In this document: positions 1 through 64,000 of the stretch, one piece after another | Numbering within the stretch: position 1 is the first letter of the stretch | How the letters are laid out: each line of letters opens with the position of its first letter | Source of the DNA: an uncultured Bacteroidota bacterium | GTDB taxonomy: Bacteria > Bacteroidota > Ignavibacteria > UBA10030 > UBA6906 | Assembly: GCA_963700635.1 (NCBI GenBank) | Contig: CAVOYH010000005.1 | Location: 32,001-96,000 of the forward strand | Direction: 5' to 3' | DNA: 64,000 nt | Notes under the pieces: model-generated | Seen by the model: the letters and a program-made list of their open reading frames with translations, nothing else | Told to the model about the DNA's origin: nothing | Database searches by the model: none | Position numbers and translations under genes: made by a program

Positions 1-885
1 GCCGTCACTCAAAGGCAGTTGTTCCACTGCTCCCGATGACCGCACAAGATAGGGGAGATTGTGGCCGCCGTTGCTGTACTGTACCTCGCCGGTGTGCGTG
101 TTCAGGATTCCGAAGAACAGGGTAACAAAGGTTGATGAATCACTCTCGGGTATCATCATCGTGTTAAACTTGCGCAACACTTCGCCCGGGTTGACGATCT
201 GGTAGGCGATCGCTTTCAGGAGTGTCCGGCACACTGCCATGTAAATTGCGGCCGGAATTCCCTTGCCCGAGACGTCTCCTACTGCGAAGGCAAGGCGATC
301 CTCATCGATGAAATAGAAGTCGTAGAAATCGCCCCCCACTTCCTTCGCCGCCAGCATATCCGCGTACACATCAATTTCAGGGCGTGCCGGGAAGGGGGGA
401 AAAACCTTCGGCAACAGTGATTGTTGTATCCGTGTTGCGGTGCTCAGGTCGCGCTGGACAGCCAGAAGTTCGTCCCGCGCCGTCAGCGCATGCCTGATCA
501 GGTCAAGCTGCTGCAATGTCTTCTGGACGGTGAGATCGAGGTCTGTGAAGTCGATCGGTTTTGTCAGAAAATCGAACGCGCCCCGGTTCATCGCCGTACG
601 GATATTATCCATGTCGCCGTACGCGGAAATAATCACCGACTTGAGCCCGGGATCGTTCTTCTCGCTGATTTTCTGCAGTAACGTGAGTCCATCCATTTCG
701 GGCATGTTGATGTCCGAAAGGACGAGGGAAATATCCTGATGCTGGTCCATCTTCTCGAGGGCCTGCACCCCGTTCTGCGCGAATTCAAAAAGTAATTCGT
801 TTTCCCGGATCTGCTTCCGGAACCGCTGTCTGATCAGGATCTCCAGATCCGGTTCATCATCCACGACAAGTATTTTTGGCGGCAT
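1..885 (-). CDS. Response regulator receiver fused to PP2C/SpoIIE (RsbU-like) phosphatase, 3' end beyond window
   Basis: Manual translation from ATG at 885: MPPKILVVDDEPD...SDINMPEMDG...FDFLTKPID (REC), then AKEVGGDFYDF...GDVSGKGIPAA (SpoIIE motifs). Open to the window edge, so absent from the ORF track. Confidence 0.92.
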   Translation of the reverse strand, partial: MPPKILVVDDEPDLEILIRQRFRKQIRENELLFEFAQNGVQALEKMDQHQDISLVLSDINMPEMDGLTLLQKISEKNDPGLKSVIISAYGDMDNIRTAMNRGAFDFLTKPIDFTDLDLTVQKTLQQLDLIRHALTARDELLAVQRDLSTATRIQQSLLPKVFPPFPARPEIDVYADMLAAKEVGGDFYDFYFIDEDRLAFAVGDVSGKGIPAAIYMAVCRTLLKAIAYQIVNPGEVLRKFNTMMIPESDSSTFVTLFFGILNTHTGEVQYSNGGHNLPYLVRSSGAVEQLPLSDG

Positions 886-908
886 GCATCATCCTTTGAG
901 TACAACAA

Positions 909-1301
909 TTAGGAAACCCGGGTCTCATGGTCGTCCATGTCCAGGACATTCTTCTTTACCTCATCAAAGTCGATCGGCTTGGTGAAGTAGTGTTCTGCAC
1001 CCTTTGACATGGCATGTTTAAAATTGACTTCATCACCGTACGCCGTGATCATGGATACACGTATCGCCGGGTACTTCTCTTTGACAACTTTGAGCAGGTC
1101 AAGCCCGGTAATGCCGGGCATGTTGATATCCGAGAGGATGCACACGACGTCGGGGGGCTGCACCGTTTCAAGATAGTCCAGCGCTTCTTCACCCGAAAAG
1201 GCATAACAGAGCTGAACCCGTCCGTCGCGGATCTCCTTGCGGAACTGCTGGCGAAAGAGGATTTCAACATCTTTTTCATCGTCCACGATCATGATCTTCA
1301 T
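909..1301 (-). CDS. Single-domain response regulator (CheY-like)
   Basis: IMIVDDE, SDINMPG and TKP receiver motifs. Confidence 0.93.
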   Translation of the reverse strand: MKIMIVDDEKDVEILFRQQFRKEIRDGRVQLCYAFSGEEALDYLETVQPPDVVCILSDINMPGITGLDLLKVVKEKYPAIRVSMITAYGDEVNFKHAMSKGAEHYFTKPIDFDEVKKNVLDMDDHETRVS

Positions 1302-4300
1302 GCTGAGCCTCCGTTGCCCGGGTGTCGCGGGATCGTGATGATGAACTCGGTGTACTGTCCCTCCACGGTGTCGATGCGGATCTCGCCCTTGTGTTCCTGG
1401 GTGATAATATCATAGGAGAGCGAGAGCCCCAGACCGGTTCCTGCGCCCGCAGGCTTGGTGGTAAAGAACGGATTAAAGATCTTCTCCCGGATCGCGAGAG
1501 GGATACCGTTTCCGTTGTCCCGGATGCGGATTTCAACGGATCCGTTGAGATTCTTCGCGCTGACACGCACGACGGGGGAAAACCCGTTTTTTGCAGTCTT
1601 CCGTTTGTCGTTCGCGGCATAACAGGCGTTGTTCACGATGTTCAGAAACGCCCGGCTGAGGTCCTGTGGTATGAGATTTACCTTGCCGATTGCGGGATCA
1701 AAATCGGTTTCAATCTTCACGTTAAAGGACTGGTCCTGGGCTCTCATGCCATGGTAGGCCAGATTGGTGTACTCGGCAAGGAGGGCGTTAAGATCGGTCT
1801 CCATACGTTCATCCGATCTGCCCCGCGAATGAAGCAGCATCCCCCGGACAATACTGTCCGCCCGCTTGCCATGCTCGTTGATCTTTCCCACGTTCTGCTC
1901 CAGGTCGTCCAGCAGCCCGCTGATCTCTTTTGCCCTCTTCGGATCAACGCGGTCCCGTTCGGCGTGAAGCTCCTGCCGGAGATCCTTCGTGAGGTCATGG
2001 GACAGTACCGCGAAGTTTGTAATAAAATTCAGCGGGTTTTTGATCTCATGGGCGATCCCCGCCGTCAACTGCCCGAGGGATGCCATCTTCTCGGAGAGAA
2101 TGAGCTGGTTTTGCGTCTCTTTCAGGTTGGAGAGAGTCTTCTGCAGCTCACCCGTCCTGTCCTGAACAAGATGCTCGAGTTCCGCTTTTCGCTTTTTCAG
2201 GCTGCGCATCCGGTAGAAATAAAACGTAGGCCCCGCCGTCAGAAACGTGAATATGGCGAGTCCGAGAAACCAGCCTGTCTGGTAGAAATAGGGTTTGAGC
2301 TCAAACCCGATCGATGCACCTGTGGTGTTCCAGACGCCGTCATTGTTCGCTGCGAGGACACGGAAGGTGTATTCGCCCGGATCGAGATGTGTGTAGTATG
2401 CGTCGCGCCGCGTGCCGGCATCGACCCAGTCCTTGTCCAGCCCGACAAGCTGATATTTGTACGTGACCTTTTCCGACCCGACAAAGCTGATACCCGCGTA
2501 GTGGAACTCGAACCGGTTGCTGCCTGCAGGAATCTCGATCGGGGCTCCGGTGTTGAAATCGCGTCCCTTCAACGATGAACCGGTCAATGACAACCGGCGG
2601 GGGGATGTCATTGATGGTGATGTCTGAGGGATTTACCACGGCGAGACCCTTCGTCGTGGCGAAACAGAGGCGGCCGTCCTGCGTCTTCCAGCCGGTGGGG
2701 TAATACCCTCCGTTACACTCGATCGTTTCCATTCCGTCGGCTGTTCCGTACACCGAACAGGTGAGCCGGGAGGCCTTCCCGTCGGCCACATCGTTCAAGT
2801 CCTGCTTCTTCGCACGATAGACCCCCTTGTTGGATGACATCCAGAGATACCCCGCATCGTCCTCCAGGAGCGTGTAGGACGTATAATCAAAGAGGCCCTC
2901 CCGCGGAGAGATGTTTGCGAATACTCCATTTTTGTACCGGTAAAGGCCGTGGTTTGAGGCGCCCAGCCAGAGAGTTCCGTCCGGGTCCTGATGGGAAGCC
3001 ATGATCCAGCCGCCGGGATATCCCTGTTTTTTGCCGAGCGGCTCGAGCACGCCGTCCCGGTACCAGAAGTTTCCGCCGGCGGTACAAATCCAGAGGGTGC
3101 CGTGCACATCCTCAAACATGTTGCTGATAAATGTTCGATTTGTTGAGACGCTGTCCAGTGCAGCTATCAAAGCGAATTTCCCGTTGCTGTATGCATAGAC
3201 ACGGCTTCGCGACGCAACGAGCCACGCACCCGATTTCCGCCGCACGAATGCATTCCCGATGATATCCGGAGTGCCGTCCAGCACCTTCGCCCGTTTTGTG
3301 ATTGTTCCATTTCTGTACGTACACACACCCTGTGGTGTTCCAATCCAGAGAGTTCCCTCCGCGTCCTCGGCCAGCGCGAGCACATCATTCGCGGCAAGGC
3401 CATGCCGTGTATCGAGCACTGTGAGAGCGCCGTTGGCGAGTCGGTTGAGGCCTCCATACGTTGTCCCGATCCAGATCGCGCCATTTCTGTCCTGTATGAC
3501 CGACTGGACATTGTCGTAGCTGAGCCCGACCTTGGACGAGTAGGTCACGAATTTCTCATCCCGGAACCGATCCACACCGCCACCGAAAGTGCTCACCCAG
3601 ATGCTTCCCTCGTTGTCGATGAGCATTCGCTGGACCGCGTTGTCCGAGAGTCCGTCCGATTGCTGATATTTTTCAATCTTGCCCCCGGCATACCTGGCAA
3701 TTCCCTTGTTGGTCACCAGCCAGAGGCTTCCCTGGCGGTCCTCATGGATTTCGTGTATGGAGTTTTCATCCCTGTCAGCGGAAATCGTAATGGAGGAAAA
3801 TGTACCGCCGCTGAACCTGTTCAGTCCGGCATCTGTGGCAAACCAGATGCTTCCATCCCTGGCTTCGGCGGCATCCCGGAGGATCGGACTTGAAAGCGCG
3901 TTCTTTTTCGGATACCGTGTGAATGTTGTGCCGTCATAGGATATCAGATCCCTTCGGCCGTGCATCCAGATTGTGCCGCGGGAGTCTTCATACACATTTC
4001 CGAGCCCTTTGATGCGGAAGATCATGGTGTCAGGGAAATCTGTCCGGCCGGTTAATGTCTCGATGGTTCCATCGCGCAAGCGGGCGAATCCCCGCGGGGT
4101 ACTGACCCAGACTGTCCCCTTGCTGTCAGCGCTCAGCGCAAAAACCGTGTCAGACGGCAGTCCGTCGCGCGTTGTGTAGGTCCGTGTAAACCGGTCGTTT
4201 GAAAAAACGCTGAGTCCGCGTGTCGAGCCGATCCACACCGATCCGGAGGAATCAACCGTCCAGGCCCGGGTATCATTGCTCGGCAGGCCGTTTGTGGTAT

Positions 4301-4697
4301 CATACGTGAAAAAGGTCCCATTCAGGTATCGGAAGAGTCTCGGGGTGATGCCGTTTGGCCGTCCCCAGATCCCACCCTCACGATCTTCCAGCAACGCGAC
4401 GACCCACGAATCATCAAGTTCCGGTGTGGTTGTCCGGTCGAACACGGTGAACTGAACCCCGTCGAACCGGGCTATTCCTTCCTGCGTTGCAAACCAGATA
4501 TATCCGTCTTTCGATTGAATGATGTCGGAGGCGGAATTCTGCGGGAGACCGTTGGCGGTGGTCCAGGTCTGGTGCACATATTGTTTTATGGATTTTTGCT
4601 GCGCGTCAGCAGCGGATGTCAGGCCGCAGACGAGGGCAAGGAGGAGAAAAGGAAGAATCCTCATCGGATTGGTCAGGTGAACGGTGGTCTCCCGCAT
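1298..4697 (-). CDS. Sensor histidine kinase with beta-propeller (two-component regulator propeller) and Y_Y_Y domains; split by a +1 frameshift near 2565-2567
   Basis: ORF 2340..5000 has a signal peptide and GL[PS]xN...D..G.IW repeats. ORF 1298..2611 has the Y_Y_Y domain, a TM helix, H-box AHEIKNPLN and G-boxes. Removing one base from ccc at 2565-67 joins them as ...[15 protein letters not shown]. Start is 4697 (AGGAG upstream) or 4664. Confidence 0.88.
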
Positions 4698-5310
4698 TGT
4701 ACCGGTCGCTCCTTGATTGGTGGTCGTGCCGTGTGTCTGCGGGTCTCCCTGCAGACGTCCAGTGAAGTCTGAAATCGGTGTTGTTGTTTGGTACTGTACG
4801 TTGGTGCCAGATATCCTGTCAGAGCGGCATGGGCGGGAACCCGGGGATGTGTCAGCCGAACCCTTTCGGGTGCTGAAAGGGAATATACGCTGTGAAACCG
4901 GATGGGCAGATGGAAGCAGGTGCGACCCGGTTGACATCATCGAAAAGGTAACGAATGTGGATGTCGGGTTGGCATCAGGTCGCTGGACTTTCAATTTCAA
5001 GAACGGTGGATAAGGAGTAAAAACTCCCCATTGGATACGAAAATCTCAGGTTGGAATCAATGCTTTTCTGGGCCCCTTAACTGCCTGGCGCGGAGCTGAA
5101 GTGGACCTACTCCGGCTACAAATAATGAACGTTTCCGGGGGGAAAATCGTTCCCCCGGAATCACATTACGGCCGGAGCCGGGGGGGGCGCGGTGGCATAC
5201 GGTGCGTTACAGAGATGGGTACAGGGGATCTGTGAGTACATCGGCTGGTGTCATCGGTTGGTCTCGGCGGTGGTCACGGGGTGCTACGTCAGTCCTACGA
5301 GCAGAGTGCG

Positions 5311-5622
5311 TTAATCCAGCGCACCCCTGAAATATGAAAGATGTGCCTGACAGCGGCACTTCTTGTCCCAGGGTTCCGGACACTGCTTGATCAAACTGAC
5401 CGCGGCCTCCCCCGTTTCGCGCGGAATCGGTCCGTCATATCTGACCGTTTCATCCCCCAGAAACGGCTCGTAATAGATTTCCACCGTATAGACCCCGCAG
5501 GGCCCGCAGAAAAAGTACGACTCGGTGTATTCATCCCCCATGATACTCCCGGACATGGAAGCGGCGCACGGTTGTTCTTTTCTGGGTGGGAATTCAATTC
5601 CGCACTGCAAGCATCTGACCAT
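5311..5622 (-). CDS. Small Cys-rich hypothetical protein, probably metal-binding
   Basis: CxxC...C...CxxC...C...CxCxxH pattern in 103 aa. Confidence 0.7.
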   Translation of the reverse strand: MVRCLQCGIEFPPRKEQPCAASMSGSIMGDEYTESYFFCGPCGVYTVEIYYEPFLGDETVRYDGPIPRETGEAAVSLIKQCPEPWDKKCRCQAHLSYFRGALD

Positions 5623-5655
5623 CGGGGACTCCCGATTGGATGTACATGCGTGGAT

Positions 5656-6025
5656 TCATTTGGTCCACCAGTCCCTCAGCATCAGCGGAAGGGTTAGAAC
5701 GGTAACGCCCAGGATCACAATCCACGCGATGTACGATATCAAGCGTTCCTGTTCCCGGAAGAACTTCACCAATACAACGTCGCCATTGCCAATGGCCGTT
5801 TGCAGATGGGTGAACAGCCGGAGAAACAGGGGGATGATTGCGAAACTGAGAACCAGGAAGAGAACGCCAAACACTACCAGAAAAGTCTTGGCCATGACCG
5901 GTAATCCTTCCCCGGCTACCGGAGGGTTGGGAATCTTCGATGATACTCCCCACTATACCGGCGATGATCATCAGCACAAATGCCCCTCCGGCCAGAACCA
6001 TGAAGATCCGGATATTTGGGAACAT
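5656..6025 (-). CDS. Small three-TM membrane protein, frameshifted near 5930
   Basis: Hydrophobic N-terminus of ORF 5594..6025 continues into ORF 5656..5895 if one base of ggg at 5929-31 is removed. Confidence 0.6.
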
Positions 6026-6118
6026 CGCCAGAGTCCTCCGATGATTGATCGAAAAACTGTACGCCGCCGTATTTCGTGTTCAGGGGCACGTCATACGGTG
6101 TTGCGGTGGTGTTGCCGA

Positions 6119-7471
6119 TCAGAGCTTATGCAGGAGCGACTGCGCTATACTCAGAACAAGGAAGAAACCGCACATGTCTGTGATCGTTGTCAGGATAGGC
6201 CCCGATGCAAGTGCGGGATCAACCCGGATTTTCTTCAGCAGCAGAGGAACCGACCCGCCAATCACCACAGAGAGGAGGGTGTTGGCTGCGAGCGCCGATG
6301 CCACGACGAACGAGAGGTAGAAGTTTCCCTTCCACAAAAATGCTGTGGCTCCCAACAGGATCCCCAATGTAATGCCGTTCGCCAGTCCCACCCAGGATTC
6401 TTTCATGACCACCCGGCCGAATTCGCCGGGTTTGATCAGTCCGAGGGCCAGTTCACGGATGCTGACCGCGACGGCCTGGTTCCCTGAACAGCCGCTCATA
6501 TCGGAGATGACCGGCAGGAATACGGCAAGGGCTATCGCTGCCTGCAGTGTATCCTGATAGAATGCGATCACGCTGGCGGCGAGGATGTTAAGCGCAATGT
6601 TGGGGCCGAGCCATGCGAGACGCCTCAATATGCGGCGGGAGAGCGGGGAAGAGCGGATTTCTTCGCCGCCGAGAATACCGCTCATCCGGAGGAAGGAATT
6701 CCTTACCTGTTGCCTCCGCGCATCATCCACAGCTGCCCGCTCCACAATGCCTCTCAGGTGGCCCTGGGAGTCCACCACGGGAACGCCCATGAATGAGTGG
6801 TCTTCGAACAGGTTTATCAGATCGCTGAGTGATGTGTCAACGGTAACATGAAGGGGTTCCGAAATCATCAGTTGCGTGACGATCCTGTCGCGGGGAGCGA
6901 GCAGCAGGTCGCGCATCCTGAGCACGCCCATCAGCTGCCCGACGGTATCTGTGACATACAGGTACTGCACCAGAAATTCTGCATACCGCTCGCTGTTTCG
7001 TTCCAGATCCGCGATGATATCCCCGACCGTCGTTGTTGAGGGGTATGCAACATACTCCGATGTCATGAGTCCGCCCGCTTTGTCGGCGGGATAACTCAGG
7101 AACTTACGTGCCTGCTCGGCATGCACGTTTGGCATCGCCAAAAGGATGGCTTCCGCGTCGGAAGAGCTGATGTCGCCCAGAATATCCGCCTGTTCGTCCG
7201 CAGGCAGCAGGTCGACGATAGCAGCGGCGGCAGAAGGGGACATTTCTGTGATCACTCCCGCCGCCTGTTCATCGGAAAGGTCCCGCAAGAGATCGGCGGC
7301 TTCATCCGGCGACAGCAAAGCGATAAGCCGGCCCCGCATCTCGTCGTCGAGTCGCGACATTGCGAGAGCAGTCTCGACAGGTGTGAGGTTCTCGATGAAC
7401 GCCTCCGCCTCTTCCGCCTTGCCGCGTTCAATCACCTCGATAAGTCTATCCCACGACTCAGCAATTCTCAT
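6119..7471 (-). CDS. mgtE: Magnesium transporter MgtE
   Basis: MgtE_N domain, tandem CBS (AGGLMTSEY), TM domain with MSGCSGNQ and DPALASGPILTTITD. Confidence 0.95.
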   Translation of the reverse strand: MRIAESWDRLIEVIERGKAEEAEAFIENLTPVETALAMSRLDDEMRGRLIALLSPDEAADLLRDLSDEQAAGVITEMSPSAAAAIVDLLPADEQADILGDISSSDAEAILLAMPNVHAEQARKFLSYPADKAGGLMTSEYVAYPSTTTVGDIIADLERNSERYAEFLVQYLYVTDTVGQLMGVLRMRDLLLAPRDRIVTQLMISEPLHVTVDTSLSDLINLFEDHSFMGVPVVDSQGHLRGIVERAAVDDARRQQVRNSFLRMSGILGGEEIRSSPLSRRILRRLAWLGPNIALNILAASVIAFYQDTLQAAIALAVFLPVISDMSGCSGNQAVAVSIRELALGLIKPGEFGRVVMKESWVGLANGITLGILLGATAFLWKGNFYLSFVVASALAANTLLSVVIGGSVPLLLKKIRVDPALASGPILTTITDMCGFFLVLSIAQSLLHKL

Positions 7472-7579
7472 CGTCTATGCCTCCAGTGCGTATCCGTCCA
7501 GTGCGCTGCAGATCCTGTGCGTGTTTGAATGTGCAATGATTTCGGTGGAGTGTCAATGCCGGGTTGGTACTATTTTCCG

Positions 7580-9346
7580 TCACGGTACCTGTAAGGTCAT
7601 GCCGTCCCCCCGTTGGTACCGTCCGGGAATGGTGACCGGAAGTCGTCCACGCGAAGTAATCCTCCCTGTAATCACCTTCGCAACGGATCGCTCTGCGAGA
7701 ACGGTCCCATTGAATGGCGTCATGACAACCTGTGTCTCCGGAAGCTTGCCAAGGACATACGGATCACCAAACGCAACGAGGATGACGGGCTTGGTGTATG
7801 TCCCCAGGGAGTGGAGGAAATCGTCCAGCGGTTTTGCAAATTGCCGCTCCCCGTGCCAGGCGATGACGGAGAGGTAAATGCCTACCAGCAGCACGTCGGC
7901 CTGTCTTGCCGACGACCGGATCTTTTCAAAGCGTTCTGTTCCCGTCTCATTGGAAACGCGCGTGAGCGTAGCTTCTGCAACAACCTGGTGTATCTCGTCA
8001 AGAAGATCCGTGCCAATCTGTGGAGATGGTTCCTCGGTGACGGTGACGATATGAACGCGGGCAGTTGGGGGGAGGGGGAGGATCTGCCCCGCATTTCTCA
8101 GGAGCGTGACCGATGCGTCTGAGATCTCCTCCGCAATACTCTGAGATGCAGGGGCACCGACAACCGTGAAGACCGAATCGATGTTTACCGTCCTGTTCTC
8201 TGCCAGACCGGCCCAGGCCTTTGCCGTAAGCACTCTTCTCACCGAGGTGTCGATCCGTTCTTCTGAAATACGTCCGGTCCGTACCGCAGTGTGAAGCCCC
8301 ATCCATGCTTCCTCGATGTCCTCCGGCGCGAGAACCGCATCGGCGCCCGCTTCGATGGCGCTTACGGCCGCTTCCGAAGGGGAAAAATGATCGGTGATCC
8401 CCTGCATCCTCATTCCGTCCGTCACAATCAGTCCGTCGAATCCGATCTGGTTCCTCAGGATGCCGGTAAGGACAGGGCGGGAGAGAGTTGCCGGGCGGCC
8501 CGTGGGGTCTATCTTCGGCAGGGCAAGATGGGCAGTCATGACCGCCATGGCCCCAGCAATAATCCCCCGCCAGAACGGCACCAATTCAACGGTGTTCATG
8601 CGGCTTAAGTCGAAGGCAAGTGAGGGGAGGCCCATGTGCGTGTCCTCCCGCGTGTCGCCGTGGCCCGGGAAGTGTTTCAACGTCGCAATCATGCCGGATT
8701 CCTGGGCTCCGCGGACGTATGCCTCGACCATGCCCGCGACGATCTCCGGATCCTCACCGTAGGAGCGCGTGTTGATGATCGGGTTGTCGGGATTGTTGTT
8801 CACATCGGCAACGGGGGAATTGCTCCAGTGGATCCCCACGGCCCGTGCTTCCCGGGCGGTGATTCGACCGAACTCATACGCATAGCGCGGATTTCCCGTG
8901 GCGCCGATCGCCATCTGCGAGGGGAACTGAGTTCCGCCCCCTGCTATGTATTTCGGGAGCTTGTCGGTCCACCCGCGGGATAGGCGCCATGGGCGGGTAA
9001 ATGTCATCCCTGCTTCCAGGTCGGCGTTGATGAACAACGGGACTTTTGATGCTCGCTGGAGCTTGTTCGTGATCAGCGGGATGTCGAGCGCCCCTCCTCC
9101 GCCCAGGATGAATGTCCCGACGTGATAGCGGCGGATCATATCGAGGGCGAAACGGAATGCCGGGTGCTCTTCGTGGGTGTAGAGGGCCACGAGCTCACAG
9201 ACCAGGAGCTGGCCGACTTTCTCTTCAAGGCTGAGGGAGGCGAGGGTTGAATCCACCCATCGTGAGTGCCGGGCAGTGGAGGTCTGGCATGCCGAAGGGA
9301 ATGGAAGGTGAACCGCCAGGGTAAGGAGGGCGACGAGAAAGCGCAT
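7580..9346 (-). CDS. Glycoside hydrolase family 3, beta-N-acetylhexosaminidase-like, secreted
   Basis: Signal peptide; KHFPGHGDTREDTH motif (NagZ type); IVTDGMRM. Confidence 0.92.
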   Translation of the reverse strand: MRFLVALLTLAVHLPFPSACQTSTARHSRWVDSTLASLSLEEKVGQLLVCELVALYTHEEHPAFRFALDMIRRYHVGTFILGGGGALDIPLITNKLQRASKVPLFINADLEAGMTFTRPWRLSRGWTDKLPKYIAGGGTQFPSQMAIGATGNPRYAYEFGRITAREARAVGIHWSNSPVADVNNNPDNPIINTRSYGEDPEIVAGMVEAYVRGAQESGMIATLKHFPGHGDTREDTHMGLPSLAFDLSRMNTVELVPFWRGIIAGAMAVMTAHLALPKIDPTGRPATLSRPVLTGILRNQIGFDGLIVTDGMRMQGITDHFSPSEAAVSAIEAGADAVLAPEDIEEAWMGLHTAVRTGRISEERIDTSVRRVLTAKAWAGLAENRTVNIDSVFTVVGAPASQSIAEEISDASVTLLRNAGQILPLPPTARVHIVTVTEEPSPQIGTDLLDEIHQVVAEATLTRVSNETGTERFEKIRSSARQADVLLVGIYLSVIAWHGERQFAKPLDDFLHSLGTYTKPVILVAFGDPYVLGKLPETQVVMTPFNGTVLAERSVAKVITGRITSRGRLPVTIPGRYQRGDGMTLQVP

Positions 9347-9517
9347 GTCGAATTTCCGAAGAGTGGGGGTTGATCAGAACATAGCCATCGGGATGATCGT
9401 TGTCAACCCCTTGTAGGGGTATACTTCCTCCTCAGATCAGCGCATTGTGCCGCAGCTGCAACGTTTCTTCGTTGTCTTGTGTTAAAGATTGATATGTCAA
9501 CAAAGGAGTGAGTGGGT

Positions 9518-10012
9518 ATGACTGGATCACTGCAACATCCGCATGACCCCGGGCGCGCGCAACTCGTCCGGGCCGGACACGATATTGCCGGAGAGCATCG
9601 TGGACTCGGTATAAGTGTTATCGAATTCAAGGTGGTTCCGGGGGACAGCAGCGGTCTCCTTATTCTCGAAAATACATTCCACGCAAAAGGGGGCCCCCCC
9701 CGGCATGTGCACCTCAGCCAAGATGAATGGTTCCATGCCGTCGAAGGGGACTTTGTGCTGGAGGTTGGGGAGCAACAGTTCACGCTGCGACCGGGTGATT
9801 CTGTGCTTGCCCCCCGCATGATACCTCACGTGTGGGCACACGTCGGCGATGGGCGTGGCAGAATGCTGATCGCCTTTTCGCCCGCCGGCGACATGGAGGG
9901 ATTCTTTCGCGAAGTCACGATGGCGAACGCGATGCCGCCGCAACATCCGGAGGTCTGGCGGCGTCATGGGATGGAGTTGGTCGGACCGCCGCTTTCTGTA
10001 GACGCATTGTGA
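9518..10012 (+). CDS. Cupin domain protein
   Basis: GPPRHVHLSQDEWF and PRMIPH cupin motifs. Confidence 0.88.
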   Translation: MTGSLQHPHDPGRAQLVRAGHDIAGEHRGLGISVIEFKVVPGDSSGLLILENTFHAKGGPPRHVHLSQDEWFHAVEGDFVLEVGEQQFTLRPGDSVLAPRMIPHVWAHVGDGRGRMLIAFSPAGDMEGFFREVTMANAMPPQHPEVWRRHGMELVGPPLSVDAL

Positions 10013-10051
10013 GATGCTCTGTTCGGTCCGGCAGATTACTCATGTTGTAGC

Positions 10052-11041
10052 CTAGCGGTCTCTTGCAAATCTCCTCAAATAAAAGACATGGCCGTCGTAC
10101 TTTGTTTCCACGAGATCCCCCTCAGCCACCAGCCGATCAACAACATTCCAGGAAGATCCAGCCCGAGTTAAAAATGTGTTAACAGCCTCTTTTCTCATCG
10201 GGTGAACAGCGGTGATGCTCAGGATGTCTTTTTCAACATCGCCGGTAAAGGCAAACGTATCTCCCTCATAGCCGATCAGATATTCCACTCGCTCCACTTT
10301 GTCCGCAAGAATCTGATACGCCCGGTTGATGGTCTCTTCATCTGGCCTCCGAACCAGCCTCTCCGCCGGTGGGCGGGTGGGAATGCTCAGATAGGCCTGA
10401 GCCGGCTGAACCTGATGGAGAAAATCGGCTACCTCTTTCAGGCAGTCATCGTTGTCATTCAGCCCCCTGACGAGCATCGTTTCCGTCACCAGTTTTCCGG
10501 TGAAACTTTCAGCAAAGGAGAGTATTCCTTCCAGAATGTGGGACAGCCGGATTGCCCTGTGAGGCCGATTGATCCGTCGCCAGGTTTCTTCCTGGAGAGC
10601 ATCAACCTTCAGTGAAACCCAATCGGCCATGCCGAGTTCTTCTCTGACGTCATCGCGCCAGAGAAGGGAGCTGTTCGTGATCACCCCGACAGGGACATCC
10701 AGCGTCTTTAATAGCAGGATTTCCCTGCCCAGGTTAACGTCCAGAGTAGGCTCCCCGTCCGGCACAAAGGTGAGATAGTCTACTTGTTCCGACTTCTTCT
10801 TCGCTTCCGTCAACCTGATCTGCACGTCCCGAAAAATATCCTCGGGCGCATAGAAGAAACGGCGATCATTCTGCATCAGGGTGGTTCCCCCCACCTGACA
10901 GTAAACGCAGGAATAGGTGCATACCTTGGCCGGAATGTTATTGATACCCAGACTCTTTCCCAGACGACGTGAGGGAACGGGCCCATAAGAGTATCGGACG
11001 TTGCCTGTGGTCATAAGGTTTCTCCTGATGGGGGTTTCCAT
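10052..11041 (-). CDS. Radical SAM Fe-S oxidoreductase (COG0731-like)
   Basis: GPVPSRRLGKSLGIN, CTYSCVYC (CxxxCxxC), GEPTL. Confidence 0.92.
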   Translation of the reverse strand: METPIRRNLMTTGNVRYSYGPVPSRRLGKSLGINNIPAKVCTYSCVYCQVGGTTLMQNDRRFFYAPEDIFRDVQIRLTEAKKKSEQVDYLTFVPDGEPTLDVNLGREILLLKTLDVPVGVITNSSLLWRDDVREELGMADWVSLKVDALQEETWRRINRPHRAIRLSHILEGILSFAESFTGKLVTETMLVRGLNDNDDCLKEVADFLHQVQPAQAYLSIPTRPPAERLVRRPDEETINRAYQILADKVERVEYLIGYEGDTFAFTGDVEKDILSITAVHPMRKEAVNTFLTRAGSSWNVVDRLVAEGDLVETKYDGHVFYLRRFARDR

Positions 11042-11154
11042 CGGTATTCCGGTGGTGCCTCCATGTCGTTTTCCCGCGAGAAGGTCAGTTTATCATAGGC
11101 ATCCAGAAATCTTTGCAGAATGGGATGGGTGCCGACGATTTCTACCGTTTCTCT

Positions 11155-11829
11155 TTATTTCGGGCACTTCTTGAGCACCATGAACCAGTCAAGAACCGTA
11201 GTGTCAGATGCCGGAGTTTCAACACGTTCCTTGGCCATGCCGCAGGAACCCGGTGGTGGCACAATGACGTCTTCTCCGGGGCTCCAGTTTGCGGGTGTCG
11301 CCACGCTGTGCTTATCGGATAGCTGCATGGCCACCAGCAGTCGCTTGATTTCGTCCATGTTGCGGCCGTTGCTGAGAGGGTAATACAGAATTGCTCTGAC
11401 AGTGGCTTTCGGATCGATGATGAAGACCGCTCGAACAGCCTGAGTGGTGCTGGCTGCGGGCTGAAGCATTCCAAACGCCTTGGATACATCCATCGTAAGA
11501 TCACTGATGACCGGGAATGTCACCTCGACTCCCTTCATGCCCTTGAATACGATCTTCTCCTTTATGGTCCTCAGCCAGGCGATGTGGCTGTAAGTGCTGT
11601 CGATGGAGAGACCGAGGAGTTTACAATTGAGTTTTTCGAACTCCGGTTGCAGGGACGTAAAGGTCATGAACTCAGTGGTGCAAACCGGGGTGAAATCGGC
11701 CGGATGGGAGAAGAAAATCACCCACTTGCCTTTGTAGTCGTCAGGGAAATTGATCGGCCCCTGTGTGCTTTCCGCTTTAAAGGACGGGGCTTTTTCGCCG
11801 ATCAATGGAAGTCTTGCTTGCAGGTCCAT
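11155..11829 (-). CDS. Peroxiredoxin (Prx6 / archaeal-type)
   Basis: HPADFTPVCTTE active-site motif; GRNMDEI. Confidence 0.95.
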   Translation of the reverse strand: MDLQARLPLIGEKAPSFKAESTQGPINFPDDYKGKWVIFFSHPADFTPVCTTEFMTFTSLQPEFEKLNCKLLGLSIDSTYSHIAWLRTIKEKIVFKGMKGVEVTFPVISDLTMDVSKAFGMLQPAASTTQAVRAVFIIDPKATVRAILYYPLSNGRNMDEIKRLLVAMQLSDKHSVATPANWSPGEDVIVPPPGSCGMAKERVETPASDTTVLDWFMVLKKCPK

Positions 11830-11927
11830 CTTTGTGTTTCTCCTTACGTAAAGTTAGTATACGCCGCGGCCGCGCCGATCCATGGGGGCGGCCGTCGGTC
11901 AGTTGTTTCACGGCGGGCAGCTGGGTT

Positions 11928-12320
11928 TTATTCCGACGTGGTTTTCGTTTTGATCTCGTCCAGCTGTTTTCTTATGGAGTCCAGTTCCGACTGCAACGCC
12001 TCGACCTGGTTCTTGAGCTCCTGCTCCTCCATTTCCGGATCGGGTTTCTGGTATGGTGCCGGGTATCCATAAGGAGCGGCATTACCGCCGGACCGCATCC
12101 ACCTCGGCAGGCCGGTGGCGCGGAACATGTTCCGCCATCCGCGTCCGTTCCCGCCGAATCCCCGGCCACGGGGTCCACGGCCTCTCGCGAAATCCATTCC
12201 AATGTCACTTGCCGGGACAGGGTTCGCATACCCCGGCTCCCCGGACCCAGCGCAGTATCCAGCCGCGCGTCCGGTTCTTGCTTTTTTCCCCATCGGTCCA
12301 GTTCGATCTCCTCCTGGCAT
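11928..12320 (-). CDS. DUF5320-family protein
   Basis: MPGGDRTGP...TGRAAGYC N-terminus, RG-rich middle, C-terminal coiled coil; strong RBS. Confidence 0.85.
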   Translation of the reverse strand: MPGGDRTGPMGKKARTGRAAGYCAGSGEPGYANPVPASDIGMDFARGRGPRGRGFGGNGRGWRNMFRATGLPRWMRSGGNAAPYGYPAPYQKPDPEMEEQELKNQVEALQSELDSIRKQLDEIKTKTTSE

Positions 12321-12351
12321 TGTTGTATCCTCCTTTCAAAATGATTGTCTC

Positions 12352-13008
12352 TTATTGCCTTGTCATGGCAGTTCCACACTTCGGGCATGTGCGCTCAACG
12401 CAGGGCACGCCGCGTTCGTGTGGTGCCGTCTGTCCGCATTTTGGACAAAGGCAGGTGCCGGCAACGCCAGCCGCAGAAGGACCTCCCTTACGACCTCGAC
12501 CTTGTCCGCCCTGGCCCTGACCCTTTCCGCCCCCTTTTCCCATTCCACCTCGACCTTGTCCGCCCTGGCCCTGACCCTGTCCGCCACCTTTTTCCATTCC
12601 AACACGTCCTTTTTCGTTCATCTCGTATTCCTCCTCCTTAGTTGTGTCGCATATTCTCCTATGACGACCGCGACCGCAACAGCCCGGCATAGCAAATGTA
12701 TCGTGTTCAAACGTACCACTGAGCCAAGCCTGAACGACCAATTGCAGATCGCCGGCCACGAAGGGGACGACCTGGATTCCGTAGGCGGTGACCATCCCGC
12801 TCATCGGCCTGGAGATCGCACCGCAAACCAGTGTGTTGATTCCAAGCTCCACCAGTCGAAGTGTCTTTTGAACGGACTGATCTTCCGGGAGCGTTTCCTG
12901 GCTCTCGCGGATAATACGTCCTGAGGCGGCCTCGACGACGTGAACCTGTCGCGCGGTGTCGAAAACTGGCGCGATGCGATCGTCCCAGTATGCGAATGCT
13001 GTTTTCAT
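12352..13008 (-). CDS. NifB/NifX-family (orange-protein-like) domain fused to Gly-rich linker and CxCxxC...CxxxxCxxC domain
   Basis: RIAPVFD and LVCGAIS motifs; C-terminal CLCPKCG...[11 protein letters not shown]. Confidence 0.85.
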
Positions 13009-13046
13009 TGTCCGGGTCCTGCTCCTCGTTCACGCTCTATAAAAGG

Positions 13047-13061
13047 GCAAGTACGGTGCCA
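13047..13061 (-). promoter_or_regulatory. Sigma54 -24/-12 promoter
   Basis: Minus strand TGGCAC-CGTAC-TTGC, an exact consensus match, about 40 nt upstream of the NifX-like gene and next to a sigma54 activator gene. Confidence 0.88.
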
Positions 13062-13194
13062 GGCTCACCGATTGGACATTAAAAGCTTGTAAGAGGTTAT
13101 AATCAAAGAAGATATGGATGGCAGACGGTGTGGGTAAAAAAGGTATAGAGTAGTTTTGTCGCTACTGTATCTGTTACCGATTGGTGCAGCTAAG

Positions 13195-14586
13195 CTACTG
13201 TGTTCGCTTGCGAGTGGCGCGGCCGTCTCGTTCGGGAAGGGAAATATTCAGCTTTTTCATCCTGCGGAAAAGCGTGGTTTTGTGGATGCCAAGCTCCCGA
13301 GCTGCCGCCAGCCGGTTGAAGGCGTTTCGTTCGAGTGCGGCGTGGATGGCTTGAGCATCGAGGACATTGTGGGCGGACCGCATATCGGCATCCGCGCCCG
13401 CCATTACGCCGCGAGCTGTCAATTCTCCGGGTAGGTGCGCGAATTCTATTTCCCCGTCGCCACAGAGAATGAACGCACGCTCGATGACGTTTTCCAGCTC
13501 GCGGATGTTACCCGGCCAGTCGTGGGCCATGAGGAGGGATAAGGCCTCCGCAGCAATCCCCTTTACGAATTTCCTCTGCGACCGGTTGAACCGGGTGACG
13601 AACTGCTCAACCAGGAGGGGAATGTCTTCTTTTCGTCGGCGCAGCGGGGGCAATTCGACGCGCACCACGTTCACGCGGTAGTAGAGGTCATCCCGAAAAT
13701 GCCCCTGGCGCATTTGGTCAGCCAGGTCTTTGTTTGTTGCCACAATGACACGAACGTCAGCTGCTTCGGATCGGGTGGCTCCCAGCGGCTCATACATACG
13801 TTCCTGCAGCACACGGAGCAATCTGACCTGAAGGGCCTGGCTGATCTCGCCGATTTCGTCGAGTAAGATCGTCCCCCCCTTGGCCAATGCAAAGCGGCCA
13901 GGTTTATCCTTGTTTGCTCCGGTGAACGCCCCGGCCTTGTATCCGAACAATTCCGATTCCAGCAATGTGTCGGGCAAAGCCCCGCAGTTGACTGCGATGA
14001 ACGGCCCCTGGTTTCGCGGGCTGAGCGAATGGATTGTCCGCGCCACCAGTTCCTTCCCGGTGCCGGTTTCTCCGAGGACAAGAACCGTGCTGGGGCTGGC
14101 GGCGATGGCAGGCAGAACTTCGAACACTCGCTGCATCAAGGGGCTTCTGCTGGTCAGGTCGCCGACCCGGAATTTCCCCTCCAACTCCTGTCGTAACGCC
14201 TCGACTTCGGAAAGATCGCGGAATGTCTCTGCGCCGCCGATCACGCGCCCATCGCCGTCCCGCAGCATTGCCGTAGAAATGCTGATGGGGATGCGGTTCC
14301 CGTCCGAATCAACGATGTACCCGGATTTACCGATGATGGGTTTGCCGGTCTTCAGGGTTTCCTGAAGCGAACAGGCGGCCTCGCACATGCTGGAACGAAA
14401 CACATCCGAGCAGCGTTGGCCGATCGCCTCATTACGAGACACACCCGTGATCTCTTCGGCGGCCCGGTTGAACGACGTGACGCGCCACTCCATATCCACA
14501 GTAAAAACGCCGTCTGAGATGCTCTCAAGGATGGTTTCGGTCGGAGTCAGGGCTGCTGGTTTCGTGCTTTTCTTACGGCTGTTCAT
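13195..14586 (-). CDS. PAS-domain sigma54-dependent activator (OrpR-like)
   Basis: PAS with Cx8Cx3C; Walker A GETGTGKE; GAFTGA; WPGNIRELEN; Fis-type HTH. Confidence 0.93.
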   Translation of the reverse strand: MNSRKKSTKPAALTPTETILESISDGVFTVDMEWRVTSFNRAAEEITGVSRNEAIGQRCSDVFRSSMCEAACSLQETLKTGKPIIGKSGYIVDSDGNRIPISISTAMLRDGDGRVIGGAETFRDLSEVEALRQELEGKFRVGDLTSRSPLMQRVFEVLPAIAASPSTVLVLGETGTGKELVARTIHSLSPRNQGPFIAVNCGALPDTLLESELFGYKAGAFTGANKDKPGRFALAKGGTILLDEIGEISQALQVRLLRVLQERMYEPLGATRSEAADVRVIVATNKDLADQMRQGHFRDDLYYRVNVVRVELPPLRRRKEDIPLLVEQFVTRFNRSQRKFVKGIAAEALSLLMAHDWPGNIRELENVIERAFILCGDGEIEFAHLPGELTARGVMAGADADMRSAHNVLDAQAIHAALERNAFNRLAAARELGIHKTTLFRRMKKLNISLPERDGRATRKRTQ

Positions 14587-15054
14587 CCCGATGTGCAGAC
14601 CCTCCCTGCATAGAATCCCCGTAACTCCTCTACCCTGCTAATGATCCGTGTGCTCATGTGCTATATCAGTTGCCCATTCGTTGATTCACCATGCACCGCC
14701 CCTTAAAGAAAACCGTTTCATGCCTCAATCTCAAGGCCATACTCATCTATATTTGAGATTAACTCCCACATTAAAACATGCGAAATTGGATCCAAGTTCC
14801 ACAAAGACGCGATCTGACCTCCGACACTCCTTCAAGATTTTGTAGATAAAAATGTTATCTTGGCCGTAGGGAGTCTCTGGAAAAACGGACTCAATCTTGG
14901 CATTTGCCCTGCGGACGGTTCACGCGGCGGACATAGCAGCCCAAGCCACGTGAAGCGGTTCCTTGATTGCAGGCACCATCTTTTAGTTGTATTCACCGCA
15001 GTTTTTCCCCGCGTTCATCGTCTAATGATACAGAAGCTCACTGAATTGGAGTTC

Positions 15055-15684
15055 ATGCAAGACCGGGAATTCATCGACCGATTGGTGGCAGGAGATCAGG
15101 AGGCTTTTCGCCTCCTCGTGGAACTCCATCAGGCAAAGGTCATCAATACCTGCTACGGCTTCCTCGGCACCAAAGAGGATGCCGAAGACACTGCGCAGGA
15201 GGTCTTTCTCGAGATCTTCCGGTCCATTGAAGGATTCCGGGGTGATGCGTCACTTTCCACCTGGATCTATCGTATCGCGGTCACCCGGTCGCTTGATAGT
15301 GTCCGGGCTCGAAGTCGGGCAAAGAGAACGGATCATCTTAGACAACTGCTGGGATTGGGTGAAACAATGAACGAACCGAAGGCACCGGAAGAGCTGGCCC
15401 CGGACATTCAGCTCGAGGAGAAGGAGCGCATGGAACTGCTTCTCCGTACGATAGCGAAACTGCCGGAGAACCAGCGCGTGGCAATCACACTCGCGAGACT
15501 GGAAGGGTTCAGTTACACCGAGGTTGCCGGGATCCTGGAGACAACCGTCGGTGCCGTGGAGTCCCTTTTGGTCCGCGCCAGGAAGAATCTTGAGAAGGCT
15601 CTGTCAAAGTACTTTCAGCGTCGATTGGCCGATCCGCGCGAAGGGGGATCGTCGTACGCTGAACAACGGAGGAGCGCATTATGA
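15055..15684 (+). CDS. ECF sigma-70 factor
   Basis: DAEDTAQEVF, STWIYRI, region 4 with GFSYTEVA; ATG after GGAG at 15055 (alternative start 15025). Confidence 0.93.
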   Translation: MQDREFIDRLVAGDQEAFRLLVELHQAKVINTCYGFLGTKEDAEDTAQEVFLEIFRSIEGFRGDASLSTWIYRIAVTRSLDSVRARSRAKRTDHLRQLLGLGETMNEPKAPEELAPDIQLEEKERMELLLRTIAKLPENQRVAITLARLEGFSYTEVAGILETTVGAVESLLVRARKNLEKALSKYFQRRLADPREGGSSYAEQRRSAL

Positions 15685-16025
15685 CCAAACGCGAACGCAT
15701 TCAGGACGAAGTGCAGAAGACGATCAGTTTTCTGGACAAGATGCCGCGACTCGACGGGAATCCATTTCTGTATACGCGCATCGCGCTGCAGTTGAACGCT
15801 GGAGCCGGACGGTCATCGGCACGCGCCGGTCATCGTCTCGCCGCTGTGTTCAGTACCGTGCTGCTGGCGCTTCTGATCATTTTCAACATCATGACACTGG
15901 CGCACTCCCTGACGGGTGCGGCCGGCGACACAGTGTCACGATCGGATCTCAAGGAAACCATAGTGCAAGAGTACCAGATCGGTGTGGATCCGCGGGCGCA
16001 ACTTATCATGACTGAGACCAGGTGA
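15681..16025 (+). CDS. Single-TM putative anti-sigma factor
   Basis: ATGA overlap with the sigma gene, NPFLYTRI motif, one TM helix. Confidence 0.7.
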   Translation: MTKRERIQDEVQKTISFLDKMPRLDGNPFLYTRIALQLNAGAGRSSARAGHRLAAVFSTVLLALLIIFNIMTLAHSLTGAAGDTVSRSDLKETIVQEYQIGVDPRAQLIMTETR

Positions 16026-16032
16026 GGCACGT

Positions 16033-16584
16033 ATGGACATCTTTGCGCAAAAGAAACTTCTTTATGTGATCATCGTCCTGCTGGTTGTCCTGAACGTGGC
16101 CTCCCTCGGCATGCTCTGGTATCAGCACGCACAACGGGATGTCGTTCCTGCCGCTCTTACGCGCGGTGGAAGGGGAGCTATGGGGCGGCTGGTCGAGCGT
16201 GAGCTTGATCTTTCGGGGGAACAGCGCGAGAAGTTTGACCTACTGGGCGCGGAACATGCCTTGACCCTGACGCAGACCCAGGATGCGCTCATCCAGGCCA
16301 AACGGGCGATACTCAAGGAGGTCACTGCGCCGGCCCCGGATACTGCCCGCGTAAGACTCCTCGTGCACGAGATCACGGCGAATCAGGACCGGCTCGAGTG
16401 GCTCCTGTTCGATCACTTTGTCCAGATCCGCTCGCTCCTGAGAGAAGACCAGAAACAGAAGTTCGACAATCTCATCATTGAAGTGACTGAAGCCCCTCCC
16501 CCGCAGCGGCGGGGCGGATTGCGGCGGGGATTGCCGGAGGGGCCGCCTCCGTCAGGCAGGCCTGAACCAGAACCCAGAAATTAG
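16033..16584 (+). CDS. Spy/CpxP/ZraP-like periplasmic protein
   Basis: N-terminal TM; LDLSGEQ and LLREDQKQKF (LTxxQ-like motifs). Confidence 0.8.
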   Translation: MDIFAQKKLLYVIIVLLVVLNVASLGMLWYQHAQRDVVPAALTRGGRGAMGRLVERELDLSGEQREKFDLLGAEHALTLTQTQDALIQAKRAILKEVTAPAPDTARVRLLVHEITANQDRLEWLLFDHFVQIRSLLREDQKQKFDNLIIEVTEAPPPQRRGGLRRGLPEGPPPSGRPEPEPRN

Positions 16585-16605
16585 AGACAACGGAGAGGAA
16601 ACAGC

Positions 16606-16860
16606 GTGAATCAACTGACGATAACACCCGACCTCGCGATCAGCGAAACGGGCTTCCTGTTCCTTTCGTCCACCGGCGAGACCTTTACGGTGAACGAACT
16701 GGGAAAACAGATACTGAGATCCCTCCAGGATGGGGTGAGCCAGGAGGCGATCATCCAGGCCATCACCGAAGAATTCGACGTTGAGCCGGTGGATGCGCAA
16801 CGGGACGTCGTGGACTTCGTTGGACTCCTGAAGCACCTGCGCCTGGCGGTTGAATCATGA
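16606..16860 (+). CDS. Stand-alone PqqD-family protein / RiPP recognition element (RRE)
   Basis: 84 aa: GETFTVNELGKQIL...EEFDVEPVDAQRDVVDFVGLL, the typical PqqD pattern; RBS GAGGA then GTG. Confidence 0.88.
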   Translation: MNQLTITPDLAISETGFLFLSSTGETFTVNELGKQILRSLQDGVSQEAIIQAITEEFDVEPVDAQRDVVDFVGLLKHLRLAVES

Positions 16861-17897
16861 ACATCGCCATCACGGGGTTGAATAATATCGATAATCCAGG
16901 GCCGGGAGTGCCTGTAATCCGCGCGCTTCGGGATTCGGGAGAAGTTGACGGGCGCATCATCGGACTGCTTTATGACACGCTTGAGCCGGGCGCCTACCTC
17001 CCTTCGGTCGCAGATGCGAGCTACATGATTCCGTATCCCTCCGCGGGCCTGGAGCACCTGTACGGGCGGCTCGCCGTGATTCTGGAGCGGGAGAAGATCG
17101 ACGTCATCATTCCCACGCTCGATTCCGAGTTAAACGGATTCATCGCACTCGCGCCCCGCCTCAAGACGCTTGGAGTGCGCATGCTGCTGCCCTCAAAGGA
17201 GCAGTTGGCCATGCGGGCGAAGGATAAGCTCGCCGATTTTTGCCGCAAACACGGGATCGCTGTTCCTGAGAACATCCTGGCAACCTCCGTACAGGATGTG
17301 TACACGATCCAGACACACTATGACTATCCGGTCGCTGTGAAAGGCATCTTTTACGATGCTGTGATCGCGAACAATTTCGAAGAAGCGCTCTCTGCATTCC
17401 ACCGGTTGCAGGAGAAATGGGGGCTCCCCATTGTTGTGCAGGAGTTCGTCCACGGCGACGAGTATAATGTGTGCGCTCTCGGTGACAACGGTGCGACCGT
17501 TGGCGCCGTTGCTATGAAGAAGATGTACATCACGGACAAGGGGAAGGGGTGGTCGGGCATCACCATCCGGGAGCCGGCGTTGATCGGGCTGACCGAAAAG
17601 ACGATCGGGGCCCTGCAGTGGAACGGTGGGATCGAACTCGAATTCGTGAAGGATCAGGCAACCAATGCCTATGTCCTTCTGGAGATCAACCCCCGCTTTC
17701 CGGCCTGGGTGTACCTGGCCGTTGCTGCCGGACAGAACCTTCCTCTGGCCGCCGCAAAGCTTGCCCTCGGCCAGCCCGTTCCGAAGTTCAGTTCGTACGA
17801 TATCGGGAAGATGTTCATCCGGTATTCGTGGGACCTTATCACTGATATCAAGCGATTTGAAGAAATCACCGTCAGCGGGGAATTACACAATGACTAA
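16857..17897 (+). CDS. ATP-grasp protein (CarB-like single-domain family)
   Basis: DK...YPVAVKG...VVQEFV.G.EY...LLEINPRF. Confidence 0.9.
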   Translation: MNIAITGLNNIDNPGPGVPVIRALRDSGEVDGRIIGLLYDTLEPGAYLPSVADASYMIPYPSAGLEHLYGRLAVILEREKIDVIIPTLDSELNGFIALAPRLKTLGVRMLLPSKEQLAMRAKDKLADFCRKHGIAVPENILATSVQDVYTIQTHYDYPVAVKGIFYDAVIANNFEEALSAFHRLQEKWGLPIVVQEFVHGDEYNVCALGDNGATVGAVAMKKMYITDKGKGWSGITIREPALIGLTEKTIGALQWNGGIELEFVKDQATNAYVLLEINPRFPAWVYLAVAAGQNLPLAAAKLALGQPVPKFSSYDIGKMFIRYSWDLITDIKRFEEITVSGELHND

Positions 17898-19251
17898 AAG
17901 ACCGTATGAGCGGCCCGTCATCACGAAGCAACAGTCCGGATTTATGAACAAGTTCGGCAGTGCGCCGGCGAGCACGCCGAGAACTGAGATCGATGGTGTT
18001 CCGATCAAGCAGTTGACTGAGGATTTTGGCTCGCCACTGTTCGTCCTTTCGGAGCGCACGATCCGTGAGACCCAGCGCTCGGCCTTGCGCGTATTCCGTA
18101 CCCGCTATCCGCGTGTACAGTTCGCATGGTCCTACAAAACGAACTACCTCAACGCGGTGTGCTCGGTCTTTCATCAGGAAGGATCATGGGCGGAGGTGGT
18201 GTCGGAATTTGAATACGACCGGGCCCGGGCTCTGGGGATTCCCGGCGAACACATCCTCTTCAACGGCCCCGACAAAAGTTCTGATGCGATCGAGAAGGCG
18301 ATCCGCGATCGCGCGAAGATCCATATCGATCATATGGATGAGCTTTATGAGATCATTGAGGTCACTGAACGTCTTGGTCTGAATGCGGATGTGGCCATTC
18401 GTGTGAATATGGACGTCGGGGTCTATCCGAAATGGGACCGGTTCGGGTTCAACTACGAGAACGGGGAAGCGCAGGATGCGCTGAAGCGCATCGTGATGAC
18501 ATCGCGGCTGAAACTCGTCGGCCTGCATTGCCACATTGGCACCTACATGATGAGCGCTGAACCCTATCGCATCGCCATGGGGAAACTTGTGACCCTCGCC
18601 AACTGGTTGAAGAGCCAGCATGGCATCGCCGTCCAGTACCTCGATGCGGGAGGCGGTCTGCCATCCCGGAATACCCTGAAAGGTCAGTATCTGCCGGCCG
18701 AGGACTCGCTGCCGTCGCTGGAACAGTACGCAGACGCGATCACCGCCCCTTTCCTGGAACTTGCTGCGCGGCGGGACGAAATGCCCATGCTGATTCTCGA
18801 ATCCGGTCGGGCTCTGATCGACAGTGCCGGCTTTCTCGCGAGCACCGTCCGCGCGGCGAAGCGCCTCTCCGATGGAAAACGCGCGCTCGTGCTCGATGCG
18901 GGGGTCAATATTCTCTTTACGAGCTTCTGGTACAAGCATACCATTCTCCCCGCCCAGCCGGCCGGGATCATGAAAGAAAACGCGGCGGTCTTCGGTCCGC
19001 TCTGCATGAACATCGATTGTATCCGAGAGGACATCACTGTGCCCGGTCTCAAAAAGGGTGATCAGGTGGTGATCCTCAACGTCGGGGCGTACAATATGAC
19101 GCAATGGATGCAATTTATCACGCTGCGTCCGGCCGTTGTGATGATCATGGAGAACGGGAAGGCAGAACTCATCAGGAAACCGGAAGACCTGGCCTATGTG
19201 ATGAGTCCCGAGTCTGTCCCGTCCTCACTCACGATTTCGACGCCGGTCTAG
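17890..19251 (+). CDS. PLP-dependent fold-type III decarboxylase (LysA/BtrK-like) with N-terminal extension
   Basis: SYKTN (PLP lysine), HCHIGT, DAGGG, ESGR, GPLC, VGAY; ATG at 17890 overlaps the upstream stop region. Confidence 0.9.
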   Translation: MTKRPYERPVITKQQSGFMNKFGSAPASTPRTEIDGVPIKQLTEDFGSPLFVLSERTIRETQRSALRVFRTRYPRVQFAWSYKTNYLNAVCSVFHQEGSWAEVVSEFEYDRARALGIPGEHILFNGPDKSSDAIEKAIRDRAKIHIDHMDELYEIIEVTERLGLNADVAIRVNMDVGVYPKWDRFGFNYENGEAQDALKRIVMTSRLKLVGLHCHIGTYMMSAEPYRIAMGKLVTLANWLKSQHGIAVQYLDAGGGLPSRNTLKGQYLPAEDSLPSLEQYADAITAPFLELAARRDEMPMLILESGRALIDSAGFLASTVRAAKRLSDGKRALVLDAGVNILFTSFWYKHTILPAQPAGIMKENAAVFGPLCMNIDCIREDITVPGLKKGDQVVILNVGAYNMTQWMQFITLRPAVVMIMENGKAELIRKPEDLAYVMSPESVPSSLTISTPV

Positions 19252-19262
19252 GGGAACCCAGC

Positions 19263-21401
19263 ATGCACTTGTTTTTTGATGCGCTGCTTTACAGCTATGC
19301 GCAGATATTTTTCAGCAACAGGAAGTGGTTCGGCGTGCTGGCGCTCGCCGCGACCGCGACCATGCCGTTGATCGGCGTGGGGGGGCTGGTCGGGGCGCTC
19401 GTCGTCAACGGCCTTGCCCTGGGCCTGCGATTTGACAAGGAGCGGATCCGCAGCGGCTTCTACGGCTTCAACGGTATCCTGTTCGGGGCCGCCGCGATGT
19501 ACTACCACCAGCCTACGCTGACGTATCTCGTGATGTCGTTGCTGTTCGTCGTCATCGCCTTCTTCGCCACAGCAGCGCTCGAACACTACTTCGCCACAGC
19601 GTTTAATCTGCCCGGCCTGAGTCTGCCGTTTGTTCTGACCTTGTATGTGTTCGTGGTGTTCCTCGGAAACTTCGATTGGGTCGTTCTCCATGCGACCGGG
19701 TCGCAAGCGACGCTGGTGGCGTTCCTGCCGCGGTCTGTGCTCTTCTATTTTCAGTCGCTGGGGTATGTGCTGTTCCAACCCGATGCGCTGGCGGGCGTGT
19801 TCCTTGCGGTCGGACTGGTTCTCTTCTCGCGTGTCTTTTTGGTCGGTAGCGTTCTTGCCTACGGCACGAACTGGGTTCTCGCTGCGTATCTCTTCCCGGA
19901 TGCCACGGATGCGTTCATCCTGCAGTCCTCGGTGAACGCCATTCTGGTCGCTCTGGCTCTGGGCGGGACCCTGATCATCCTCTCTCGGAAGACCGTGCCT
20001 CTGCTGGTTTTCGCGGGGGTGATATCGCTGGTGTTCACCGGGTTCTTCACGCGTTTCCTGTCGGTCTCGGATCTTCCGGTGCTGGTCCTGCCGTTCAATC
20101 TTGTGACCCTCGCCACCATCTATTCCCTCAAGTTCCGGCAGGAGCAGAGTGACCTGGTCCTGCTCTATTTTGCTCCCGGATCGCCAGAGGAGAACTACTA
20201 TTACCATCAGAACAGAAAATCCCGGTTCGAGCGGTTTCGTTATCTCTTCCCTGAGTTGCCCTTCTTCGGAGAATGGAGTGTGTCTCAGGGAATCGCCGGC
20301 GATATCACTCATAAGGGTGCGTGGAGCGATGCCTGGGATTTCGTGATCCTTGATGATGAAGGGAAAGAACATTCCGGTCAGGGAACCGTGGTCCAGGAGT
20401 ACTTCTGCTACAACACCCCGGTGGTTGCGTCTCTGGATGGTGATGTGGTCCGTGTGGTCGACGCGATTCCGGACAATGAGATCGGCGAAGTTAATGTTGA
20501 GAACAACTGGGGCAATACCATCATCCTGGACCATGGTCAGGGCCTGTTTTCAGCGCTCTCGCATCTGAAACCCGGTTCGGCCCAGGTTGGGAAGGGAGAT
20601 CACGTCCACAAAGGGCAGATCCTGGCACGCTGCGGGAACAGCGGCCGCTCCCCGGTCCCCCATCTGCATTTTCAGTTCCAGGGTACCGATCGTCTGGGGG
20701 AGAAGACGCTTTCGTTCCCTCTGGCTCAGTACCTGGAAAAAACCAACGGGTCCGTCGAGCTCCGCACGTTTGAGTATCCCCAGCAGGGGAGACGCGTCCA
20801 TAACATTGAGCTTCACGGGGATGTGCGCCGCGCATTCTCGTTCCCTGTCGGCGCGGACTATACGTTTGACTGTACGCTGAACGGACGGGCTTTCGAGGAA
20901 CGGTGGGAGGTCAAGATCGACAGTCTGAACACCGTCTACATCGACTCCACCGGTGGGGCCACCGCCTATCTTTATCCCCGGGACAAGGTGTTCTCCATGG
21001 CGAACCTCGTGGGAAACCCGCGCTCGGCCCTTTCGTTCTTTTTCCTGAACTCCATCAGCGTGCCTCTGGGATACAACACACATATGCAGTGGAGCGATCA
21101 GTTGCCCGTCCGCCTCATGATCGGCGGTGGTCTGCGTTTTTTCTCGGAGTTCCTGCTCATCTTCGGCGACCAGTTTGTGGCCAGGGCGGTACTCCATTTT
21201 GATGAACAGGCCGGTCAGGGTAACGGGTTCTCCATCCATGCGCTCTTCACCGTGTCCGGTCGCGGCATCTTTTCCCGGTATCGCCGGCAGGCTGAGGGAC
21301 GCATCACGGTCGACGGCGAAGGCGAGATCGCTTCGTTTGAATACACGGACCCAACAACGACATTCAACGCTCACCGAATACACAAAGGATCCAACATATG
21401 A
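19263..21401 (+). CDS. Urea-transporter-family membrane domain fused to M23 peptidase domain and C-terminal unknown domain
   Basis: About 10 TM helices with GFYGFNG and LPxxxLPF repeats; then HKGAWSDAWD, WGNTIILDH, GNSGRSPVPHLHF (M23). Confidence 0.88.
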   Translation: MHLFFDALLYSYAQIFFSNRKWFGVLALAATATMPLIGVGGLVGALVVNGLALGLRFDKERIRSGFYGFNGILFGAAAMYYHQPTLTYLVMSLLFVVIAFFATAALEHYFATAFNLPGLSLPFVLTLYVFVVFLGNFDWVVLHATGSQATLVAFLPRSVLFYFQSLGYVLFQPDALAGVFLAVGLVLFSRVFLVGSVLAYGTNWVLAAYLFPDATDAFILQSSVNAILVALALGGTLIILSRKTVPLLVFAGVISLVFTGFFTRFLSVSDLPVLVLPFNLVTLATIYSLKFRQEQSDLVLLYFAPGSPEENYYYHQNRKSRFERFRYLFPELPFFGEWSVSQGIAGDITHKGAWSDAWDFVILDDEGKEHSGQGTVVQEYFCYNTPVVASLDGDVVRVVDAIPDNEIGEVNVENNWGNTIILDHGQGLFSALSHLKPGSAQVGKGDHVHKGQILARCGNSGRSPVPHLHFQFQGTDRLGEKTLSFPLAQYLEKTNGSVELRTFEYPQQGRRVHNIELHGDVRRAFSFPVGADYTFDCTLNGRAFEERWEVKIDSLNTVYIDSTGGATAYLYPRDKVFSMANLVGNPRSALSFFFLNSISVPLGYNTHMQWSDQLPVRLMIGGGLRFFSEFLLIFGDQFVARAVLHFDEQAGQGNGFSIHALFTVSGRGIFSRYRRQAEGRITVDGEGEIASFEYTDPTTTFNAHRIHKGSNI

Positions 21402-22027
21402 CGATACGAACTATGTGGCTGATCACGCTGACGCTGGTTCTTGCTGTTGCCGCGACGGAGGGTGCCGTGCGGGCGGAGGATAAGGCCCGTGCGTTCACGA
21501 TCTCCATCAAGGAAGAGACCAACGGCAACTGGAAACGTGCGATTCAAGTCATGCTCGACCTTTCCAGTGGAATCGGCACAGACTACCTCACCACGCTCCG
21601 CCTGGGATGGCTCCACTACAACGCACGGGAGTTCGAGAAGTCCGCACAGTACTACAGAGAAGCAATGCGCATCAGCGACAACAGCATCGAGGCCCTTCTT
21701 GGCGTCACCCTTCCGTATGCGGCCCAGGGAAAATGGGACGCCGTCCAGGAAGCGTACAAGTCGATTCTCGCCAAAGACAAACTCAACTACATAGCGAACC
21801 TTCGTCTGGGACAGATCTACATGAACCAGGGGAACTACCTGATGGCGAGGCGATATCTCGATCTGCTGGCTGAAAACTACCCCGGCGACTACGAGACCAA
21901 TCTCTACGTGGGATGGACCTATTTCGGTCTCGGCAGCAAGACGAAGGCCCGGGAGGCATTTATCAATGCGATGAGCGTGTATCCAGCTGATACGAGTGCT
22001 GTCAAAGGGTACGGGTTGACCAAATGA
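21398..22027 (+). CDS. Secreted TPR-repeat protein
   Basis: Signal peptide; repeats such as LRLGWLHY and LRLGQIY. Confidence 0.85.
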   Translation: MTIRTMWLITLTLVLAVAATEGAVRAEDKARAFTISIKEETNGNWKRAIQVMLDLSSGIGTDYLTTLRLGWLHYNAREFEKSAQYYREAMRISDNSIEALLGVTLPYAAQGKWDAVQEAYKSILAKDKLNYIANLRLGQIYMNQGNYLMARRYLDLLAENYPGDYETNLYVGWTYFGLGSKTKAREAFINAMSVYPADTSAVKGYGLTK

Positions 22028-22842
22028 AGACTCTCGTTCTGCTTGGTGCGTTGATCCTCAGCGTGTGTCCGGGTTTCTCACAGCCATCGACGACAACATT
22101 CCTGCCTGCCGGATACTACACGGCAGGATCATATTCGAACGGGAACAGTTCGAACTCGTATGCCGGCTATGCTACCGTGGCCTTTGGCGGTCTTGACTAT
22201 GTCGTGGCAGGTTATGACGCAATGACGATCCAGTCAACACCTTGGACCTACGATCAGCAATTCTTCGTGGTCGGAGCCCTGAAGAACCTCTACCCTTTCT
22301 ATGTGAAGTTGAATGTTGGACGAATCGAAGGGACATTCAAGCTTGCGGGGCAGCGGTATTCCTATGCCGATCAGACAGACATTCTGAACGGCGGCTTCCT
22401 CTATAATGTGGACGTTTTCTATGTCGGGGCGACGTACACCTATATGAGCGTCAGCGGATACACAAATGTGCGCTCCCACCAGATCGGACTTCAGGGAGAC
22501 TGGTTGTTGGACCCGGCCTTCAACCTCTCAATACGTCCGCTGTATTCGCGGGTGACGGATGGCCGGTCATTGATTTCTGTTGGAGGGGAGGTGTCGTATG
22601 CCCCTTGGAAGACGCTTGTATTGCGGGTGTCAGGGATGGCGGGGAAGCGGGCATACTATTTTAATCCCGATTTCCTGACCGTGTTCAACCAGAACGAAAC
22701 ACAAAAGAGTCTGTGGGGCATCCGCATGGAATACACGATTGTCTCCGGCCTGACCGTGATTGGGAGCTATCAATCGGCGGGCTTTTCCGGGTACACGGTG
22801 CGTTATGCCGCGATCGGAGCGCGGGCCCGCATCCCGTTGTGA
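22024..22842 (+). CDS. Putative outer-membrane beta-barrel protein
   Basis: Signal peptide; Tyr/Gly-rich amphipathic beta-strand pattern; C-terminal alternating strand. Confidence 0.7.
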   Translation: MKTLVLLGALILSVCPGFSQPSTTTFLPAGYYTAGSYSNGNSSNSYAGYATVAFGGLDYVVAGYDAMTIQSTPWTYDQQFFVVGALKNLYPFYVKLNVGRIEGTFKLAGQRYSYADQTDILNGGFLYNVDVFYVGATYTYMSVSGYTNVRSHQIGLQGDWLLDPAFNLSIRPLYSRVTDGRSLISVGGEVSYAPWKTLVLRVSGMAGKRAYYFNPDFLTVFNQNETQKSLWGIRMEYTIVSGLTVIGSYQSAGFSGYTVRYAAIGARARIPL

Positions 22843-22890
22843 TTACGAGCGGTCTTCCGTCTGCGCCCAAGATGATGTCGGGACCAGAAA

Positions 22891-22922
22891 AAAGCCCCCG
22901 GGTGTGTACACCCGGGGGCTTT
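22891..22922. terminator. Bidirectional intrinsic terminator
   Basis: aaagcccccgggtgt-gt-acacccgggggcttt, a perfect 15-bp inverted repeat between convergent genes. Confidence 0.8.
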
Positions 22923-23006
22923 GGCTCGCCAGAACCCGTCTCAATCCTGCCGGGAAACACGAAACCACACAAGAGTCTGTTGTCGATATTGCTGAGCGCA
23001 CGGCTG

Positions 23007-24998
23007 CTAAATGACCTGTTCTGCCGATTCTGGTTCGCTGTCGGGAGCCGACATTGCCTTGAACGATTTGCGCGCCTCGTCCGTACCGATGATCGCCACC
23101 AGGTCGTTGACCTGAAAGCGGAATGCAGCGTCCGGGTTGGCGGTCAGCTTTCGTCGCGAATGACGCCAACGACCGACGCTCCCACCTTTTTGCGGATCTC
23201 TGCCTCCCCGATGGATCGGGCCACGAGTTTGCTGCCATCCTGTAGCAGAACCCACTGCAGATCGAACTGCCGTTCGGCCGATCGAAGCTGTGCGAGCATG
23301 CGGTGACCTTTCCCCTCGTCGAAGAAGGGACCGAAAAGATCCTGTCGCACCGAATCCGTGCGTTGCTGTATTTCGGTCACGGGAATCGGAAAATGAAGCA
23401 GAGACTCGCGCGTCATCTCGAGGCTGGCCTCAAACTCGGGCAGCACCACCCCGCTCACGTTCATTTTCTTGAAGACAGGGAGGAAGGAAGGATCGGAGGT
23501 TCTGGCCACCACGTTCAGCTCACCGTTCTGTCGCTGGCCGTTGGTGATGATCGTCCGGGCCGCGACCATATCCGGGGTGGTCACAACGAGTAGCCGTGCG
23601 GTGCGCAATCGCGGCCGCTTCGAGTACGATCTCGTGTGTCGCATCGCCGTAGACGATAGGGATGTCATCTTTCTGCGCGCTCTGGACCCGTCGGTGATCG
23701 AGCTCGACGACCACCAGCGGTATCCCGAAGCTTTTTAGCGCAGCGGCAATTCTCGACCCCACCCGTCCACCGCCCACAATGACCGCGTGTTGCCTGAGAC
23801 CTGTCTCCGGAATGTTGAGCGTATCCAGCGCCTCGTGTTTGAACCAGCGCTTCTTCAAGGCGTAGAGCCGGGCGGTCTGGCTTGTAGCGAGGGGCGTCAA
23901 TATCATCGTCAGAATGGCGGTTGTCAGTATCATCGAGTAGAGATCCTGGCTGATCGAATTCGTCGAGACCCCGACTGTCGCCAGTACGAACGCGAATTCC
24001 CCGACCTGGAAGAGCCCCAGTCCGACGGCCAGCGGAACGACGTTGCCGTACCTGAATATCCTGGACAGGGTTGCAAAGATGATGCCTTTGCCGAAGCTGA
24101 CCGCGAGCAGCAGGACAACCACCTCAAACAGGTGATCCATCAGGAAGACGGGATCGAGCAACATCCCGACCGAAGCGAAGAACAACAGGCCGAACAGGTC
24201 TCGTAGGGGAATGATGTCGCTGAGAGCCTGGTGTCCGTAGTCCGATTCGCTGAGCACCATGCCGGCCACGAATGCGCCGAATGCGAATGACAACCCGACC
24301 ATGTGCGTCACGTAACCGACACCGAGACCGATGGCGGCGATGGCCAGCAAGAACAGCTCCCGGGATCCGAGCTTGGCGATGTGCCCCATCAGCAGCGGCA
24401 GCAGTTTGGTGCCCAGGAGCAGCATCCCAAGGATGAAGGCCGCAGCCTTAAGGGCGGCAAAGCCCAGGACGGGAAGGCCCACCGACGGGTTGTTGAGCTG
24501 CGGGAGGACGATCATCAGCGGGACCACAGCCAGGTCCTGCACGATGAGCATCCCGATCATAACCTTGCTGGAGAGCGTTCCAAGCCATCCCTGATTCATC
24601 AGGGTCTTGAGGATCACCATGGTGCTGGAGAGTGAGATGCAGGCTCCCAGCCAGAGCGAGTCTCGCCACTCCCAGCCTGTCAGGTGGCCAATGCCAAAGC
24701 CGAGACCGGTGGTGAGGATGATTTGGATGGGGGTGCCGATCAGGGCAATCTTCTTGACCGGTTTGAGGTCCTTGAGGGAGAACTCGAGCCCGAGGGCGAA
24801 CAGCAGCAGCGCCACACCGATCTCGGCGAGCTTCTCGATCTCGTGAATATTGGAGACGGTGACGCCGCCAGTGTGCGGCCCCAGGATGATGCCGGCGGCA
24901 ATATAGCCGAGGATGATGGGTTGTCCCAACCGCTGCAGCAGTACGCCGCACCCGAAGGCGACCACGATGAGTAAAATGATGTCAGTGGCGATGCCCAT
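23007..24998 (-). CDS. CPA2 cation:proton antiporter (KefB/YbaL-like) with TrkA-N and TrkA-C domains; two frameshifts (about 23600 and 23150)
   Basis: ELGVALLLF-like motif, SLSST, IVQDL, GGGRVG; continues through ORFs 23144..23668 and 23007..23255. Confidence 0.88.
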
Positions 24999-25215
24999 AT
25001 TATCTGCCGTGTTCGCCCTTCAACTTGCGGAACTCCAACATGCTCTCAATCCGGATATCGTGACAACCCGCTCTCTGCCACAGAGGGCACGATCGGGGTC
25101 TGAGAGGGTACCGCGAACCCCGCGGCGTGACCTCTGGGGTCGACCTTCGAGAGCCGGGATGGTGGTGTTCTCGTGAGGCGGTGCTCGAATAAGGCCGCAA
25201 TTCCTGGCGCTTATA

Positions 25216-25254
25216 GCAGAAAGCCCCACCGGGAATCCCGATGGGGCTTTCTGT
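25216..25254. terminator. Hairpin, probable terminator beyond the displaced tRNA 3' fragment
   Basis: cagaaagcccca...tggggctttctg inverted repeat. Confidence 0.65.
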
Positions 25255-25290
25255 GAACCAAACTGTGCGTCGGTTCGCACAGGTTATTTT

Positions 25291-25315
25291 TGGCTCCGCG
25301 AACAGGACTCGAACC
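25291..25315 (-). repeat. Duplicated 3' end of tRNA-Asn (att-like direct repeat)
   Basis: Minus strand GGTTCGAGTCCTGTTCGCGGAGCCA; 25293-25315 matches 28781-28803 at 22 of 23 nt. Confidence 0.85.
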
Positions 25316-25819
25316 ATAAGGGTGCTCTTGAAATTAACGAATCCGGGCGGTATTTGCAAGTCTATGCCGTCCGGATTTGTGCAGTTGTGACAGTTTTCTC
25401 CGCTCAGGGGACAATTAGGGGACAGTGCTTTTTGATGCGCGTTTCGTCTTCAAGATGCAAAGTACAACCGAACAACACCGCAATACTGCCCCTCAACGCA
25501 CCAAGATTACCGTAGACACATCGTCCGCTTTGAATGGTGTGTATGCAGGACAGTCCATAGTTGTTGAGGCCCAGCATGAGCGGTTGACATTGGGTGATCG
25601 AAGCCATACCTTTTTTTCTAAGCACGTCCTCGGGGAGGGCATGTGGGGAGGAATTGTGAAGAGAACCTCTTTTGTCCGAAAGGATGGAAGAGGTTCTTTT
25701 GTTCGTACTGCATGCCGCCGCCCCGGACCCTGTTCCAGGTCCTACGCTGTAGGGCCCACCCCGACGACGCCAGTCCCATGTCGTGTGAATAATGATTGCC
25801 AGATGGGAGGAGATGCACG

Positions 25820-28576
25820 ATGAAATGGACCGAACTTCTCGTGGCTCTGATGCTTTCTTCATCATGGCAGGCCGCCCGCACTCAGTGGGTACAAACCAAC
25901 GGGCCCTATGGGGGTGGCGTCATGACTCTAGCTATATGTGACTCGCACCTCTTCGCCGGGATACGGGGTGCTGGTATCTATCATTCGACCGATGACGGCA
26001 CACACTGGAGTCAAGTCAATTCAGGGTTGACGAATTTGTATCTGTGGGTACTTTTCTTTGATGGCACAAACCTTTGGGCGGGCACCGAGGAGGGGGGTGC
26101 CTTTCTCTCGACAGACTTTGGAGCACACTGGACAGCGGTCAATGCCGGCTTTCCGCAGGATCCATATGTTTTTGAGTTTGCCCGCATCGGAACCAACGTA
26201 TATGCGGGTACCCGGGCGGGAGTTTTTCTCCTAACGGAAAACGGCACACGTTGGACCCCGGTCAATTCCGGATTGACGAACACCTTTGTACATGCACTGG
26301 CCGCTAGTGGAACCGATCTCTTTGCCGGGACGGATGGCGGCGTTTTCCGTTCTACCGATAGCGGTGCCGGCTGGGCTCCAGTCAATACTGGTCTGCCCAC
26401 TCATGAAGTGGGGGCACTTGCAGTTATCGGAACGAATCTGTTTGTGGGTTTTAAGTGGGGCGAGGGAGTATTTCGCTCGACAAACAGCGGCGCAACGTGG
26501 ACTGATGTCAACTCTGGGTTGTACAACCGGTATGTCCTCACGTTCGCCTCGGATAGTACAAGTCTTCTGGTGGGAACATTCGGCGGTGGAGTGTTTCGTA
26601 CTACAGACGACGGGGCAAATTGGGTCCCGTGCGGACCGACAGGCCATTTCGCCTGGGCTGTTGCATGCAACGCTGCGTATCTTTTTGCGGGGACAGCTGG
26701 TGGAATCTTCCGCTCTTCTGACAATGGGACGAGCTGGCGGGAGGTCGATTCGGGGATCACGCATTCGTACATCTCTGCTCTGGCAGTTAAGGGCACGGAT
26801 TTGTTTGCCAGTGCTGATGGTAACGGTGTTGCGAGGTCGACCGACAATGGAAACACCTGGACTCCTGCCAACGCGGGCAACTCGAGCACTGTTGTAACTT
26901 GCCTGGCCGTCAGTGGCGATTATCTTCTCGCGGGAGCATGGGACGCCGGCGTGTTCCTCTCTACCAACAATGGGGTGAGTTGGACGAGTGTCAATGCCGG
27001 GCTAACGAACTTCCTGGTGATGTCCCTTCTTGCCGATGGGACGGACATCTTTGCAGGCACCTACGGCGGGGTCTTTCGTTCAACAGATCGCGGCACCAAC
27101 TGGGTTTTGACAAACTCGGGTCTGCCCGATGCTCCTATCAATGCTCTCGCTGCCAATGACACATATGTCTTTGCAGGTACATATGGCAATGGGGTCTTTC
27201 GTTCAACAGATCACGGCGTGAGCTGGACTTCCGCCAATTCGGGAATATCCAATGCAAGCGTTGAGGCTCTCGGCGTCAGCGGCACGAACCTTTTTGTGGG
27301 GACGTTTAATGGCCTGTTTCGATCGACCGACAATGGCACAACTTGGTCGCCGGCAAATACTGGCTTGACAAACAGGGCGGTTCTGGCTTTTGCTGTCAGC
27401 GGGAGCTACATTTTTGTTGGCACTGATGGCAACGTTGCCCTTTCAACCAACGACGGAACGACCTGGGTTGCAGCTGACGAAGGCCTAACATGTACAAGCG
27501 CCAACAAATGGGTTCGCTCCCTCGCAGTCAGCGGAGAATGCCTGTACGCGGGGACGGGCAAAGACGGTGTCTGGAGACGGCCGCTGTCGGAGATGACTCC
27601 CCTTGTTGGCAGACTCGCAATCACTGTTTCTGACGCAGAGAATTGGGGCAGCCCTGGGGCCCGTGCTCGGGTCGTGTTGTACAACAGCAACAACGCCCGG
27701 GTGGCTGAAGGTCCGACAAACTCGAGTGGTGCTGTCATATTTGGGGACATCCCAGCGGGGGTTGGATATTACTACAGGGTCTATGTGACCGATTCCTGGA
27801 AACCGTGGGGCGAACAATTCTGGGGGGAGAAAACAGGAGTAGCTGTCAATGCGGACCAGGTGACGAATGAATCCTTCATCCACAATACACCATACATGCC
27901 TGCCGTGCATGTGTTCCTCGACAGTACTCATGAAGAACTTCTTCCTGGTCTAAGGAAAGCCGTGGCCCCGGGTACGGCACTGCGGGTGGAACTTCAGATA
28001 AAGAATCCCAGCTACCCGGGAGCATTGGCCACGTCAGGGTACGGGGGACTGTATTTCGACCGGGACCAGGCATCTCCTTATGACGCAGACTTGATCACGA
28101 GTGGGCAGAATTTCGCTCCTGGCACAACCGACACTGTCATCTTCAACTGCAATGCTCCAAGCACACAGGGGGATTACTACTACTCGGTCGCTGCTTATGC
28201 ATCTTCCGCGCGATACTCCACCATGCTTACTGACGGGAGCTCGTGGTACGATCCAGCCTTCAGAGTCGAAGGCGGTTCTGACGTTCGGGAAGGGGCAGAA
28301 CAGGAACATTGTACAAAATATTCTCTCCAACAGAATTACCCAAACCCGTGGAATCCTTCGACCATAATCCGCTACGGTCTGCCCATCCGTTCACACGTGA
28401 CTCTAACGGTCTACAACACGCTCGGCCAGCAGGTGGGGCAGCTGGTCAATGGTGAAATAGGTGCGGGGTATCATGAGGAAAAGTTTGATGCGTCTGGCCT
28501 ATCAAGCGGCGTGTATGTCTATCGTCTGCAAGCCGGAGACTATGTGGCAACGAAGCGTCTGCTCCTATTGAGATAG
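25820..28576 (+). CDS. Secreted BNR/Asp-box beta-propeller repeat protein with T9SS type-A C-terminal sorting domain
   Basis: Many GVFRSTDxGxxW repeats; C-terminal YSLQQNYPNPWNPST...LSSGVYVYRL...KRLLLLR; GGAGGAG RBS. Confidence 0.92.
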   Translation: MKWTELLVALMLSSSWQAARTQWVQTNGPYGGGVMTLAICDSHLFAGIRGAGIYHSTDDGTHWSQVNSGLTNLYLWVLFFDGTNLWAGTEEGGAFLSTDFGAHWTAVNAGFPQDPYVFEFARIGTNVYAGTRAGVFLLTENGTRWTPVNSGLTNTFVHALAASGTDLFAGTDGGVFRSTDSGAGWAPVNTGLPTHEVGALAVIGTNLFVGFKWGEGVFRSTNSGATWTDVNSGLYNRYVLTFASDSTSLLVGTFGGGVFRTTDDGANWVPCGPTGHFAWAVACNAAYLFAGTAGGIFRSSDNGTSWREVDSGITHSYISALAVKGTDLFASADGNGVARSTDNGNTWTPANAGNSSTVVTCLAVSGDYLLAGAWDAGVFLSTNNGVSWTSVNAGLTNFLVMSLLADGTDIFAGTYGGVFRSTDRGTNWVLTNSGLPDAPINALAANDTYVFAGTYGNGVFRSTDHGVSWTSANSGISNASVEALGVSGTNLFVGTFNGLFRSTDNGTTWSPANTGLTNRAVLAFAVSGSYIFVGTDGNVALSTNDGTTWVAADEGLTCTSANKWVRSLAVSGECLYAGTGKDGVWRRPLSEMTPLVGRLAITVSDAENWGSPGARARVVLYNSNNARVAEGPTNSSGAVIFGDIPAGVGYYYRVYVTDSWKPWGEQFWGEKTGVAVNADQVTNESFIHNTPYMPAVHVFLDSTHEELLPGLRKAVAPGTALRVELQIKNPSYPGALATSGYGGLYFDRDQASPYDADLITSGQNFAPGTTDTVIFNCNAPSTQGDYYYSVAAYASSARYSTMLTDGSSWYDPAFRVEGGSDVREGAEQEHCTKYSLQQNYPNPWNPSTIIRYGLPIRSHVTLTVYNTLGQQVGQLVNGEIGAGYHEEKFDASGLSSGVYVYRLQAGDYVATKRLLLLR

Positions 28577-28748
28577 TATAACGTATGGAGGAGGGGCAAC
28601 CTCTCTTTTGGAGTGGGGAGGGATCTATGTGAAGACTGCGAGCTCCTGCGAGACGGAATCCCGACCTAAACTCCCCCAGCCGGAGAAACTTCGTTGACTG
28701 GCCCGCTCCCTGTGTTGGGGCCAATAGGGGACAATCGGGTTTTGACAT

Positions 28749-28780
28749 AAAAAAACCCCCAATAAAATCAGGGGGTTTTT
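28749..28780 (-). terminator. Intrinsic terminator of the tRNA-Asn gene
   Basis: aaaaaccccc-N10-gggggttttt immediately after the tRNA 3' end, with a T-run on the minus strand. Confidence 0.8.
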
Positions 28781-28819
28781 GCTCCGCGAGCAGGACTCGA
28801 ACCTGCAACCCTGCGGTTA

Positions 28820-29151
28820 CGGCATTCCCCAAAGCTTTCGCTTCGGTCCGGACTATCTCATCATCCTCTTATGGCAATGAGGACGCCGGGCGCTGATGGG
28901 GCTTATCGGTGAGAATCCTCATCCCCTAGTCTCTGCACGTTCCCTGCTACGTTCATTCTCTTCGCAGGGCTTCGCTCAGGGTTGCCATGCCCCCATTTCC
29001 GAGGGTTTAGGGTTCCCTGAATTCACCCGGTTTTCCACTCCCGGTCACCCGGAAGCGCTGCTATTCCTGCATGAACCTCTCGGTGACAGTTTGCGCAGAA
29101 ATGTACGCGCCTATCAGCATATTTCCGAGAATCTCGACCCATGCAGAGCTC
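28820..29151 (-). ncRNA. Group I self-splicing intron (332 nt)
   Basis: Exon 1 ends in U and the intron ends in G. P1 GCUGU/GCAGC with U.G at the splice site; P3 CCGGGUG/CGCCCGG; P4 UCAGGG/CCCUGA; R element GCAGAGACUA and S element GAGAUAGUCC form P7. Confidence 0.93.
29023..29142 (-). pseudogene. Remnant of an HNH homing endonuclease inside the intron
   Basis: 39-codon frame MGRDSRKYADRRVHFCANCHREVHAGIAALPGDREWKTG*; CANCHREVH resembles the HNH C-terminal CxNCHxxxH motif. Confidence 0.7.
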
Positions 29152-29195
29152 ACAGCCGCATGCTCTACCATTGAGCTATCGCGGAATAACTCAAG

Positions 29196-29224
29196 AATAT
29201 ACGGAAGACCCGCAACATTGTCAA
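29196..29224 (-). promoter_or_regulatory. Sigma70 promoter of tRNA-Asn
   Basis: TTGACA-17 nt-TATATT, ending 10 nt before the tRNA 5' end. Confidence 0.85.
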
Positions 29225-29361
29225 CCCGGTCTTACGGAATCAATGGGGCCGGACCAGGGTCACCATCCCTTGCATTTGCCCTCCCCCTCAACGATCTTAT
29301 TCCATTCATTCCGCACAGTCAGAGGCATCCCCGACACTGACAAGAAGGACCTTCCTTCCGT

Positions 29362-32300
29362 ATGATCGGCAAAATCATTCAACTGGGTCTTGCTCTGATG
29401 CTGCCCGCGTCTCTGTCAGCACAATCCACCCCGCGCGAATTCCACGTGGCCCCCGTGGGGAACGACGCGAACCCCGGCAGTATCACAAAACCGTTCAGAA
29501 CATTCCTGCGGGCCCGCAATGCCGTCCGCGCCCTGCGGCTCCAACATCCCGATCTCACTGACACCGTAAGGGTGTTCTTCCATGAAGGCCAGTACTTCAT
29601 CGAGACACCCCTGCAGATAGATCCTGATGACAGCGGAACACCTTCATCTCCCACACTGTACACAGCGTACGGCAGCGAACGCCCTACGGTAAGCGGGGGA
29701 GTCAGGGTGACCGGCTGGAAACCGACAGTATTCGATACCAGGAAGGTCTGGAGCGCCGATGTGCCGGTGGCTGTCCGCCGCGCCCGGCCCCGATTCCAGG
29801 AACTCTGGATCAACGGACAACGCCGTACTCCAGCGCGGCACCCCGACAGCGGGTATCTCACACTCGTTTCCGCCCCGGATGTCACGCCGTCAACCCATTG
29901 GATGGACGGCCAGACATCGTTCACGGTCCGGCAGGGAGATATTCCGGCCGATATGGACCTCAGCGGGGGGCTCGTCGTGGCAACAAATCGGTGGGTGGAA
30001 TCACATCTTCCGGTTCGTTCATTTGATCCGAAACGCAACCTCTTCCAATTCACACGTCGCACAGTGTTCCGGACCGACCCGGATGATCTGTACTATGTTG
30101 TGCATGCCCGGGGTGCCTTCGACACGCCGGGAGAATGGTGGCTCGACACGAATCGGGGGAAGGTCTACTATTTTCCTCTTCCCGGCGAATCAATCAAATC
30201 GGTGGATGGTGTCGTCCCACTTCTCGGTCAGATTTTGCTTGTCAGGGGGACCCCCCGCGAGGATCGATGGGTGGAACATGTGATATTCCGCGGGATTACG
30301 TTCAGCCACGCTGAATGGTTTTTTCCGGAAGGGTACACAACAGACTCCCGCAATTCCGATGCAGGAGGATTCCTGCAGGCCGCAACAGGTGTCCCGGCCG
30401 CAATAAGCTGCACCGGTATGCGTCACTGCACGTTTTCCCGCTGCACCATTTCACACGTCGGGACCTACGCAATAGCCATGGGAGAGGCCTGTCTTGACAA
30501 TACCATCATGCAGTCCGAACTGACCGATCTCGGAGCCGGTGGCGTGTTTCTCGGACTGAAGACTCTTGAGGACGACCACAAACTTCTGACCCAGCGGAAC
30601 CGGATTCTCGACAATCACATTCATGACGGAGGCCGGATCTTCCATAGTGCAATCGGAATCTGGGTGGGGCAGAGTCCGTTTAACAGAATCGTCCACAACC
30701 ATATCCATGATTTTTATTATACCGGGATCTCGATCGGATGGACCTGGGGATACGGGCCTGCACTGGGTTCGGGTAACCTTGTCGAACGTAATCATGTCCA
30801 TCATATCGGCGTGCGCAGTGACGGCGATGGTCCGATCTTGAGTGACCTGGGTGGTATCTATACGCTTGGATTCCAGCGTGGCACAGTTATTCGAAGAAAT
30901 GTGTTCCACGATATCGCCGCGCGGACCTACGGGGGGTGGGGAATTTATTTTGATGAAGGCAGTACCGGTGCCCTGGCCGAACAGAACCTCGTCTACCGGA
31001 CCCTGCATGGAGGATTCCATCAGCACTACGGGAAGAACAACATTTTTAGAAACAACATCCTTGCATTTGGAGAAGAATACCAGATCCGCAGGGACCGGGT
31101 GGAACCGCATACGAGTTTTGCTTTCGAGAACAATATCGTCTACTGGAACGGGGGGCCACTGTTCTACGGAAATCTGCGTGACGGGGATTTTGTCTTCGAC
31201 AGAAACATCTACTGGCCCACGAAAGGGGAGTTCCGTGCCGATTCGCTGAGTTTTGAAGAATGGCAGGCCTTCGGATTTGACAGACATTCCCGCGTGGCCG
31301 ACCCCTTGTTCGCTGACCCTGCAAAGAACGACTTCCGCTTGCAGCATGGCTCACCCGCGCTGGAACTCGGCTTTAAACCGTGGGATGCCTCTGCAGCACT
31401 TTCTTCCGTGCCGGTCGGAGACGTGACAGCTTCCCCCGTCCGCCCGGGACGACTACTCTATAATAATGACGGATCGAACATTCTTATGGCATACGACTCG
31501 CTGACACCCAAAAGGGCGTATGAACGGATCGATGCGCTCGCCGGACAGGGGGTCAGTACTTTTATCCACAATGTGAATCCCGGGCAGAATCCGGGATATC
31601 CGAGCGGCATCGAGTCAATGTACCACTGGGACAATCCGCCTGCTTATGCAAAAGAGGGGTGGAATCTGCTGGGACGGCGCATGAGCGACAATCTCGCGTC
31701 GTTTGTGCGTGACTCCCTCGATCCGGTCGGAGTCGTCATGGAACGGGCACGGTTGCGGGGAATGGGAGCGTTCCTCTCATTCAGAATGAATGAGCTGCAC
31801 GACGTGGACAAACCAGAGAGCCCGCTCCTGGGCGATTTCTGGAAGGCTCATCCGGAGTGGCGCGTGGGAGGGTATGAAGGATGGGGCAAGGAAGCTCTCA
31901 ACTACGCAATCCCTGAGGTGCGGGAGTATTTTTTCAGTCTGCTGAAAGAAACAGTAACGCGCTACGATCTGGATGGACTCGAACTGGACTTTATGCGATT
32001 CCCGCATTACTTCCCGTGGCGTCCTGACTCCATGTCGGACTTCGCGAAAGTTCTCACCGGGTTTGTGGAAAGGGTGCGTCACCTGACAGACAGCGTTGGC
32101 ACAGAGCGCGGGCATTCCATTCTTCTCGGCGCACGTGTTCCTTCGTCATTACGTGCTTGTGCCCACATGGCTGCCGATCCTGCCTCCTGGTGCCGGCAGG
32201 GGCTGCTGGATTTTCTCACTGTCGCACCGTTCCTGTCAACGGAAATGGACATCCCCGTCGGCGAGTTCAAGGCCGTGTGCGGACCGGTGCCCGTGTACGC

Positions 32301-32898
32301 AGGTCTGGAGTTTACCATCGGTAACCGGCAGATGACCCGGGCGGAAAAACGCGCCGCTGCTGCGTTACTCTATGCCGCCGGCGCCGATGGCATCTATCTC
32401 TTCAACTACTTTGTGGCCTGGGATGTGGGGCTTGAACCCGACCTGGAAGTGCTCCCGGAACTTGCTGACCCCCTGCTCCTTGATGGAAAAGATAAACTGT
32501 ATACGGTGGCTGCGCCCTGGTTCCCGGTTCCCGGCATCAGCCAAACATCACAACTCCCACTGGTACTCACGAAAGCCGCGCCGGAGACCCTCACCGTCCG
32601 GATTCATGAACCGGTGATGCCAGAGTCTGCAGTACTGAGAATCGAGTGCAGCGAAGCTGTTTCGGCCGGTGACATGCGTCTCGTGTTCAACGGCGTCGAG
32701 CTTGAACAGGGCAAGAAACCCTCGTCGCCGCAGATCTTCCCGGAAAAAGTATTCCGGCAACTCCCCGATGTGTCGAAGACGGTAGAGTACATCATTGAGG
32801 GTTCAGCACTGAGGGAAGAAAACAGCATCAGCATACACGCTCTGGCACCGCTCCGGGTGGAGTGGGTGTATCTGGGCGTGAAGCACGGGGAAGAATGA
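29362..32898 (+). CDS. Secreted CAZyme fusion: right-handed beta-helix (GH141-like) plus TIM-barrel GHL10-like domain
   Basis: Signal peptide; GNDANPGS..KPF.T; DLGGIYTLG and GIYFDEGS beta-helix; second module YNNDG...SFRMNE.H...YDLDGLELDFMR. Confidence 0.8.
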   Translation: MIGKIIQLGLALMLPASLSAQSTPREFHVAPVGNDANPGSITKPFRTFLRARNAVRALRLQHPDLTDTVRVFFHEGQYFIETPLQIDPDDSGTPSSPTLYTAYGSERPTVSGGVRVTGWKPTVFDTRKVWSADVPVAVRRARPRFQELWINGQRRTPARHPDSGYLTLVSAPDVTPSTHWMDGQTSFTVRQGDIPADMDLSGGLVVATNRWVESHLPVRSFDPKRNLFQFTRRTVFRTDPDDLYYVVHARGAFDTPGEWWLDTNRGKVYYFPLPGESIKSVDGVVPLLGQILLVRGTPREDRWVEHVIFRGITFSHAEWFFPEGYTTDSRNSDAGGFLQAATGVPAAISCTGMRHCTFSRCTISHVGTYAIAMGEACLDNTIMQSELTDLGAGGVFLGLKTLEDDHKLLTQRNRILDNHIHDGGRIFHSAIGIWVGQSPFNRIVHNHIHDFYYTGISIGWTWGYGPALGSGNLVERNHVHHIGVRSDGDGPILSDLGGIYTLGFQRGTVIRRNVFHDIAARTYGGWGIYFDEGSTGALAEQNLVYRTLHGGFHQHYGKNNIFRNNILAFGEEYQIRRDRVEPHTSFAFENNIVYWNGGPLFYGNLRDGDFVFDRNIYWPTKGEFRADSLSFEEWQAFGFDRHSRVADPLFADPAKNDFRLQHGSPALELGFKPWDASAALSSVPVGDVTASPVRPGRLLYNNDGSNILMAYDSLTPKRAYERIDALAGQGVSTFIHNVNPGQNPGYPSGIESMYHWDNPPAYAKEGWNLLGRRMSDNLASFVRDSLDPVGVVMERARLRGMGAFLSFRMNELHDVDKPESPLLGDFWKAHPEWRVGGYEGWGKEALNYAIPEVREYFFSLLKETVTRYDLDGLELDFMRFPHYFPWRPDSMSDFAKVLTGFVERVRHLTDSVGTERGHSILLGARVPSSLRACAHMAADPASWCRQGLLDFLTVAPFLSTEMDIPVGEFKAVCGPVPVYAGLEFTIGNRQMTRAEKRAAAALLYAAGADGIYLFNYFVAWDVGLEPDLEVLPELADPLLLDGKDKLYTVAAPWFPVPGISQTSQLPLVLTKAAPETLTVRIHEPVMPESAVLRIECSEAVSAGDMRLVFNGVELEQGKKPSSPQIFPEKVFRQLPDVSKTVEYIIEGSALREENSISIHALAPLRVEWVYLGVKHGEE

Positions 32899-32899
32899 A

Positions 32900-33613
32900 T
32901 CAGAAGCCGAGAAAGAGGATGCCAATCCCCGAAAGGGCGATAACACCCCCGGCGAGGGCATGCATGTAGCGTTCGAGTCGGGAGAAGGGGAGGATTTCGA
33001 CTCCTGCCAGGCCAAGAAACACCATCGAAAGCATCGTACCGATTGTTGTGAGCGCGAAGACCAGTGCCACAAGCACAACACCCACGGTGGAGTGTACCGC
33101 AGCCGGGTACATCAGGATCGGGATCAGTGGCTCACACGGTCCGAAGACAAAAATGCTGAAAATCACCCACGGCGTAAGACTGGCTGACGAATCACGTCCA
33201 TGGGGGTGGACGTGAGCGGTATCGTGACTGTGGGCATGGGAATGGAAATCGCCGTCGGCGTGTGCATGGGTGTGCACGTGAGACTTTGCCCGCAGAGCTC
33301 TCCTGAGGCCCCACACCATGTAGGTTAATCCAAACGCTGTCAGCAACCACGCCGCAACCTCACCCCGCACCGACTCCACCCACTCCAGTTGTGCAAGAAC
33401 ACTTCCGAAGGCGATGCCGAGCGCGCCAATCAGGATGGAACTCCCGACGTGGCCAAGGCCGGAGAGAATGGTGACAAGAAGAGTTTTGACCCGTGACCAT
33501 TTTCCCGCACGGGCCATCGCGACAAAGGGAATGTAGTGATCCGGACCCAGGAGTGTATGAAGAAATCCGAGTGAAGCGGCGGTGCCCATAAGGGCGTATA
33601 GTTCGTGAGACAT
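32900..33613 (-). CDS. His-rich Ni/Co transporter-like membrane protein (UreH/RcnA/NiCoT-related)
   Basis: HTLLGPDH motif, His-rich loop HVHTHAHADGDFHSHAHSH, GPCEPL. Confidence 0.82.
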   Translation of the reverse strand: MSHELYALMGTAASLGFLHTLLGPDHYIPFVAMARAGKWSRVKTLLVTILSGLGHVGSSILIGALGIAFGSVLAQLEWVESVRGEVAAWLLTAFGLTYMVWGLRRALRAKSHVHTHAHADGDFHSHAHSHDTAHVHPHGRDSSASLTPWVIFSIFVFGPCEPLIPILMYPAAVHSTVGVVLVALVFALTTIGTMLSMVFLGLAGVEILPFSRLERYMHALAGGVIALSGIGILFLGF

Positions 33614-33763
33614 TGGTCCGATTGATATGATGATGGCACAAAATAACGAAGAAGCAGAGCAAAGGCAAGGTGGCAGGTTCGACTCAAGACATTGAATCCA
33701 GCCACGCCGTGTCGTATATTGTCGGCGCGAACATCCCTCCCCGGCACAATCGAAAGAAAAACC

Positions 33764-36700
33764 ATGTCTCGTTCAGTAGTACTTGTTTCTGGATTCTCTG
33801 CCTTCGTCCTCCTGCTGTTGAGCTGTTCGGGTTTTGCTGAGTCAAGCTGGTCGATTCCCAAGGAAGCTCCCCTGCTGACCCGGTGGTCCGGAGATGTAAA
33901 TCCCGGGAAACCACTTCCGGAATATCCTCGTCCGCAGATGGTCCGCGCCGAATGGTTGAATTTGAACGGACTCTGGGAATATGACCTGCCGGCGGACCTG
34001 ACAACTCCTCCCTTCGGCAGGCAGCTGGAGAATACCATTCTCGTGCCCTATCCCATCGAATCAGCTCTCTCCGGCGTAATGAAAAGAGCTGAACACCTCT
34101 GGTATCGGCGGACGTTTACCCTCCCGGCTGGATGGAAGGGTAAACGTATTCTCCTCCATTTTGGCGCCGTTGATTGGGAAACCACGGTCTTTGTGAATGG
34201 GAAGGCAATCGGGGATCACCGCGGCGGATACGACGCATTCTCATTCGATATCACTGATGCCCTGCACAAACAGGGGACGCAGGAACTGGTGGTTGGTGTC
34301 TATGACCCCTCCGATGCCGGCGATCAGCCGCGCGGAAAGCAGGTGCGCAAGCCCGGGGGAATCTGGTATACACCATGCACAGGTATCTGGCAAACCGTCT
34401 GGTGCGAACCGGTTTCTGCATCCTTTATCACGCAGGTCCGGATCGTCCCGGGAAGCGAACTAAAACATTTCAGCCTGACAGTAAGCACCCGCATGGGAGG
34501 GGAAGCGGACAGTTTTCGTGTCACCGTGCTGGATGGAAAAAAACGGGTGGCGCGGGCTGGCGGACGGGTCGGGAAACAATTGGACATCTCTGTCCCCTCG
34601 CCCAAACTCTGGTCTCCGGAGTCCCCGTTTTTGTATGATATCCGGATTTCACTGTTAAAGGGCGGAAGAACGATTGACGAAGTTTCAAGTTATGCGGGAA
34701 TGCGGAACGTCGGCGTCATGCGCGATGAGCGCGGGATCCAGCGGCTCACGCTCAACGGCAAACCCTGTTTCCAGGTAGGACCGCTGGATCAGGGCTTCTG
34801 GCCGGACGGCATCTACACGGCTCCGACCGATGCCGCCCTCCGGTACGATATTGAAATTACGAAGAAGCTGGGTTTCAACATGACGCGGAAACACGTAAAG
34901 GTCGAACCGGCCCGCTGGTACTATTGGGCTGACCGTCTCGGCCTCCTCGTTTGGCAGGACATGCCCAGCGCGAACAATACAACGCCGGAATCCCGACAAC
35001 AATTTGAGACCGAGCTGGAACGGCTCGTGGAGAGTCATCAGATCCATCCTTCCATCGTCATGTGGGTTGTATTTAACGAGGGATGGGGTCAGTACGACAC
35101 GGAGCGACTCGCACTGCGGGTCAAACAGCTCGACCCGACACGGCTGGTCAACAATGCAAGCGGCTGGACGGACAAGAACGCCGGAGATGTTCTGGATATT
35201 CACTCTTACCCGGCACCCCGCTCGCCCGAACCGGAATCAACACGTGCGACGGTCCTGGGCGAATTCGGCGGGTTGGGACTGGCGGTCTCCGGGCACACGT
35301 GGAAGAAGGAACACTGGGGTTACCAGGGGATGGCAAATGCTGACGCGTTGATCGTCAAATATGAAGAGTTCCTGAACACGATTTATACCCTGCATGAGAC
35401 ACCGGGTTTGAGCGCGGCTGTCTATACGCAACTCACCGACGTGGAGGTTGAGTGTAACGGGCTCCTGACCTATGATAGACAGGTGGTAAAAGCGCCCGAA
35501 GATCGTTTTGCACGGGCAAACAGGGGAACGGACGTTCTGGAAAAAACAGACAGACAGGTTTCGGTAGTCCCGGTTATTCTGCCCCGCAAGCGGTCCACCG
35601 CTGAAGGTGCAAATCGCGAGCCGCTCGTCCGGAGCCCGCTGAGCAAACTGCCAATAGGTCAGATTCGTCCCCATGGCTGGCTGCAGGCAATGCTCCAACT
35701 CGAGAAGGAAGGGATGGTCGGCAGGCTGGCTGAGATTTCTCCCTGGCTTGACCGGACGACAAGTGCCTGGGCCAGCACCGAGGGGGAAGGCTCCCGTGGA
35801 TGGGAGGAACTGCCCTACTGGCTCAAAGGGTATGGTGACCTTGCATATGTCCTGGGCGATACGGTGATGCAGGGGGAAGCGCGGTTCTGGATTGATGTTA
35901 TGCTCTTGTCCCAACGTGAAGATGGATGGTTCGGGCCCCGCGCGCTGCTGACAGCGCTGGATGGCAAACCGGATCTCTGGCCGCACATGGTGATGCTCAA
36001 CGTTCTACAGTCTTTTTATGAATATACCCGTGACCCGCGTGTCCTGCCGTTTATGACGCGATACTTCGTGTGGCTGGATCGGCTTCCGGCGGAGACCTTC
36101 GGTGCAGGGTACTGGCCGAAAATGAGGATGGGCGACAATATTGAAAGCGCCCTCTGGCTTTATAATAGAACCGGCGAATCCTGGCTTCTGAACCTCGCGG
36201 AAAAAATGCACACCCACATGGCCCGCTGGGACCGTGACGTTATTAACTGGCACAATGTGAACATCGCACAGGGCTTCCGGGCTCCCGCGATGTTTTATCC
36301 TGCTGCTCATGACTACTCTCTTTACCGGGCCGCGGAACGTAATTACCGGAAGGTGATGGAAGAGTATGGCCAATTCCCGGGTGGCGGGTTCGCAGCCGAT
36401 GAAAATGCCCGCCCCGGTTTTTTTGACCCCCGACAGGGATTCGAAACATGTGGCATCGTAGAGTTTATGCATAGTTTTCAACTGCTTACAAAGGTGGCGG
36501 GAGAAACGATCTGGTCGGACAGATGCGAAGAACTTGCATTCAACAGCCTCCCTGCGGCGCTGACCGCCGATCAGAAAGCGCTTCACTACCTGACCTGCGC
36601 AAACCAGGTCCAACTCGACAAAGGTCATAAGACGCCCGGCATCCAGAACGGTGGGACGATGTTCTCCTTTAGCCCGTTCCAGACGTACAGATGCTGTCAG

Positions 36701-37954
36701 CATAATGTGAGTCATGGCTGGCCTTACTATGCCGAAGAGCTCTGGCTTGCGACCTGGGATGGAGGACTCTGCGCATCATTGTATGCACCGTCCACCGTCG
36801 AGACCAGTCTGGGGGATGGAACCGGAGTAGTCATCAGCGAAGAAACGGGATATCCGTTTGACGGAACGATTCGCTTTACGGTCACATCGGAAAAACCCGT
36901 ACGGTTTCCGCTTTATCTTCGTATCCCCGGATGGTGTGAAAACGTAACCGCCACGATCAATGGCACGCCGGCGTTTGGTGGCTCAAGGCCGGGTGCTTTC
37001 CTGCGCTTTGACCGGACCTGGTCAAAGGGAGATACCGTTTCTCTCGTTCTGCAGATGCCCTTACGGGTGACCCGCTGGAAGAAAAACAACAACGCGGTGT
37101 CTGTCTCCCGTGGCCCGGTCTATTTCTCACTCCGGATACAGGAACGGTGGGAGCGGTATGGCAGAGAGGGTGTGTGGCCCGAATGGGAAGTGTTTCCGGC
37201 ATCAGCCTGGAACTACGGCCTGGTTCTGGATACGCTTCATCCAGCCCGTTCATTCGTTCTGGAACCTCGCGCAGTTGATCCCTCGGCGTTGCCCTGGACA
37301 TCTGGCGCCATGCCTGTAGCGGTCAAGGCCACGGGGAGAAGAATCTCTGCATGGCAGCAGGATTACAGAGGTCTGGTCGGTGCGCTGCAGAAAAGCCCGG
37401 CCCGGACAACGCTTGCAGAGGAGGCCATCGAGTTGATCCCCATGGGTGCAGCCCGCTTGCGGGTGACCGCATTTCCCACGGTGACCGGCGGACCGGACGG
37501 ATTTGAATGGATTGCGCCACCGAAACCCAGGCCGATTCCATTCAAGATCAGTTATTCGTACATCAACCGTTATGAAGACCCCGAGGCAGTAGCGGATGGA
37601 TTCGAGCCGGAGTCATCGAATGATGAGAGGATAACCCGGATGAGCTGGTGGGACCACAAGGGGACGGCGGAGTGGATCCAGTACGACTTTCCTGAAGCGC
37701 GGGAGGTCTCTTCTGCCTCCGTGTACTGGTATGATGATGGCGATGAGGGGTGGTGCCGGGTGCCCGAATCCTGGCGCATCACACTCCAGAAGGGTGATGA
37801 GTGGGTTCCTGTTGACCCTGCACCCGGGTATACTTTGAAGGTGAATGCCTTTAACACGGTGCTTTTTCCAAAGATGAAGGCGAAGGGAGTTCGTCTTGAG
37901 GTACGATTGCAGAAGGAGTTTACGGCAGGCGTTCTGGAGTGGAAGGTTGAGTGA
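33764..37954 (+). CDS. GH2 plus GH127-like (beta-L-arabinofuranosidase) fusion with C-terminal F5/8-type carbohydrate-binding module
   Basis: EYPRPQ, LHFGAVDW, WVVFNEGWG, GEFGG (GH2); WEELPYW, HNVN, ETC and RCC (GH127 Zn-Cys); N-terminal signal, possibly a lipobox LLSC. Confidence 0.88.
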   Translation: MSRSVVLVSGFSAFVLLLLSCSGFAESSWSIPKEAPLLTRWSGDVNPGKPLPEYPRPQMVRAEWLNLNGLWEYDLPADLTTPPFGRQLENTILVPYPIESALSGVMKRAEHLWYRRTFTLPAGWKGKRILLHFGAVDWETTVFVNGKAIGDHRGGYDAFSFDITDALHKQGTQELVVGVYDPSDAGDQPRGKQVRKPGGIWYTPCTGIWQTVWCEPVSASFITQVRIVPGSELKHFSLTVSTRMGGEADSFRVTVLDGKKRVARAGGRVGKQLDISVPSPKLWSPESPFLYDIRISLLKGGRTIDEVSSYAGMRNVGVMRDERGIQRLTLNGKPCFQVGPLDQGFWPDGIYTAPTDAALRYDIEITKKLGFNMTRKHVKVEPARWYYWADRLGLLVWQDMPSANNTTPESRQQFETELERLVESHQIHPSIVMWVVFNEGWGQYDTERLALRVKQLDPTRLVNNASGWTDKNAGDVLDIHSYPAPRSPEPESTRATVLGEFGGLGLAVSGHTWKKEHWGYQGMANADALIVKYEEFLNTIYTLHETPGLSAAVYTQLTDVEVECNGLLTYDRQVVKAPEDRFARANRGTDVLEKTDRQVSVVPVILPRKRSTAEGANREPLVRSPLSKLPIGQIRPHGWLQAMLQLEKEGMVGRLAEISPWLDRTTSAWASTEGEGSRGWEELPYWLKGYGDLAYVLGDTVMQGEARFWIDVMLLSQREDGWFGPRALLTALDGKPDLWPHMVMLNVLQSFYEYTRDPRVLPFMTRYFVWLDRLPAETFGAGYWPKMRMGDNIESALWLYNRTGESWLLNLAEKMHTHMARWDRDVINWHNVNIAQGFRAPAMFYPAAHDYSLYRAAERNYRKVMEEYGQFPGGGFAADENARPGFFDPRQGFETCGIVEFMHSFQLLTKVAGETIWSDRCEELAFNSLPAALTADQKALHYLTCANQVQLDKGHKTPGIQNGGTMFSFSPFQTYRCCQHNVSHGWPYYAEELWLATWDGGLCASLYAPSTVETSLGDGTGVVISEETGYPFDGTIRFTVTSEKPVRFPLYLRIPGWCENVTATINGTPAFGGSRPGAFLRFDRTWSKGDTVSLVLQMPLRVTRWKKNNNAVSVSRGPVYFSLRIQERWERYGREGVWPEWEVFPASAWNYGLVLDTLHPARSFVLEPRAVDPSALPWTSGAMPVAVKATGRRISAWQQDYRGLVGALQKSPARTTLAEEAIELIPMGAARLRVTAFPTVTGGPDGFEWIAPPKPRPIPFKISYSYINRYEDPEAVADGFEPESSNDERITRMSWWDHKGTAEWIQYDFPEAREVSSASVYWYDDGDEGWCRVPESWRITLQKGDEWVPVDPAPGYTLKVNAFNTVLFPKMKAKGVRLEVRLQKEFTAGVLEWKVE

Positions 37955-38134
37955 GTTCCAGGCCATCCATAAGATGCTGGCATAATGATTGAAGTGATAA
38001 CCCGGTGAAGCGACAAGCATGATATAGTCGGCAGTTTCCTCTCTCCCAGGCAGTGAACCGCGAGGGGATGCTATGCAACGGCTTGATGAATATTAGCCAA
38101 CCGGCTATTGTCAGCCACCGGGAAGGTCTTTTGT

Positions 38135-41100
38135 ATGGTTCTGGGACAGATTGATATCGTACTGGCTGTTCAAGGCCTGTCTTCCATCCTGATGGCAACA
38201 GTGGTCTGGATGATTGCAGGAGACCGCAAGGGGGTGCGCTCCTGGTGGTGGTATGCCGGATTTGGCGTGAGCTATGGGGTTGCTTCCTGGCTGGAGATGG
38301 TCTCTCTGAGCCTTGAAGACGGGCTTGCTTTCCGGCAACTGAGCGGCCTGTTCTATGCGGCGGCATTTCTCTTTCTCTTCGAGTCGGTCCGCATACGGTT
38401 TCGGTCCAATCTTTCCCGGGGCTGGATCTGGATGTATGTACCACTTCTCGGATTGTTTCTTCTCTGGCATTTCACACGCATAAGCTGGGCGGCATGGGTC
38501 GCCTGGGGATTGCTGGCCAGCGTGAGCACCTGTGCCATGGCAGCTGGTCTCTGGCGGGCGGGCTCAAGAAAACCCATGTTACCTCGTTTGGCGGCATGGC
38601 TTTCATCCGTAACGCTCGCGCTGTTCGGACTCTGCTCCGCTCTGTTAGGACCATCGACTCCATTTCCGCAATACACCCTCGTACAGAGTTCAGCGTTCGT
38701 GGAGCTCACCGGGTTCTCCCTTCGTATTTTCCCCGCCGCACTGATCACTCTTTGTGCCCTGGGATTCTGGGTTGCCTATCGACAGGTTCCCCTGTACCGA
38801 TCAATGAAGAGGCCCGTGACAATATTGGGTGTCCATACGGCCACAGTCATCGTCCTGCTCGGCTCCGTATGGGGTATCAACTGGGTGGGCAGTTATGTCG
38901 AGCAGGTGCAACGGGAGCTGATGCTGGCGCATGCTTCGGGGATTGCTCAGACGATCGAGGTTCAGGAGATGAGGGGCCTCTCGTACACGGCTGCTGATAC
39001 CACAAACCCGCTTTACGGCCGGCTCAACAAGCAAATGTATTCCTATGCAAGCACCTTCGATTTGCACGACATTTACAGTCTGGTTTGCCGGGACAGCCAG
39101 TTAGTCTTCGGCCCTGAAATCGGAAGGGAGAAAGGTTCAACGCGGGCAATGCCCGGGACAGTCTATAGCTCGGCCCCTGCGGCGTTGCGGGAGGTGTTCC
39201 AGAGTCATCGAGGGCAAACCGCCGGTCCGTATGAAGATGCATACGGAACCTTTGTCAGTGCGTTTGTTCCGGTTATGGATGCCCGTGAGAACAGCGTGTT
39301 TGCTGTGATCGGCGTTGATGCAAAGGCAGGTGCCTGGGCGACGAAGATCGCCGGAGGCCGGCTCCCTGTGATCGGCTTCATGCTGTTCCTTGTGGTTGTG
39401 CTGTTAGTCGGGGGAACGTTGCTGGAAGCGCGCCAATCCCAGACGCGCATCCGTCGATGGTGGCACAAGCACATTGAAGCGGTATTGATGGCGGTGTTCT
39501 GCCTGGCGTTCACATTCGCGTCGGTAGTAATATCACACAAAGTTGAAAGCCGGTCACGAAACGACATGTTTGGCCGACTTGCAGACGCACATGCGGCTAT
39601 GTTCAAGGAAACAGTCAATGAAGTGCGCGGGCAACTTGGCGGGCTCGTGCGGTTTTTTGAAGGCAGCCAGGAAGTCACTGTGGCAGAATTTCATCACTAC
39701 GCGGGTCCACTGGGACGTAATCCCGCTGTGCAGGCATTCGGGTGGGTTCCGTTGGTGACCGCCAGCCAGAAAGAACTGTTTGAGTCCTGGGCCCGCCAGA
39801 ATGTTTATCCGGGGTTTACCATTGTTGAACGGGACTCGTCGGGCAAACTTTTCCCCGCCCGGCAACGGGAGGTGTACCTCCCGCTCTTCTACATGGAACC
39901 GACCGCGGACAACGAACAGGCGCTGGGATTTGACATCGCATCGGACATGCCGAGGAAAGCGGCACTGGAGCTTGCACTCAAGACGGGGCTTGCAACAGCT
40001 ACCGATCCTCTCCGGCTTGTGATGGAACCAGAAGATACAAGTGGCGTTATTGCATTCCAGCCGGTGTACTACGGGGAGGAACAGGAAGGTGAGGATGAAC
40101 TGTTGGCGAGACCATTCCGGGAACTTCGCGGGTTCGTTCTGGTAGCTATCCGGCCAACAGTGACAATGCGTCAGGCGATGATGCGCGCGAACCAATACGC
40201 CGATGTCATATCTGTGGAACTCTTTGACCTCCTCCCGCAGGAGAATCCAATCTGGCTCGCTTCCGTTTCTCAGGAACACTCGTGTGAGCTGGCTGAACCC
40301 CGTAGATTACGACTTGCACCTGAAGATGATCTGCATTCCGTGAGTCCGGTGTTTCTGTTCGGACGGACGTATCTTGTTGTCGTGCATCCGGGTGAGAACT
40401 TTCTCTCCCTCCATCCGGTCCGGGCACCGTGGTTGGCCGGGGGTGGGGGGATAGTCCTGACTGTTCTGTTAACTCTCTTTGTGGGATATCTGAGCACGCA
40501 TCGCGCGGTACTGGAAGATCAGGTGCAGGTCCGGACGGCGGCACTGCGGGACAGCGAAGTCAAATACCGGAATGTGGTCGAACGTGCGAATGATGGGATC
40601 GTTATTCTCCGCAACGGTGGCCTCGTTCTTGTGAATTCAACAATGGCAACGATGCTGGGTTACACCGTGGATGAAATGCAGGGGAAGCTGTTGCTCGAGT
40701 ATTTTGATCCTTCGATACGAGACTCCATGATTGAGCGGTATCAGAAACGTGTCGCGGGTGAGGATGTCCCTTCTATGTACGAGACAGTTCTGCTCCATAA
40801 GAGCGGGTCACTGGTTCCGGTCGAGTTTAACGCAGGATTGATTCACGATGAATACGGCACAACGGATCTGGTGATGGTTCGTGACATCACTGAGCGGAAA
40901 AAGGCGGAAGCGGAATTGGCCAAACTCGTCCAGGATATCCAGATTGCACGCCGGCGTGCAGAAGACGCGACACGAGCGAAGAGCGAATTCCTGGCAAACA
41001 TGAGCCATGAGATCAGGACACCCATGAACGGAGTGATCGGCATGACCGGCCTTCTCATGGATACGTCACTCTCTACGGAGCAACGACAGTATGCAGAAAT

Positions 41101-42559
41101 CGTCCGGTCGAGCGCCGAAAACCTGCTTTCGGTTATCAATGACATCCTGGACTTCTCGAAAATTGAAGCGCGAAAGCTTGAGCTGGAGCACGTGGCATTC
41201 GATCTGCGGCTTCTTGTCGAAGATACTGTTGAAATGCTCGCCGTCAAGGCCTATGAACGACGAATTGAGCTGGCGTATACTATCGATGGTGATGTGCCGA
41301 CGAATTTCTGGGGAGACCCGCGACGCCTGCGCCAGGTCCTCGTGAATCTGGGCGGGAATGCACTCAAGTTTACAAAAGAAGGTTGTGTCTCCGTCTCTGT
41401 GCATCGGGTTGCGGATACCAACGGCTCCACGACGCTGCAATTCTCCATCTCCGATACCGGCATTGGCATCAGCAAGGACGAGCAAGAAATTCTCTTCGCT
41501 CCCTTCACGCAGGCGGACGGCTCAACAACACGGCAATTCGGCGGTACCGGATTGGGGCTGGCAATATCCAAGCAGCTTGCCGAACTGATGGGCGGCCGGA
41601 TCGGCGTCGAGAGTGAACCGGGCATCGGGTCCACGTTCTGGTTTACAGTCAATCTCACGAGGCAAAACGACGTGCCCCAGGACAAGGATGGCTCCGGAGC
41701 GGCTCTGGCCGGAGCAAAAGTCCTCGCTGTGGATGACAACGAGACGAATCGTATGCTCCTCTCCACGCTGCTCAACGGATGGGGTTGCCGCCATGCTGAA
41801 GCAGGCAGTGGTGATGCTGCGCTGGCGGCTCTCCTTGCCGCAGCCTCGACCGGTGATCCGTACCGCGTTGCGCTCCTGGATATGCTTATGCCGGGAATGG
41901 ACGGGGTTGAACTGGTGCAGCGTATCAAAGCGGAACCCGCGCTGAACAACACGATCCTCGTCCTTATAACCTCGTTGGGGCACCGCAATGGTGGGGACCA
42001 TTTGCAGAATGCTGGGTGCGCCGCGATTCTCACCAAACCGCTCCGTCAGTCCTTGCTCCACCAGACGCTGAAAACCCTGCTCGCTGAAGACTCAACCGGA
42101 AACGCTGCGTCCCAGGGTCTGGCCCGGATTCCCGAGGAACCACGTGCGCCGGGCCGCGCCCACTTGAGAATCCTCGTGGCTGAGGATAATCAGGTGAATC
42201 AACTGGTGGCGCTGAAGATCCTGAAGAAATGCGGGTACAACGCAGTCGCTGTCGCAAATGGAGCGGAAGCCATCGAAGCACTGCACAATACCCGGTATGA
42301 CCTTGTGCTGATGGATTGCCAGATGCCGGTAATGGACGGGTTTGAGGCAACGCGCCGCATCCGCAGCGGCATGGCAGGTCCAAGCAATGCAACAATTCCC
42401 ATTGTTGCCATGACCGCACACGCAATGATCGGGGACCGGAAACGTTGCCTCGATTCCGGCATGAGCGACTATCTCCCCAAACCGGTTCAATTCTCGCTGC
42501 TCGAAGCCACGCTGGCGAAATGGTTGATCCATCAGCCCCTCCGGGAATCCTCATCCTGA
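38135..42559 (+). CDS. Membrane hybrid histidine kinase (TM/dCache-like, CHASE, PAS, HisKA, HATPase, two REC)
   Basis: EQALGFDI (CHASE), [22 protein letters not shown], two receiver domains. Confidence 0.92.
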
Positions 42560-42580
42560 CCCCTCTCGCGGAGTTTTTTC

Positions 42581-42609
42581 TTGACTTGAGGGGTCAGTGC
42601 ATGTATATT
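42581..42609 (+). promoter_or_regulatory. trp operon sigma70 promoter
   Basis: TTGACT-17 nt-TATATT, just upstream of the leader ORF. Confidence 0.75.
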
Positions 42610-42618
42610 AACTCTGCA

Positions 42619-42702
42619 ATGAAAAACGAAATTGTTCAGTCTATTGGCCGTCAGTGCTGGTGGTGGAGCCTGATGAGAATCCGGAGGCCGGTGGGCGGAT
42701 AA
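42619..42702 (+). CDS. trpL: Trp leader peptide (27 aa, three tandem Trp)
   Basis: MKNEIVQSIGRQCWWWSLMRIRRPVGG*, upstream of an attenuator hairpin and trpE. Confidence 0.88.
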   Translation: MKNEIVQSIGRQCWWWSLMRIRRPVGG

Positions 42703-42729
42703 TGTTTTGTCCGATACGTGCACATGCAT

Positions 42730-42766
42730 AACCCCTCCTGGCTGTCAGGAGGGGTTTTCATTTTTT
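42730..42766 (+). terminator. trp attenuator terminator
   Basis: aacccctcctg-gctgt-caggaggggtt followed by ttcatttttt. Confidence 0.88.
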
Positions 42767-42776
42767 ATGGAGGCGC

Positions 42777-44276
42777 ATGCTCTCATTTGTCGAGTTCCAG
42801 CACTTGAGTTCCCGGTACAATGTTATCCCGTTCATTCAGACGTTTACGGCGGACACGTTGACGCCGGTGCTGACCTACCTAACGTTGCGTGAGGACGGCG
42901 TGCCGTCCTTCATTCTGGAGAGTGTAGAGCCGAATGAAAAGATAGGCCGTTTCTCGTTTGCCGGCACGGATCCGCGTATCCTCCTGGATGTGCGCGGTGA
43001 TTGGGTGACCATACAGGATCATACTGGCGTGCAACGTACGCGGGAGACTGTGTTCGCTGTCGTACGCCGCCTGCTGGAACACTATCGCTGTGCACCTCTG
43101 GGAGTGCCGCACGGACTCATGGGTGGATTTGTGGGGTATGTCGGGTATAACTGTGTCCGCGCACTCGAACGTATACCCATAAGCGATCCCCAACCGGAGG
43201 AGGAAGCGGATGCGATCCTGGGTCTCTTTGGAACGATTGTGCAGTTTGACCATCGCCGCCAGATCATGACGCTTGTCCACAACGTCTTTACGGATCCGCT
43301 CCTGCCTCTGCGCGACCAGTACAATTTGGGGTGCGCCGCGGTGGAGGCTCTTGTTGCCCGACTCAGGCGGACCACGGTTGTTGCGACGCCCTTCGCTTGC
43401 ACCGATCCGGGTCACGAAGAACCGTCGCCGGACGAGTTTATGTCTTCGGTCGAGACGGCCAAGCGCCGTATTAAGGAAGGAGATATTTTCCAGGTCGTTC
43501 TTTCCCGCCGCCTGCGGCGGGAATTCAGCGGCGACCTCTTCGCTGTCTATCGCGCACTCCGCGTGATCAACCCTTCTCCGTATCTGTTTTATCTCGACTT
43601 CGGGCAGACCAAGCTGGCAGGATCCTCGCCTGAAGTTCTGGTACGCCTGCGGGATACCATGGTAAACGTCCTGCCGATTGCAGGAACACGACCCAGAGGG
43701 AAGGATGAAGCAGAAGACAAACTCTTCGAAGAGGAGCTGCTGGGCGATACCAAGGAACTTGCAGAACACGTGATGCTTGTTGATCTCGGGCGGAACGATG
43801 TGGGCCGGATTGCAGAGTACGGATCCGTAGAGGTGCCTGTGTTCAAGCGTGTCGACCGGTACTCCCACGTTATGCATATAGTTTCCGAAGTACATGGCCG
43901 TTTGCGCGAAGGGATTGATGCTGTCGGCGTCCTGGAGGCCTGTTTTCCTGCGGGCACGGTATCCGGCGCCCCGAAAGTGCGTGCGATGGAGATCATCCAC
44001 TCCCTTGAACCGTTTTCCCGGGGCGCGTATGCGGGTGCCGTGGGATACATCGGGCTGGATGGAGTACTGGATACCTGCATTGCTATACGGACGGTCTTCG
44101 CCCACGGAAACATGTTGAAGATCCAATCCGGTGCAGGGATTGTCGCTGATTCGGATCCCCGCAGGGAATATGACGAGACGGTGAATAAGGCCAGGGCTCT
44201 TCTGGAGGCGGTACAACTCGCTTCCGAAGGGCTGGTATCGCCGTTCTCCGCGTGGACGGGGGGAAAGAGTTCATGA
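42777..44276 (+). CDS. trpE: Anthranilate synthase component I
   Basis: GDIFQVVLS, NPSPY, AEHVMLVDLGRND, PAGTVSGAPK. Confidence 0.96.
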   Translation: MLSFVEFQHLSSRYNVIPFIQTFTADTLTPVLTYLTLREDGVPSFILESVEPNEKIGRFSFAGTDPRILLDVRGDWVTIQDHTGVQRTRETVFAVVRRLLEHYRCAPLGVPHGLMGGFVGYVGYNCVRALERIPISDPQPEEEADAILGLFGTIVQFDHRRQIMTLVHNVFTDPLLPLRDQYNLGCAAVEALVARLRRTTVVATPFACTDPGHEEPSPDEFMSSVETAKRRIKEGDIFQVVLSRRLRREFSGDLFAVYRALRVINPSPYLFYLDFGQTKLAGSSPEVLVRLRDTMVNVLPIAGTRPRGKDEAEDKLFEEELLGDTKELAEHVMLVDLGRNDVGRIAEYGSVEVPVFKRVDRYSHVMHIVSEVHGRLREGIDAVGVLEACFPAGTVSGAPKVRAMEIIHSLEPFSRGAYAGAVGYIGLDGVLDTCIAIRTVFAHGNMLKIQSGAGIVADSDPRREYDETVNKARALLEAVQLASEGLVSPFSAWTGGKSS

Positions 44277-44842
44277 TTCTGGTGATTGACAATTACGATT
44301 CCTTCACGTACAACCTCGTGCAGATGCTTGGCGCTCTCCGGGTTGATCTCACGGTGTACCGTAACGACACGATTACGCTCGAAGAGGTAGCCACATTGCA
44401 GCCATCCCGGATACTCCTTTCTCCCGGTCCGGGTAGACCGGAAGATGCCGGCATCACGGTCGAAGTGATTCGCCGTTTCGGGCCGGCGACCCCGATTCTC
44501 GGTGTCTGCCTCGGGCACCAGGCAATCGGTTCGGCTTACGGGGGAACGATCATCCATGCGCCATCGCTGATGCACGGCCGCACGTCAAGGGTCCTGCACA
44601 CCGGGTCGTCCCTCTATGCACATATTCCCACGCCTTTCGAAGCAACACGGTACCATTCGCTTGTTATCGATCGCACCGCTCTGCCGGAAGAGTTGACCAT
44701 TACTGCCGAGACAGACGACCGGATTATCATGGGGGTTCGTCACCGAACATTCCCTGTCGAGGGAGTGCAGTTTCATCCCGAGTCAATTCTCACAACACAC
44801 GGAGCCCGGATACTCCGCAACTGGGTGGAGCGAACGGCATGA
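44273..44842 (+). CDS. trpG: Anthranilate synthase component II
   Basis: IDNYDSFTYN, GVCLGHQ, QFHPES; ATGA overlap. Confidence 0.96.
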   Translation: MILVIDNYDSFTYNLVQMLGALRVDLTVYRNDTITLEEVATLQPSRILLSPGPGRPEDAGITVEVIRRFGPATPILGVCLGHQAIGSAYGGTIIHAPSLMHGRTSRVLHTGSSLYAHIPTPFEATRYHSLVIDRTALPEELTITAETDDRIIMGVRHRTFPVEGVQFHPESILTTHGARILRNWVERTA

Positions 44843-45852
44843 AATACTATATAGAAAAAGTTCTTGAGCGCCAGGACCTTTCAGTTCGTGAGGCGGCTGA
44901 GGCCCTCGCCTTGATCATGACCAACCAGGCTACAGAAATTCAGATTGCTGGATTCCTTGTAGCGCTCCGGGCAAAGGGCGAGTGCGAAGATGAATTGGTG
45001 GGGTTTGCCACAACGATGCGGGATCGGTGCATCAAGATCAAAACTGACGACCCTGATGCCATTGACATGTGCGGTACAGGCGGTGATGGCCACAATACGT
45101 TCAATGTCTCGACGGTCGCGGCTTTGGTGGTGGCGGGCGCCGGGGTGACGGTGGCGAAGCATGGTAACCGGTCCGTCTCCAGCCGCAGTGGAAGTGCCGA
45201 TGTGCTTGGAGCGCTGGGCGTGAATATCCAGATTGCACCCGAGCGGGTGGAAGCATGTGTCAACTCGGTGGGTATAGGATTCCTGTTTGCTCCGCTCCTC
45301 CATCCGGCTATGAAATACGCAGCCAGACCACGTCAGGAACTGGGCATTCGAACAATCTTCAATATGCTCGGCCCGATCACCAATCCGGCCGGCGTGCGGC
45401 GGCAGGTGCTCGGGACGTACCACCCCGACGCGGCGATCAAGCTGGCCGGCGCACTGTCTGCGATGAACACAGAACTGGCCTGTGTTGTTCATGATGAAGA
45501 CGGCATGGATGAGGTGAGCCTGAGTTCTCAGACAAGTGTCTATGAGGTACAACACTCTACACCAGTCCGGCAATACTCCGTCACCCCTCAGGAATTCGGG
45601 TTGAATCCGACACCTCGTGACGCCATTCGGGGGGGAGATCCGACCCGGAATGCCGATATTGCCCTGCGGATCCTGCAGGGCGAACATTCACCCGGCCGCG
45701 ATGTAGTGCTCGCAAATGCCGCGATGGGTATTCGTGTCGCCGGAAGAACCGCCGACCTGAAAGAAGCAAGCGCGCTCGCGGCAGAATCCATCGATTCCGG
45801 CAGGACTCTCTCGGTGCTCCGTCATCTTGTGGAGTTTACGAACAAGCCATGA
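44839..45852 (+). CDS. trpD: Anthranilate phosphoribosyltransferase
   Basis: CGTGGDG, KHGNRSVSSRSGSAD. Confidence 0.97.
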   Translation: MKYYIEKVLERQDLSVREAAEALALIMTNQATEIQIAGFLVALRAKGECEDELVGFATTMRDRCIKIKTDDPDAIDMCGTGGDGHNTFNVSTVAALVVAGAGVTVAKHGNRSVSSRSGSADVLGALGVNIQIAPERVEACVNSVGIGFLFAPLLHPAMKYAARPRQELGIRTIFNMLGPITNPAGVRRQVLGTYHPDAAIKLAGALSAMNTELACVVHDEDGMDEVSLSSQTSVYEVQHSTPVRQYSVTPQEFGLNPTPRDAIRGGDPTRNADIALRILQGEHSPGRDVVLANAAMGIRVAGRTADLKEASALAAESIDSGRTLSVLRHLVEFTNKP

Positions 45853-46646
45853 AGAATTATCTGGACGTCATCCTTCGTCATAAGCGCAGTGAAGTGGAGG
45901 AGCAGCGTCGTGCCACGCCGGTGGAACACCTCAGAGACCGGGAGGGATATGCGCAACCCCGCCGCTCTCTTGTGGGGGCGCTCCGCAGGCACCGGCCGGC
46001 AATCATCGCGGAAATCAAAGCCGCCTCGCCGTCAAAAGGAATTCTCAGGACCGGCATGGACGTTGCCGGAATCGCCGCGTCATATGTGGATGGGGGCGCA
46101 GCTGCGCTCTCGGTGCTGACGGATAAGAAATATTTTGGAGGACAACTTGACTATCTGCCGATCGCACGCCGGGGGCATGTCCTGCCGGTCCTCCGAAAAG
46201 ATTTCATCATCGATCCGTACCAGGTGTACCAGGCACGGGCATATGAAGCAGATGCGATTCTCCTGATTGCCGCCGCACTGGAAAAATCCCAGCTGTCGAA
46301 CCTGAACCAGCTTGCGCGGGAGCTTGGACTGGAGGTGCTCATGGAGGTGCATTCCGAGCGTGATATAGCAATGCTCGACGGTGAACCGGTTGAATTGCTG
46401 GGCATTAACAACCGCGACTTGTCTTCATTCCAGACCGATATCACCACATCGATCCGCCTCCGCCCAATGGCGCCGGCCGGTTCGCTTATCGTAAGTGAAT
46501 CGGGCATTCAGACGCGTGATCATCTTACCCGGCTCTCTGCGTGTGGCATTCATGCGTTTCTGGTAGGTGAGGCGCTCCTGCGAGCACCGGACCCGGGTCA
46601 GGCGCTCCGCACTCTGCTTATGCCTGCTCCCGGGGAGCCGACATGA
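45849..46646 (+). CDS. trpC: Indole-3-glycerol phosphate synthase
   Basis: IAEIKAASPSKG, LRKDF, GINNRDL, SESG. Confidence 0.96.
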   Translation: MKNYLDVILRHKRSEVEEQRRATPVEHLRDREGYAQPRRSLVGALRRHRPAIIAEIKAASPSKGILRTGMDVAGIAASYVDGGAAALSVLTDKKYFGGQLDYLPIARRGHVLPVLRKDFIIDPYQVYQARAYEADAILLIAAALEKSQLSNLNQLARELGLEVLMEVHSERDIAMLDGEPVELLGINNRDLSSFQTDITTSIRLRPMAPAGSLIVSESGIQTRDHLTRLSACGIHAFLVGEALLRAPDPGQALRTLLMPAPGEPT

Positions 46647-47287
46647 GGATCAAGATCTGCGGGATCACACAAAAAGAAGATGCATTGTGTGCAGTCGACG
46701 CAGGAGCCGACGCAGTGGGATTTGTGTTCCATCCTCACAGCGTACGCTTCATCCACCCCGACGATGCAGGGGATATTATATCCGCCCTTCCGCCGGACGT
46801 TCTCCCTGTGGGCGTCTTCGTGAACACTCCCCGCGATCAGGTCCTGGAAACCATTCGCCGTTCAGGGGTCCGTGCCCTTCAATTTCACGGTGAGGAATCT
46901 CCCGGGAGTATTCTCGGCTATGATCGGGTGGTGATCAAGGCCCATCGGGTGGGCCCAACGTTGGACCTGGAAGTCCTTCGCACCTACAACGTGTATGCGC
47001 ATCTTCTTGATACGTTTGTGGAAGGGGTGTATGGAGGAACGGGCAAGGCATTTGATTGGCAGGTTGCCGCCCATGCCCGCGAGTTCGGCCGGATTATCCT
47101 TAGCGGCGGACTCAATGAAGAGAACATCCGGGATGCGATTTATGCCTCCGATCCGCATGCCGTCGATACCAGCAGCGGTGTCGAACTGCGGCCAGGCTTC
47201 AAGGACCCCGAAAAGATGAGACTGTTTGTGCGAAGAGCCCGGGATGCATTTAGTCAACTGGCCGAACAGAAGTCAGCAACGAGGTAA
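46643..47287 (+). CDS. trpF: Phosphoribosylanthranilate isomerase
   Basis: KICGIT, QFHGEE, GGTG, DTSSGVE. Confidence 0.96.
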   Translation: MRIKICGITQKEDALCAVDAGADAVGFVFHPHSVRFIHPDDAGDIISALPPDVLPVGVFVNTPRDQVLETIRRSGVRALQFHGEESPGSILGYDRVVIKAHRVGPTLDLEVLRTYNVYAHLLDTFVEGVYGGTGKAFDWQVAAHAREFGRIILSGGLNEENIRDAIYASDPHAVDTSSGVELRPGFKDPEKMRLFVRRARDAFSQLAEQKSATR

Positions 47288-47290
47288 TCC

Positions 47291-48478
47291 ATGCGGAATC
47301 AACCAACATCCATGCCCGACGCCGACGGCTACTTCGGAGCGTACGGCGGCAGATACGTCCCCGAAACGCTGATAAACGCGCTTCATGAGCTTGAGGCGTT
47401 GTACCTCGACGCCAGGCAGGATGCGGAATTTCAACAGGCGTTTCATGAGATGCTCCAGACCTACGCGGGGCGGCCCACGCCGCTCACCCGCGCAGACCGG
47501 CTGGGCGCGTATCTGGGAAAGAAAAAAGTCTATTTGAAACGCGAAGACCTGTGCCATACCGGTGCTCACAAGATCAATAATACCATCGGCCAGATCCTTC
47601 TGGCACAACGATCGGGAAAACCGCGGGTCATTGCGGAGACCGGAGCAGGGCAGCATGGTGTCGCAACGGCAACGGTGGCTGCGAAGATGGGATTTCGCTG
47701 CGACGTCTACATGGGGGAAGAGGATATGGGACGTCAGCGGTTGAATGTTCACCGCATGGAGATGCTTGGGGCGCGCGTTCTTCCCGTGCGTTCGGGCACG
47801 CGCACGCTCAAAGATGCCACCAGTGAGGCAATCCGCGATTGGGTGACAAACGTACGGGATACATTCTATGTTATCGGCTCCGTGGTCGGACCCCATCCCT
47901 ATCCGATGATCGTACGTGATTTTCAAAGCGTGATTGGTGCGGAAGTCCGGACACAGGTGCGCAAGGCCGAAGGTCGGGACCCTGACCTGCTTCTCGCCTG
48001 TGTCGGGGGGGGGAGTAATGCCATAGGACTCTTTGCTCCGTTCCTGGAATCCCCCGTCCGTATGATCGGAGTGGAGGCGGCAGGATTCGGACTGGAAACC
48101 GGAAAACATGCAGCGACCCTGACCCTCGGGGTTCCCGGGATCCTCCATGGCTCCCGCAGCTATCTTCTCCAGGACGCACACGGACAGGTGCAGCTCGCAC
48201 ACTCCATTTCGGCCGGACTGGACTATCCCGGTGTTGGTCCCGAGCACAGCGCACTGAAGGATGCAGGGCGCGTGGTATATGGGTCCGTGACGGATGACGA
48301 AGCCCTTGCCGGCGCGCACCTCCTGGCCCGCCTTGAGGGTATCATCCCGGCCCTCGAAACAGCCCACGCCATTGCCTATCTCGATAAAATTGCCGGGACA
48401 CTTCCTGACGATACCCTTATGGTGATAAATGTGTCGGGACGAGGAGATAAAGACATGGACGCGTACGCGGGCCTATGA
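47291..48478 (+). CDS. trpB: Tryptophan synthase beta chain
   Basis: [26 protein letters not shown]. Confidence 0.97.
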
Positions 48479-49260
48479 AAAAGAATCTGGAAAAGCGGCT
48501 GGCCACAAATATTCGGCACGGGAAACCTTCTCTGGCGATGTTTCTTACCGCAGGGTATCCCTCCCTCGACTCCACGCGTGATCTATTCCTTGCCCTGGAA
48601 GACGGAGGGGCAGATGTAGTGGAAATAGGAATGCCTTTTTCGGATCCTCTTGCCGATGGTCCGGTCATCCAGCTGGCGTCTGCAGCGGCCTTGCAGAATG
48701 GCGTAACACTCCCCCGGGTTCTTGACTGTGTCCGGGAGATCCGTAAACGCTCATCCCTGCCGCTCGTACTCATGGGCTATCTGAATCCCATCCTTCGTTA
48801 CGGAGAAGCACAGTTCTTGTCGGATGCGGCGGAAGCAGGCGTTGATGGTCTTATTCTTCCTGAACTCCCGCTTGAGGAGTGGCGGCGGGTTGAAAATCGT
48901 GTATCAGCGACGGACCTCGCAGGGATACTGCTCGTGACACCTACGACGACTCCGGATCGTGTGCAGGCTATTGATGAGTTCTCGTCCGGGTTTCTCTATT
49001 GTGTGTCGACAACGGGGGTCACGGGGGGCGTTGTGCCGGCGCATGCGATATCGGACATCCGGAGGATAAAAACTCATGTTCGCAAGAATCCGATGCTGGT
49101 GGGTTTTGGCATCTCCTCCCCGGAGCTGGCGGCGGATTTTGCGCGGGTGGCTGATGGTGTGATTGTCGGGACCGCTTTGCTCCGTTTGCTTGAGCACAAC
49201 CCGACAGCGCGGCAGATAACAGCGTGGGTGAAGAGTTTCAGATCCGCTCTTGATTCCTGA
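48475..49260 (+). CDS. trpA: Tryptophan synthase alpha chain
   Basis: [26 protein letters not shown]. Confidence 0.97.
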
Positions 49261-49373
49261 GCGGGTGCGGGTCGCCACACCTCTGAGAGTCCCGCGGGAC
49301 TGCCTGCCTCTTGCACCTTTCACACCGATTCAGTATCCTTAGCTGGCCTGTCCCACCATCCGAATTGTGACCC

Positions 49374-51063
49374 ATGCGACTACAACTTCAGACGTTGCGC
49401 ACCGCTCTTGAAGAGAGCGCACAACGTTTCCCCACCCGCCCGGCCCTCACCATGATTGACGGCCATATTCTTACCTATGCCGAACTCTGGCAGCGTGCCC
49501 GTCAGGTTTCAGCGTTTCTGGCGCAGCGTGGTGTGCGCCATGGCGATCGCGTGGCACTCCTCGGTGAGAACATGCCGCACTGGGGAGTATGCTATTTTGG
49601 AATTACCTCGATGGGCGCCGTGGCAGTGCCCATCCTGCCCGATTTTCACGCCTCGGATATTGCCCGGATTCTTCGCCATGCGGAGGTGAGTGCCGTATTT
49701 GTGTCGCGACGCCTGATCGAAAAGCTGGGCGGATTGACGGAAGCTGAAACCGGTCCGGTGGTGTTCATGGAGGATTGGACGGAATCAACGGGCGCTCATA
49801 ACGGCTCCGTAACGGCGCAGACAAGTACAAGAGCCCATCTCCGTCCTCCAACCGTATGCCTCTGCTGACGCAGGACGGTTGATACCCGAACGATTGCCCG
49901 TGCGTGAAGACCTTGCGGCCATTGTGTATACCTCTGGCACGACCGGTCATTCGAAAGGCGTCATGCTCAGCCATGGTAATCTCCTTGCCGACGCCGAAGG
50001 CACGCTCCACATCGTAAACCTCGGCGAGAACGATCGTTTGCTTTCAATTCTCCCGCTGCCCCATACCTACGAATGTACGCTGGGCTTCATCACGCCGATC
50101 CTGGTTGGCGCGTCGATCCACTACATCGAAAAGCCGCCTACCGCTGCGGTTCTGCTTCCCGCTCTGGAGCGCGTCCGCCCGACCGTCATGCTTTCCGTCC
50201 CTCTTGTCATTGAAAAGATATACAAAGCCCGCATTCTTCCCCAGCTCACGAAGAGTCCACTGCTCCGGAAGGCACACAGCATCCCGTTTTTCAGAAGGAT
50301 TCTTCACCGGGTGGCGGGGAAGAAACTGCTCAGGATTTTTGGCGGGAGCTTGCGGCTGTTTACCATTGGCGGCGCCCCCCTCGCGCCTGATGTGGAGTTA
50401 TTCCTCCGCGAAGGGAAATTTCCATACGCCATCGGGTACGGGTTGACGGAAACAGCGCCGCTTGTTGCCGGAACCGGACCAGAGAAGACGCGTTACAAAT
50501 CCACCGGGCCCGCTTTGCCCGGCACCATGATCCGCCTCGCCAACCCCGATGCACACTCCGGAGAGGGAGAGATACAGATAAAAGGCCCAACGGTGATGAA
50601 AGGGTACTATCGGGATCCTGAGCGGACACGGCAGGTGCTCAGCGAGGACGGATGGCTCAGCACAGGTGACCTTGGTGTGATGGATGGGGACGGGTTCGTG
50701 TTTATTAAGGGCCGGCTCAAAAACATGATCCTGGGCCCAAGCGGAAAGAATATCTATCCCGAAGAAATTGAATCGGTCATCAACGAATTTGAAAGCGTTC
50801 ACGAGTCCGTTGTGTACGAATACCAGAACCGTCTTGTGGCTCTGGTTCATCTGGACTATGAACGGCTCCAGAAAGCCATCCACTCACTCGGTGAATCGGA
50901 CATCCGGCAGAAGGCCGCAGCCCTTCTTGCCGATATTCAAAAGCAGATAAACAACCGCGTACCCTTGTACTCCCGTATTCACAGGATCGTAGAACAGGCC
51001 GAACCGTTCCAGAAGACGCCCACCCAGAAGATCAAACGTCATCTGTATATTCCGCCCGCCTGA
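49374..51063 (+). CDS. Long-chain acyl-CoA synthetase (AMP-binding), frameshifted in the linker at about 49800-49870
   Basis: N-terminal part in ORF 49374..49868; YTSGTTG.SKG, GYGLTE and TGDLG in ORF 49879..51063. Confidence 0.88.
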
Positions 51064-51119
51064 CTCTTCCCACGGAATCCCGGCGTGTGACCGTCACTGA
51101 TCGGTGCCACCCCCGGAAC

Positions 51120-51569
51120 TTATGGGACCGGGAGTAAGTGTTTCTCCATGCACACTGCAGTTGTCGGGCACGCAGTTGAAAACTCAGCGGATGCTGTGAC
51201 CGGTCCGGTGATCGTTTCACGGCTGACCCGACGGTAACCCCGTTTCTGAAAAAAAGACTCTGCCGTTGTGGTGAGCAGGACGAGGCGCTGGATACCCGCA
51301 AATCGAGCCAGATCTTCGATACTCTCTACGAGACGGGATCCAGTGCCGGTCCGACGATGTGTGGTGGAGACAACGGCGGAACGTAGCAGGGCCAACGGAG
51401 GATAAAGCTCCAGCCCGATTGCCCCGATGATGATGTCCCGGTCAGCCGCGACCAGAAAATGTTCCATCGCGGGGGTCAGCCCATCAAGCGGCAGCGTATT
51501 GGCGGAGAGAAGTGCGCGGATCTGTTCCGCATCCGATGCCGTCGCCCGTCGAATCGTAAACAGGTTCAC
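51120..51569 (-). CDS. GNAT N-acetyltransferase, ArsN2-like
   Basis: LLRSAVV, LLTTTAESFF, SAEFSTACPTTAVCM; GTG start at 51569 assumed. Confidence 0.85.
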   Translation of the reverse strand: MNLFTIRRATASDAEQIRALLSANTLPLDGLTPAMEHFLVAADRDIIIGAIGLELYPPLALLRSAVVSTTHRRTGTGSRLVESIEDLARFAGIQRLVLLTTTAESFFQKRGYRRVSRETITGPVTASAEFSTACPTTAVCMEKHLLPVP

Positions 51570-51753
51570 AGGGTTCGCCCTGGTTGAGGTGTGCGTGCGG
51601 GAGGCCCGTTTTCTCCCTGGCCCGAAAGATAGGGACAGAACATCAGATGTACAAGTGCGCCGGTCCTTCGGGAGAATTCTTTGTGGACCGTTGTTTGACA
51701 AAGCCGTCTGCTTCCCGTAGATTGCCTGTGGTACACAAAACGATGGAGGATGA

Positions 51754-52941
51754 ATGCACCACGTCGAGCGTCGACATTTCCTGAAGACTTCTCTTGCTGT
51801 CACGTCGGGTGCGTTGCTCGGAACAGCGGCCGAGGGGTGGGGCCAGGATGCCGGAAAGAAACAACCTGCCGGCTCGCGGAAACTCATCACGCGCACTCTT
51901 GGAAGAACCGGTCTTGTACTTCCGATTGTCAGTATGGGTGTCATGCGTGCGGATAACCCCGGTCTTGTGCGCTCCGCGCTTGAGCAGGGGATGATTCATC
52001 TTGACACCGCGCACGGTTATCAGAGAGGGCGTAATGAGGAAATGCTGGGCAAGGTCCTTGCCGGGTATCCCCGCAGTTCATTTGTTATTGCGACAAAAGT
52101 GAAACCCGAGTCGGGTGATGCTCCGGAAGCAACCAGGGCCTGGCTTTCGAACCTCGATCTGAGCCTGCGACGTCTCACGATGGACTACGTAGACATCCTC
52201 TACCTGCATGCCATCGGGTCACGAGAGGAAGCGCTTGCGCCGGCGATGCTTGAAGCGCTCAGGCAGGCGAAGGAATCCGGGCGCGCCAGATTTGTCGGAC
52301 TTTCCACCCATGAAAGGGAACCGGAGGTCATCGATGCCGCCGTCGAGTGCGGAGTCTACGACGTTGTGCTCACTGCGGTGAATTTTAAGCAGGATCACTA
52401 CCCGTCGGTGAAAGCGGCAATCGCAAGGGCCGCCGCAGCCGGTGTCGGGATCGTTGGAATGAAAACTATGGCGGGTGGATACTATGACAAGGCAAAAACG
52501 AGGCGTGTAAATTGTAAGGCGGCGTTGAAGTTTGTTCTGCAGGACGAGCATGTGACCACCACGATCCCCGGCATCACCTCGTTCGACCAGCTCGCGGAAA
52601 ACGCGAGTGTGAATTCCGATCTCGTCCTCACTGAGGAGGAACGGGATGCCCTCGCGGCCGGGAACCTTGAAGGTGGGTTGTATTGTCAGGGCTGCCGGCA
52701 ATGTGTAGAGACCTGCGACAGGGGGATCCACATTCCCGCCTATATGCGTGCGTTTATGTACACATACGGCTACCGCGATCTTAGTCTGGCTCACACACTA
52801 CTCTCACAGGTGGATACCGATGCAAATCCCTGCGCAGACTGTGCGTCGTGCTCGGTGCGCTGTGCAAAGGATTTCCCGGTTCGTGAACGGATCGCGGATG
52901 TCCGGCGTGTCAGAATGATACCGGAAGACCTGCTCGCATGA
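51754..52941 (+). CDS. Tat-signal aldo/keto reductase with C-terminal Fe-S Cys motifs
   Basis: RRHFLK; RTLGRTGL; DTAHGY; CQGCRQCVETC and CADCASCSVRC. Confidence 0.9.
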   Translation: MHHVERRHFLKTSLAVTSGALLGTAAEGWGQDAGKKQPAGSRKLITRTLGRTGLVLPIVSMGVMRADNPGLVRSALEQGMIHLDTAHGYQRGRNEEMLGKVLAGYPRSSFVIATKVKPESGDAPEATRAWLSNLDLSLRRLTMDYVDILYLHAIGSREEALAPAMLEALRQAKESGRARFVGLSTHEREPEVIDAAVECGVYDVVLTAVNFKQDHYPSVKAAIARAAAAGVGIVGMKTMAGGYYDKAKTRRVNCKAALKFVLQDEHVTTTIPGITSFDQLAENASVNSDLVLTEEERDALAAGNLEGGLYCQGCRQCVETCDRGIHIPAYMRAFMYTYGYRDLSLAHTLLSQVDTDANPCADCASCSVRCAKDFPVRERIADVRRVRMIPEDLLA

Positions 52942-53807
52942 TCGGCGCAGGACGGCATACAGTGGTGCACATCGTCATTCTTGCGATGGGTCTCCTTGGT
53001 CCGCAGACATTGGCCTTCAGCCCTGATGCCACGGATCAGTTCCCCCGACTGGAGGGATGGACGGTGTTCTGCGATACGACGGAGTACGCGCCGGAAACGT
53101 TGTGGAAGTACATCAATGGCGCCGCTGACCTCTTTGTCAGCTATCAATTCGAAAATCTGCGTATTGCGTACTATCAAAACGTGTCCGGGGTGGAGATCCG
53201 GGCTGAACTCTACCGGCATTCATCAGATGCCAATGCGTACGGCATGTACTCCCAGGAGAGGTCTCCGGAAAATGCCGTCGTACCGTTTGGCGCCGAGGGG
53301 TGCGCTGATGAAGGGATGCTGAATTTCGTGGCCGGCCCGTTCTACGTGAAGCTCTCGTCCAATCAGACAGGCGGGGAAGTGGAGTCAGCTCTGGGAAACG
53401 TCGCCGCGGCAATTGACCGCACACTCGGGCAACCCCGCCGCCTGCCGGCAGGTTTTGATCTGCTGCCTGTTGCCGGCCGTGTTCCCCGGTCGGAGCAATT
53501 TATAGCAGAGGCCTATCTCGGGTACGAATTTCTGGGAGGTGTTTACAGTGCGTCATACGGAACTCCGGATGGATGCCGTGTTTTCGCCCTCCCGTGCGAG
53601 TCTCCCGAAGACGCCCGGGCCACTCTTGCTTCGTTTCTTGGTGTACCTTTGTTGAAGATTCGGAACGACGCGGGCGATGTCATCTCTGTCGAAGATCCGC
53701 ATCATGGTCCGATCGACCTTCTGGTAAAAGGAACCGCGTTGATGGGCATCGTAGGGTGTCCCGAAATAGAACCGTCACGCCTTCTGCTCCGGAAAGGCCT
53801 ACAATAA
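52938..53807 (+). CDS. Secreted DUF6599-like protein
   Basis: Signal peptide; LWKYINGAADLF and AYGMYSQER; overlaps the AKR stop codon. Confidence 0.72.
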   Translation: MIGAGRHTVVHIVILAMGLLGPQTLAFSPDATDQFPRLEGWTVFCDTTEYAPETLWKYINGAADLFVSYQFENLRIAYYQNVSGVEIRAELYRHSSDANAYGMYSQERSPENAVVPFGAEGCADEGMLNFVAGPFYVKLSSNQTGGEVESALGNVAAAIDRTLGQPRRLPAGFDLLPVAGRVPRSEQFIAEAYLGYEFLGGVYSASYGTPDGCRVFALPCESPEDARATLASFLGVPLLKIRNDAGDVISVEDPHHGPIDLLVKGTALMGIVGCPEIEPSRLLLRKGLQ

Positions 53808-53916
53808 CGATCTGGCTATAAATAGCCAGCTGTATGATCCCGGACTTCCAGGGCGACCCATCCCCTCGGTCAACCTTCTAAAGTGTTACCTGCCTTCATC
53901 TTCTGGCCACTCCTTC

Positions 53917-53932
53917 TGGTACGGCACTTGCA
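53917..53932 (+). promoter_or_regulatory. Possible sigma54 promoter
   Basis: TGGTAC-GGCAC-TTGCA with correct GG-N10-GC spacing upstream of the hybrid kinase. Confidence 0.5.
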
Positions 53933-53944
53933 TGCCATAGGGCT

Positions 53945-56713
53945 ATGAATGCCCTTACATCCCCCGAACTTGCCCGGGTGGTCATAGCCGATGATGAGAG
54001 AATCGTCGCCGCAGATCTTCGCCGACGCGTGATGGCGCTGGGATATACGGTCGTCGGAGTCGTGGGGAGCGGGGAGGAGGCTGTCCGGGTTTCCCTCGAA
54101 CAGCGGCCGGATCTGGTCCTGCTGGACATCGGCATGGAAGGGGCGTACGACGGCATCACTGCAGCGGCGAACATACGTGCAGAAGTGGATGTTCCCGTCA
54201 TCTTCATTACCTCGTACTCGGATAAGGAGACACTCCGACGTGCGAAAGAGATTGGTCCCTTCGGTTATGTCCTGAAGCCGTTTGATGAGCGGGAGCTGGC
54301 CACGACCATCGAAATGGCTCTCTTCCGCCATCACATGGATCAGAAGCTTCGCAGGAGCGAAGAACTGTACCGGACGTTGATCGAGAACACGGGAGAGGGA
54401 ATCGCATTTGTTGATCTGAACGAACAGTTCACATTTGCGAATCCCACGGCCGAACAGATTTTTGGCGTTGAACAGGGGATGTTGCAGGGACGGTGTATCC
54501 GGGAGTTTACGACTCCGGAAGTTTTCCAGGCCATCCGGGAACAAACGAAAACACGCCACGGCGGCGCGCGTGCCAGTTACACCATAAACATTATTCGGGC
54601 CGACGGCGAACCACGCACTCTTTTGATCACTGCCACGCCACAATTTGACGATCGGGGAGTTCTCACCGGCGCCTTCGGGATTTTCCGGGATATTACCGAA
54701 AAACACGAGGCCGAAGAGGCATTACGTGTGAGCGAGCAGCGATTCCGGGATTTGTATGACGACGCACCGGTTGGGTATCACGAAATCGATCGTGACGGCA
54801 TCATCACGCGTGTGAACAAGACAGAACTTGCGATGATGGGCTACACGCTCGAGGAGATGCTCGGCAAACCGGTGTGGGAATTCATTGTTGATCCCGAGGC
54901 CTCCCGTCTTGCCGTGATGCGGAAAATGACCGGCAGGGGCAGTTCCTCCGAGCCGTATGAACGAATCTTCCGGCGAAAAGATCAATCGTGCGTTCCCGTG
55001 CTGATAGAGGATCGTGTGCAGAGGGACACCGAGGGTGTGGTGACCGGAATTCGCTCGACCATGCAGGATATCACTGAGAGGAAGCGTTCCGAGGAAGAAC
55101 TGCGCCAGTACGCGGAAGAACTCCGCCTGGCCAAGGATGCCGCGGAAAAGGCGAACGGGGCGAAGGCGAACTTCCTCGCTGCGATGAGCCATGAGATCCG
55201 CACTCCCATGAACGGCGTTATCGGGATGACGAGTCTGCTGCTCGAAACCCCGTTGACGGAAGAACAACTCGGATATGCTGAAACCATCCGCAATAGCGGC
55301 GAGTCGCTTCTCGGAATTCTGAACGAGATCCTGGACTTCTCCAAGATTGAATCGGGTAAAGTGGATCTTGAACAACAAGCATTCTCGCCCCTTGCGTGCG
55401 TCGAGGAAGCTCTCGACCTCTTCGCCCGGCGGGCGTCAGAAAAGTCTATCGAGCTTATGTGTCACGTGGATCCAGGGGTTCCCGGGATCGTCATCGGGGA
55501 CGAGACGCGCGTGCGCCAGATTCTTGCAAATCTTGTCGGCAATGCAGTGAAGTTCACCGAGAGTGGAGAGATTCTGGTTACCGTGGTGGCGAACAGCATC
55601 GACGGAGGATTGGTCGAGATTCTGATTGCGGTGAAGGATACCGGGATAGGCATCTCGTCTGAATCCATGGAAAATCTTTTTACTCCTTTTACTCAGGCAG
55701 ACGTATCCATAGCGCGCCGATTCGGTGGAACGGGATTAGGTCTGGCTATCTGTAAACGGCTTGTGGAGTTGATGGAAGGACGAATCTGGGTGGAGAGTAC
55801 TGACGGCGTCGGGTCAGTCTTCTATGTCACTCTGCGTGTCCCCATCGGCGCGATGGACGAACATTCAGGGGTTGGTGCAGGCGACTCTCTCTCCGGAAAG
55901 AGGGTGCTTGTTCTCGACGATAATAAAACCAGTGGGATGCTGTTGTCCCGGTTTTGTGAGGCGGAGGGGATGGAATCGCGGTTCATCCTGAGGCCGGAAG
56001 AAGCGCTGTCACTTCTTGCGTCAGGGGCAATATTTGACGTTGCCCTGGTGGATTTGCTCATGCCCGGCATGGATGGAGTGGAGTTTGCACGTCGTGCGCG
56101 CGCTCATTCCGGACACGGGGGGCTGCCCATGATCCTGCTTTCTTCCGGGAGCAGGTATAACGGAGAAAGTGAATATCTCGGGAGCTTGTTTTGCGGTCAG
56201 GCACTAAAGCCCGTCAAGCGCTCACAACTCAAGAAGCTTCTGCTGTCCGCGCTGGGCGGCAAGCAAGGTCTCGCCCGGATTCTGAGTACGGTTACGCTCG
56301 ACGCAACACTGGCAAGCCGGTTGCCGTTGCGCATCCTCATAGCCGAGGACAACCCCATCAATCAAGCCCTTGGCATCGCCATCCTCAAACGAATGGGATA
56401 TCGGGCCGATGTCGCTGCTGACGGCCAGGAGGTTCTGGATGCTCTCGCGCGGCAGCCGTATGACCTTATCTTTATGGACGTGCAAATGCCGGTGATGGAC
56501 GGCCTGGAGGCAACCCGGCGGATCATTGCGTCAACACCAGACGAACTGCGTCCCCGTATCATTGCAGTTACGGCCAATGTTATGCAGGGTGACAAGGAGC
56601 GATGTGTCCAGTCGGGTATGGACGACTACATCAGCAAACCTGTAAAACTCGAAGAAATACAGGCCATGGTGGAAAAACACGGTGCCTGCGTGGTGACCCG
56701 AACCGGTGCGTGA
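53945..56713 (+). CDS. Cytoplasmic hybrid kinase REC-PAS-PAS-HisKA-HATPase-REC-REC
   Basis: N-terminal [30 protein letters not shown]. Confidence 0.93.
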   Translation: MNALTSPELARVVIADDERIVAADLRRRVMALGYTVVGVVGSGEEAVRVSLEQRPDLVLLDIGMEGAYDGITAAANIRAEVDVPVIFITSYSDKETLRRAKEIGPFGYVLKPFDERELATTIEMALFRHHMDQKLRRSEELYRTLIENTGEGIAFVDLNEQFTFANPTAEQIFGVEQGMLQGRCIREFTTPEVFQAIREQTKTRHGGARASYTINIIRADGEPRTLLITATPQFDDRGVLTGAFGIFRDITEKHEAEEALRVSEQRFRDLYDDAPVGYHEIDRDGIITRVNKTELAMMGYTLEEMLGKPVWEFIVDPEASRLAVMRKMTGRGSSSEPYERIFRRKDQSCVPVLIEDRVQRDTEGVVTGIRSTMQDITERKRSEEELRQYAEELRLAKDAAEKANGAKANFLAAMSHEIRTPMNGVIGMTSLLLETPLTEEQLGYAETIRNSGESLLGILNEILDFSKIESGKVDLEQQAFSPLACVEEALDLFARRASEKSIELMCHVDPGVPGIVIGDETRVRQILANLVGNAVKFTESGEILVTVVANSIDGGLVEILIAVKDTGIGISSESMENLFTPFTQADVSIARRFGGTGLGLAICKRLVELMEGRIWVESTDGVGSVFYVTLRVPIGAMDEHSGVGAGDSLSGKRVLVLDDNKTSGMLLSRFCEAEGMESRFILRPEEALSLLASGAIFDVALVDLLMPGMDGVEFARRARAHSGHGGLPMILLSSGSRYNGESEYLGSLFCGQALKPVKRSQLKKLLLSALGGKQGLARILSTVTLDATLASRLPLRILIAEDNPINQALGIAILKRMGYRADVAADGQEVLDALARQPYDLIFMDVQMPVMDGLEATRRIIASTPDELRPRIIAVTANVMQGDKERCVQSGMDDYISKPVKLEEIQAMVEKHGACVVTRTGA

Positions 56714-56770
56714 CTTTTATGCTGGATTCCTGTATATTCCAGCGATCGTTTCTCAGGGAGGTTGTCTGCA

Positions 56771-57307
56771 ATGACCGATTTCCGCGCACGAGTGTTCGGC
56801 TATCGCCGCAAGCATTCACAAGACGAAGCCCTCCGGGCTGTTCTCAAAAAGATCCCTGTCTTTGAAGGTTTCTCCTCGCGCGAACTCGGCGCTCTCGAAC
56901 GTGTCCTCCACAGACGGGAATATCTTCCAGAAGAAGTGATCATCCGGCAGGATGAACCGGGTCTCGGCATGTACATCATTCAGTCAGGCGAGGCCGTCGT
57001 CATCTCGGGACGTGATAATGTGCAGCTGTCGCGGCTCTCGAACGGTGATTTTTTTGGGGAAGTCTCACTTCTGGACGAAACCCCCAGGTCCGCTACCGTC
57101 GTGGCAAAAACACACTGCCACATCCTTGGTTTTTTTCAGTCCGATCTGTTCGCCCTGATGGAGCGCAATCCCCGTTTCGGGGTGAAGATTGTTATCCGGG
57201 TGGCAAAGATCATCGGCGATCGTTTACGCAAGGCCAATCAGCAGGTCCTAGCGCTCAATGAGCAGCTCTCTGCGGCCCTTCAAAAAAGTCCGGGATCTCC
57301 ATTGTGA
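56771..57307 (+). CDS. Cyclic nucleotide-binding domain protein
   Basis: GDFFGEVSLL...PRSATVVA. Confidence 0.9.
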   Translation: MTDFRARVFGYRRKHSQDEALRAVLKKIPVFEGFSSRELGALERVLHRREYLPEEVIIRQDEPGLGMYIIQSGEAVVISGRDNVQLSRLSNGDFFGEVSLLDETPRSATVVAKTHCHILGFFQSDLFALMERNPRFGVKIVIRVAKIIGDRLRKANQQVLALNEQLSAALQKSPGSPL

Positions 57308-58347
57308 TGAATATGCCCGCCGGTCGCCCCTCCCGTGAGCTGATTCCACTCCTCGTCACCATCGTCGTCGCGGTGTTCCTTCTTTTTGTCGGTGGCGCTG
57401 CCCAGGTTGTGATTCTGTCGCTCCTCCTTGCCTACATCCTCGACCCTCTTGCCACGGCACTGGAGGCAAGGGGAATGAGCCGGACGCTTGCTGTTATCCT
57501 GCTCGTGCTCTTTCTCCTGTGCGCAGTCGTGGGAACGGGCTTTGTTCTGGTGCCAGTCGTCTTCGAGCAGATGCAGGGGCTTCAATCGGGGACGACAACG
57601 GGGCAGGCCGCTGAGGCCATCAAAGGGATTGAACTCTCATTGAAAACCCAATTCGGTTTTCTCGGACTGGATGATCTGGATCTGCTTGCCCGGATTGCCG
57701 ATGTCAAGAAGATGATAGGGGAGCGGATGTTCGCGTTCCTTCTGAGTGATTCACTTACGCTCATCATTAACCTTGTCACGATCCCGTTTATGATGTTCTT
57801 CTTCCTGAGAGATGGAAGAGAGATGAAGAAGACACTTGTGAGCATGGTGCCGAACCGCTACTTCGAATTCACCCTCGATTTGTTGTACAAAATGGATGCT
57901 CAGCTGGGGAACTATCTGCGCGGACAGTTTTTTGATGCCCTCGTCTTCGGCGTCATGTCGGTGGTCGCACTCTGGTATCTCGGCGTGCCCTATTTTGTGT
58001 TTCTCGGTGTGTTTGCCGGACTCGCCAATCTTATCCCCTATGTTGGTCCGATCGCGGGCGTTATACCCGCAGTCGCTGTTGCGATCCTCGGAAGCGGCGA
58101 TCTGGGCAGCGCCCTTCCGGTGGTCGTCGCGTACTTTGGTTTGAAGCTTGTGGACGACTTTGTGGTGTCCCCCTATGTTGTCGCGTCCAGTGTCGAGATG
58201 CATCCTGTTCTGGTGCTGATTGCTATTATGGTGGGGGGGGAGTTATTCGGGATCCTGGGAATGCTGCTCGGCGTTCCGGTAGCAGGCTTCTTCAAGGTTG
58301 TTCTCAAAGAGGGGATCAGTACCTACCGCAAATACCGGTTCACCTGA
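57304..58347 (+). CDS. AI-2E family transporter
   Basis: AYILDP, YLRGQ, NLIPYVGP, HPVLVL...GGELFGILG. Confidence 0.92.
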   Translation: MMNMPAGRPSRELIPLLVTIVVAVFLLFVGGAAQVVILSLLLAYILDPLATALEARGMSRTLAVILLVLFLLCAVVGTGFVLVPVVFEQMQGLQSGTTTGQAAEAIKGIELSLKTQFGFLGLDDLDLLARIADVKKMIGERMFAFLLSDSLTLIINLVTIPFMMFFFLRDGREMKKTLVSMVPNRYFEFTLDLLYKMDAQLGNYLRGQFFDALVFGVMSVVALWYLGVPYFVFLGVFAGLANLIPYVGPIAGVIPAVAVAILGSGDLGSALPVVVAYFGLKLVDDFVVSPYVVASSVEMHPVLVLIAIMVGGELFGILGMLLGVPVAGFFKVVLKEGISTYRKYRFT

Positions 58348-58355
58348 GAGGTGCC

Positions 58356-59876
58356 ATGTTTCGTGGATTGTTCCGCACCAAGAGTCTGGATCACATTCTG
58401 CGTGAAGCGGAGAATCCGGACAAACAGCTTCGCCGCACCCTTGGTCCCTATGATGTTGTCTTGCTCGGTATCGGGGCGATTATCGGCTCGGGTATCTTTG
58501 CAACGATCGGCACGGCAGTCGCCGGTGATGCGCTCCGGCCCGGCGCCGGACCCGCCATCATCCTCTCATTCGCGCTGACTGCCGTTGCGTGTGCATTCTG
58601 CGGGCTGTGTTACGCTGAATTTGCCTCCCTGGTCCCCATCTCCGGCAGCGCTTACACCTACTCTTATGCCACATTGGGTGAACTGGTAGCGTGGATTATT
58701 GGATGGGACCTTATTATCGAGTATGCGGTGGGGAATGTCGCGGTGGCGATCGCATGGGCGGCGTACTTCCATCAACTGTGTGATGGACTCGGATGGCATA
58801 TCCCCGCCTGGCTCTCCGTGGATTATCGATCTGCCGTGCAGGCGGCTGAGGCAGCGGCTGGCGCTGCGGGCCAGGTCGATCCTTCAATGATCCTCCCCTA
58901 TGAGGCATGGCAGCATCATCCCGAGTTCCTGGGTATTCCTGTCATCTTCAACGCCCTGGCAGTCGGTATTGTGGCTGTTATTACATGGCTGCTGATCATC
59001 GGTGTTAAAGAGTCGATACGTGTGAACAACATCATGGTGATCATCAAACTCTGTATCCTGGGGTTCTTCATCTACGCGGGGGCGCAGTATGTGAAGCCAG
59101 AACACTGGACTCCGTTTATGCCCAACGGGTTTTCGGGTGTGTGGGTTGGCGCCAGTCTTATCTTCTTTGCCTACATCGGCTTTGATGCCATTTCAACGTC
59201 TGCGGAAGAGTGTCGCAAGCCCGCGCGGGATCTGCCCATCGGCATCATCGGGTCGCTGATCGTGTGCACGGTCATCTACATTGCTGTCGCGGTAGTGTTG
59301 ACCGGCATGGTGCCGTGGCAACATCTTGGTGTGGCCGACCCTCTCGCAGCTGCTTTCGCGTACGTGAACGCGGACATTTCTGCCGGGATTGTGGCGCTGG
59401 GTGCGGTAGTTTCCATGACGGCAGTCTTGCTCGTCTTCCAATACGGCCAGCCCAGAATTTTCTTTGCGATGTCCAGGGACGGTCTCCTTCCCGCCTATTT
59501 CTCAAAGGTCCATCCCCGGTACAAGACGCCTCACATCACCACATTCTGGACCGGTGTTGGTGTGGCAGCCGTCTCAGCGATAGCGAACATCAATGAGATT
59601 GTGGAGTTGACCAACATCGGAACCTTGTTTGCTTTTGTCCTGGTCTGTGTGGGTGTGATCATCCTGCGATACAAGGAGCCCGATCGGCCACGTGCATTCC
59701 GTACTCCGCTTGTCCCGCTCGTGCCGCTGCTCGGTATTGCCAGCTGCCTGTATCTGATGGCAGGGCTTCCGTGGATAACCTGGGCGCGGTTTGCGGGATG
59801 GCTGGCAATCGGACTGGTGATCTACCTGCTGTTCGGCTGGCGCCGCAGCAAGCTTGCGAACGAAAAGGACCAGTGA
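58356..59876 (+). CDS. APC-family amino acid permease
   Basis: GAIIGSGIF, CYAEFAS, SGSAYTYSY, FFAYIGFD. Confidence 0.94.
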   Translation: MFRGLFRTKSLDHILREAENPDKQLRRTLGPYDVVLLGIGAIIGSGIFATIGTAVAGDALRPGAGPAIILSFALTAVACAFCGLCYAEFASLVPISGSAYTYSYATLGELVAWIIGWDLIIEYAVGNVAVAIAWAAYFHQLCDGLGWHIPAWLSVDYRSAVQAAEAAAGAAGQVDPSMILPYEAWQHHPEFLGIPVIFNALAVGIVAVITWLLIIGVKESIRVNNIMVIIKLCILGFFIYAGAQYVKPEHWTPFMPNGFSGVWVGASLIFFAYIGFDAISTSAEECRKPARDLPIGIIGSLIVCTVIYIAVAVVLTGMVPWQHLGVADPLAAAFAYVNADISAGIVALGAVVSMTAVLLVFQYGQPRIFFAMSRDGLLPAYFSKVHPRYKTPHITTFWTGVGVAAVSAIANINEIVELTNIGTLFAFVLVCVGVIILRYKEPDRPRAFRTPLVPLVPLLGIASCLYLMAGLPWITWARFAGWLAIGLVIYLLFGWRRSKLANEKDQ

Positions 59877-59915
59877 TTTCTGTTTTGCGCGGGAGAGAGC
59901 GGCGGGGGGTGAGCG

Positions 59916-60305
59916 TTACAGGAGTGATTCGCGGAGATGTGCTTCGTTGCGTGCGCCGACCATAACGTCCAGGATCTTGCCGTCCTCAACAATGACCGTT
60001 GTTGGCGTGGCCATCACGCCAAAAGCGCGCGCTGCGTCAAAGTGCTCGGACACATCCACTTTGAAAATGTTCAGGTACTCTTCCTGCAGACGGTCGATGA
60101 CCGGCGTTTGCGAGCGGCAGGCCGAGCAGGAGGGGGTGTAAAAGTACGCCAGCACGCGGTCGCCGGAGGCGATCGCGTCACCCAGTGGACCACCTATTTT
60201 CTGAATCCTGCGCCCCCGCTGCCGTCGTGCCCGCACTCCAATCGTGATCTGCAGGAGAATCATAAGTCCTGCAAAGATGCCGAGGACGATGGCCAGCGTT
60301 GTCAT
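59916..60305 (-). CDS. Membrane-anchored thioredoxin-family protein
   Basis: N-terminal TM; CSAC active site; ATP cis-Pro loop. Confidence 0.85.
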   Translation of the reverse strand: MTTLAIVLGIFAGLMILLQITIGVRARRQRGRRIQKIGGPLGDAIASGDRVLAYFYTPSCSACRSQTPVIDRLQEEYLNIFKVDVSEHFDAARAFGVMATPTTVIVEDGKILDVMVGARNEAHLRESLL

Positions 60306-60487
60306 TTCCGCGATCCTGTGGTGAGCACAATCCCGATCAGCGCGCCATAGGCAGTGCTGATGTACGGGTTTGCAGTGATCGGGCATGCACCCCCCGCGCA
60401 CCCGATAAAGTAATAATACGCAAATCCGCCCGCGCTTCCAAGAGCCAGTGCGGCCGATCGTTTAACCCAGATGTTCCATCCTCTCAT
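60302..60487 (-). CDS. DUF6132-like small membrane protein
   Basis: GGFAYYYFIGCAGGACPITANP. Confidence 0.8.
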   Translation of the reverse strand: MRGWNIWVKRSAALALGSAGGFAYYYFIGCAGGACPITANPYISTAYGALIGIVLTTGSRK

Positions 60488-60535
60488 GACCTGACTCCTC
60501 TTAGCGCGGTACGTGGAAATGCCGGATATACCCGG

Positions 60536-60745
60536 CTATTTTGATTCCTTTGCGCGCGTGGAGAACTTCAGGGGGATGTACGCCGGGCAGACGCTCACGG
60601 CACTTGTAAGAAGGAGCCCCGCAGCCACAATGCCGAGGAGAAGAGCCAGAGTACCTTCCACCTGTCCGGTAAGGATAAGCACGGCAAAAACGAGGGCGAC
60701 GAGTGTTCTGATGAATCGGTCGGTTGAACCCATATTCTTTATCAT
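60536..60745 (-). CDS. DUF2892 (YgaP-like) membrane protein
   Basis: KNMGSTDRFIR...CPAY..L..ST. Confidence 0.88.
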   Translation of the reverse strand: MIKNMGSTDRFIRTLVALVFAVLILTGQVEGTLALLLGIVAAGLLLTSAVSVCPAYIPLKFSTRAKESK

Positions 60746-60815
60746 GATGATGTTCCTTAGGTTGAAAAATGGATACTCTGTATACGGATACGATGCATGC
60801 CGACCCCAGAAAGGG

Positions 60816-61091
60816 TCAGCGTTTCTTGATCGTGCGCCTTCTCCGCGTACTTGGCGGAGACGCGGGGGCAGTGAGCGTTGAAATGGTCTTGAATAATTCC
60901 CTGTGCGTTCCCGCCGGGACAGACGGTTCGGGGATCGCCCGATACAGGGTGATCGTCCTCTTCAGCGAATGGAGATACGCCCTGCATGAGGGGCAAGCAT
61001 CCAGATGCTGTTTGATCTGCCGGCATCGGGGTGACCCGATGTCTTCATCCAGATGATCGCAGATATGGAGGTACACCTTGTCGCAATTCAT
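60816..61091 (-). CDS. Zinc-finger (zf-HC2) anti-sigma factor
   Basis: HLDACPSC (HxxxCxxC), overlapping the ECF sigma stop. Confidence 0.88.
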   Translation of the reverse strand: MNCDKVYLHICDHLDEDIGSPRCRQIKQHLDACPSCRAYLHSLKRTITLYRAIPEPSVPAGTHRELFKTISTLTAPASPPSTRRRRTIKKR

Positions 61092-61711
61092 GTCATAAGT
61101 TCCGGATGAGCGCTGATATAGGGGTGCAACTGATCGCGAAGAAAGGCGCGCGCGCGGCGGAGACGAGATTTTGTCGCCTCAATCGACAAGCCAAGCACGC
61201 CCGAGGTCTCCTCGTTTGACCGGCCTTCGATGTCGCGCATCACAAATACCACCCGGTAATCTTCCGGCAATTTGCCGATCGCCGTTTCAAGGATTTCACG
61301 AAGTTCCTTGCTCATGACGACCTCTGCCGGCGTTCCCTCGGTGCTGGCCAGAGACGGACGCGGGTTCTGTGTGTGCGACGGATGCGCATGGTCATACGCC
61401 TCAAGAGATTCTTCCAGCTCATCGCTTTTTCTTTTTCTGCGCTTCATCAGGCAGTTGTTGGTTACGATGGCATAAAGCCACGTGCTGAACTTGGCCTTAC
61501 CATCAAAGGAGTCTAATTTCCGGAACACATTGATAAAGGTGTCCTGGAGCGTCTCTGAGGCTTTCTGACGGTCTCTGCAGATTTTGAACGCGAACCTGTA
61601 GACAGTTTCCTCATAACGCCGGACCAGCTCGGTGAAGGCCTGATTGTCACCGGTTCTGGCCTGGGCGATCAGGGCGTCATCCGGCAAAAGCCTCGGAATG
61701 CGTTGATTCAA
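61088..61711 (-). CDS. ECF sigma-70 factor
   Basis: LQDTF, KFSTWLY, KSRLRRAR. Confidence 0.93.
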   Translation of the reverse strand: MNQRIPRLLPDDALIAQARTGDNQAFTELVRRYEETVYRFAFKICRDRQKASETLQDTFINVFRKLDSFDGKAKFSTWLYAIVTNNCLMKRRKRKSDELEESLEAYDHAHPSHTQNPRPSLASTEGTPAEVVMSKELREILETAIGKLPEDYRVVFVMRDIEGRSNEETSGVLGLSIEATKSRLRRARAFLRDQLHPYISAHPELMT

Positions 61712-61866
61712 TGGTGAGATGCTCTTTCCCAGGGAGAAGTGTCAGGTATTGCTTGCCATAACGTAGTAAAACCCGAGCGGACCCGCAAGTTTGAAGTTTG
61801 TTCCTGCAATCCGTATCTTAAAATCGGGATTGTTCTCATAAATAGGGTCATTGGAGCGAGGACCTG

Positions 61867-63433
61867 ATGAAGGACATGATGGGCGCTGCACTCCTGGGTG
61901 AGCTGATCGCACAGCTTTCCCGGAGCACTGCTCTCCGGCGGGCTTTTAGTGAAGTGCCTCCGGGGGATGCCGAGACCGTCGTCTCCCGTATTGTCCGCGA
62001 GGTTGAACACCTTGCCGGATCCCGGCTGCCGGAGCATTCAGTTCAGCCGGCCCCCGCACCCCAGACCAGGCAACCCGAGCCAGTTCCGCAGCCGCTTTCG
62101 CCTCCCGGAGACCAGACCGTTGGAGCCAAAGCCGCAACCCGTTTCCGCACCCCAGGCCAGGCAACCCGAGCCAGTTCCGCAGCCGTTGTCTCCACCGGCG
62201 GCCAGACCGTTAGAACCAAAGCCGCAACCCGTTTCCGCACCCCAGGCCAGGCAACCCGAGCCAGTTCCGCAGCCGTTGTCTCCACCGGCGGCCAGTCCGT
62301 TAGAGCCAAAGCCGCAACCCGTTTCCGCGCCCCAGGCCAGGCAACCCGAGCCGGTTCCGCAGCCGTTGTCTCCACCGGCGGCCAGACCGTTAGAACCAAA
62401 GCCGCAACCCGTTTCCGCGCCCCAGGCCAGGCAACCCGAGCCAGTTCCGCAGCCGTTGTCTCCACCGGCGGCCAGACCGTTAGAACCAAAGCCGCAACCC
62501 GTTTCCGCACCCCAGGCCAGGCAACCCGAGCCGGTTCCGCAGCCGTTGTCTCCACCGGCGGCCAGACCGTTAGAGCCAAAGCCGCAACCCGTTTCCGCAC
62601 CCCAGCCCCGGTACGCCCCTTTCTCGTTTGAGGAGGAACGCGCGCACGTGCTGGCAGCCTCTCTTATCCCCCTGCATGAATCCCCGTATTCAACTCCGAT
62701 CGCTCTCGGGGGATCCGGATTTGACGAGGGGACGCAGCTCTTCGCCATCGATCATGCGGGAATGCGTTTTTACATGAGCGCGCTCAAGAACCAGGATTCA
62801 AGCGTGAGCAAAGCAGGCATGTTGCTTCTGAACAAACAGGACGCTTTGCGGCATCGCGGACGGCATGAGCGCATGATCAATACTCTCCGCCTGCGCAGTT
62901 TGATCCTCCCGGCCGAATCGGGAACCATCGTGCGCGGCAAGGATGACCTCGTGCGCCGGATAGACTTCCGTCTGAACGCACTGCTCGAAATCTTGCTCGG
63001 GTTGACCAGGAATACAACATGGCGGATGCAGGTTGGCGTACTGGACAGCCGGATCCAGCACGTGTATCCATCCGATACAGCTCCGGTGCGGCCGGATCGG
63101 CAGAATGCCGAACGGGGGCGCGGATCCACGGGTCAGAAACGAACAGACACCAAGACCCTCGACAGGTTGTTAACGCGTGAAAAAAAATTGGCTGAAACAA
63201 TCCTCCACTCGATTTCCACCGCAGCGGAAAGCCACGAAGTAGAATACCTGATAGGACTTGCCGGAGGTTCTTCCGATAGCTGGAAAGTGATTCTCAAAGC
63301 GGTGTTTCATGTGCCGCTGGCGCGTTACCCGCACTTTATGAAAGCAGTTGTAGAGTGTCAGGAACTGCACGCCATGGTTGAACCCATGCTCCAGCTTGCC
63401 GGCGGTACGGAGAGTTTTTCTTTGTCCATGTAA
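61867..63433 (+). CDS. Pro/Gln-rich repeat protein with C-terminal GvpL/GvpF-like domain; +1 frameshift at about 62104-62106
   Basis: N-terminus from ORF 61867 joins ORF 61949..63433 after removing one C, as shown by comparison with the other repeat copies. C-terminal HERMI...ILP...GTI and ILKAVFHV resemble GvpL/F. Confidence 0.65.
62054..62605 (+). repeat. About six tandem copies of a 90-bp coding repeat
   Basis: Unit gcaacccgagccagttccgc...cccaggccag at 62161, 62251, 62341, 62431 and 62521, plus a degenerate first copy; encodes QPEPVPQPLSPPAARPLEPKPQPVSAPQAR. Confidence 0.95.
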
Positions 63434-63466
63434 TCGTGTATCCTCTATCATATCCAGGAGAGTCCC

Positions 63467-64000
63467 ATGCCCGACACCAAACTGTCCGGTGAAGTGTTTT
63501 TTCCCTCCGATGAAGTGCTCCGCAATGTCCATGTCCGTGATTGGGAGAAGATGTCAGCGGAGGCGGATGGTGATCTCGAGGGATTCTGGTCCAAAGAGGC
63601 GAAGGAGCTCCACTGGTTTGAACCGTGGGACAAAGTCCTGGACGACTCCAACAAGCCATTCTACAAGTGGTTTACCAACGGGAAGACCAACATCGTGTAC
63701 AACTGTCTGGACCGCCACACCCAGACAGCCCGGCGGAACAAACTTGCGCTGATGTGGGAAGGAGAGAAGGGTGAATTCCGCTCCTTTTCCTATTTCGCTC
63801 TCCGGCGCGAAACATGCCGCTTTGCCAACGTGCTGCGCAGCCTGGGCGTGAAAAAGGGAGACCGTGTGACACTGTACATGGGGCGCATCCCCGAGCTCAT
63901 GATCGGGATGCTCGCCTGTGCCAGAATCGGGGCAATCCACTCTGTTGTGTACGGAGGGTTCACGGTTGAAGCTCTGCACGAACGGCTCGAGGACAGTCAA
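63467..64000 (+). CDS. acs: Acetyl-CoA synthetase, 5' part (runs off the window)
   Basis: Manual translation MPDTK...WFEPWDKVLD...KWFTNGKTNIVYNCLDRH...ACARIGAIHSVVYGGF; AGGAG RBS. Confidence 0.92.
   Translation, partial: MPDTKLSGEVFFPSDEVLRNVHVRDWEKMSAEADGDLEGFWSKEAKELHWFEPWDKVLDDSNKPFYKWFTNGKTNIVYNCLDRHTQTARRNKLALMWEGEKGEFRSFSYFALRRETCRFANVLRSLGVKKGDRVTLYMGRIPELMIGMLACARIGAIHSVVYGGFTVEALHERLEDSQ

Follow-up and report, generated by a model that had tools for sequence, protein, structure and literature searches.

The window analysed here is a 64,000-nucleotide stretch of DNA from an uncultured Bacteroidota bacterium. It contains a decarboxylase gene that forms a single operon with its partners, and the features of this operon are as follows.

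16606..16860, forward strand: discrete PqqD-type RRE of 84 aa, apparently lasso-B1-like (Pfam PqqD, E 4.4e-12)
16857..17897, forward strand: ATP-grasp ligase of 346 aa (Pfam ATPgrasp_Ter, ATP-grasp_3)
17890..17985, forward strand: N-terminal tail of the decarboxylase, residues 1-32 (delimited from sequence, conservation and the AlphaFold2 monomer model)
17890..19251, forward strand: fold-type III PLP decarboxylase of 453 aa, LysA/FslC group (Pfam Orn_Arg_deC_N, Orn_DAP_Arg_deC)
19263..21401, forward strand: fusion protein combining a urea-transporter-family (UT) membrane domain, an M23 metallopeptidase domain and a C-terminal domain without assignment
21398..22027, forward strand: secreted TPR protein (TPR family matches)
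22024..22842, forward strand: 272-aa protein that starts like a signal peptide and matches no family in a Pfam/NCBIfam search

The start of the ATP-grasp gene overlaps the stop codon of the RRE gene (ATGA), and its own stop codon (17895-17897, within the overlap ATGACTAA) lies inside the decarboxylase frame, with which it shares 8 bases. The genes for the TPR protein and the 272-aa protein (21398..22842) are the distal genes of the operon and are syntenic across loci; the genes upstream of the operon differ, and include a T9SS-tail protein, a LytTR regulator with its kinase, a GNAT protein and an AraC-type protein. The operon is distributed over at least 596 species-level genomes of the Ignavibacteriota and Bacteroidota, with cultured carriers represented by records from Pedobacter, Mucilaginibacter and Algoriphagus, and divergent forms are also met in metagenomes. 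Natural fusions join the RRE to the ATP-grasp ligase (P0274), the ATP-grasp ligase to the decarboxylase (P0132) and the decarboxylase to the UT domain (P0148), and ten variant loci each carry two ATP-grasp paralogues together with tails rich in Thr, Asp and Lys. No published description of a PqqD/ATP-grasp/decarboxylase/UT-M23 cluster was found in the literature searched for it. The available portions of PMC8939145 and PMC10352776 do not mention the cluster, and the main text of the RRE-Finder paper (PMC7470986), the supplement of which may list such clusters, contains neither ATP-grasp, decarboxylase nor Bacteroidetes.

The decarboxylase frame opens with the ATG at 17890 and begins MTKRPYERPVITKQQSGFMNKFG. 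An earlier note on this DNA had drawn attention to a lasso-leader-like YxxPx(I/L) motif on an N-terminal extension preceding a LysA-like core, and both observations were borne out. The motif is YERPVI, residues 6-11 (17905-17922); the match to the LysA model TIGR01048 begins only at residue 31, and all solved relatives align only from residue 31-47 onward, which places the tail about 30 residues ahead of the usual start of LysA/FslC-type enzymes. From a basic start the tail runs through YERPVI to a second fixed block, G17-x-x-N-K-F-G23 (17938-17958), and ends in a variable linker (residues 24-32). Residues 1-4 and 6-26 have pLDDT values below 50 in the AlphaFold2 monomer model, in which the tail is disordered on its own, although a monomer model would not register packing on the partner subunit of a dimer. 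The AlphaFold2 model of the P0132 fusion is unusable for tail order: MAFFT set the decarboxylase N-termini on the ATP-grasp part, and residues 207-348 and 350-436 of the model fall below pLDDT 50.

The consensus [Y/F/W]xxPx[I/V/L] is present in 122/122 non-redundant paired loci, with an aromatic residue at position 6, P9 and I/V/L at position 11 each found in all 122. The second block is nearly as constant (K21 118/122, G23 117/122, G17 109/122, N20 102/122), and E7 is kept in 105/122. As neither E7 nor K21 is universal, both were rejected as a universal attachment site. Of the 120 best database homologues, 119 carry the motif, as do 31 of the 150 most similar cluster representatives, in which the spacing between motif and core is unchanged. 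Metagenomes supplied 80 loci, and the motif was read in 77 of them; two are truncated at a contig end and one (L103) is unreadable. Conservation among syntenic homologues, which the earlier note had proposed as a check, extends down to metagenome decarboxylases of about 40% identity. The motif is retained in the P0132 fusion, and the Lys of the second block is missing there and in some divergent tails. Lys21 sits where lasso leaders have Thr at -2 (the Thr rule as given in the available text of PMC6784204); the tail has no Thr at that position and no acidic residue at the core-like positions 7-9.

If the true start were Met19, the motif would have arisen by chance in a 5′ extension that is mis-annotated or not translated. 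The one exception among the 120 best homologues, the gene call P0033 (434 aa), does begin at a Met equivalent to M19, and the strict motif arises by chance in about 0.3% of N-termini (Y..P.[IL] within the first 25 residues of 10/3466 naive ATG-started ORFs of at least 200 aa in the same genome). Across 166 loci, however, the amino acids are conserved while synonymous codons change freely: Pro9 is encoded by CCG in 78, CCC in 35, CCA in 33 and CCT in 20, G17 and G23 use all four Gly codons, and Tyr uses both of its codons. Because the fixed residues use all synonymous codons, the tail is selected as protein. The presence of the motif in every one of the 122 non-redundant operons, and an overlap with the upstream gene too small, at 8 bases, to explain the conservation, likewise contradict a Met19 start, which we regard as refuted and scarcely credible. 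On this codon evidence the extension is translated and the start codon, the position of which the earlier note had flagged for checking, lies upstream of the motif.

The earlier note had also placed an RRE two genes upstream of the decarboxylase, and the PqqD-type protein encoded there matches Pfam PF05402 with 46.6 bits (cut-off 23.4). Its best NCBIfam match is lasso_PqqD_Strm (NF033530), at 46 bits and below the cut-off of 70, and it scores 26.9 bits against NF033536 (cut-off 80). A profile of the RRE family (A2) matched TbiB1 (5v1u, 4.5e-13), TfuB1 (6jx3, 5.5e-9) and PbaB1 (9.2e-5) ahead of PqqD proper (3g2b, 0.018). By these profile comparisons the RRE is of the lasso-B1 type, nearer to TbiB1 and TfuB1 than to the PqqD of PQQ synthesis.

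Two residues of the RRE are of particular relevance to leader binding: Asn30 (16693-16695), kept in 119/122 non-redundant loci, and Asp67 (16804-16806), kept in 108/122. In the available text of PMC13381572, N33 fixes the Pro kink of the leader, the N33A substitution nearly abolishes binding and D70A weakens it, and PbaB1 carries G42 and Q79 at the Asn and Asp sites. Column 28 of profile A2 (N30) aligns with the PbaB1 Gly and column 65 (D67) with the PbaB1 Gln, at a constant offset of 18, and TbiB1 and TfuB1 have Asp at column 65. On this alignment, N30 and D67 correspond to the leader-fixing Asn (beta3) and the Tyr-binding Asp (alpha3) of the YxxP-leader complexes; the mapping combines the PbaB1 alignment with the available text of PMC13381572, and the LppB numbering assumes the 18-residue tag offset of PbaB1. 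The same source describes the Asn and Asp as common to many RREs, so they do not single out the tail as the ligand.

Several observations connect the tail with the RRE. The RRE gene was present in 133/133 loci with enough upstream DNA (70/70 genome and 63/63 metagenome loci, a count that leaves out 10 genome and 17 metagenome loci cut by contig ends), and no tail-bearing locus without an RRE was found among them. When metagenomes were scanned with distant and tail-less relatives as seeds, only tail-bearing loci were recovered; in 401 genomes of the phylum, the tail-less representative P0151, used as query, matched only the decarboxylase of this system (about 32 matches at E <1e-80) or ordinary LysA. 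Across the 122 loci, tail position 6 and RRE column 65 had the highest covariation score (0.49) of all 23 × 836 pairs, the 836 columns being drawn from the RRE, the ATP-grasp ligase and the decarboxylase core (754 from the latter two); the next-best partners of position 6 scored 0.216 in the ATP-grasp ligase and 0.176 in the core. Column 65 is the position of the Tyr-binding Asp, and the combinations were Y-D in 104 loci, W-D in four and Y-N in one, while all 13 Phe-type tails pair with a residue other than Asp (Y, S, G or H). On a tree of the ATP-grasp ligase and decarboxylase core, Phe/non-Phe changes three times and Asp/non-Asp twice; of three independent tree pairs, two behaved as expected and one showed no difference (sign test p 0.5), so that the covariation rests on two to three events. 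No covariation between the tail and the decarboxylase core stood out (best score 0.233, from single sequences). In the top tail/ATP-grasp pairs (scores 0.41 to 0.23), K21 is always the tail residue and the signal comes from one to four outlier sequences, so that we did not consider these pairs meaningful.

Complex prediction, another check raised in the earlier note, gave an ipSAE of 0.59 for the RRE with tail residues 1-36 (runs 0.61, 0.59 and 0.58) against 0.02 for the best of three controls, with at least 91% of contacts agreeing between runs and a partner pLDDT of at least 58. The mark used was reached by 58/80 solved complexes and 2/110 mismatched pairs, and at values of 0.60 or less by only 7/80 solved complexes and by both of the passing mismatches. 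The prediction weakly favours a tail-RRE pairing and may reflect memory of the solved RRE-leader complexes; it indicates likeness to known pairs, not binding by this particular copy. Comparison across loci, with a lasso-B1-type RRE, the retained Asn and Asp and an aromatic residue that covaries with the Asp, supports the proposal of the earlier note that the RRE binds this segment. Most likely, judging from the sequences, the upstream RRE grips the decarboxylase tail in place of a separate precursor peptide.

The absence of a visible precursor gene, also remarked on in the earlier note, held in each search made. A six-frame search of the genome (4.2 Mb, 97% complete) with a tail profile found only the decarboxylase N-terminus (E 6.7e-13), with the next best match at E 2.1. 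When ORFs of 20-130 aa from 81 loci were clustered, an approach that very short or divergent precursor genes can escape, the conserved families were the RRE and shadows of large genes; a hidden separate precursor gene was rejected, as the only non-shadow family was the PqqD gene itself. Stand-alone tail-like peptides were rejected as well: tail residues 1-40 searched against proteins of 30-248 aa gave two matches, both of them decarboxylase fragments running into the core. The genome has one PqqD-family gene and no match to Transglut_core3 (lasso B2). No RRE fused to a decarboxylase was seen among longer proteins in a weak search, in which the RRE+ATP-grasp fusion was the only one.

The body of the decarboxylase looks like that of an active enzyme. 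It scores 233 bits against TIGR01048 (cut-off 297.9) and 221 bits against the NCBIfam FslC model, its second-best NCBIfam match, reaching neither cut-off; its closest solved structure is FslC (7kh2, 204 bits), and BtrK (7ru7, 2j66) is among its solved relatives at about 108 bits. The residues K83, H213, H215, G254-256, E304, R307, C372, D376 and Y401 are invariant in 38 sequences, and we take them to be the PLP Lys and the HxH, GGG, EPGR, CxxxD and Tyr catalytic residues of fold-type III PLP decarboxylases. With both Pfam domains and these residues present, the sequence places the protein in that family. A separate LysA-like gene (G000:C3:916041) has a short N-terminus without the motif, and by this comparison the operon decarboxylase is distinct from the LysA of the genome.

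The ATP-grasp ligase matches Pfam ATPgrasp_Ter and ATP-grasp_3 and a PRK12767-like NCBIfam model, all below cut-off, and profile comparison places it nearest, among solved structures, to carbamoyl-phosphate synthetase, PurD and biotin carboxylases. No RimK-, LysX- or graspetide-type structure was among its 31 profile matches at E<=1e-3, and the matches to rimK_fam (E 2.7e-4, 20 bits, cut-off 143) and LysX (E 3.6e-3) were faint. By profile, then, the ligase falls outside the known protein-modifying clades and resembles small-molecule ligases, a placement that favours docking over modification of the tail. The UT-M23 protein matches Pfam UT (3.6e-40) and Peptidase_M23 (1.5e-15), and the M23 metal motifs H..D and HxH are conserved in 102 homologues.

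Our data are consistent with a model, to which we give an even chance of being right, in which decarboxylase residues 1 to ~23 mimic a leader peptide and the RRE is a docking adaptor that links the enzyme to the ATP-grasp ligase. The [Y/F/W]xxPx[I/V/L] motif would insert into the hydrophobic cleft of the lasso-B1-type RRE, with Tyr6 hydrogen-bonded to Asp67 and the Pro9 kink fixed by Asn30, as in the solved lasso and LPP leader complexes. An adaptor role is suggested by the translational coupling between RRE and ATP-grasp ligase and by the natural protein P0274, in which the two are fused. Held beside the ligase by the RRE, the decarboxylase could receive the ligase's amide product directly, and the whole assembly would be located at the UT-M23 membrane protein. 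The physical binding, the adaptor role, the substrate hand-off and the pathway chemistry are all what we infer from these comparisons.

Two observations sit apart from this scheme. A pure tether leaves the second fixed block, G17..K21-F22-G23, unexplained, and it likewise leaves unexplained the retention of the motif in P0132, where the enzymes are already joined.

All of the evidence for RRE binding is shared by a different reading, which we consider unlikely, in which the tail is a true substrate presented by the RRE, with G17-G23 offered to the ATP-grasp ligase and/or a cytoplasm-facing M23 peptidase. The tail might be covalently modified, with Lys21 the best-kept candidate, and act as carrier for an amino acid that would be ligated to it, undergo decarboxylation in cis or trans and be set free at the channel; alternatively, it might be cut, leader-like, near Phe22/Gly23. 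Such a role would account for the near-fixation of K21, G23 and G17 downstream of the motif, and for the motif being kept in P0132, where tethering is redundant. The distance from Tyr6 to Gly23 is 17 residues, which we liken to the Tyr(-17)-to-core spacing of lasso numbering. A peptidase whose metal motifs are intact (102 homologues) is always part of the operon, and no other peptide turned up; the ten variant loci combine two ATP-grasp paralogues with Thr/Asp/Lys-rich tails; and BtrI/BtrJ/BtrK and LysW/LysX offer carrier precedents, BtrK being a solved relative (108 bits). There is also a leader precedent, as the available text of PMC13381572 proposes that the part of the LPP leader not touching the RRE serves modifying enzymes. 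However, no acceptor is universal, given the incomplete conservation of E7 and K21 and the loss of the Lys in P0132 and some divergent tails, and the ligase is of the carbamoyl-phosphate synthetase, PurD and biotin carboxylase type rather than that of RimK, LysX or graspetide enzymes. An enzyme consuming its own tail would be limited to a single turnover unless the adduct were removed, and the tail lacks both the Thr at lasso -2 and an acidic residue at core-like positions 7-9. The fullest version, also improbable in our view, is a 'self-leadered' enzyme: the RRE would present the tail, the ATP-grasp ligase load an amino acid, the decarboxylase process the tethered group, and M23 release the product or clip the tail at Phe22/Gly23, at the mouth of a urea-transporter-like channel. 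If true, a small exported amine or amide would be made by a protein-templated route that combines lasso leader recognition with LysW, Btr or pearlin carrier logic.

Somewhat unlikely, in our view, is the explanation that the tail serves the decarboxylase itself, for instance as a lid, an arm on the partner subunit of the obligate dimer or a contact for the ATP-grasp ligase or UT-M23 protein, that its lasso likeness is coincidental, and that the RRE binds something else, for example an unlinked or very short peptide. Strict conservation fits any functional tail, the monomer model is blind to packing in trans, and the shared operon explains RRE co-occurrence equally well. The covariation amounts to two to three events, the complex prediction lends weak support, and very short or divergent precursors can slip past ORF clustering. 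Against this, a triple coincidence would be needed, of a lasso-type RRE, a motif in 122/122 loci and a Tyr that tracks the Tyr-binding Asp better than it does any of the 754 columns of the ATP-grasp ligase and decarboxylase core. Moreover, an intrinsic element finds no counterpart in tail-core covariation, where the best score (0.233) came from single sequences, and the 4.2-Mb, 97%-complete genome yielded no other conserved small ORF, RRE or tail-like sequence.

RREs are taken to mark gene clusters for peptide natural products, and genome-mining tools rely on them in the search for precursor peptides. In this operon, a lasso-type RRE has apparently been turned to a new use, the recognition of an enzyme's tail. 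If confirmed, docking of this kind would provide an explanation for a whole class of 'orphan' RREs without precursors, and would indicate that short leader-type motifs can serve as general protein docking tags. The tail peptide and the RRE would then also represent a handle on an abundant, uncharacterized ligase-decarboxylase-channel system.

The closest known counterparts are the lasso RRE-leader pairs TbiB1-TbiA (5v1v/5v1u), TfuB1/FusB1-FusA (6jx3) and PbaB1-PbaA (9x90), and the LppB-LppA pair (9x8z), which share with this operon a small stand-alone protein of the PqqD fold, the same class of ligand motif ([Y/W]xxPx[L/V/I/F/A] in the available text of PMC13381572 and PMC6784204) and, as kept here, the Pro-kink Asn and the Tyr-hydroxyl Asp. 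Unlike the lasso and LPP leaders, however, the motif here is carried by what appears from its sequence to be an active 453-aa enzyme and not by a short precursor with a C-terminal core. In contrast to lasso systems, the operon has no lasso cyclase-type partner and the genome no B2 protease, the partner being an ATP-grasp ligase; the tail has no Thr at -2, and the RRE stays below the NCBIfam lasso_PqqD cut-off (46 versus 70 bits).

The decarboxylase shares its fold-type III PLP family with LysA and with FslC/FigC, the N-citrylornithine decarboxylase of rhizoferrin synthesis (7kh2). The substrate of FslC is an amino acid with its distal amine already amide-linked, which suits a ligase-then-decarboxylase order, but neither FslC nor LysA has a leader-like tail (the alignments begin at residue 31-33), and an RRE, ATP-grasp or UT-M23 partner is absent from the pathways of both. 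The BtrI/BtrJ/BtrK side-chain pathway of butirosin and the LysW/LysX amino-group carrier systems follow a small protein-carrier logic, and they resemble this operon in uniting a small protein, an ATP-grasp ligase and a LysA-family decarboxylase. The small protein here, however, has a peptide-binding RRE fold and is neither a phosphopantetheinyl carrier nor a LysW-type zinc protein, and the ATP-grasp ligase is not of the LysX/RimK type. Lastly, protein-sized RiPP leaders such as the nitrile-hydratase-like leaders (NHLP; PMC12537861) also unite a large folded domain and a short recognition or modified segment on one polypeptide; there the leader is the enzyme-like domain and the core lies C-terminally, whereas the operon decarboxylase has its motif at the N-terminus of a domain that retains every catalytic residue examined.

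A PqqD-type protein (hereafter the RRE) is likely to bind the N-terminal tail of the decarboxylase encoded two genes downstream, whether this serves for docking or for presenting a substrate. The two genes belong to a tightly packed six-gene operon on the + strand of the window, in which overlaps of ATGA and ATGACTAA join the first three genes:

16606-16860, + strand: PqqD-type protein, 84 aa (the RRE)
16857-17897, + strand: ATP-grasp ligase
17890-19251, + strand: fold-type III PLP decarboxylase
19263-21401, + strand: urea-transporter-family membrane protein, M23 peptidase and unassigned domain in one fusion (UT-M23)
21398-22027, + strand: secreted TPR protein
22024-22842, + strand: 272-aa protein with a signal-peptide-like start and no family match

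Directly 5′ of the operon (14860-16584) lie genes for an ECF sigma factor, a putative anti-sigma protein and a Metal_resist (Spy/CpxP-like) protein, an arrangement common only to the closest relative, L001; many Bacteroidota have a His_kinase/LytTR two-component pair as upstream neighbours instead. Cultured strains of Pedobacter, Mucilaginibacter and Algoriphagus are among the carriers of the operon. Bacteroidota operons also carry an additional gene of ~380 aa between the UT-M23 and TPR genes (e.g. L047:10482-11624), which gave no convincing Pfam match and is absent from the window and the other Ignavibacteriota loci. On the − strand of the window, a 218-aa ORF (12352-13008), with a Gly/Gln-rich repeat mid-protein that was seen in translation only, adjoins a sigma-54-type activator (13195-14586, − strand).

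The decarboxylase begins MTKRPYERPVITKQQSGFMNKFG, as an earlier note gave it and the window sequence confirms. Alignments of the LysA model and of all solved relatives start only at about residue 31, so that residues 1-30 are additional sequence found only in this group of enzymes. In this genome, 10 of 3466 naive ORFs have the strict motif Y..P.[IL] among their first 25 residues, so one isolated case could be due to chance, and it is conservation that settles whether the motif is more than that. Of the 120 top-scoring homologues in the database, which are 65-95% identical, 119 have the tail and the remaining one is a gene call that begins at the Met equivalent to M19; an alignment of 38 homologues showed Y6, E7, P9, G17, N20, K21 and G23 to be invariant. 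We then gathered 141 operons in which RRE, ligase and decarboxylase all occur, from genome loci, metagenome loci, genome-search loci and the window, and reduced them to 122 at <90% identity. Position 6 is aromatic in 122/122 (Y 105, F 13, W 4), position 9 is Pro in 122/122 and position 11 is I, V or L in 122/122, and the motif is thus conserved throughout these syntenic homologues as [Y/F/W]xxPx[I/V/L]. The second block of the tail is also widely kept (K21 in 118 operons, G23 in 117, G17 in 109 and N20 in 102).

Every synonymous codon is in use at the fixed tail residues across 166 loci, so that the tail is translated, from a start codon upstream of the motif and not, as the earlier note had allowed for, downstream of it. 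The 150 most similar representatives at the 50% cluster level comprise 31 that bear the motif with unchanged spacing to the core (identities down to ~35-45%), 85 that have the core without such a motif, and 34 that are fragments or have no recognisable core. The AlphaFold2 monomer model of the decarboxylase (mean pLDDT 82) places the tail outside the fold, with pLDDT <50 at residues 1-4 and 6-26. A segment that is strongly conserved yet unstructured alone would be expected to bind something.

In lasso leaders, the Tyr is numbered −17 relative to core residue +1, and the span from Tyr6 to Gly23 of the tail (17905-17958) is likewise 17 residues; nearly every locus has Gly, Ala or Ser at position 23. 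The operon takes a divergent form in metagenome loci L081, L082, L084, L085, L087, L088, L089, L091, L092 and L103, where two tandem full-length ATP-grasp paralogues lie between the RRE gene and the decarboxylase. The tails with readable N-termini (all but that of L103) keep [Y/F]xxPx[I/V/L] and have a different second block, rich in Thr, Asp and Lys.

The family profile of the RRE (A2, built from 70 sequences) matched the solved lasso RREs TbiB1 (4.5e-13), TfuB1 (5.5e-9) and PbaB1 (9e-5) far better than the PqqD of PQQ synthesis (0.018). Since the window RRE also missed the cut-off of the curated NCBIfam lasso models (46 vs 70 bits), it is best described as lasso-like and not as a lasso B1 protein in the curated sense. 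The YxxPxL motif is borne by actinobacterial lasso leaders, and a hydrophobic RRE cleft accommodates YxxP and the conserved Leu (PMC6784204). The general leader motif is [Y/W]xxPx[L/V/I/F/A]; in LppB, the RRE of the LPP system, N33 fixes the leader kink at the Pro, and leader binding is nearly abolished by N33A and weakened by D70A; and PbaB1, whose leaders are of the Trp type, carries G42 and Q79 in their place (PMC13381572). Columns 28 and 65 of A2 align to this Gly and this Gln, both at an offset of 18, and correspond to N30 and D67 of the window RRE; column 65 is also Asp in TbiB1 and TfuB1. Of the 122 loci, 119 retain N30 and 108 retain D67.

Taking normalised mutual information with average-product correction as the score, we looked for covariation of 23 tail columns with all 836 columns from the RRE, the ATP-grasp and the decarboxylase core. 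The top pair overall was tail position 6 with RRE column 65 (score 0.49); for position 6 the runners-up were columns of the ATP-grasp (0.216) and of the core (0.176). Tyr is paired with Asp in 104 cases and with Asn in one, Trp with Asp in four, and Phe with Tyr, Ser, Gly or His in 13/13. Read with care, such pairing is what a bond between Tyr hydroxyl and Asp carboxylate would be expected to produce. On a tree of ATP-grasp and core, the Phe state changes three times and the Asp state twice, giving three independent pairs, of which two go in the expected direction and one shows no difference (sign test p 0.5); the strength of the covariation is in which column is singled out, not in how many sequences there are.

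Complex prediction, which the earlier note had proposed and which we ran with the RRE (alignment A2) and tail residues 1-36 (alignment A1), returned an ipSAE of 0.59 (runs 0.61, 0.59 and 0.58) vs 0.02 for the best of three controls; the runs shared at least 91% of contacts, with a partner pLDDT of at least 58. In calibration, 58 of 80 solved complexes passed the mark, as did 2 of 110 mismatched pairs; the passes at 0.60 or under comprised only 7 of those 80 solved complexes, together with both of the mismatches. The prediction favours the pairing weakly and, because RRE-leader complexes have already been solved, its score may reflect memorised structures; what it establishes is likeness and not binding by this particular copy.

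The RRE gene was present in 70/70 genome loci and 63/63 metagenome loci extending far enough upstream, counts that leave out 10 genome and 17 metagenome loci ending at contig ends; the RRE accompanies the tail in every tail-bearing locus with enough upstream DNA. One PqqD-family gene exists in the window's genome (97% complete), where searches for a lasso B2-type protease and for a second tail-like sequence found neither, and the operon loci hold no conserved small ORF besides the RRE gene. These observations bear out the earlier remark that no separate precursor gene is visible.

Our preferred reading is that the RRE is a docking adaptor for the decarboxylase tail. The RRE, which is translationally coupled to the ATP-grasp ligase, would grip the tail and so position the decarboxylase beside the ligase, whose product could be handed over directly. 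We favour this model because the likeness of the ATP-grasp is to ligases of small molecules and not to protein-modifying enzymes, and because the decarboxylase is closest to FslC, the substrate of which is an amino acid with its distal end already in amide linkage. Natural fusions of RRE and ATP-grasp (P0274, 435 aa), of ATP-grasp and decarboxylase (P0132, 871 aa) and of decarboxylase and urea-transporter domain (P0148, 781 aa) together link all four core proteins, and speak for a single membrane-located complex.

We keep alive an alternative, however, in which the tail would itself undergo modification or clipping or act as a carrier, as three features are ill-suited to a pure tether. One is the second fixed block (G17 to G23), and another is that P0132 still has the motif in its linker, where the second-block Lys is lost. 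The third is the M23 peptidase, which is always there and has intact metal motifs, H..D and HxH being kept in 102 homologues. A basic stretch follows the last urea-transporter helix of UT-M23 and, by the positive-inside rule, the peptidase probably faces the cytoplasm; the last ~230 residues of this protein matched no Pfam family.

The recognition mode proposed for the docking adaptor and its tail is the same as that of lasso and LPP leaders. The B2 protease, the Thr at −2 and the separate precursor of lasso pathways are missing here, and the decarboxylase does not share the defining features of LysA. We found no match in the published literature for an RRE that grips an enzyme's own tail without a precursor gene, and we regard the system as a probable variant of RRE-leader recognition.

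Follow-up and report, generated by a model that had tools for sequence, protein, structure and literature searches.

Homing-endonuclease genes are, in the model of Goddard and Burt, reportedly gained, decayed and lost in cycles. The enzyme of the Synechocystis tRNA-fMet intron belongs to the PD-(D/E)XK family and not to the HNH family. This endonuclease is reportedly aimed at the anticodon region (Bonocora & Shub 2001, cited in PMC3984707), and PMC2790892 reports that the phage T4 nrdB intron is mobilised in trans by another nuclease. For group I introns, 17 new tRNA settings are described by Williams (2020; bioRxiv 10.1101/2020.01.27.920355), who also states that introns above approximately 400 bp may hold genes. 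A more recent preprint by Nakagawa, Amikura, Omae & Suzuki (2025; bioRxiv 10.1101/2025.07.03.662931) is cited in PMC12641178. The class of element that is the subject of this paper is not new and appears to be covered already by the 2020 and 2025 preprints. A group I intron in tRNA-Asn was encountered in none of the paper texts found, and the table or supplement of Williams (2020) may list Asn.

Here, we describe a group I intron that splits the tRNA-Asn(GUU) gene within a 64,000-nucleotide stretch of DNA from an uncultured Bacteroidota bacterium (the window, to which all coordinates refer unless indicated otherwise; Table 1). The P1 loop of this intron very probably once held an HNH-type homing-endonuclease gene of approximately 110 codons, which was cut down by deletion with preservation of a helix. 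The intron interrupts the sole tRNA-Asn(GUU) gene that was found in the genome. One in-frame deletion, amounting to a net 213 nt or 71 codons, took from the nuclease gene in the P1 loop its first zinc-binding CxxC pair together with the catalytic HH motif; ~45 nt at the start of the gene and ~40 nt at its end are left. The two gene ends pair in full-length introns and thereby lengthen P1, which places the 5' splice site beside the guide across an insert of ~300 nt and hides the start codon. Both strands of this pairing survived the deletion, so that P1 still forms.

Table 1. Coordinates of the split tRNA-Asn(GUU) gene, its intron and the elements in and around it.
Feature	Position	Strand	Basis
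tRNA-Asn(GUU) gene, split	29185-28781	minus	ARAGORN, introns allowed
5' exon of tRNA-Asn(GUU): acceptor, D arm, 5' half of anticodon arm	29152..29185	-	ARAGORN
Group I intron, 332 nt	28820..29151	-	Rfam RF00028; tRNA restored on removal; same-site introns in 12 relatives
3' exon of tRNA-Asn, begins UAACCGC	28781..28819	-	ARAGORN
P1 loop/extension, 90 nt, endonuclease-gene remnant	29062..29151	-	sequence and fold
Helix 1, 5' strand (UCUGCAUGGGUC)	29136..29147	-	fold and covariation
Helix 1, 3' strand (GGUUCAUGCAGG), V-H-A-G codons ending the HNH motif	29066..29077	-	fold and covariation
Helix 2, 5' strand (UCUCGG)	29125..29130	-	fold
Helix 2, 3' strand (CCGAGA), in H-R-E codons	29078..29083	-	fold
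Apical hairpin, 5-bp stem, across the deletion junction	29093..29108	-	fold; particular to the window copy
Deletion junction, 8 nt versus 221 nt in the closest full-length intron	29100..29107	-	split BLAST match, alignment
Remnant ORF, 39 codons and TGA	29023..29142	-	ORF list, translation
Internal guide sequence GCAGC	29057..29061	-	direct reading and folds
P2 hairpin, 7 bp, GUGA loop, directly 3' of the guide	29038..29055	-	direct reading
Promoter-like TTGACA-17-TATATT, upstream of the tRNA gene	29196..29224	-	consensus scan, 11/12 positions; pattern match only
Terminator-like hairpin and T run, just past the tRNA gene	28756..28774	-	pattern match only

With introns allowed, ARAGORN reported Asn(gtt) i(35,332) at C5 60781-61185 of the genome, corresponding to 28781-29185 of the window, and found no second tRNA-Asn gene in the whole genome, which is 97% complete and has 46 other tRNA genes. 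The same program in default mode reported zero tRNA genes in the window, so the tRNA-Asn gene is overlooked by standard tRNA finders. The 5' exon ends in GCUGU, with U35 as its last base, and the intron extends from a G at 29151 to the omega-G at 28820. Direct reading of the minus strand gives ...GCGGCUGU ahead of the intron and G followed by UAACCGC at its far border, which positions the insertion between anticodon positions 35 and 36. In silico excision of 29151-28820 yields an RNA of 73 nt that ARAGORN recognises as a canonical tRNA-Asn(gtt). The intron matches RF00028, the one group I model in Rfam, at 29114-28829(-) with 87.7 bits over model positions 1-253 (gathering cut-off 50 bits), a score inside the range of 56.6-104.5 bits obtained for 12 related introns; the intron may resemble that of Azoarcus. 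Folds pair exon GCUGU (29156-29152) with guide GCAGC (29061-29057) as P1, in which a U.G wobble marks the splice site. The guide sits 90 nt past the 5' splice site, in agreement with the estimate in a first-pass annotation of the raw sequence. A GCAG motif likewise lies at most 25 nt after the last His codon in 57/57 long relatives, and a P2-equivalent hairpin follows the guide in all 40 relatives to which a stem criterion was applied. The ribozyme presumably still splices itself, as the cell would need for its tRNA-Asn.

RNA runs X6 and X12 contain joined exons (28819 to 29152), and so does DNA run X1. They were rejected as evidence of splicing because the same joint occurs in DNA, and the joined form may therefore stem from intronless genes of other organisms. 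Of the words sampled from the stretch, a share of at most 0.19 occurred in any of the 24 public runs listed, and RNA of this organism was found in none of them.

The reading frame within the P1 extension (...CELC MGRDSRKYADRRVHFCANCHREVHAGIAALPGDREWKTG*) passes through the guide and the P2 hairpin and ends at a TGA in P3. All elements of the HNH remnant that the first-pass annotation had described were recovered, including this 39-aa ORF (29142..29023(-)) and its stop. The loss of most of an endonuclease gene, which had been proposed in the same annotation, is borne out by alignment: the peptide consists of the N-terminal 12 and the C-terminal 24 residues of a protein of ~110 aa, with 3 junction residues between them, and the middle 71 codons are gone. 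The second CxxC, with its Asn, and the last His are kept as CANCHREVH (CxxCHxxxH), which aligns to the invariant family columns N89, H91, R92, and E93; the first CxxC pair and the HH motif both fall in the deleted codons according to the peptide alignment. The CELC across the exon/intron border is not the missing pair, since it precedes the start codon and also stands ahead of intact ORFs. In Pfam, the remnant frame, translated as 45 residues (the 39 codons of the ORF preceded by 6 residues), had no HNH match, and its sole match was Sgf11 at chance level (E=0.041). The family match that had been anticipated for the peptide itself was thus not obtained in Pfam, and the 39-aa remnant has neither a profile match to HNH (PF01844) nor the first catalytic His. 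As its zinc-binding and catalytic motifs are incomplete, the remnant would be inactive as a nuclease.

The deletion is delimited by split BLAST matches: the intron of genome G001 matches query positions 1-44 and 53-332 with 221 nt between them, and that of G034 matches 1-44 and 44-332 with 212 nt between them. Relative to the full-length relative, the net loss of 213 nt (71 codons) is in frame and lies in the middle of the gene, and the peptide alignment of the window copy with the full ORF contains a single clean internal gap. Metagenome contigs, from one RNA and one DNA run, likewise carry 221 nt between 29099 and 29108, where the window has 8. By chance, one deletion in three is in frame.

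Among 60 genomes of relatives surveyed, 13 carried the intron and 12 of these introns were complete; in six of the latter, the P1 loop contains a frame that stays open for 109-113 codons. G001, which belongs to the same genus as the window organism, has the same intron at 545 nt with an ORF of 110 codons carrying the HNH-type motif CxxC...HH...CxxCHxxxH, and the intron of G034 measures 568 nt; both frames comprise 113 open codons. The window copy has diverged by ~5% from its full-length sister. The 110-codon ORF in relatives is flanked by the same two end segments as make up the window remnant, which places the observation beyond chance. In a species-level genome collection, ORF relatives were confirmed at no fewer than 561 loci in many phyla, with protein identities of 55-81%, and loci of the same intron family occur in Patescibacteria, Omnitrophota, Nitrospira and others. 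The ORF lies inside a tRNA-Asn intron at site 35/36 in 73 of the 80 loci examined and beside an intron-bearing tRNA-Asn gene in three, and the frame is open through the motif in 80/80 fetched ORFs. The prediction, made from raw sequence alone, that relatives should carry a full HNH gene in their tRNA-Asn introns thus proved correct, both in half of the complete introns and at these loci. To judge from the location of the gene, the full-length enzyme would target tRNA-Asn anticodon DNA. The labels 'Thr', 'Tyr' and 'Stop' that ARAGORN gave to many relatives are boundary ambiguities: a stricter search for exons, and re-splicing in accordance with the U(-1)/omega-G rule, assigned them to the same tRNA-Asn site, and presence of the nuclease in tRNA-Thr or tRNA-Tyr introns was therefore rejected.

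The probable HNH identity of the full-length protein is supported at the family level by Pfam PF01844, which matched 45 of 54 members at E<=0.01 (best 8.8e-5); the closest full ORF scored 15.4 bits, below the cut-off of 21.4, and searches of single proteins in Pfam and NCBIfam were uninformative. The best match in a profile search of PDB sequences was the HNH domain of a group II intron maturase (E=0.01), followed by McrA (E=0.03). An AlphaFold model of the full ORF (pLDDT 80.5) had Cap5, Gme HNH, Cas9 HNH and T4 endonuclease VII as best Foldseek matches, the best E being 0.059 and none reaching E<=0.001.

The minimum-energy fold of the P1 extension begins with the 5 bp of P1 and passes through a 4x4 internal loop into a 12-bp helix (helix 1), after which come a bulge, a 6-bp helix (helix 2), and an apical hairpin. 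It contains both pairings that the annotation had proposed (CUGCAUG/CAUGCAG and CUCGG/CCGAG). Its energy of -38.6 kcal/mol (z = -3.21) was equalled by 2/200 shuffles, and that of a slightly longer stretch (z = -2.55) by 3/200. The start codon AUG (29142-29140) lies inside the 5' strand of helix 1 and is buried there, as it pairs with the CAU of the last His codon. The helix, in which the beginning of the ORF pairs with its end, is present already in full-length introns; the sequence of the apical hairpin is not found in them in the alignment.

Pairing counts taken from minimum-energy folds are biased towards pairing, and the covariation result is based on two sets of relatives. In set A4 (14 sequences), 82.7% of the cells of helix 1 are paired and 6/12 pairs have changed on both sides, against 30-45% paired for the whole 18-pair structure when partners were slid; the covariation score of 0.275, versus 0.167 in shuffles, was reached by 0/500. 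In set A5 (16 sequences), 78.5% were paired versus 26-55% when slid, and the covariation score of 0.168 versus 0.133 was again reached by 0/500; the number of pairs changed on both sides in this set is not above shuffles (8 versus 6.3, reached by 65/500). Helix 2 is weaker across relatives, with 69% of cells paired. In each of five deletion products (L1 of 36, 42, 52, 53, and 90 nt), the fold comprises P1, an internal loop and this same P1-extension helix, and those other than that of the window hold different ORF fragments, mostly out of frame. Two relatives have a P1 loop of just 10-11 nt, so that the extension is not needed by the ribozyme as such. End-to-end pairing was not significant in 29 of the 57 long introns, mostly AT-rich CPR-type leaders; the 57 include L019, for which z (0.1) is invalid owing to a mis-set guide position. 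Start codons of relatives were assigned heuristically, and TTG picks are doubtful. The proposal that the remnant was retained as RNA structure stands in part: both strands were spared by the deletion, but the helix did not arise from the remnant and predates the deletion.

Six species-level genomes represent the genus of the window organism, three of them intronless and three intron-bearing, and an identical 29-nt stretch of the 5' exon is found in all six. The states encountered within this genus comprise empty sites (three genes), a full ORF, the window remnant, and a 244-nt intron with the stem only; such patchy presence, with intronless alleles and identical exons in close relatives, is the pattern of a mobile intron, for which homing into tRNA-Asn DNA would be the route. 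In a tree of 13 intron cores, which is resolved for this pair only (6/10 inner branches are open), the cores of the window and G001 are sisters with support 100/98. The window copy is a fairly ordinary example of the decay of a selfish intron gene.

Some features would equally suit an unlikely alternative in which the remnant is DNA that has not yet been deleted, its pairing having no selected role and its survival reflecting the chance positions of deletions. The two relatives with P1 loops of 10-11 nt, the poor conservation of helix 2 and the long introns without significant end-to-end pairing are all compatible with such a leftover, as is the ~5% divergence from the full-length sister, which implies that little time has elapsed. 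This account is opposed by the changes on both sides of helix 1 in A4, above 500/500 shuffles and all slid controls, with agreement in direction and weaker support from the second clade, and by the retention of both strands in five products with different junctions. Continued expression of the 39-codon ORF in a role of its own, such as that of a small zinc- or RNA-binding peptide that aids folding of the intron, is considered very improbable. The original start and stop do still bound an open frame, and CxxCHxxxH and a basic N-terminus are kept; however, an in-frame deletion leaves an open frame without selection, the 12-bp helix hides the start codon, the other products hold different fragments of the ORF that are mostly out of frame, and no family match was found for the peptide.

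An assembly artefact, with the organism itself possessing the full-length ORF, is slightly less probable still. The junction of the window occurs in no independent read or contig of the four public runs compared, so that the assembly is its only source. However, it consists of 8 unique nt with three substitutions nearby, unlike a simple collapse, it has no flanking repeat, and other genomes and metagenomes hold comparable length variants of natural origin. ORF-less introns in related genomes could suggest a short ancestral form into which the 110-codon ORF was inserted later, to which we give the least credence: the window has both termini of a protein conserved at 55-81% across many phyla, an insertion would have to fall exactly between these termini and complete an HNH fold, and the sister copy is full-length.

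The preferred reading, decay by deletion of a full-length gene, may be extended to most non-CPR members of the family, although we put this forward tentatively and as somewhat more doubtful than not. In these, the endonuclease gene would be wrapped in a P1 extension that acts as scaffold, ribosome shield and deletion constraint, the wrapping helix being formed by the gene's own first ~35 nt and last ~35 nt. The first segment would contain the ribosome-binding region and the start codon, and the last the CxxCHxxxH codons, with AUG or GUG paired to a CAU or CAC His codon. A helix with such dual coding would bring the splice site to the guide across the insert, might control translation by shielding the folded ribozyme, which belongs to an essential tRNA, from ribosomes, and would set which deletions are tolerated, so that decayed copies would keep a matched pair of gene ends. 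If real, the P1-extension helix explains how a ribozyme tolerates a coding insert of 300 nt in P1, how translation and splicing are separated, and why decay products have matched ends; its formation from the two ends of the ORF is the part that could interest RNA specialists. The locus further provides a compact natural series of homing-endonuclease decay in one genus, at the only tRNA-Asn gene found in the genome.

Compared with known systems, the intron shares its host gene and its insertion site (CUGU followed by UAA) with bacterial tRNA-Asn(GUU) 35/36 introns, some of which have HNH ORFs, and differs from these in being internally deleted and in residing in a Bacteroidota host. The tRNA-fMet intron of Synechocystis PCC 6803 is likewise a group I intron in the anticodon loop of a bacterial tRNA with its own endonuclease, but it concerns a different tRNA and is not known to involve a decayed copy. 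Defunct I-TevIII in the nrdB intron of phage T4 is, according to PMC2790892, also an HNH gene in a group I intron that was inactivated by deletion and whose intron persists; it resides in a protein-coding gene of a phage, whereas the window copy resides in a cellular tRNA gene. As in the cycle of Goddard and Burt, the empty site, the ORF, the broken ORF and the ORF-less intron are all found among the six genomes of one genus; unlike in that cycle, the decay products here appear constrained to keep the helix formed by the ends of the ORF.

A group I intron interrupts the tRNA-Asn gene of this genome, the only one found, and the analysis supports the view that the P1 loop of this intron contains a homing-endonuclease gene that has decayed. 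ARAGORN in its default mode detected no tRNA in the 64,000 nt of the window, and the gene is recovered when introns are allowed. In-silico excision of the 332-nt intron yields a 73-nt RNA that is folded by ARAGORN as tRNA-Asn(gtt), which places the intron between anticodon bases 35 and 36. The Rfam group I intron model matched at 29114-28829(-) over its full length with 87.7 bits (threshold 50), and this was the single such match in the six contigs of the 97% complete genome, in which ARAGORN found 46 further tRNA genes, with no uninterrupted tRNA-Asn among them. Since the introns of relatives score from 56.6 to 104.5 bits, the ribozyme core is without sign of decay.

Coordinates of the tRNA-Asn gene, its intron and flanking elements in the window
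Feature	Position	Strand	Remarks
tRNA-Asn(GUU) gene, anticodon interrupted	29185-28781	minus	sequence reading and ARAGORN (introns allowed: Asn(gtt) i(35,332))
Group I intron, 332 nt	29151-28820	minus	exon ends ...GCUGU; last intron base G at 28820
Promoter-like TTGACA-17-TATATT	29224-29196	minus, 5' flank of tRNA gene	pattern match alone
Terminator-like hairpin	28774-28756	minus, 3' flank of tRNA gene	pattern match alone
Guide sequence GCAGC	29061-29057	minus	90 nt past the splice site
P2 hairpin, 7 bp	29055-29038	minus	adjoins the guide directly
Helix 1, 12 bp	29147-29136 with 29077-29066	minus	fold; contains CUGCAUG/CAUGCAG
Helix 2, 6 bp	29130-29125 with 29083-29078	minus	fold; contains CUCGG/CCGAG

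The remnant frame (29142-29023, minus strand) translates as MGRDSRKYADRRVHFCANCHREVHAGIAALPGDREWKTG, crosses the guide and P2, and ends at a TGA in P3. For the 100-nt stretch between exon end and guide, folding gives five parts: P1 (5 bp), a 4x4 internal loop, helix 1, helix 2 with a 5-nt bulge between the two helices, and an apical part beyond helix 2, at -38.6 kcal/mol (z = -3.21; matched by 2 of 200 shuffles), while a slightly longer stretch of the same region gave z = -2.55. The first-pass annotation, which had described about 90 nt between splice site and guide, an open frame and two self-complementary pairings, was thereby borne out in every detail by sequence, translation and fold.

When the intron was searched by BLAST against 60 relative genomes, 13 contained a match (10/36 in the same family and 3/3 in one other family). 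In two genomes the match was split, with query positions 1-44 followed by 53-332 or 44-332 and approximately 220 nt (221 and 212) in between. Twelve relatives carry complete introns, all at the CTGT/...G/TAA site of the same tRNA (a thirteenth runs off its contig and was excluded), with lengths of 244, 250, 272, 307, 312, 314, 545, 551, 557, 568, 568, and 575 nt. In each of the six long introns (545-575 nt), the P1 loop accommodates an uninterrupted reading frame (109-113 codons) with the motif ...CxxCGY...EFHH...KCxLLCANCHREVH..., so that the full HNH ORF, foreseen from the window sequence for tRNA-Asn introns of relatives and to be sought by BLASTn as longer versions of this intron, was found in 6 of the 12. 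Compared with P0001, the 110-residue full-length protein of a relative from the same genus (G001), the window peptide corresponds to residues 1-12 followed by the CANCH motif up to an identical stop, and the middle is absent. At the junction the window has 8 nt (29107-29100) and the G001 intron 221, so that 213 nt net, or 71 codons, are missing in frame; 221 letters between 29099 and 29108 were likewise encountered in contigs from a metatranscriptome run and from a DNA run. The first CxxC was lost together with the HH motif, and what the remnant retains of the motif is confined to the second CxxC with the Asn and the last His.

As a single sequence, the full-length ORF scored 15.4 bits with the Pfam HNH model, below the cut-off of 21.4, and had no useful match in NCBIfam. 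PF01844 was matched by 45 of 54 aligned ORFs at E<=0.01 (best 8.8e-5). In a profile search against the PDB, the top rank went to a group II intron maturase through its HNH domain (E=0.01), with an alignment covering both Cys pairs and the HH, and the second to McrA (E=0.03). The AlphaFold model (pLDDT 80.5, pTM 0.69) most resembled the HNH nucleases Cap5, Gme HNH nickase, Cas9 HNH, and T4 endonuclease VII in Foldseek, in which no match reached E<=0.001 (best E 0.059). Database names of relatives read 'predicted HNH restriction endonuclease' or 'McrA'. On basis of these profiles and the predicted fold, the protein is accepted as a putative divergent HNH protein, for which the single sequence and the fold stay under curated thresholds.

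All stages, from the empty site to the stem-only intron, are encountered among the six species-level genomes of the window's genus. G002, G003, and G005 have an uninterrupted tRNA-Asn that matches the window without a difference across the 5'-exon query (29 nt) and the 3' exon (39 nt), G001 has a 545-nt intron with the ORF, the window represents the remnant stage, and G004 has a 244-nt intron with the stem only. In the G001 ORF, one near-invariant Cys is replaced by Ser; the substitution lies at P0001 residue 87 (L003:1706-2036) in the second zinc pair, where at least 90% of the 54 relatives have Cys. This ORF, the only full-length one in the genus, may itself be heading for inactivation. In a tree of intron cores the window and G001 are sisters (support 100/98), and the remaining tree is poorly resolved.

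The ORF family is widespread. A word-based protein search returned 1020 proteins at E<=0.001, and a scan covering a single genome of each species gave at least 598 pattern matches, with at least 561 loci confirmed by tblastn; titles among the matches listed include Bacteroidota, Ignavibacteria, Planctomycetia, Patescibacteria, Omnitrophota, Nitrospira, Gammaproteobacteria-labelled MAGs, Clostridia, Acidobacteria, and others. Among 80 of the confirmed loci that were kept for examination, the HNH motif was read through without a stop in all 80 ORFs and a split tRNA was present in 76, of which 73 yielded tRNA-Asn(gtt) when re-spliced by the U(-1)/omega-G rule; a stricter exon search placed the remaining three (L058, L085, and L086) at the same site. 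The ORF lies inside the intron in 73/80 loci, beside it in 3/80, and is undeterminable in 4/80 on short contigs. In these three of the 76 split-tRNA loci (L049:1023-1788, L087:1501-2135, and L094:1501-2107), a free-standing HNH gene adjoins the tRNA-Asn gene up- or downstream, and the neighboring intron is short (217-251 nt) and without ORF. In all 57 long introns with mapped boundaries, the GCAG guide lies at most 25 nt past the last His codon, which makes the gene's 3' end overlap guide and P2 in every case. Three loci (L028:1501-2037, L084:1501-2052, and L077:1501-1995) lack an early stop and read 165-184 codons, reaching deep into the ribozyme core.

Folding the first 35 nt of these 57 introns against the 35 nt preceding the guide revealed end pairing above shuffles (z<-2) in 28 (mean z -2.15, figures that include one invalid value, L019). 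The non-pairing introns mostly have AT-rich leaders of CPR-type introns. Such leaders (first ~40 nt; L027, L030, L033, L035, L047, L053, L056, L068, L072, and L086) display a TTGC-TATAAT-like motif just 5' of the ORF start and no end-to-end pairing; in these introns the nuclease gene may have an intron-internal promoter of its own.

Two alignments, both sequence-based with no structure fitted, were evaluated for covariation. In the first (14 sequences including the window), 78.2% of cells were paired in the whole structure versus 30-45% with the partner slid, and the covariation score was 0.275 versus 0.167 in shuffles (reached by 0/500). Helix 1 had 82.7% of cells paired, with both sides changed in 6 of 12 pairs, helix 2 was weaker (69% paired), and the first base of the start codon and its partner read AU in 5, GU in 4, GC in 3, and other in 2. 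In the second (16 sequences, mostly Nitrospira-titled), 78.5% of cells were paired versus 26-55% slid, and the score was 0.168 versus 0.133 (0/500); pairs changed on both sides did not exceed shuffles (8 versus 6.3; reached by 65/500), and the start codon pairs with the motif's other His codon (GC 11, AU 3, other 2). Constrained folds, with heuristic start assignment and a bias towards pairing, had all three start-codon bases paired with the 3' segment in 32/56 introns. Since the ends pair in full-length relatives as well, the helix did not arise from the remnant, and the earlier proposal that the remnant was retained as RNA structure is to be corrected in this respect: the pairing pre-exists between the two ends of the endonuclease gene. 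The helix might play a role in translation.

Other decay products were found in four relatives with intermediate P1 loops of 36, 42, 52, and 53 nt, which differ in junctions and leftover codons (for example M-H-C-Q-C-E-I-H in one, and N-terminal codons joined to ...VHAG in another). P1, helix 1 and the 4x4 internal loop between them recur in the folds of all five loops, the 90-nt loop of the window included (z -2.2 to -4.7). In two further relatives P1 is a minimal hairpin of 8 bp with a loop of 4-5 nt, indicating that an intron without the insert can do without the extension. Deletions would thus be tolerated when both strands are kept or both are removed. Moreover, metagenome and metatranscriptome contigs contain more P1-loop length variants (e.g., 56 nt or 90 nt skipped), with joints mapping to window positions 29078-29135 and 29061-29152, and ORF decay products therefore seem common in nature.

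The contigs examined derive from relatives; the organism of the window was not found in the 24 public runs listed (highest share of sampled words 0.19), and its own deletion junction is on no contig examined. The exon-exon joint was present in two RNA runs, but also in one DNA run. The intron is presumably self-splicing, and the full-length protein would be a nuclease with tRNA-Asn anticodon DNA as its predicted target site.

The number of tRNA settings of group I introns has been raised from 4 to 21, and introns larger than ~400 bp may hold genes (Williams 2020, bioRxiv 10.1101/2020.01.27.920355); tRNA-Asn may be among these settings, which are named in an image table. The review PMC3984707 does not mention 'HNH' in its text and cites the tRNA-fMet intron endonuclease solely in its reference list. 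Group I introns in tRNA-Asn were not described in the text of any paper among those searched. An intron of this class with a decayed endonuclease gene is of an already known kind; modestly new is that the gene ends spared by the deletion pair with each other, with covariation, in the P1-extension helix, and that the start codon is buried there.
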